A DNA stretch of 20,000 nt from Reclinomonas americana ATCC 50394 (Eukaryota). Under the pieces are notes generated by a model. It ran no database searches. It had not been told where the DNA came from and was given only the letters and a program-made list of their open reading frames with translations. Within the stretch, counting starts at the first letter, position 1. The number at the start of each line of letters is the position of its first letter. The stretch spans positions 44,130 through 64,129 of the forward strand of contig PS015122.1 of assembly GCA_048213135.1 (NCBI GenBank). Reading direction: 5' to 3'. Below, in pieces: positions 1-20,000 of the stretch. A program made the translations under genes and the position numbers.

Positions 1-1
1 T

Positions 2-2170
2 GTGCTGGAGCTCGTCGGGGAATGCATGGCTCTCAACAGACGGCACAATGAGGAGAATCTCTTTCTGCACAGTCCAGTGGAAGGAGTTATGTCGCCCCTC
101 GAAAGCATGGCTGCTGCTCGCACGCACAGTGCCTTATCCTCTGCCTTCTCCAGGTGATGGTAGCGCAAGTGCTGAGCGTGCTCACGCCGTGTACGACGCT
201 GGAGACGGCGGCCATGCTGCTCGAGCCGATTGGCAAGGCTCTGGGATTCGGGTTGCATCCGTCGGTGCGCGAGTTGTTTGAGAATTTTATCTGCCGCTTG
301 GTCCTCCGTTTCCCGACGCTGCTGCGCGACTCGCTGTGCAAGTAAGTCGGGAGGTCTTGTCGCCCGTTCTCTCAGCTTTGTGGTGGCTGACAGGCTCGCG
401 CGCGTCTCATGTGCAGGGAGTTGACCAACTTTGAACTGAAACCGATTCGTGCCGCCAGTCTGGTGGCCATCACCTGCATGTATCTGCTCGCAGTGGAACG
501 TGAAGAGTTCCTGGATGTGTTGAAAAAGGTTGCAACGTGCCGCTTGATGGCACGAAGAGGTGAAGCGCGATCTCACGCATGCATTCACAGGAGTTTTGGA
601 CGGTGTCGGCCTGGATCGCCACGCATTACCACTTGACGTGCAACTTGGTGCAGTACACGTGGGTCAAGGTTCACGAACGACTGCAGAGCGAAGGGTTGCG
701 TGCGCTCCTCCGTTCGCATCGTGCGTATTTTTCCTCGTGCTAACCGCGCTTCCTTCGGCAGTGGATCCCCCTTCACGCCCGAAATGAGTGCGTTCCTGGA
801 GAGCGTGGTAACATATGTGCGCACCAATCGAATTGCCCAAAAGAGCTTCCGTAAGGTGCGGGTTGAGTGGCATTGCTCTCCCCCCTGTAATGCACAGCCC
901 CTCAACACTAGTCGTTGTTGCAGAACATTCAATATGCGGCGCGCAATCAACAACGCGTCTTCCACTTGCCTGCTGTGCTGGCGGTGGAGACGTTGACAGA
1001 CCCGGAGCTCATCCGCGCATCTCTGAGTCGGGTACGATGTGCCGCCACTGTCTCTCTTCTGTTCACAACAGACAGTCGATCCTCACCTTATCGACGTGCA
1101 GAACATGATGCTCAGTGTGCGACTGGCGGGCTCCGAGTTCGCCAATCTGTTGGTGCACGACGAGCTGCTGCCCGGGTACCGTGAGCGCACGCTGCGCGAT
1201 CTGGTCTGCGAGCTGCCGGCCGTTGTTCTGGACGACGACAGTCGAGAAAGCCAGCCGCTGTCGCCACCGGCGGATGAGATGGAGTGGACACAAGGTGCAT
1301 AATGGTGCTGCTAGTGATCGAGGAGTTGTCCTTGTGGCAGTTGCTCACCTCCAGTGTAATGCGCCGTAGCGGCGCAACTGGTGGAGGCCAACTGGACGTG
1401 TCCCGAAGTCGAAAACTTTCAGCGCAAGGCTCGGACTGTCACAGACGAGACGCGCGAGTTCATTCTGGATCCAACGCGTGTGCGCAGTCACGGGTATGCT
1501 GAACCAACAAAGTGCTCGCTGTCCTCCAAATATCTTATCTGACACTGCGTGCACCAGACATCGGCACGAACTGATTCTGGTGGCCTCGCTCATTGACAAG
1601 GCCCCGAACCTCGGCGGCCTGTCGCGCACCTGCGAGATTTTCAATGTCGGCAAGCTGGTGGTCGCCGACAAGACCGTCATGCAGGTACGCGCGCCTCACC
1701 GACACCACCGCACTGCGCTCCCTTGCGACTCACCATGGCACAGGATACCATGTTTGTGCAACTGGCCATGACGGCCGAGCAGTGGCTGCCCATCGAAGAG
1801 GTACCAGTGGCCGACCTACCGGCCTACTTGCACCGCATGCAACACGACTGCGGCTACACACTGCTCGGCCTAGAACAAACGTCGCAGAGCGTCAGTCTCG
1901 AGCACTTTGAGTTCCCCGCGCGCTCGCTACTGCTCCTCGGCAGCGAGGGCGAAGGCATCCCACCCGAACTCCTCTCGCTGCTCGAGCGCACCATTGAGAT
2001 CCCGCAATTGGGCGTCGTGCGCTCCCTCAACGTCGTTGCGTGCACAGTGTTTTTGACGCAGCACTAACACCACTGATCATCATCCGCAGCACGTCAGCGG
2101 TGCCGTGGCCATGTGGGAATACACCAAACAGCGAGCTTTCGGCGGGCATGCAGTCCCACTTGCGCAATGA
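2..2170 (+). CDS. TARBP1: tRNA (guanosine-18-2'-O)-methyltransferase, TARBP1/Trm3 (SpoU family); 5'-partial, spliced
   Basis: Spliced C-terminus reads ELILVASLIDKAPNLGGLSRTCEIF...AEQWLPIEEV...LLGLEQT...LLLLGSEGEGIP...IEIPQLGVVRSLNV|HVSGAVAMWEYTKQ, the Trm3/TARBP1 SpoU motifs. Inferred GT-AG introns: 86-153, 342-416, 529-590, 695-761, 856-923, 1032-1071, 1295-1369, 1494-1557, 1685-1743, 2035-2089. Stop TGA at 2168-2170. Confidence 0.93.
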
Positions 2171-2214
2171 ATAGAAACTGTGTCCTCGTCCTCTGTCTTT
2201 GTTGTTCTCCATCG

Positions 2215-3846
2215 ATGGGCGACAGTGACTACGCTGCATGGCCGACCTCGCCCAGCGCGGCTGCGCGTGTGGGCATCAACTCACTGGCGGCCTCCTTCAC
2301 TGCCGACTCGCCTCGCCACGCCCCTCAACGCAGTCTGCCTGCGCAGTCGACTCCGCTCTACACCTCCAGTCGCTCACACTCTGCGGCCTCCTCCACGGGC
2401 TCCTCGCCTGCGCATCGTCCACAGTCGCACTCGGCACTGATGGTCTCCGGAGATCGCTTCATGTTGGACGAGGAGGAGGAGGAGGGAGATGAGGTCATGT
2501 TCCGCAGTGCAAAGGCCTATGATTCGTATGGTGAGAGAGAGAGAGAGAGAGAGAGAAGAGTGTGTGTGTGCGTGTGTGTGTGATGATTGTGATTGATGCA
2601 TTGCATGACTGACTGATGCCTTTGTTTGATTTCAGCTGCTTCCATGTCGCCTAGTGGGCGGTTGCGCTTGCTGCCCTCGACTATCTTTGCTGGTCTGTGT
2701 GTGTGTCTATGTGTGTGTCTGCGTGGATTCTGTTTCTGACTGTTGCACAGGCGAGGAGCAGGAGTTCGGAGGATTGGCTGTTGCGTTTTCTGCTGTCTGC
2801 GAGCTTGTGTTTGCTTCCTCACTGTGTGCGTGCAGAGACATGCGGAGGTGACGATGAGGCAACGGTGGCTTGGTGAGTGCGGATGTGATTGTCGTGACGA
2901 GCATCCTTTCACTGACTGCTTTGTCTCGTGCAGGAATGTGCTCATGTGGACGGCGCAGCTACGATGTGGTGGGCGTGGACAAGGCCATTCTGTTCCGGTT
3001 GCGCAACAAGAGCAACTGTTGTTGCAACCATGTGCGTCGTGTTGTTCTGTGATGAGCGATTTCCGAGCATTCATTGTCATCCTTTCATCTGCAGTGCGTG
3101 ACTTTTTGTTCCGAGACCGAGTTTGTGGCGCGGACGAGGGCTGTCGGTGGCACGCCGCACAGCGAGGACGCAGATGACTCAGATGATGAGAGCGCAGGCG
3201 GGCGGCGCACTCCGCGCACCGGAGACGGGGTGGTGTTCTCCATTGTGCAGCAGGCGTCGTGTTTGTCGCGGAGCATGTATGTTGCGTACACGTGTTGCAG
3301 TGGTGTGACAGGGAAGGAAGGTTGTAGTTGGTGATCGCGTTTCCGCCACACAGGTGTACGATAACGAGGACACGCCAATAGGGCGCACGTACCGGCCGAT
3401 CTTTTGCTGTACGCAGCGAATCGATGTGTTTATGCGAACACCGCTGGAGGGCGAACGGAAAGTGTTTGAGGTCGAGTCCATCCGCGCGTGCGTCGGCTGC
3501 AATGACGTTGCGTGGACCGGCCGTACGCGTCCGTCCTTTTTGTTGTCGCCCCGGCTCACCTCCCCCTCGCGCGCAGTATTCATTCATCATCCGCTCTGCG
3601 GAGTCTGGCGAGGAGTTGGCCGTGATCACACGACGCTGGCAAGGTCTCTGCAAGGCCGCGATGAATCTAGAAGGTGCGTTCTGCTCGCTATTGTTGTGTG
3701 GCTGTACAGGGGAGGGTCTGACTGTGTCTGCAGACTGGAGCATCTCGTTTCCGCAGCATGCTGGGGCCATTGAGCGCGCCTTGTTGGTCGCCGCCGTCGT
3801 GCACCTGGATGTTGTCTTGGGTCAGCAGAAGAGTGGGTCGTCGTAG
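2215..3846 (+). CDS. Phospholipid scramblase family protein with a Ser/Pro-rich N-terminus; spliced
   Basis: ATG at 2215. Spliced product contains LFRLRNKSNCCCNH|CVTFCS, VFSIVQQASCLSRSMY|VYDNEDTPIGRTYRPIFCCTQRIDV and CVGCND|YSFII...ELAVITRRWQGLCKAAMNLE|DWSISFPQHAGAIERALLVAAVVHLDVV, matching the scramblase C-terminal pattern (I.k.W.G...F.i.FP...kAll.ga...iD). Donors at 2531, 2693, 2780, 2873, 3032, 3281, 3507, 3674. Confidence 0.85.
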
Positions 3847-3912
3847 AGCATAAAAGTAATGACGGCGTGAAATGGTGAAACGTAAACAATCCTGGCAAAT
3901 ATTTTCATTCAT

Positions 3913-5634
3913 TCATTCATCATTCATTATACGTGTGGAGTCTGGTGGTCGCAGCAGTCGAGCGGTGAGCGGATTTGGCGTATCGTACGCCCCCGACTTG
4001 CTCAGCAGCACCACCGAATCGTGGTTTGTCGCGGTGGTATCCTGCAGCTCTGTTGCAGCAGCAAAGGATGTTGTGGAGGCGCGCCGCTTGTCCCACAACC
4101 ACTGGCCGACCCACACGCAAACACGGAACAGGAAGCCGCAACCACCAGCAATGCTGATGAGCGAGGCAATGTATGCGGTGGGCGATATGGCAACCTGGGC
4201 GACAATGAGCGAACGGACGACGAGGACACGAAAAGCTTCATCGTCCTCCGCCGCACCTCGCGGTACGTGAGAGCACCGGCTCCGTCGAGAACAAACGCAA
4301 TGATCGACACGTACATGTCGTCGGGGTTCAGCGCTCCACCAGTGGCCGCCATGCTGTAGCGCGTGTAGTTCTCGCTCGAGTTGAGGAACCTGGGTGGGGG
4401 GACACAGATGAGGTCGCCGACGGAGGGAGACATGCCGGGATTCTTGCACGCACTCGTACGTGACCGGGGCCATCACGATTTCGTTGTTACTGGTCTGTGG
4501 TCAGGCACGTCAGCACGTCGGCAAAACATCATGCCAGCAGGAACCAGCATACCGTGTTGACAATCACGCCAGTCACCGTGTCCATGGAAGTGGTGACTGC
4601 GCGAAGCGAGGGAGAGTGAGGGAGAGAGAGAGAGAAGAATGCGAGGAGGAAGGAGGAAGGAGCAGAGTGAAGGAGAACGCAGAGCGAGGTTTGTTGCGCG
4701 GGCAATTGAGACGCAACGCTGGCCAAACATGAGCTTCACCGACGAGGCGACCGTCGACTGCGCAAAACACCGCAGGTTACAATCTACGACGAAAGATCCC
4801 AGAACAGGGTCATCGAAGAGCGCACCGTGGTGTCGGGAGTAAAGACGACCTTGGAGATGTCGAGTCCCGGCTTCGGCGTCATCGTGTACACCATGAGCTG
4901 TGTGCTCCCCGGCGGCGCTGGCTTCTCCAGCATGAAGATCAGCGGATTGCCAATGAGCACCGAACCCGGCAGCGTCTGCAGCGATCCGAGATTGCAGTCA
5001 CAGTCGAGACAAGCTGCGAGGAACAGGAGGAAAAGTCGAACCTGCGCGACATTGACCATCCAGCAGTACGCTCCTTTCTGTTGATAGATAGACAGCAGTG
5101 GCGGCACGTTACCAGCAGACGGCCATCTGTGCGTGCATCAGCGGAGGAATGGGGTCCACTGAGAGAGAGAGACTGGTCATAAAAAAACGCAACACTGCCT
5201 CATCGCAGGGCGTGAGGGTGGCCGCCGAGGTGTCCAGGAAGCAGCGGAACACGGGAACGTACTGTGGCACATCGGCACGGTCCATAACAAGACACACAGA
5301 GAACATGGGAAGCTGACCAGTCACGCGCGAGGCTGTCACAGACAGGTCGGGATTCTGCGCGTGCATGTGATGAGATCAATCATCCCTAGTCAGTCACTCA
5401 CGCGCTCACTTGCTCACCTGGTGTGACTGCACAAGGTGCACCGTCTGCAGCACGCGCAGGCATGTGAGTGTGAGCAGGAGGGAGGGCAGAGAGAGAGAGA
5501 CGCACATAATACACAAAGAAGGCGATCCACACGAGTGCGGCCAGCAGCAGTGGCCAGCGAAGAGTCAGCCACTGTTGTGAGCGGTACCATGGAGTGGAGA
5601 CTGGAGGAGAGGAGGGAGTGGAGGTGCCCCACAT
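3913..5634 (-). CDS. Two-transmembrane protein with a large ectodomain, DEG/ENaC- or PAC(TMEM206)-like channel candidate, ~363 aa
   Basis: Ten exons join in one open frame with GT-AG introns: 5634-5506, 5444-5418, 5354-5194, 5126-5042, 4975-4826, 4757-4718, 4596-4553, 4494-4454, 4389-4257, 4194-3913. TM1 is WPLLLAALVWIAFFVYY; TM2 is YIASLISIAGGCGFLFRVCVWVG followed by KRR. The gene model is well supported; the family assignment is by motif resemblance only. Confidence 0.7.
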
Positions 5635-5832
5635 CTCCCTCCTGTCAAAGGAACGATCAAAGGAACCGACTGTTGACTGTCCAACACTCTGCCCTCTGAC
5701 GGACTTCGCGTGCTTTTGTTGTTGTTGTTTTACTATAGACCAAGCGAGGATATGCAACGTAGTGTTGTGCAGTACACCGGTACAGGTACGAGAAAACAGA
5801 AAGACGAAACAGAGAGAAGGAAGGAGGTTGCG

Positions 5833-8334
<2,502 letters not shown>

Positions 8335-8651
8335 TCTCTCACTAGCACGCGCACACTGTCGCGCTCTCACTGATGAAGTCCGTCTGAGAGTTAGTGTCAA
8401 GTCCGTGAGAAGGACGAGGGGATTTGCGAAGTTCTCTTTCTTTGCATTGCGCCCCCCTCTGCAGTCTATTCTTCATTATTGGCCTGTGAGATACTTGGTA
8501 GGTCAAGGTTGCCAATTGCAAACCCTTTCCATTGGCATCATTTCGCCTCGTGCACTTCACCATTTCCTGCAACCTTGGCAGAACGCACCTTTTTCGCCTT
8601 GCTACCCTTTGCCTTCAACCACGTGGGCCGAAAATTTTCCACTCTTGTTTA

Positions 8652-11600
8652 CTACACGGTGCCGTCGACATGCGCCGCGGGTGCAGCGGCCGTCTCTGTC
8701 GCTGCCACGGGCTCTACGGTGGTGGCGGCAAGTGCGGCGGCGACGGCGTCTGGAGGCGGGGCTTTGGTGTAGGCGCGCTCGTTCTCGGCCTCCCACTCGT
8801 CGCGTAGCGTGCGCAGGAACACGGCGGGCGTGTCGAGCTGTTGCAGGAAGAAGCCGCACGGTCGCTGCCAGTCGACACTGACGGTCACGGCCGCGCCGAG
8901 TTCGTGCGGTGGTAGGCAGAGCGGCGAGGTCACCACGTCTTGCCGCGGCATGTCGCCGTACACAATCAGTTGCGCAAAGCCGCGAATGGCCGCGACCTGC
9001 GAGACCATCGACGGTGAGTGATAACGAGGGGGGAAAAACTCAACTCGTGACACACTCACCGCCGTGAGGCACATGGGAAAGTTGATTTGCTCGCCATCCA
9101 TGACAATGAGGTGCAGCTTGCTGCGCGGGAATGAGCGCCATTCTTGCCAGCAACCCAACAGCGGCATGGTGACAAAGAAGACGCGTGCGGCGGAGGTGAC
9201 ATCGACGGCCTGCAGACGATAGGTAGAAGTGTGTGAGTGCGTGGCCTTCCATGCCAACTGGCATGTTCTCGTTCATCGCACACACCGACATGAGCGATTG
9301 CGTCGTCGACTCCACATGGCACCACTCCTGCTCGGCGACAAGCGAGTCGGGACGGGGTAGCCGCGAAATACCGTCGGGTGCGTCTGCAGTGTATCGCGAG
9401 ATGAGCGTCGTTATACAGTGCGCATCACGCTGCGAGAGACCACACACACACCTTCTCGGACAGTGACCGACGACAAGCCCGGCAGCAGCTGCAGGTATCG
9501 CGCTCGCGTAGCCAGCATCTGTGCATGACTCGCAAACAGCAGCATCACTTTCGAGTCGTGAAGCATGGTGGTCAGCAAGTCCACCATGCCCAGCTGGAGC
9601 AGCTTGCGACCTGGAAGGAGAGGGATAGCATGGTGAGAGCGAAGCTACAATCACGGTGAGATAGAGGAGTCAACACAATAGCGCACCACACTGGGGCAGG
9701 GCTCGGATCAACAGCACTCCGTGCACCAGTGACTTTTGCAGCGCCGTCTGCTGTCCAATGGTCCACTTTTCAATGCCCCACAGCGGACACCGTGCAGTCA
9801 GGTGGCTCTGCACCGCGTGGCGGCTGAACCGCTCGGTCAGATTCATGGTTTTGCCACTGGCCACACGCTTCATGCGCTGCGGCAGTGCCGGGTCGGTGAG
9901 GAACCTGGGGGAGAGAGAGAGGCGGCCGTGAGGAAACGCGACGAGGGTGGAGGCACGAGCATGCAACGCACCGGCGCAGACTGAGGCCGAGAACGCGCAG
10001 CAGCCAGTATCTGGCCTCGAGGGGAGCGGTCTCGAGGTGAGCAAGTTGGGCGGCGTACGACAGCTGTCGACAAGTACGTCGTGAGAAGAACCGCAATGCA
10101 AGAAGAGAGCGACAGGGAAAATTCCCGCACCGGAGGACGACCATCAATGAGACCATCGAGTGCGGTGACCAGTTGGCGCGCATCGACTTGCATCGGCTGC
10201 AGGTAGTTGAACGGGTCCTGCGCCACGACGGAGCGGATTCTCTCGTCGCCCATGTGCAACACGTGCTGCCGGCCAATGTCGATATTCTCAAAGGCCGCCA
10301 GCAGCGGCACCATGAAGCGCACGTCGCCGGCCGCGTAATCGAGCAGCACCTCCTTCATCGGGCGCACTTCCCACAAATTCCACTCCTTCCGCATCATGTC
10401 CTTGACACTGATCTGAGTGGAGGGAAGTTAGACGAAAGAGGTGCATGCTACTCCAGCAGGATGAGACGCGAAACTTTCTCGTCCACAATCGGCAAGTTGA
10501 AAAACTTGAGCACGTCATTGACACCGCAGCTGTTGCCCTTTTTGTGTGCGCCGACGCGTCGCTGGAGATCATTCATGGCCAGGAACGTGTCGAACACGCC
10601 GCGAGGAATGATGCCAAACTGGTGCGACAGTGCCGCCGTGTCGCAGCGCAGGTCGTGGATCACCTTGATGATATCCTCGCGCTCCAGAATCACTCGAAGC
10701 AACTGCATGTGAACGAGGGAAGGCGGTGAGGTGAGAGGGAGAAAGGGAGAGAGTGTGTGAGAGGGAAAGGGAGGGAGTGTGTGAGAGAGGGATGAAGAGG
10801 GAAAGGGAGAGAGAGGGCGACCATTATGTCAGCGAGCACAAAAAAAGAGAGGGAATGAGAGACAAGACACGCATTCGTGAAAGGAGAGAGAGAGAGGAGG
10901 AGTGGAGGAGGGAGGGAGCGAGAGACGCAACGCTATCCTCTCGCGCCAGCATTGTCGGCTCAACCACCACCTAACAAAGCAAAAATCAGGCGAGAGGGAA
11001 CGACAATAGCAGCATCACGGCAGTAGCAACAGTACGCACGTCAAACAGATACNNNNNNNNNNNNNNNNNNNNNNNNNNNNNNNNNNNNNNNNNNNNNNNN
11101 NNNNNNNNNNNNNNNNNNNNNNNNNNNNNNNNNNNNNNNNNNNNNNNNNNNNNNNNNNNNNNNNNNNNNNNNNNNNNNNNNNNNNNNNNNNNNNNNNNNN
11201 NNNNNNNNNNNNNNNNNNNNNNNNNNNNNNNNNNNNNNNNNNNNNNNNNNNNNNNNNNNNNNNNNNNNNNNNNNNNNNNNNNNNNNNNNNNNNNNNNNNN
11301 NNNNNNNNNNNNNNNNNNNNNNNNNNNNNNNNNNNNNNNNNNNNNNNNNNNNNNNNNNNNNNNNNNNNNNNNNNNNNNNNNNNNNNNNNNNNNNNNNNNN
11401 NNNNNNNNNNNNNNNNNNNNNNNNNNNNNNNNNNNNNNNNNNNNNNNNNNNNNNNNNNNNNNNNNNNNNNNNNNNNNNNNNNNNNNNNNNNNNNNNNNNN
11501 NNNNNNNNNNNNNNNNNNNNNNNNNNNNNNNNNNNNNNNNNNNNNNNNNNNNNNNNNNNNNNNNNNNNNNNNNNNNNNNNNNNNNNNNNNNNNNNNNNNN

Positions 11601-11692
11601 NNNNNNNNNNNNNNNNNNNNNNNNNNNNNNNNNNNNNNNNNNNNNNNNNNNNNNAGGAAGAGAGAGAACGAACGACGACGACGTAGTAGAGA

Positions 11693-11724
<32 letters not shown>

Positions 11725-12369
11725 CGAGAGACGCAACGCTATCCTCTCGCGCCAGCATTGTCGGCTCAACCACCACCTAACAAAGCAAAAATCAGGCGAG
11801 AGGGAACGACAATAGCAGCATCACGGCAGTAGCAACAGTACGCACGTCAAACAGATACACATTCTGATCGACATCCGACAGTTGCATCAGGCAGAGACGA
11901 CCTCTGGACATCGCGGTGAGCACACACACTACGAACGCTTGCACAAACGATTGAACTCACGTGTATCCGAGACTGACACCCTCACAATCCCAGCCAAGCA
12001 CAGTGCTCGAGTCCAGCAATCGTTGCGACACGGCCTGGCACTGCGCGTACGTCGTAATGTAGTGCGTCTCGGCACTGTCGTTTGGCACAAACGGGATTGG
12101 AGCTACGCATGAACGCAGGTGAGATGATCATCAACAACAGGAACAAACACGCAGTCGATCGCGTCCACGCACGAGGATCAGGCATGCGAATGGTTCCCGA
12201 CGACTCTGCGCACAGCATCATTCGTCAGTGGCGGAGAACGATGAAGAAGGAGAGAGAGAGGAGGAGGAGGAGGAGAAGGAGGAGGAGGAGGACAAGAAGA
12301 AGAAGGAGAATAAGAAGAACAAGAACAAGAACAAGAAGAAGAACAAGAAGAAGAAGAAGAAGAAGAAGA

Positions 12370-12411
<42 letters not shown>

Positions 12412-12450
12412 GAGGAATAAGAAGAAGAAGNNNNNNNNNNNNNNNNNNNN

Positions 12451-12487
<37 letters not shown>

Positions 12488-12811
12488 CTCCTCTCTCTCT
12501 CTCTCTCTCACTCTCCTCTCTCTCTTCTCTTCTCTCTCTCTTCTCTCTCTCTTCTCTCTCTCTCTTCTCTCTCTCTCTCTTCTCTCTCTCTTCTCTCACA
12601 CCTCATAAGGAAAGCCCGCATGTGCAATGTGCGCGGGAATGAGCCTATCGCCCGCAGTCGAGGAGGAGTCAGTGGCAAGTGACGAGCACGAGGCCTCATC
12701 ACTCACACCGTCCTCAGTCACCACATCATCCTCTGCACCTGCACACACACACACACACACGTGAGACACAGAGAGTGAGCAGAGAGGAGCACAGACAGCG
12801 CAACTGCTCAT
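8652..12811 (-). CDS. EXD1/Egalitarian-like DEDDy 3'-5' exonuclease with a C-terminal degenerate SF1B (Upf1-like) helicase-like domain; spliced, spans two assembly gaps
   Basis: Exonuclease motifs: ExoI VLGWDCEGVSLGYT|GRLCLMQLSD...VYLFD (~11845-11995); ExoII ILEREDIIKVIHDLRCDTAALSHQFGI...VFDT (10590-10700); ExoIII WEVRPMKEVLLDYAAGDV (10320-10375). The frame continues through GT-AG introns to stop TAG at 8652-8654. Proposed start ATGAGCA at 12811 with intron 12804-12739 gives MSSAEDDVVTED. One N-terminal junction (12601 to ~12205) is unresolved. Confidence 0.85.
10908..11858. repeat. 145-bp direct duplication (10908-11052 and 11714-11858) flanking a 602-N gap
   Basis: The stretch gagggagggagcgagagacgcaacgctatcc...gtcaaacagatac occurs on both sides of the gap. 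It contains the exon VVVEPTMLAREDS. Confidence 0.95.
11053..11654. other. Assembly gap (other gaps: 12431-12450, 14673-14695, 15485-15569)
   Basis: Runs of N. Confidence 0.99.
12243..12597. repeat. Compound intronic microsatellite: (GAG)n/(AAG)n/(GA)n purine tract, 20-N gap, then (CT)n pyrimidine tract
   Basis: Read directly. Lies within an inferred intron of the exonuclease gene. Confidence 0.95.
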
Positions 12812-12867
12812 GAGTAAGACAGATAAGAGAGGACATTCACTGTGTCCTCCGTCCTTCGTCGTTCTCA

Positions 12868-14189
12868 ATGAGCGACGAGCAGCCTCGCTGTCCACTCAAC
12901 TGGAGTGTACGCGAGGAGCCCACTGCCTCCTCCTCCACCGGCCTCGTCGGCGCAGTTGCGTATGCGCAATCTTTGTAAAAAAGAAGTTTGCGCGCGAAAA
13001 TCACACTCACAGAAAAACAGCGTCGCGGTGTCACTCTTCCTCCGATTGTCGTTGCTCCACAACTGCCTTCCTTTAGCGGCGGTGGCAGCAGTGATGCAGG
13101 CGCAGAGGCTTCTATGATTGTGGCCGCGGCCTTGGCTGCAGCAGCTGCGCGACAGACAGAGACGTCGTCGCCGGTGACTCCTCCCCACTATGCGCCTTCG
13201 CCACTGTCGCCGACGCGTTTGTGGGCCGGTCAGCAGGTGTATCAGTATGCTCCGGTGGTGGTGGCGAGTGAGGCGGAGGAGGCGGCGTATTATGAGTCGG
13301 CAATTGCGTTGGAGCTGAAGGCGTTTGCGGCGGATCTTGGAGCTGCTTCTTCTTCGACGACGACGACCACAACGACGACGACTACTGTGAGTGGGAAGCG
13401 TTTGCGAGGAGAGGACGAGCAGGAGGAGCAGGTGGCGGCGACGGTGGCGGTCAAGAGACCACCGAGAAAGCGCAGAAAGCTGCTGATCTCGTCGTCGGAC
13501 GATGGTGCCGATCGGAAGAAGAAGGCGAAACGAAAGACACTGGCATCTCCTTCCTCCTCGTCATCGTCATCGTCGTCGTCGTCATCGTCGTCATCATCTT
13601 CTGATGAAGGCGACGATAAGCCACTGTCGGCGCTGCTCATGGGAAAGAAGGGCAAGCAGGTCAATCATCGCTGTCCACCACCACAGTCGTTCCATCTGTG
13701 TGCTCACTGCCGACGTGCAGGCCAAGAGTGCTGCTGCTGCTCCTGCTCCTGTTCCACCACCACCACCACCACCTCCAGCTCCAGCTCCAGCTCCGGCTCC
13801 GGCGCAACCTGCGCCGCCCAAGATCCGCACCAGTGGCAAGAAGCTGAAGATTGAGCAGGCGGAGATCCCGCGCTTCAAGTACGACTCGACGGCGCCCATC
13901 TTCAGGTGCCCGTCCTCACCCTCGCCAGTGATGTCCCTTGCTCCTCACTCTCATGTCCATGCGCAGTGGTATTCGGCAAAAGATGTTGGGTGCACTGATC
14001 GAGCAAGCGGCGTGGTTGCCGCAATGCCTCAACGCGAAACACGTGATTCGGTACGCGATGCAGCTGGAGGAGAACGCGTACACTCGGAGTCGTGGAGTGG
14101 AGGTGGTGTACAAGGGATCGATAGCGGCCGATGTGATGCGCATCAAGAGGGCGGTGGCGAGCAAGGAGATGTTGACAGACGTGCGGTAA
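12868..14189 (+). CDS. Low-complexity, probably nuclear protein with a C-terminal REXO1/RECQL5-KIX-like helical domain; spliced
   Basis: Proposed ATG at 12868 with intron 12955-13020 (alternative ATG at 13114); further introns 13660-13720 and 13906-13966. Contains poly-T, poly-S and poly-P tracts, basic NLS-like KRPPRKRRK and RKKKAKRK, and C-terminus IPRFKYDSTAPIFSGIRQKMLGALIEQ...AMQLEENAYTRSRGVEVVYKGSIAADVMRIKR. Confidence 0.7.
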
Positions 14190-14362
14190 ACGACAAGAGT
14201 AGATTTGGCTTGGGGAAACGAAACAGCATTTACACACACACGCACTCACGCATGCACACGCGGAGGATCCGGTGGCTGGTGGGAGGGGAAAGAACAACGG
14301 GAAACACGCACGACCGGCACAATGAGGACGGCAGATATTTGGGGGTGTGAAGCGCAGGAGAC

Positions 14363-15569
14363 TCAGTTCTCTTGCTCGTCGGTGTCCGGCTCGGCGTCCT
14401 TCTCGCCACCGTCGTCGTCGGGCAGCACAAAGTCGTCCTCCACGGCGTACCTGCATTGGTGGTGAGTGTCACCACGCGGGTGTGCATCATCCTGCGGGAG
14501 GCGAGACGCAACAGAATCTTGGTGACTTCCTCGAGGAAAGGTGGCACGGCGTCGGGGGCGGCCTCCTGCGTTGTCTGGCACATAATCTCAATGTCGCGCA
14601 GCTTGCCAAAGTAGAAGTCACGCTCGCGCTCCAGGCCGTCCACAATCAGCTTCAGCTCGGCCAGTTGTTGCTNNNNNNNNNNNNNNNNNNNNNNNGGAAG
14701 GAGAAGGAGAGCAAAAGAGACGGTGCAGGGGAGGATGACAAGGAAGAGATTTGCATGGGGAGTTTTTGGAGACCTTCGATCTGCGTCAACGCCGGCCGCT
14801 TGACTGTTCGGTGGACACATGTGCACACACGCATACACACACACAATGCAGGGCACCGACGATGTATGAGCGGCTTTGCCGAGGAGCAGTACCCATGCTT
14901 TTTCCTCCTCTGAAACTCACTCTGGCCCAGTTCCCCGACGCACACACGCACACACAATCAGCACGCCCTCAAACCGTTGTAGCGGGCAATGGCCGAATCG
15001 CGCTCGTACTTGGCGTCGTACGGCGTCTGGTCGTAGTGCAACTCAAAATACCGCTTCATCCACTGCAGATGCGTGGTGAGCCGCGTGTGGAGCGAGAAAA
15101 CAATCATCAGCAACACTACAAACGCGCCTGCACAAACTCCAAGTTGTCGAGGTACTTGGCCTTGACGAGCTTGTCGACCTCAATGTTCTGCACGCGCGCA
15201 GTCAGTCGCCGTGTGCAGCGCAGCTGCGAGAATAATAATGAGTACCTTCTTGATGTTCAGCTTGCTGAAAGCCGCCTGCAGGATCTTGAAGTTGTTGACA
15301 TACTCGTGCTCCAGCTTGGCGTTGAAGTTGACCTTGTGCAGTGCGATCGAGTCTGCACACACAAGTTGTCAGTCAGCAGACAGCACAGAAATGCACAGGG
15401 TGCCCGAGGAGCGCAATACACACCAGGGAACAGAATGTGCATCAGCTGGCAGTGAGCCGCTCCTGTGAGAGAGAGGCAAGGCGANNNNNNNNNNNNNNNN
15501 NNNNNNNNNNNNNNNNNNNNNNNNNNNNNNNNNNNNNNNNNNNNNNNNNNNNNNNNNNNNNNNNNNNNN

Positions 15570-15617
<48 letters not shown>

Positions 15618-16284
15618 ATGTGTGTGTGTGCATGTGTGCGTGTGTGCAAGTGGGCAAGTGCGTGTGACTGTGTGTGACTGTGTGCATCACCCACCTGAGG
15701 CAAAGTCCTCGATCTTCTTCTGATCCTGCACAGAGGAAAGAAGAAGAGGAAGAAGAGTGAGTGGCGATCGCCATCGCACTCTCTCTCTCTCACTCTTCCG
15801 CTCACACACACACACACACAAACCATTTGAAGCAGCTCATTCGCCCACGCCAGGATCTCGTATCGACTGACAAAGTAGGCACTGCATGTGCGCACAAAGA
15901 CAAAGAGAGAGAGAGAGAATGAGCGCGCGAAATGCCATTGACAACAACAACAGTCACGTCATGTGTGTGTGAGATCAGTTGGCGCTCTTTTTGTATGCAA
16001 AGTGACTGCTCTTCTCTCTCTCTCTCTGCTTGTGTGCGCAAGTGTGTGCCTCAGTGAGTGTGTGACACAGCAGCAACACAATCGAACATCTCTCTCACTC
16101 AGTGTTTGCTGTGTCTCTTGTCTGTGAAGTCAACAAACCTGTCCATCATGCCTTACTCGTTCAACACACACGCACACACACACACACACACAACGAGACA
16201 ACACACACAAGTCAGTGTCTTCGTTTTTTTCCACTGCATTTTTTCATCGCACAGACCGATGGCTTCTCCTGCGCCTGCGTCCAT
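14363..16284 (-). CDS. EB1: Microtubule plus-end binding protein EB1 (MAPRE family); spliced, spans two gaps
   Basis: CH domain: [107 protein letters not shown] domain: [28 protein letters not shown]...KIL|YAVEDDF. Confidence 0.97.
15063..15127 (-). other. GC-AG intron (65 nt) in EB1
   Basis: The conserved DNLEFVQ|WMKRYF junction is restored only by CAG|gcgcgt...ctgcag|TGG. Confidence 0.88.
15570..15647. repeat. (GT)n microsatellite, degenerate at its 3' end, in an EB1 intron next to a gap
   Basis: Read directly. Confidence 0.93.
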
Positions 16285-16438
16285 GATTGCTCTCTCTTTC
16301 CTTTACACACACAGCACACACAGAGCACACACAAAGAGTCTTGAGTGCGTGGACAATCGGCGAGCACGCAACGTTCATATTCGCTTCCCGCCAAATCGCC
16401 ATTGTCCACACTTCCGATTTTCGAGAGAGAGAGAGAGA

Positions 16439-18684
16439 ATGAGCCAGCGTCGCTTTGATTTGACTGTGTTTGGTGCCACGGGTTACACTGGTTACTAGTC
16501 CATCGCAGCATGCTTCACTCTATGCATTTTTTCACTCACTTTTTTTGTCTTTTTTGTGTCTTTGTGTCTTTCTCTCTGTGTGTGTGTTGTTGTTGTCAGG
16601 CACGCTGATTGCCGAGTACCTCGCAAAGCAGCATTACGATGCGAGCAAGCTGTGTTTGGCCGGGCGGAGGTGAGTGCTTGCGTGAACGGAGTTGATTGAT
16701 CGGAGTTCGCATGCACGCACACACGCGTTTCTCTCCGTCTCCTCTCTGTCTGTGTCTCTGTCTGCATGTGCATGAGTGGCCGAGTGCGCCCTTGTGTCTG
16801 TGTGCATTGGAACTTGTACAAAGTGAAGATTCTCTCTCATGATCACTTTGCAGCAAGGAGAAGCTGGAGGCTCTCAAGAAGCACTTGGAGGTGCGTGCAT
16901 TCTCTCCTCCTCCCTGCCTGCCTGCCTCACACTCTCTGTATCTCACCGCGCACACTTGCCCGACATGCAGAGCATTGAGAAATCGTTCAATCGCGTCAAC
17001 CTGCTGGTGGCCAGTGTCGACAATGCCGACGAGGTCGAGGCCATGATCCGCCTCACCAAGGTCGTTGTCAACTGCGTTGGTCCCTTCTTCCGCTACTCCG
17101 AGGTCGTCGTCCGCAACTGTGTCGAGCACGGCACTGATTACGTCGATATCACGTTGCGTCACTCTCTCGAATACAGGTCATCTGCTCCTCACTCATGCGC
17201 GAGTGCAGTGGCGAGCCCAACTTCATTGCGCTGATGATGGACAAGTATCAGGAGCAGGCCGAGCGCAACAATGTGCTCATTATTTCTGCGTGCGGCTTCG
17301 ATTCGGTGCCCGCCGATGTCGGCGTGCAGTACGCGCGTCAGCAGTTCGGCATCGATCGTGTGCGCTCCGTCGAGGGCTATGTGTCGCTGAAGAACTTTGG
17401 GTTGTCGGCCGGCACGTGGAACACCATGCTGGACAGGTGGGGCAATGGGGGGAAGAGGGGAGGGGGAGGAAAGGGGCAAGGGGGATAGAGAAGGCGCAGA
17501 AGCAAGAATTGTGAGGGCATGTGTGTGTTTATGCGAGAGAGCGAAGCTGAGGAATATGGTAGTCTCTTGAATTCGTCCACCAGGTGATAGAAACAGATTT
17601 TGTCACTCTCTGTGGTGGTGCTTCATGAGACGGAGCAAGCGTCGTATTCGTGTCAGATGAGAAGAAGTGTGAGGAAAGCGTTGATGAGCACCGAGAGGGA
17701 GAAATTGAGTACTGCATTAGCGTGTCATGTTTGCGTTTATTGCGGGCACCGCCGTCGCCTTCCGCTCACCATCGCTTCTCCGACCCCACAGCATCGCCAA
17801 CGCCAAGCAGATGGCTGCCGTGCGTCGCAAGAGTGCTGGCCCGCCGCCGGCTTCGATCCCGAAGGTCTGCTCTTTCCACGTATTCCTTTTCCAAACTCTC
17901 TCTCTCTCTCTCACGTATTCTCGCGTCGCGCAGGAAAAGCGCGTGCTCAAGAAGCTGCCGCACAAGTGCAAGCAGATGGACAACACGTGGTGCATTCCAT
18001 TTGCCACCTCCGACCCGTTTGTGGTGCGCAAGACGATTGAGATCCAGGCGGACAAGTCGATGCCCTACTTCCAGTACGGCCACTACCTGTCGGTTGGCGG
18101 TCTGTTCCGACTGATCATCATGGCGCTGGGATTCGCGTTGGGTTGCGTCGATCAGCACGCGAGCAAGAACTCGGCCTGTGACTCACTTGTGTTCGTGCCA
18201 GTGTTCCTGCTTGCCAAGTTCAAGCTCACGCGCGACCTGCTCCGCAAGTACAAGTCGGAGGGCTCGGGGTGAGTTACCTGGAGGAAGGGTGCGTGTGTGC
18301 TCGACCTTTCTCAACTGTGTGATCTCGGCTCGTGCAGCTCGTCGGTCGAGAGCCGCCAGTCGAGTCGCTCGAGAATTCTGTTCGTCGCTCGCGACGACAA
18401 CGGGAAGCTCCTGGGACAGGCGGAGTTCACCGGCGCTGATCCCTATGATGTCACCGCTGTGACTGTCGTGCAGGCGGCGCGCGTGTTGCTGGAGAAGAGA
18501 GTTGCGTCTGCAACGCTACCTTTCTCTCTCCATCTCACTGTTCTTCTCACACGCTGCTGCTGCTGTTGCGCAGGAGCAACTGCCGATGCGTGGTGGTGTG
18601 GCCACCCCAGTGTCGGCACTCGGCGACGTGTACACGGACTACCTGATGCGCTGCCCGGAGATTGCCTTCCGCAAGGTGGAATGA
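16439..18684 (+). CDS. SCCPDH: Saccharopine dehydrogenase-like oxidoreductase (SCCPDH family); spliced
   Basis: Rossmann N-terminus MSQRRFDLTVFGATGYTG, then LAGRS|KEKL, VVVNCVGPFFRYSEVVVRNCVEHGTDYVDIT|GEP, IISACGFDSVPADVG, SAGTWNT, DPYDVTA and GGVATPVSALG. Stop TGA at 18682-18684. Confidence 0.93.
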
Positions 18685-18743
18685 GAGAACACCGTAGAGA
18701 GAGCATACAAGTTCACTCGCGCGTTCTTCGCCCGCCTTCCCCG

Positions 18744-20000
18744 TCACCTATCGCGTTCTGGTGGCGAGCCCAGTGAAAATGGCTCGAGTGCTGTTGTTGT
18801 TGTTGTTGTTGTGGCCACTGTGGGTGCGCCACGCCCAGCCGGTGGTGCGGCAGGTGGCGGACCGGGAGCGGCGGCCGCCGACTGTGAAGGCGTGGTCTGA
18901 ATGGCGGGGAGTACCGGCAAGCGGAAACCTCGTCCCCGACCGACCGCAGTGCTCACTGGTGTTCTGCGCAGTGACAACAACCGAGTCAAGAGTCGAGCAA
19001 AGTGGGTGCGCGGCGACACGTAGCTATACGAAACGACATGTTGGAAAGGGGCGTCGTCGACCCCGGTGGCCCCACGGAGCCCACGCCCGCCGCACTGCAA
19101 GACACATAGAAGTGAGGGAATAGAGGGCACACACACACACATCGAGGCGAGAGCGGATAACGGTACCTGGGCGACGGGCCAGGAGCGCCGCGACCTCGTC
19201 CTCGTCCCATCACGCCCGCCAGGAGCGATGACACGGCACTGCCTCCCGCACAGCACGTGTGAGCGATGATGCATACGACAGTTGCAACAACATGGAGTAA
19301 CGCACCTTGGTTGCTCAGCAGGTGGTCGATCGCGAGTCGGTCGTTCCTGATCGCGTACCACACCGTCGTCCTCGTCCGAATCGTCGTCGTACACGCTACG
19401 GCCTGTGGCGGCGGCAGTTGTGAGAAGAAGTGGTTCGCGCACCACTTTCATGGATCCACACACCTCGTCCCAAGGGCGCTGCTGCGGTGAGTCCACCCGG
19501 TGTGGTGGTGGTGGTTGTGGTGGTTGTGGTGGTCATCGGTGCACCACCAGCGGAGCCAGCGCGCAGCCACGATGGCGCCCCTGTGCCCGCTGGTGGTGGA
19601 GCAGCAGCGGTGGCCGGCGGTGGACTGGCCACTGAACCTGCACTTCCGCGACCTCGTCCTGCTTGTGAAATGAGAACAAAGAGAGCAGGAGAAGAAGGAG
19701 AGGGTTGGGAGGGGGTGGAGTGGAGTGGAGCGCACCTCGTCCACCCAGCGCGCCCAACACACTCGACATGAAGCGACCGCCGGCAGCAGGTGAACCAAAG
19801 TTCGTGCTGGCGCGAAGGCCGCCGACGGATGGAGGACTGTGGGGAGGGAGGGAGAGGAAGGGAAAGGGTGAGTATTCGTGGCAAAGACAACAAGGGTTGA
19901 CAGCAGCGAGGTACTAGCACGAGCAGATTGAGAGAGAACGGAAGTAGAGACAAGAAGCTCTCTCTCTCTCTCTCTCCCGCAACCACAACCCTGGATACAT
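18744..20000 (-). CDS. Hypothetical low-complexity protein rich in GRGRG, Pro and Thr; spliced, possibly 5'-partial
   Basis: Exons join in frame through GT-AG introns: ...GALGGRA|GRGRGSAGS...PLGR|GRSVYDDDSDEDDG...|SAVSSLLAGVMGRGRGRGAPGPSP|...TPVSTAVGRGRGFRLP...PPERDR*. No recognisable folded domain. The ATG at 20000 may or may not be the start. Confidence 0.6.

Follow-up and report, generated by a model that had tools for sequence, protein, structure and literature searches.

In a stretch of 20,000 nucleotides from Reclinomonas americana ATCC 50394 (contig PS015122.1, positions 44,130 to 64,129; hereafter the window), many introns appear to begin with GTTGCGT, which resembles the main donor of the same genes with an extra T, and the question raised by this locus is whether such donors are real and how a spliceosome might read them. 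Independent stop-free gene models, built by hand for this one 20-kb window, gave 70 introns in nine genes (about eight introns per gene), with (C)AG/GTGCGT as the main donor consensus (a slash marks a junction). The base at +3 is G in 35 donors, T in 21, A in nine and C in five. GTTGCG opens 16 of the 70 introns, 15 of them in the form GTTGCGT, in agreement with the 17 of roughly 70 reported in the initial annotation of this DNA; a donor found at both 10931 and 11737 was counted as one intron. We consider that GTTGCGT is a genuine 5' splice site, used abundantly by ordinary GT-AG (U2-type) introns of Reclinomonas americana, and that it is read one base out of register, a joint reading to which a probability of about 0.55 is assigned. 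The sites are presented in Table 1.

Table 1. Introns with T at +3 and intergenic copies of GTTGCGT in the window
Coordinates	Strand	Motif	Length (nt)	Gene and context
86..153	+	GTTATGT		Frame fit
529..590	+	GTTGCAA		Frame fit
695..761	+	GTTGCGT	67	TARBP1-like; required for stop-free chain to conserved C-terminus
2035..2089	+	GTTGCGT	55	TARBP1-like SpoU methylase; junction RSLNV/HVSGA
2780..2835	+	GTTGCGT	56	Scramblase-like; frame fit only
3281..3353	+	GTTGCGT	73	Scramblase-like; frame fit; possible alternative GTGACAG at +24
3507..3576	+	GTTGCGT	70	Scramblase-like; flanking exons in different frames
4597..4717	-	GTTGCGT	121	Membrane-protein gene C
5127..5193	-	GTTGCGT	67	Gene C; ambiguous
5827	+	GTTGCGT		Intergenic
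6828..6889	-	GTTGCGT	62	GT1 glycosyltransferase gene D
7650..8109	-	GTTGCGT	460	Gene D; long CA repeat inside; unpinned
9210..9258	-	GTTGGCA	49	Gene E; frame fit
10703..10931	-	GTTGCGT		3'-5' exonuclease gene E; stop-free model
12739..12804	-	GTTGCGC		Upstream of gene E; not a coding junction
12955..13020	+	GTTGCGT	66	Gene F, near 5' end; unpinned
14451..14512	-	GTTGCGT	62	EB1-like; junction KIL/YA
15726..15823	-	GTTTGTG		EB1-like; frame fit
16372	-	GTTGCGT		Intergenic
16491..16599	+	GTTACTA	109	SCCPDH-like; junction GATGYTG/TL
17153..17208	+	GTTGCGT	56	SCCPDH-like; junction YVDIT/GEP
18142..18201	+	GTTGCGT	60	SCCPDH-like; in frame, stop-free
18501..18573	+	GTTGCGT	73	SCCPDH-like; junction LLEKR/EQLP
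19837..19983	-	GTTGCGG		Gene I (RG-rich protein), cut by window end; unpinned

GTTGCG is present, on the strand given, at all 17 donor positions initially proposed, and 15 of these run on to GTTGCGT, exactly as had been stated; the other two lack T at the seventh base (12804 and 19983). The window contains 32 copies of GTTGCG, versus 17.2±3.8 in shuffled sequence, and 18 copies of GTTGCGT, versus an expected 4.0±2.0, a count of 18 being reached in none of 200 shuffles. Fifteen of these 18 copies are modelled donors, one is an assembly duplicate (10931 = 11737), which brings the copies at donors to 16/18 when it is counted, and two are intergenic; none of the 18 lies in an exon, in sense or antisense orientation, in the gene models of the window.

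Frame logic placed 12 of the 16 GTTGCG donors, and the other four were fixed by homologues. In the TARBP1-like gene, the exon upstream of 2035 matches 65-160 of PDB 2ha8_A, ending in RSLNV, and tblastn comparison with eight of eight homologues fixes the donor to the base, with residue n ending at 2034 and residue n+1 beginning at 2090. The HMM score of this model (306.8) exceeds those obtained with four other GT donors (296.5, 296.1, 275.2 and 270.2) and with a GC donor 3 nt downstream (300.7). The SCCPDH-like model (HMM score 408.5) outscores all 11 alternative donors or read-throughs. Its junction at 17153 shows zero length difference over a 12-residue window in 63/63 homologues (alternative GT donor, 393.6; GC donor at +3, 400.8), and the length obtained by splicing at 18142 is matched by 60 of the 63, the 20-residue read-through insert (score 390.0) being found in none. 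At 18501, the length is equal in 36/63 homologues, in a region itself variable in length, and the chosen donor is the best of seven in frame (408.5 vs at most 396.6). As judged from these alignments, the donors at 2035, 17153, 18142 and 18501 are real and fixed to the exact base. In the modelled genes, the motif is confined to intron starts. The anchoring of SLNV/HVS and YVDIT/GE by conserved protein junctions thus held, whereas KIL/YA, for which the same had been proposed, lies outside the four pinned sites, and its 28-residue tail exon gave no match when searched alone against PDB.

The remaining sites are less certain. HMM support for the donor at 695 is weak (306.8 vs 303.9, 301.8 and 299.4), and a rival GTGCGT at 721 leads, as we read it, to a stop codon. 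In the scramblase-like gene, the layout of which we take to resemble that of human scramblase, one further donor is possible with the acceptor of 2780 (GTCTGCG at +15), and no GT further downstream than 3507 is in frame with its acceptor, the exon that follows this intron giving a weak Pfam Scramblase match (E=0.07). Only two in-frame GT-AG solutions exist at 4717 (GTTGCGT, and GTTCTCC at +39), and the donor at 5193 is favoured over an equally stop-free rival at 5120 (GTCTGCT, 145 nt) by coding potential (+0.47 vs -0.2 bits/codon for the rival's extra exon part). The site at 6889 is the sole in-frame GT donor for its acceptor, in a gene that matches Glyco_transf_28 and EryCIII-like_C; 8109, in the same gene, was placed by frame behind a first exon that is acidic and of low complexity, with nine other donors possible for the same acceptor. 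The exon downstream of 10931 matches the DNA_pol_A_exo1 profile (68-114) from its second residue, and this donor is duplicated together with its upstream exon at 11737, across an N gap (11054-11654). Upstream of 14512 lies the EB1 homology domain (3tq7_B, E=1.6e-12), and splicing at this site shifts the frame into an acidic tail; ILYA..D.FV.PD in this gene presumably resembles human EB1. The donor at 12955 is a frame fit in an unconserved N-terminus, and the exon upstream of 19983 has 17 bases within the window, five other donors fitting the same acceptor. Some donors had initially been described as less certain, which is the case for 8109, 12955 and 19983, all unpinned, and for 5193, which is favoured only. 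The site at 12804 was rejected as a coding donor: it is preceded by the 7-base ATGAGCA only, and its frame never joins the exonuclease ORF (ATG 12185), so it is possibly a 5'UTR intron at best.

A one-base shift only partly fits five T+3 donors (GTTACTA, GTTTGTG, GTTGGCA, GTTGCAA and GTTATGT), among them GTTATGT at 86, which had been thought to follow the same pattern. Equal length in 59/63 homologues and the HMM scores (408.5 vs 390.7 and 378.3 for alternatives) locate GTTACTA at 16491. Scores of 306.8 vs 299.4 and 292.4 were obtained for GTTGCAA, and the HMM does not discriminate at 86 (306.8 vs 306.5). The exact donor base of the GTTTGTG intron is uncertain because in-frame GTGTGTG repeats lie directly downstream.

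Among the 21 donors with T at +3, 18 have G at +4, 18 have C at +5, 17 have G at +6 and 16 have T at +7; at the equivalent positions, the other 49 have G at +3 in 35, C at +4 in 25, G at +5 in 42 and T at +6 in 29. Stricter conservation of +4 to +7 would follow from a register that is costly and depends on every remaining pair. The predicted enrichment among T+3 donors was found, within the window, for G at +6 (17/21 vs 6/49; Fisher p=3e-7, run with a conservative 16/21) and for T at +7 (16/21 vs 16/49; Fisher p=0.0014). The exon ends with G at 3/16 GTTGCG donors, versus 38/49 donors without T at +3 (Fisher p=4e-5), which bears out the remark that the preceding exons lack the AG consensus. If a U alone were bulged, G would be expected at -1 in 78% of cases (binomial p=1e-6); its loss fits a one-base shift of the pairing, in which the intron's first G takes that place. 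Such a shift also predicts that -1 should resemble the normal -2, yet A is the last exon base in 4/16 GTTGCG donors, versus 27/49 with A at -2 in the others (binomial p=0.015), so the exon side fits neither register well. By these statistics, GTTGCGT corresponds to (C)AG/GTGCGT displaced by one base, an offset already proposed in the initial annotation and backed by the +6/+7 counts and the loss of the -1 G. The further proposal of a distinct intron class is not supported in respects other than the donor and exon end: median length is 67 vs 67.5, the acceptor is CAG in 16/16 with no class difference, no difference in phase or branch-like motif was detected among the 70 modelled introns, and GTTGCGT introns show no sequence likeness past their first seven bases (+8 to +10 unconserved). 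The observation itself is thus confirmed, and its interpretation partly supported by sequence statistics.

In the mechanism proposed here, GTTGCGT would be the main donor read with a one-base offset. Where the last G of the exon normally pairs with U1, the first G of the intron would pair instead; U+2 would lie opposite U1 C8, the only mismatch, and UGCGU would pair like the normal +2 to +6. Bulging of a U at +2 or +3 would be a near-equivalent alternative. Cleavage would stay before the first GU, presumably set later by U6, U5 and Prp8, and one spliceosome would serve both donor classes. Pairing was modelled by duplex energy, with pseudouridine treated as U and proteins ignored, and the standard U1 5' end forms no stable duplex in either register (median -1.1 kcal/mol). 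This instability is a modelling point that was absent from the initial annotation. When positions 5 and 6 of the U1 end were varied in the model (16 hypothetical ends), ACGUAC was the best at telling the 69 GT donors from 1191 GT decoys (AUC 0.848 overall and 0.790 for the GTTGCG class, for which the standard end gives 0.355). Because, in the model, the standard U1 would not tell GTTGCGT sites from decoys, U1 is predicted to have a G at position 5, opposite intron +4, for both donor classes, and its 5' end would be ACGUAC or ACGCAC instead of ACUUAC. With the G5 U1, GUC/GUUGCGUGC reaches its lowest duplex energy in the register shifted by +1, where G+1 pairs with C9, U+2 stays unpaired and +3 to +8 are paired. 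A C at +4 does not by itself require the G5 change, since the +4 C species Thecamonas and Micromonas are reported to have a standard U1 (bioRxiv 10.1101/2022.06.08.495308). We infer the register, the sequence of U1 and a single spliceosome for both classes; a one-base-displaced donor reading that few human sites use seems to be routine in this intron-packed window.

Alternatively, a dedicated variant snRNA (a second U1, perhaps a second U6; e.g. ACGCAAC) might read GUUGCGU in the normal register, so that two U2-type donor codes would operate in parallel. Humans express U1 variants, and such a reader would suit the near-invariant heptamer (15/16) and the lack of exon-side pairing at GTTGCG donors. 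Co-evolved U1 ends are also known in Entamoeba and Mastigamoeba, from the portions of the preprint drawn on here (bioRxiv 10.1101/2022.06.08.495308). This seems unlikely, however, given that the literature examined reports no U1 with one base inserted in its 5' end, that the two classes occur together in eight of the nine genes and share length, branch motif and acceptor, and that a single G5 U1 already parts both from decoys in the duplex model. About as doubtful is the idea that U1 pairing at +3 to +7 is unneeded, with +3 free and U6 or a protein such as U1C or Luc7 recognizing GCGU at varying distances, GTTGCGT being merely the commonest of many tolerated T+3 donors. It would accommodate the presence of all four bases at +3, the existence of T+3 donors without GCGT, one of them pinned by homologues (16491), and the instability of the standard U1 in every register, but it leaves unexplained why GCGT has moved by exactly one base in 15/21 T+3 donors and why loss of the -1 G is limited to the GTTGCG class.

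The true donor could also be a GC-AG site three bases on (GTT/GCGT), with GTT as valine or part of a codon and no T+3 class. Moving the donor by three bases preserves the frame at every site, which puts this reading beyond the reach of frame logic, and the EB1-like gene does use one GC donor, GCGCGT, at 15127; the added residue at 2035 is nevertheless contradicted by 8/8 homologues as well as by the HMM, the cost at 17153, 18142 and 18501 is 5.7 to 7.7 bits, and GTTACTA (16491) and GTTATGT (86) have neither GC nor GT at +4, which makes this reading disfavoured and very improbable. More improbable still is a common start inherited by copies of a mobile intron (introner-like element) rather than a splice signal: many introns do have the identical 7-base start, but when intron bodies in the window were aligned locally, the median score was 7 within the class vs 8 between classes (Mann-Whitney p=0.26), and the best-aligned pair is CT-rich low complexity. 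An artefact of hand-made models, or chance, is just as remote; the sites placed by frame fit, and the fragmentary models returned by a gene finder without donor information, might suggest one, but the heptamer excess is model-independent, four sites are fixed by homologues, and exons and their antisense strands are free of the motif.

The one-base-shifted reading has precedents in humans. In the parts of PMC4856993 used here, human cells provide proof of both the shifted and the +2/+3 bulged register, all validated non-canonical registers amount to about 1.5-2.1% of 5' splice sites, and bulge +2/+3 sites number 68 predicted and 54 after curation, of 201,541 (Table 3 of PMC4856993), the bulge +2/+3 register being credited to Roca et al. 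(2012). The shifted register is credited to Roca and Krainer (2009, NSMB), as cited in PMC4856993 and PMC9311317. As at human shifted sites, the donor of Reclinomonas americana is the species consensus moved one base, with U1 proposed to lie one position over and cleavage at GU; unlike at those sites, one heptamer recurs in 16/70 introns, the consensus is GUGCGU rather than GUAAGU, and the register is deduced from sequence rather than with suppressor U1. GU-U-GCGU can also be read, like human bulge +2/+3 sites, as the consensus plus one bulged U, although a bulge would keep the -1 G pairing (3/16 here), and the frequency here is orders of magnitude higher.

Entamoeba has GUUUGU donors and a co-evolved U1 (5'-AACAAAC-3'), according to the relevant portions of Roy and Bowser (bioRxiv 10.1101/2022.06.08.495308). 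U at +3 is normal there too, the atypical donor being matched by an altered U1 5' end, but Entamoeba is intron-poor, with one near-universal normal-register donor, whereas the window is intron-dense, with two forms one base apart. Donors of the Mamiellales type, for which Irimia and Roy (in 2008) are reportedly the source, and those of Thecamonas resemble those of the window in their strong G/GTGCGT-like consensus. The passages of the preprint concerned give GYGCGY donors for Mamiellales (Micromonas, Ostreococcus) and +4C donors for Thecamonas, with a standard U1; Mamiellales differ in having lost most introns, and a second, one-base-shifted class is not described for them in those passages (bioRxiv 10.1101/2022.06.08.495308). 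Mastigamoeba balamuthi has 2.5 introns per gene, versus about eight in the window, and C at +6 in its GUGCGC donors, versus T in 29/49 here, and the same passages make no mention of a GUUGCGU class (bioRxiv 10.1101/2022.06.08.495308). It nevertheless has GUGCG- as its main donor, with C at +4, and its U1 candidate, ACGUAC, is the end that best separates donors from decoys in the window.

GTTGCG was found on the expected strand at all 17 positions at which the initial annotation had placed such donors, and the motif extends to GTTGCGT at 15 of them. The hexamer occurs 32 times in the window, versus 17.2±3.8 expected from dinucleotide-preserving shuffles, and the heptamer 18 times, versus 4.0±2.0 (0 of 200 shuffles reached 18). 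Fifteen of these 18 heptamers are modelled donors, one is a duplicate (10931 = 11737) and two are intergenic (5827, + strand; 16372, - strand); exons and the antisense strands of genes are free of the heptamer. Introns beginning with GTTGCG account for 23% of the modelled introns (n=70), those with T at +3 for 30%, and the GTTGCG introns are found in eight of the nine genes, adjoining ordinary donors (Table). GT is the first dinucleotide of 69 of the 70 introns and GC that of the remaining one, and all 3' ends are YAG. The GTTGCG introns have a GT start and a CAG end in 16/16 cases, and T at +3 and C at +5, also in 16/16, take the place of the purine and the G of U2-type donors.

The nine genes were modelled by hand reading of both strands, and a script was used to check all the models for GT/AG ends and the absence of stops; the median intron length is ~67 nt. 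Unsupervised gene finding (dynamic programming with GT/AG plus codon or 3-periodic Markov scores) was dropped, as it yielded fragmentary models with skipped exons. The window is eukaryotic DNA with ~57% GC outside its several N gaps, and many of its introns contain microsatellites. Two of three exon queries had no match in the protein collection on word search, the window's own proteins being evidently absent from it. The closest relatives of the TARBP1-like protein display up to 58% identity (green algae, others), and the closest relative of the SCCPDH-like protein among the matches listed, an unnamed protein, 40%. Pfam searches with single exons were mostly blank, so the junctions of the scramblase, glycosyltransferase and exonuclease genes could not be pinned by profile coordinates; PDB searches with short exons gave no matches, and there were 0 matches when the window was scanned against Rfam at gathering thresholds.

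Table. Genes, donor starts (counts among the 70 modelled introns) and individual stretches of the window
Feature	Position or count	Description
Gene A		TARBP1-like SpoU methylase (PDB 2ha8, E=1.3e-23)
Gene B		scramblase-like (weak Pfam match)
Gene C		membrane protein
Gene D		GT1 glycosyltransferase
Gene E		3'-5' exonuclease protein
Gene F		unnamed
Gene G		EB1-like
Gene H		SCCPDH-like
Gene I		RG-rich protein
GTG donors	35/70	GTGCGT 11, GTGAGT 6, GTGTGT 4, GTGCGG 3, GTGCGC 3, others 8; one of the 35 is a GC donor (15127)
GTTGCG donors	16/70	+ strand 695, 2035, 2780, 3281, 3507, 12955, 17153, 18142, 18501; - strand 4717, 5193, 6889, 8109, 10931, 14512, 19983
GTA donors	9/70	
GTC donors	5/70	
Other GTT donors	5/70	GTTATGT 86, GTTGCAA 529, GTTGGCA 9258, GTTTGTG 15823, GTTACTA 16491
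Outside the 70-intron set	14974-14680	unconserved EB1 linker region
Outside the 70-intron set	12804, 12601	putative 5'UTR introns of gene E
Outside the 70-intron set	4976-5041 (-)	possible additional in-frame intron of gene C; stop-free, 66 nt, starts CAG|GTTCGAC, ends CTGCAG
GTTGCGT copy	5827-5833 (+)	on the strand opposite to gene D, overlapping its stop-codon region
GTTGCGT copy	16366-16372 (-)	same strand as the EB1-like gene, ~90 nt before its start codon; could start a 5'UTR intron
GC-AG intron	15063-15127 (-)	EB1-like gene; donor GCGCGT, which differs from the species' consensus by its C at +2
Short intron	10408-10451 (-)	exonuclease gene, modelled, very short (44 nt; GTAGCATG...CTAAC...CAG); keeps the conserved ...LLD|VKDMMRKEW... 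frame
Repeated stretch	10932-11053 / 11738-11859	on both sides of N gap 11054-11654: exon VVVEPTMLAREDS, with the end of the intron before it and its own GTTGCGT donor
Microsatellites	7800-7950, 12220-12600, 15570-15640	long (TG/CA)n and (GA/CT)n or (GAA)n in introns, adjoining N gaps; probably the cause of these assembly gaps

The junctions of four GTTGCG introns are fixed by homologues. For the TARBP1-like gene, 120 relatives were obtained with one exon as the query, and eight were put through tblastn against the window; in 8/8, the residue ending at base 2034 (...RSLNV) is followed directly by that starting at 2090 (HVSGA...), which fixes the intron as 2035-2089. In the case of the SCCPDH-like gene, one exon was used as the query of a full HMMER search, which gave at least 150 relatives; 63 of these (370-460 residues) were aligned with the spliced protein, and their lengths were compared with that of the model across a 12-residue window at each junction. 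The homologues equal the model in length in 63/63 cases at 17153, in 60/63 at 18142, where none carries the 20-residue read-through insert, and in 36/63 at 18501, where the region is variable; the figure is 59/63 for the GTTACTA donor at 16491. With a profile built from the 63 homologues, the SCCPDH model scored 408.5 bits, versus 369.1-396.6 for 11 alternatives (in-frame GT donors or read-through). A TARBP1 profile (93 homologues, each 1200 residues or longer, of which the last 620 residues were used) placed the 2035 donor clearly at the top (306.8 versus 270.2-296.5) and those at 695 and 529 at the top by only a slight margin; it did not separate the alternatives at 86, and in an unconserved stretch around 1494 three alternatives scored equally or higher.

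The other 12 of the 16 GTTGCG sites come from the frame logic of hand-made models only, in one 20-kb window, and enumeration finds other in-frame GT-AG pairs in most cases. Two donors are nearly forced: 6889, the acceptor of which has no other donor, and 4717, for which two solutions exist. Those at 8109, 12955 and 19983 are unpinned. The site at 12804 does not join to the gene E open reading frame, which starts at ATG 12185. A stop-free model using a donor at 5120 competes with that using 5193; when coding potential was modelled on the eight remaining genes (exon median 0.72, intron median -0.45 bits/codon), the exon implied by 5193 scored +0.47 bits/codon and the rival's extra exon part -0.2. 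The stretch at 4976-5041, in gene C, has an intron-like value (-0.15 bits/codon) and is possibly one more T+3 intron.

The exon upstream of 15127 aligns to human EB1 through ...NFEFVQ (1pa7_A 91-109) and therefore runs to the base before the GC; downstream GT sites give stops in our own reading, and the exon after this intron had, alone, no match in the PDB. The two copies flanking gap 11054-11654 differ only in the CT-rich repeat after the donor, which looks like a scaffolding or haplotype duplication, so 10931 and 11737 are one intron.

The 49 donors without T at +3 have the consensus (C)AG|GTGCGT, with C at -3 (22/49), A at -2 (27/49), G at -1 (38/49), G at +3 (35/49), C at +4 (25/49), G at +5 (42/49) and T at +6 (29/49). 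In the 21 T+3 donors, the same GCGT stands one base deeper in the intron and is kept more strictly: G at +4 in 18, C at +5 in 18, G at +6 in 17 and T at +7 in 16. T at +3 is coupled to G at +6 (Fisher p=3e-7, entered conservatively as 16/21) and to T at +7 (p=0.0014). The exon side differs too, with G at -1 in 3/16 GTTGCG donors, versus 38/49 others (p=4e-5). T is present at +9 in 9/16 GTTGCG donors, versus 14/49 others at +9 (p=0.07) and 12/49 at +8 (p=0.03), a sample too small to judge; in a shifted register, this position would lie opposite U1 base 1.

The distinct intron class envisaged in the initial annotation is recognizable by its donor and by the loss of the -1 G; length, acceptor and branch-like motif do not set it apart, and one machinery probably serves both classes. 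The median length is 67 nt in the GTTGCG introns versus 67.5 nt in the rest (Mann-Whitney p=0.79), the acceptor is CAG in 16/16, with no difference from the rest, and CTNAY is present 10-45 nt before the acceptor in 15/16 (3281 being the one without), versus 47/54 others (our own count). U12-type introns, spliced by the minor spliceosome, have the donor motif /RTATCCTT and the branch site TCCTTAAC; RTATCC is found in 0/70 donors. Introner-like mobile introns would be expected to resemble one another over extended stretches. Local alignments of pairs within the class have a median score of 7, versus 8 for pairs taken from different classes (p=0.26); the intron bodies are without similarity, and the GTTGCG introns are not copies of a mobile intron. 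An in-frame GC-AG donor lying 3 nt downstream (GTT|GCGT) scores 5.7-7.7 bits lower at the four pinned sites and contradicts 8/8 homologues at 2035. Pairing with a bulged U at +2/+3, which the sequence itself permits, would be expected to leave a -1 G in ~78% of donors, versus 3/16 seen (binomial p=1e-6). A shift of the whole pairing fits this loss, because G+1 replaces the -1 G and the exon G becomes unneeded. The shifted register also predicts an A like that at -2 (55%) as the last base of the exon, and such an A is seen in only 4/16 (p=0.015), so that the exon side seems to be unconstrained in the GTTGCG class.

Each donor (-3 to +9) was folded against hypothetical U1 5' ends, with U for pseudouridine and no proteins. 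With the standard end, the GTTGCG donors form almost no duplex (median -1.1 kcal/mol, versus -5.8 for the other class). With ACGUAC or ACGCAC, which have G at U1 position 5, the duplexes of the GTTGCG donors lie at -5.5 to -7.5 kcal/mol, and the +1 shifted register is the minimum-energy form for most of them, with G+1 paired to C9, U+2 facing C8 unpaired, and +3 to +8 paired. Among 16 variants of positions 5 and 6, ACGUAC was the best at telling the 69 GT donors apart from 1191 GT sites left unused on the sense strand (AUC 0.848 overall, 0.894 for donors lacking a +3 T, 0.790 for GTTGCG donors); with the standard end, the AUC was 0.863 for donors lacking a +3 T and 0.355 for GTTGCG donors. That the U1 5' end of this organism carries G at position 5 is a prediction of these models, not a finding.

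The reading to which we give a probability of about 0.4, and which is therefore tentative, is that this lineage has made a non-canonical U1 register routine genome-wide. About one fifth to one quarter of introns would begin as N|GUUGCGU, one base out of register, and would be recognized by a U1 with G at position 5 (ACGYAC). The U6 contact at +4 to +6 would also have to accommodate one additional nucleotide beside the catalytic centre. If true, this would be the first case in nature of register-shifted 5' splice-site recognition serving a major class and not just rare exceptions. Gene finders and splice-site models expect a purine at +3 and G at +5 in a single register, and would mis-call about every fourth or fifth intron here. 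If the frequency holds genome-wide, the organism would provide a natural test bed for the co-evolution of splice signals and the U1 5' end in intron-rich genomes, and the analysis yields a simple, checkable prediction in the U1 5' end sequence.

A non-canonical U1 register is a known kind of event, and the original paper on shifted-register 5' splice sites is reportedly that of Roca and Krainer, from 2009. A preprint on splice signals describes ACGUAC as the U1 variant of Mastigamoeba balamuthi, the donors of which prefer GUGCGC, and reports that Thecamonas and Micromonas have kept the standard U1 despite C at +4 (bioRxiv 10.1101/2022.06.08.495308); the prediction of G at position 5 could therefore fail. 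Direct evidence for the co-evolution of splice signals and the U1 5' end has so far come mainly from intron-poor lineages, such as Entamoeba (bioRxiv 10.1101/2022.06.08.495308). No GTTGCGT or GUUGCGU donor class was described among the papers listed in full-text searches of openly available main texts; for the motif itself, the best 25 of 10,124 papers dealt with subjects such as primers or aptamers, and none with splice sites. What appears to be new is the use of such a register by a major class, in an intron-dense genome and with a near-invariant heptamer of its own. In human cells, shifted and bulged registers are established, the +2/+3 bulge accounting for 54-68 of 201,541 sites, and together make up ~1.5-2.1% of donors (PMC4856993), whereas GTTGCG donors make up almost a quarter of those modelled in the window.

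Follow-up and report, generated by a model that had tools for sequence, protein, structure and literature searches.

The minus strand of the window (the whole 20,000-nt stretch of DNA analysed here) carries a gene of 606 codons, the N-terminal part of which encodes a DEDDy 3'-5' exonuclease of the RNase D / Egalitarian-EXD1 branch. This exonuclease is likely, on the basis of splice phases and codon usage, to share a single gene and a single transcript with the C-terminal region that follows it. The core of that region may be a decayed first RecA-like domain (RecA1) of an SF1-type helicase, a reading to which we assign a probability of about 0.4. The corrected gene model provides a concrete, testable annotation, whatever the C-terminus proves to be.

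Gene structure

The gene was rebuilt as 11 exons extending from 12221 to 8652 on the minus strand. Every intron has GT..AG borders, nine of the ten introns are 57-76 nt long, the phases are compatible throughout, and there is no stop codon before 8652. With a codon table learned from the neighbouring genes only, the model frame was the best of the six in all 11 exons, with coding scores spanning 0.12 to 0.45 bits per codon, which makes it likely that the exonuclease and the C-terminal region belong to one gene. The exons, together with the only long intron, are as follows.

e0, 12173..12221, minus strand: start exon (17 aa), with the ATG at 12219-12221, an in-frame TGA two codons upstream and a phase-1 donor GTGCGT; frame best of six by codon usage
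e1, 11961..12102, minus strand: ExoI (D-C-E at 11989-11981), aligned to the DxE of an RNase D-type profile
e2, 11846..11903, minus strand: strand after ExoI ('LCLMQLS'); the profile alignment is unbroken over the e1/e2 and e2/e3 junctions
intron 2, 10703..11845, minus strand: contains an N gap at 11053-11654
e3, 10475..10702, minus strand: ExoII (HDLRCD, 10657-10640) and FDT (10594-10586), from PF01612 and the Egalitarian entry of the PDB
e4, 10131..10412, minus strand: ExoIII (YAAGD, 10337-10323) and post-domain helices, from domain 2 of the profile match, residues 170-200
e4b, 9972..10063, minus strand: 92-nt linker exon between two 67-nt introns; the model frame is the best of the six, at 0.45 bits per codon
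e5, 9687..9904, minus strand: Q-motif-like segment at 9753-9727, then the beginning of a Walker-A-like segment, from hhalign and block scores
e6, 9452..9610, minus strand: motif-Ia-like segment (9551-9516) and 'VTVRE' strand (9467-9453); 0.37 bits per codon
e6b, 9286..9383, minus strand: 98 nt, the weakest exon of the model; splice phases fit, 0.12 bits per codon, still best of six
e7, 9060..9209, minus strand: motif-Ib-like segment (9188-9168) and Walker-B-like LIVMDGEQ (9110-9087; D-G for D-E), from block scores and HMMER
e8, 8652..8996, minus strand: motif-III-like LIVYGDMPRQ (8969-8940), followed by a tail of low-complexity Ala/Pro/Thr sequence and, at 8654-8652, the stop codon; 0.31 bits per codon; preceded by a 63-nt in-frame intron (9059-8997)

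Two small exons, e4b and e6b, join parts of the gene in phase; the phase-2 donor required by the strong acceptor at 9905/9904 comes from e4b. The resulting model replaced an earlier one, in which 10131 was spliced to 9876 and 9450 to 9209, and was preferred because its introns are uniform at 57-76 nt and strong acceptors are used. An initial interpretation made from the letters alone (hereafter referred to as the sequence-only reading) had given the span as 8652-12000, but the gene reaches farther, to the ATG at 12221, and the exons at 10063-9972 and 9383-9286 had not been listed.

The exonuclease domain

The spliced N-terminus matched an RNase D-type profile of 34 bacterial members with 43.4 bits, in an alignment beginning at model residue 32. 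All five DEDDy residues, which had been described as intact, were aligned in this match: DCE to 'DtE', HDLRCD to 'HaarqD' and YAAGD to 'YAAdD'. With all five catalytic residues in place, the exonuclease is most likely active. Exon 3 alone scored 33.4 and 30.9 bits against Pfam PF01612 (DNA_pol_A_exo1), thus passing the cut-off of 23.6, and exon 4 gave a weak match to profile positions 141-170 (E 0.19). The best PDB match of exon 3 was Egalitarian (E 5.3e-8), with ~40% identity over ~70 residues, as counted on the alignment, including the IHDxRxD and FDT segments; NanoRNase C (5.8e-4) and Rrp6 (0.24) were also matched, and the structures of BmExd1 and mouse EXD1 were absent from the exon 3 matches at E ≤ 1. 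In exon 4, 'YAAGDV' was aligned with PDB 7c45 (E 0.025). A phmmer search of the PDB with exon 1 alone gave no match, searches with exons 3 and 4 against longer proteins retrieved no homologues, and exon 4 gave no match to metagenome contigs.

These results place the domain close to two known groups of proteins. It shares a PF01612-type domain with the Egalitarian/EXD1 branch, and its best solved match is Egalitarian, which we take to be the fly relative of EXD1. This is consistent with its description as EXD1-like. According to PMC4712191, animal EXD1 has lost its DEDD residues and serves as an inactive RNA-binding core; it carries an Lsm domain at its N-terminus, through which it binds the TDRD12 helicase core, and a dimerisation hook at its C-terminus. 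Compared with animal EXD1, the protein studied here keeps all the DEDDy residues, has no Lsm domain and has a C-terminus that is unrelated as far as detectable, and the likeness does not extend to these features. Exon 1 had no match in the Pfam scan, and the ~31 residues ahead of the exonuclease domain are too few to accommodate an Lsm domain. The second group, the active RNase D-type exonucleases, includes bacterial RNase D, NanoRNase C and the RNase D-like protein of PDB 7c42/7c45, presumably the trypanosome RND; the five catalytic residues align with those of this group, and 7c45 has the same 'YAAGDV' segment. The candidate differs from them in its C-terminal partner and in that neither an HRDC domain nor a CCHC zinc finger was detected by the per-exon Pfam scan, and the possibility of an HRDC domain after the exonuclease was rejected on this basis.

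Motif series and homology searches in the C-terminal region

In the proposed reading, residues ~30-205 constitute the exonuclease and residues ~254-606 a lineage-restricted coding region, the core of which (~330-515) would be what is left of a decayed RecA1 from an SF1-type (Upf1-like) helicase. All the peptides quoted in the sequence-only reading were found on the minus strand, in one spliced frame: QQTALQKSL at 9753-9727, VLLIRALPQCGRK at 9717-9603, crossing the e5/e6 intron, KVMLLFASHAQM at 9551-9516 and ARVFFVT at 9188-9168. The Walker-A-like segment in e5 is AxxxxG, and RK follows after the splice. The catalytic losses that had been reported were also found, with A-L-P-Q-C-G-R-K in place of GxxxxGK[ST], and hence no Walker A Lys-Thr, and M-D-G-E-Q in place of D-E-x-x-Q, and hence no Walker B Glu; there is no second RecA domain (AAA_12, motifs IV-VI), the stop codon following the low-complexity tail. 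On this reading, motifs Q, I, Ia, Ib, II and III of the core would still follow the family order at close to the family spacing, but without the Lys/Thr of Walker A (now AxxxxGRK), the Glu of Walker B (now D-G) and a second RecA domain, neither ATP hydrolysis nor translocation would be possible. The C-terminal arm would then probably be a passive appendage that binds nucleic acid or protein and serves to position or regulate the exonuclease.

Standard homology searches provided no support for a helicase. The sequence-only reading had proposed an HMMER comparison with AAA_11, and its outcome was negative: the exon-by-exon Pfam scan of the C-terminal exons detected no family at E ≤ 10, AAA_11 included, and against a local AAA_11/AAA_12 profile of 35 members the C-terminus reached -2.3 bits, which 46 of 1000 shuffles equalled or exceeded, and the whole protein -5.5 bits. 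The best local alignment of this profile lay in e7, over motifs II-III (-4.2 bits). With hhalign, the C-terminal region matched the helicase family with P 0.1-0.15, a value reached by 14 of 100 shuffles, and the best local match (P 0.15) placed the e5 segment on the family Q motif and GPPGTGK. A 185-aa C-terminal piece had no match at E ≤ 0.001 by HMMER among 1.84 billion representative proteins, itself included, and there is therefore no conservation evidence for this region; the same 185 aa retrieved no homologues among longer proteins and no match among metagenome contigs. In the PDB, phmmer gave only chance-level matches to this piece, the best being a hypothetical protein (E 0.26), and the V-type ATPase alpha subunit (E 0.6-1.2) was matched outside its P-loop. 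In the ESM Atlas, the piece had no usable match, and exon 5 hit only unnamed clusters (0.79-0.80), with a recognition score under those of known families. An AF2 model of the 185 aa (exon 7, the in-frame intron and exon 8, the only contiguous stretch), computed with no alignment, had a pLDDT of 37.9 and a pTM of 0.26 and was rejected as a basis for a fold search. Two other identities were considered. A PhoH-like (PF02562) identity was rejected, as a profile of 30 members gave -1.2 bits, a score equalled by 185 of 1000 shuffles. Mut7-C, a PIN-like domain that occurs in EXD3/Mut-7, had no PF01927 match in any exon, and no CxxC zinc-ribbon pairs were visible.

The motif series itself was evaluated with chains of seven blocks. 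With free gaps, the chain had a z score of 1.55, was equalled by 76 of 1000 shuffles and placed six of the seven blocks in the register of the sequence-only reading. When the spacing was limited to the range seen in the 35 family members, with a variable tolerance, all seven blocks fell in this register, and the score (-26.2, versus -52.7 for shuffles, sd 7.6), from a test devised post hoc with the alignment already seen, was matched by one of 1000 shuffles, none of 22 ORFs from the window and three of 486 unrelated real ORFs. The three matching ORFs encode an SF2 helicase, a Schlafen AlbA_2 protein, of a class that often carries a helicase, and a DHH protein, which does not have a P-loop fold. 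At tolerances of ±2 to 5 residues, 0-4 of 500 shuffles did as well as the candidate chain, as did 2-4 of the 486 unrelated ORFs (p ~0-0.008); at tolerances of 0, 10 or 20, these numbers rose to 8-33 shuffles and 14-24 ORFs (p 0.02-0.07), and the chain was never outside the top 7%. The chain also detects SF2 and ABC ATPases, so a specifically Upf1-like identity is not assignable from it. Its absolute log-odds is negative: the blocks scored +5.4 (Q), -14.2 (I), -17.1 (Ia), +5.6 (VRlG), +3.5 (Ib), -4.6 (II) and -5.0 (III), with a bad fit for I and for Ia, the latter a non-catalytic motif. The register of the sequence-only reading was chosen independently by three methods, hhalign (Q/Walker A), HMMER (DGEQ...YGD on II-III) and the motif-chain dynamic programming, and the spacing was kept over two splice junctions that had been picked on splice signals alone.

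It is quite possible, if short of probable, that the gene and its active exonuclease are as modelled and that the C-terminal 350 aa form a lineage-specific or partly disordered domain unrelated to helicases, in which case the motif likeness would come from fitting patterns to hydrophobic strands and helices that alternate in a generic way. The null results with Pfam, the helicase and PhoH profiles, hhalign and PDB phmmer all favour this explanation, as do the lack of relatives in any collection, the low ESM Atlas score and the DHH protein that equals the candidate in the chain test; moreover, the alignment has no specific anchor, since none of the diagnostic catalytic residues of a helicase is present. 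It accounts less readily for the position of the family-spacing chain in the top 0-1% of shuffles and real ORFs at tolerances of 2-5, for the agreement of three algorithms on one register and for the survival of the spacing across two splice junctions. The helicase resemblance of the tail is thus suggestive, not proven, and the helicase ancestry, the fold and any function of the C-terminal region are features that we infer. The claim of a helicase motif series is borderline: order and near-family spacing exceed chance at the best settings of the post hoc chain test, but standard profile methods give no signal. As to the fusion, an intact exonuclease does lie in a phase-consistent gene with a ~350-aa C-terminal coding region, but a Upf1-like helicase identity for the latter was not established. 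The exonuclease-plus-pseudo-helicase reading as a whole is therefore partly supported.

The Upf1-like SF1B helicases (AAA_11 + AAA_12) include UPF1, IGHMBP2 and MOV10. The candidate shows a possible resemblance to them, with Q-, I-, Ia-, Ib-, II- and III-like segments that follow the family order and depart from the family spacing by no more than ±2 residues, but differs in Walker A (AxxxxGRK versus GxxxxGKT), in Walker B (D-G versus D-E), in motif III (GDxxxQ, as Y-G-D-M-P-R-Q, versus GDxxQ) and in the lack of RecA2/AAA_12; judged by the profile and motif tests, it is not a member of this group. PhoH is a distant single-RecA relative of SF1 and is fused to a PIN nuclease in PhoH2. A single RecA-like domain beside a nuclease would be the architecture of the candidate too, and the chain scores of genuine PhoH proteins (-71.7 to -1.4, median -14.8) bracket that of the candidate, whereas the PhoH profile gives no signal on it. 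WRN combines a DEDDy exonuclease with a RecQ helicase. In WRN and DinG, as would be the case here, a 3'-5' DEDD-type exonuclease lies N-terminal to a helicase-type module in one polypeptide, but theirs are complete, active SF2 helicases, whereas the candidate would have at most a single dead SF1-like RecA1 remnant. DinG with an N-terminal DEDD exonuclease is reported in PMC12345164 and PMC12525004. Among the papers listed by a full-text search of the literature, none describes a fusion of a DEDDy exonuclease to a Upf1-like helicase.

If the C-terminus is a dead half-helicase, the protein would be an unusual nuclease/pseudo-helicase fusion, showing how an ATPase core can be reused to bind substrate passively for an enzyme that trims RNA or DNA, and offering an evolutionary hint on the EXD1-helicase partnership of animal piRNA biogenesis. 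A stronger version, which we consider improbable, is a 'Rosetta-stone' fusion of an active Egalitarian/EXD1-type exonuclease to a dead, RecA1-only SF1 remnant serving as an RNA-handling arm, in contrast to animals, in which a dead EXD1 acts in trans with the helicase core of TDRD12; it would imply that the exonuclease-helicase partnership of small-RNA or RNA-decay pathways is older than animals and that inactivation can fall on either partner. The suggested role in small-RNA pathways is drawn by analogy alone, and the window contains nothing that speaks for or against such a link. If the C-terminus is not helicase-derived, the gene would encode an active Egalitarian-like exonuclease with an orphan tail, of local interest only.

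Gene boundaries, assembly gap and neighbourhood

The gene might instead be two adjacent genes, with an exonuclease ending soon after 10131, a downstream gene starting from the ATG at 9873-9871 (M-K-R-V...) and no fusion. This ATG is in frame, opens the helicase-like frame and overlaps the stop codon at 9872-9870 that ends the unspliced exonuclease frame, and the distance of ~230 nt resembles the ~320 nt between the stop codon of this gene and the apparent start, near 8330 in the ORF list, of the next gene downstream. However, the 254 nt from 10131 to 9876 hold e4b, with its 0.45 bits per codon, its 67-nt GT..AG introns and the right phases, and the donor at 10131 can also be joined in frame to the acceptor at 9877/9876, as a second route. 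The read-through from 10131 to the stop at 9870 also has a low codon score, in a comparison in which the table was partly self-trained and one piece was out of frame. We therefore regard two genes as unlikely and retain the single 11-exon gene.

The gap in intron 2 consists of 602 N and lies between direct repeats (10887-11052 and 11693-11858) of 166 nt with 96% identity, the upper copy of which takes in the last 13 nt of e2. The gap and its flanking repeat are probably a scaffold-join artefact; by arithmetic, intron 2 would measure ~337 nt if the repeat were collapsed. That the locus is mis-assembled or decaying, such that the 606-aa product is not made as modelled or its C-terminus is pseudogenised, would fit this gap with a repeat covering part of exon 2, the lack of relatives of the C-terminal region and the weak coding signal of e6b, but is very improbable, given that all 11 exons are open with a codon usage like that of the neighbouring genes, that the DEDDy residues are intact and that the gap lies inside an intron, leaving the coding sequence untouched.

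No Rfam family was detected in the window, and the ORF list contained no minus-strand coding ORF between the stop codon at 8654-8652 and the next gene. In that gene, a Pfam match was obtained for the exon at 7324-7542 only.

Gene model and exonuclease domain

The DNA of the window is eukaryotic, with a GC content of ~57%; short introns are numerous, and there are also microsatellites and four N gaps. The exon structure was derived from splice sites and phase, and the rebuilt minus-strand gene has 11 exons (e0 to e8, plus e4b and e6b) and a product of 606 aa.

Exons of the rebuilt gene (splice/phase model; window positions)
12221-12173, minus strand, e0
12102-11961, minus strand, e1
11903-11846, minus strand, e2
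10702-10475, minus strand, e3
10412-10131, minus strand, e4
10063-9972, minus strand, e4b (absent from the sequence-only reading)
9904-9687, minus strand, e5
9610-9452, minus strand, e6
9383-9286, minus strand, e6b (absent from the sequence-only reading)
9209-9060, minus strand, e7
8996-8655, minus strand, e8, with the stop codon at 8654-8652

All the peptide strings quoted in the sequence-only reading were recovered at their positions on the minus strand, in a single spliced frame; e4b and e6b are not mentioned there. All ten introns are GT..AG, with donors mostly of the form GTG(C/A/T)G, and nine are 57-76 nt long, the exception being the e2/e3 intron. Exon e4b is important because the strong acceptor 9905/9904 requires a phase-2 donor, which only e4b supplies; its inclusion splits a 254-nt “intron” into two introns of 67 nt each. 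A further AG acceptor (9877/9876) follows the strong one after 28 nt and is in phase with donor 10131, so skipping of e4b (10131 to 9877/9876) would also be in frame and the fusion is therefore independent of this exon. The e7/e8 intron (9059-8997, minus strand; 63 nt) is in frame and stop-free; if retained, it would move the motif-III-like segment 21 residues further from the Walker-B-like one and leave the protein unbroken.

Exon 3 alone matched PF01612, the Pfam family of DEDDy exonucleases (motifs ExoI DxE, ExoII D and ExoIII Yx3D), with 33.4 and 30.9 bits (cut-off 23.6). The spliced N-terminus scored 43.4 bits (E 1.5e-15 for a single target) against an RNase D-type profile made from 34 bacterial domains, in an alignment continuous over the e1/e2 and e2/e3 junctions that matched DCE to the family DxE, HDLRCD to the Asp of ExoII and YAAGD to Yx3D. 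All five DEDDy residues claimed from the sequence are present and aligned in this profile. The nearest solved structure to exon 3 was Drosophila Egalitarian (E 5.3e-8, identity ~40%, PDB search), with NanoRNase C, the RNase D-like protein 7c42/7c45 and Rrp6 far behind. In animal EXD1 the DEDD residues are gone, and an N-terminal Lsm domain contacts the helicase core of TDRD12 (PMC4712191); the R. americana protein, in contrast, keeps these residues, and only ~31 residues precede its exonuclease domain. The exonuclease appears Egalitarian/EXD1-like by sequence, yet, with intact DEDD residues and so short an upstream segment, it is no EXD1 by EXD1-defining features; the earlier label “EXD1-like” would stand in the first sense and not in the second.

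Motif layout and homology of the C-terminal half

The ~350 aa after the exonuclease domain had been read as a degenerate Upf1-like helicase domain. At the sequence level, none of the standard comparisons placed them in that family. Exon by exon, Pfam returned no family at E ≤ 10. With a contiguous 185-aa piece as query (translation of exon 7, the in-frame intron and exon 8), no longer proteins sharing this half were found, none of 1.84 billion representative proteins matched at E ≤ 0.001 in a full HMMER scan, metagenome contigs gave no match and the PDB only chance-level matches; ESM Atlas returned nothing usable for this piece or exon 5. The AF2 model of the piece had a pLDDT of 37.9. A reference set of 35 prokaryotic helicases was picked from the ORFs of 116 loci by length (~600-700 aa) and complete ends, all 35 carrying AAA_11 and AAA_12 (RecA2, the second helicase domain). 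The corresponding profile scored -2.3 bits against the C-terminus (46 of 1000 shuffles at least equal) and -5.5 bits against the whole protein, and hhalign of the C-terminus with this set gave P 0.1-0.15, equalled by 14 of 100 shuffles. A PhoH-like identity was rejected, a 30-member profile being without signal (185/1000 shuffles as good).

The weak local alignments are not random in position: hhalign set the QQTALQKSL...ALPQCGR segment on the family Q motif and GPPGTGK, and HMMER set DGEQ...YGD on motifs II-III. We used a motif-chain test, devised after the alignment had been seen, with seven colinear ungapped family blocks from the first helicase domain, RecA1 (Q, I, Ia, VRlG, Ib, II and III). 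With free gaps, the optimum fell on the previously proposed positions for six of the seven blocks, and was not significant (z 1.55, 76/1000 shuffles equal). When the gaps were held within the range of the 35 members ±3, every one of the seven blocks fell on these positions, with a score of -26.2 versus -52.7 (sd 7.6) for shuffles, equalled by 1/1000 shuffles and by none of 22 long window ORFs. Against a stricter null of 486 real prokaryotic ORFs (≥250 aa, from the fetched loci, helicases and PhoH excluded), three scored as well: an SF2 helicase, a DHH phosphoesterase and a Schlafen AlbA_2 protein. Genuine PhoH proteins scored from -71.7 to -1.4 (median -14.8). The absolute log-odds of the chain are negative, blocks I (-14.2) and Ia (-17.1) fitting poorly, and the result depends on spacing tolerance.

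Motif-chain result by spacing tolerance
0 residues: shuffles as good 22-33/500; real ORFs as good 14-24/486
2-5 residues: shuffles as good 0-4/500; real ORFs as good 2-4/486
10-20 residues: shuffles as good 8-10/500; real ORFs as good 15-18/486

The test also detects other P-loop ATPases and therefore does not distinguish SF1 from another RecA-like/P-loop core. The C-terminal half appears to have the strand and motif layout of an SF1-type RecA1 domain, the signal being modest but repeatable. What may stand of the proposed Upf1-like domain is this layout, at modest strength, and not membership by profile, hhalign or per-exon Pfam. The accompanying claim of lost catalytic residues and a missing RecA2 was borne out: Walker A reads AxxxxGRK, Walker B D-G and motif III GDxxxQ, and RecA2 is absent, the gene stopping at 8652 and the next gene apparently starting near 8330.

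Readings of the fusion

We tentatively favour, with a probability of about 0.4, a reading in which the C-terminal half would be a decayed, ATPase-dead half-helicase, predicted neither to bind nor to hydrolyse ATP, that may serve an active exonuclease as its binding appendage. WRN is an exonuclease-helicase fusion. DinG with a DEDD exonuclease is another (PMC12345164, PMC12525004). The helicases of these fusions are complete and active SF2 enzymes, whereas the module here would be at most dead, RecA1-only and SF1-like. If true, an active Egalitarian-like DEDDy exonuclease with such a module would be a new variant among exonuclease-helicase fusions; no DEDDy exonuclease fused to a Upf1-like domain was described among the leading matches of a literature search.

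An orphan domain unrelated to helicases, as the empty database searches would suggest and the spacing-limited chain would not, is almost as probable; the gene product would then probably be an ordinary, active exonuclease whose tail is an orphan. Two separate genes rather than a fusion are improbable. By a codon table from neighbouring genes only (490 codons), the model frame was the best of six in 11 of 11 exons (0.12-0.45 bits per codon), C-terminal exons (0.12-0.37) scoring in the same range as exonuclease exons (0.13-0.44) and introns about zero or below. From splice phases and codon usage, we infer a single transcript for the whole gene.

The e2/e3 intron contains a 602-N gap (11053-11654) flanked by a 166-nt direct repeat of 96% identity (10887-11052 and 11693-11858), the upper copy of which includes the last 13 nt of e2 and its donor. 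Repeat and gap are most simply explained as a scaffold-join artefact within the intron (overlapping contig ends), not a true duplication, in which case the intron would be ~337 nt and exon 2 present once; an assembly or pseudogene problem at the locus, to which the gap might point and the coding signal on both sides of it does not, is very unlikely.

Genomic neighbourhood

The neighbours are all housekeeping-type genes; within the window, nothing points to a small-RNA pathway and no neighbour is related to RNA silencing.

Neighbouring features
1597-2067, plus strand, SpoU-type RNA methyltransferase (methylase) exon (PF00588, E 2.6e-16)
5836-7542, minus strand, glycosyltransferase, downstream neighbour (GT28 N-terminal domain 7324-7542; EryCIII-like_C/UDPGT 5836-6270)
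12979-13854, plus strand, open frame of 291 codons with Ser/Thr/Ala runs and lysine patches
14233-14670, minus strand, EB1-like C-terminal motif (PF03271, E 3.6e-15), adjoining an N gap (14673-14695)
16827-17234, plus strand, saccharopine-dehydrogenase-like NADP-binding exon (PF03435, E 2.2e-8)

The open frame at 12979-13854 had no Pfam match; it may represent a gene that lies upstream of the exonuclease gene and is transcribed divergently from it. The putative promoter of the latter (12230-12610) is nearly all (TC)n/(GA)n and (GAA)n-type low complexity, with a 20-N gap at 12431-12450. The glycosyltransferase gene may have an acidic N-terminal first exon near 8330-8100, and a long (CA)n microsatellite (~7800-7940) lies in the intron between this possible exon and the GT28 exon.
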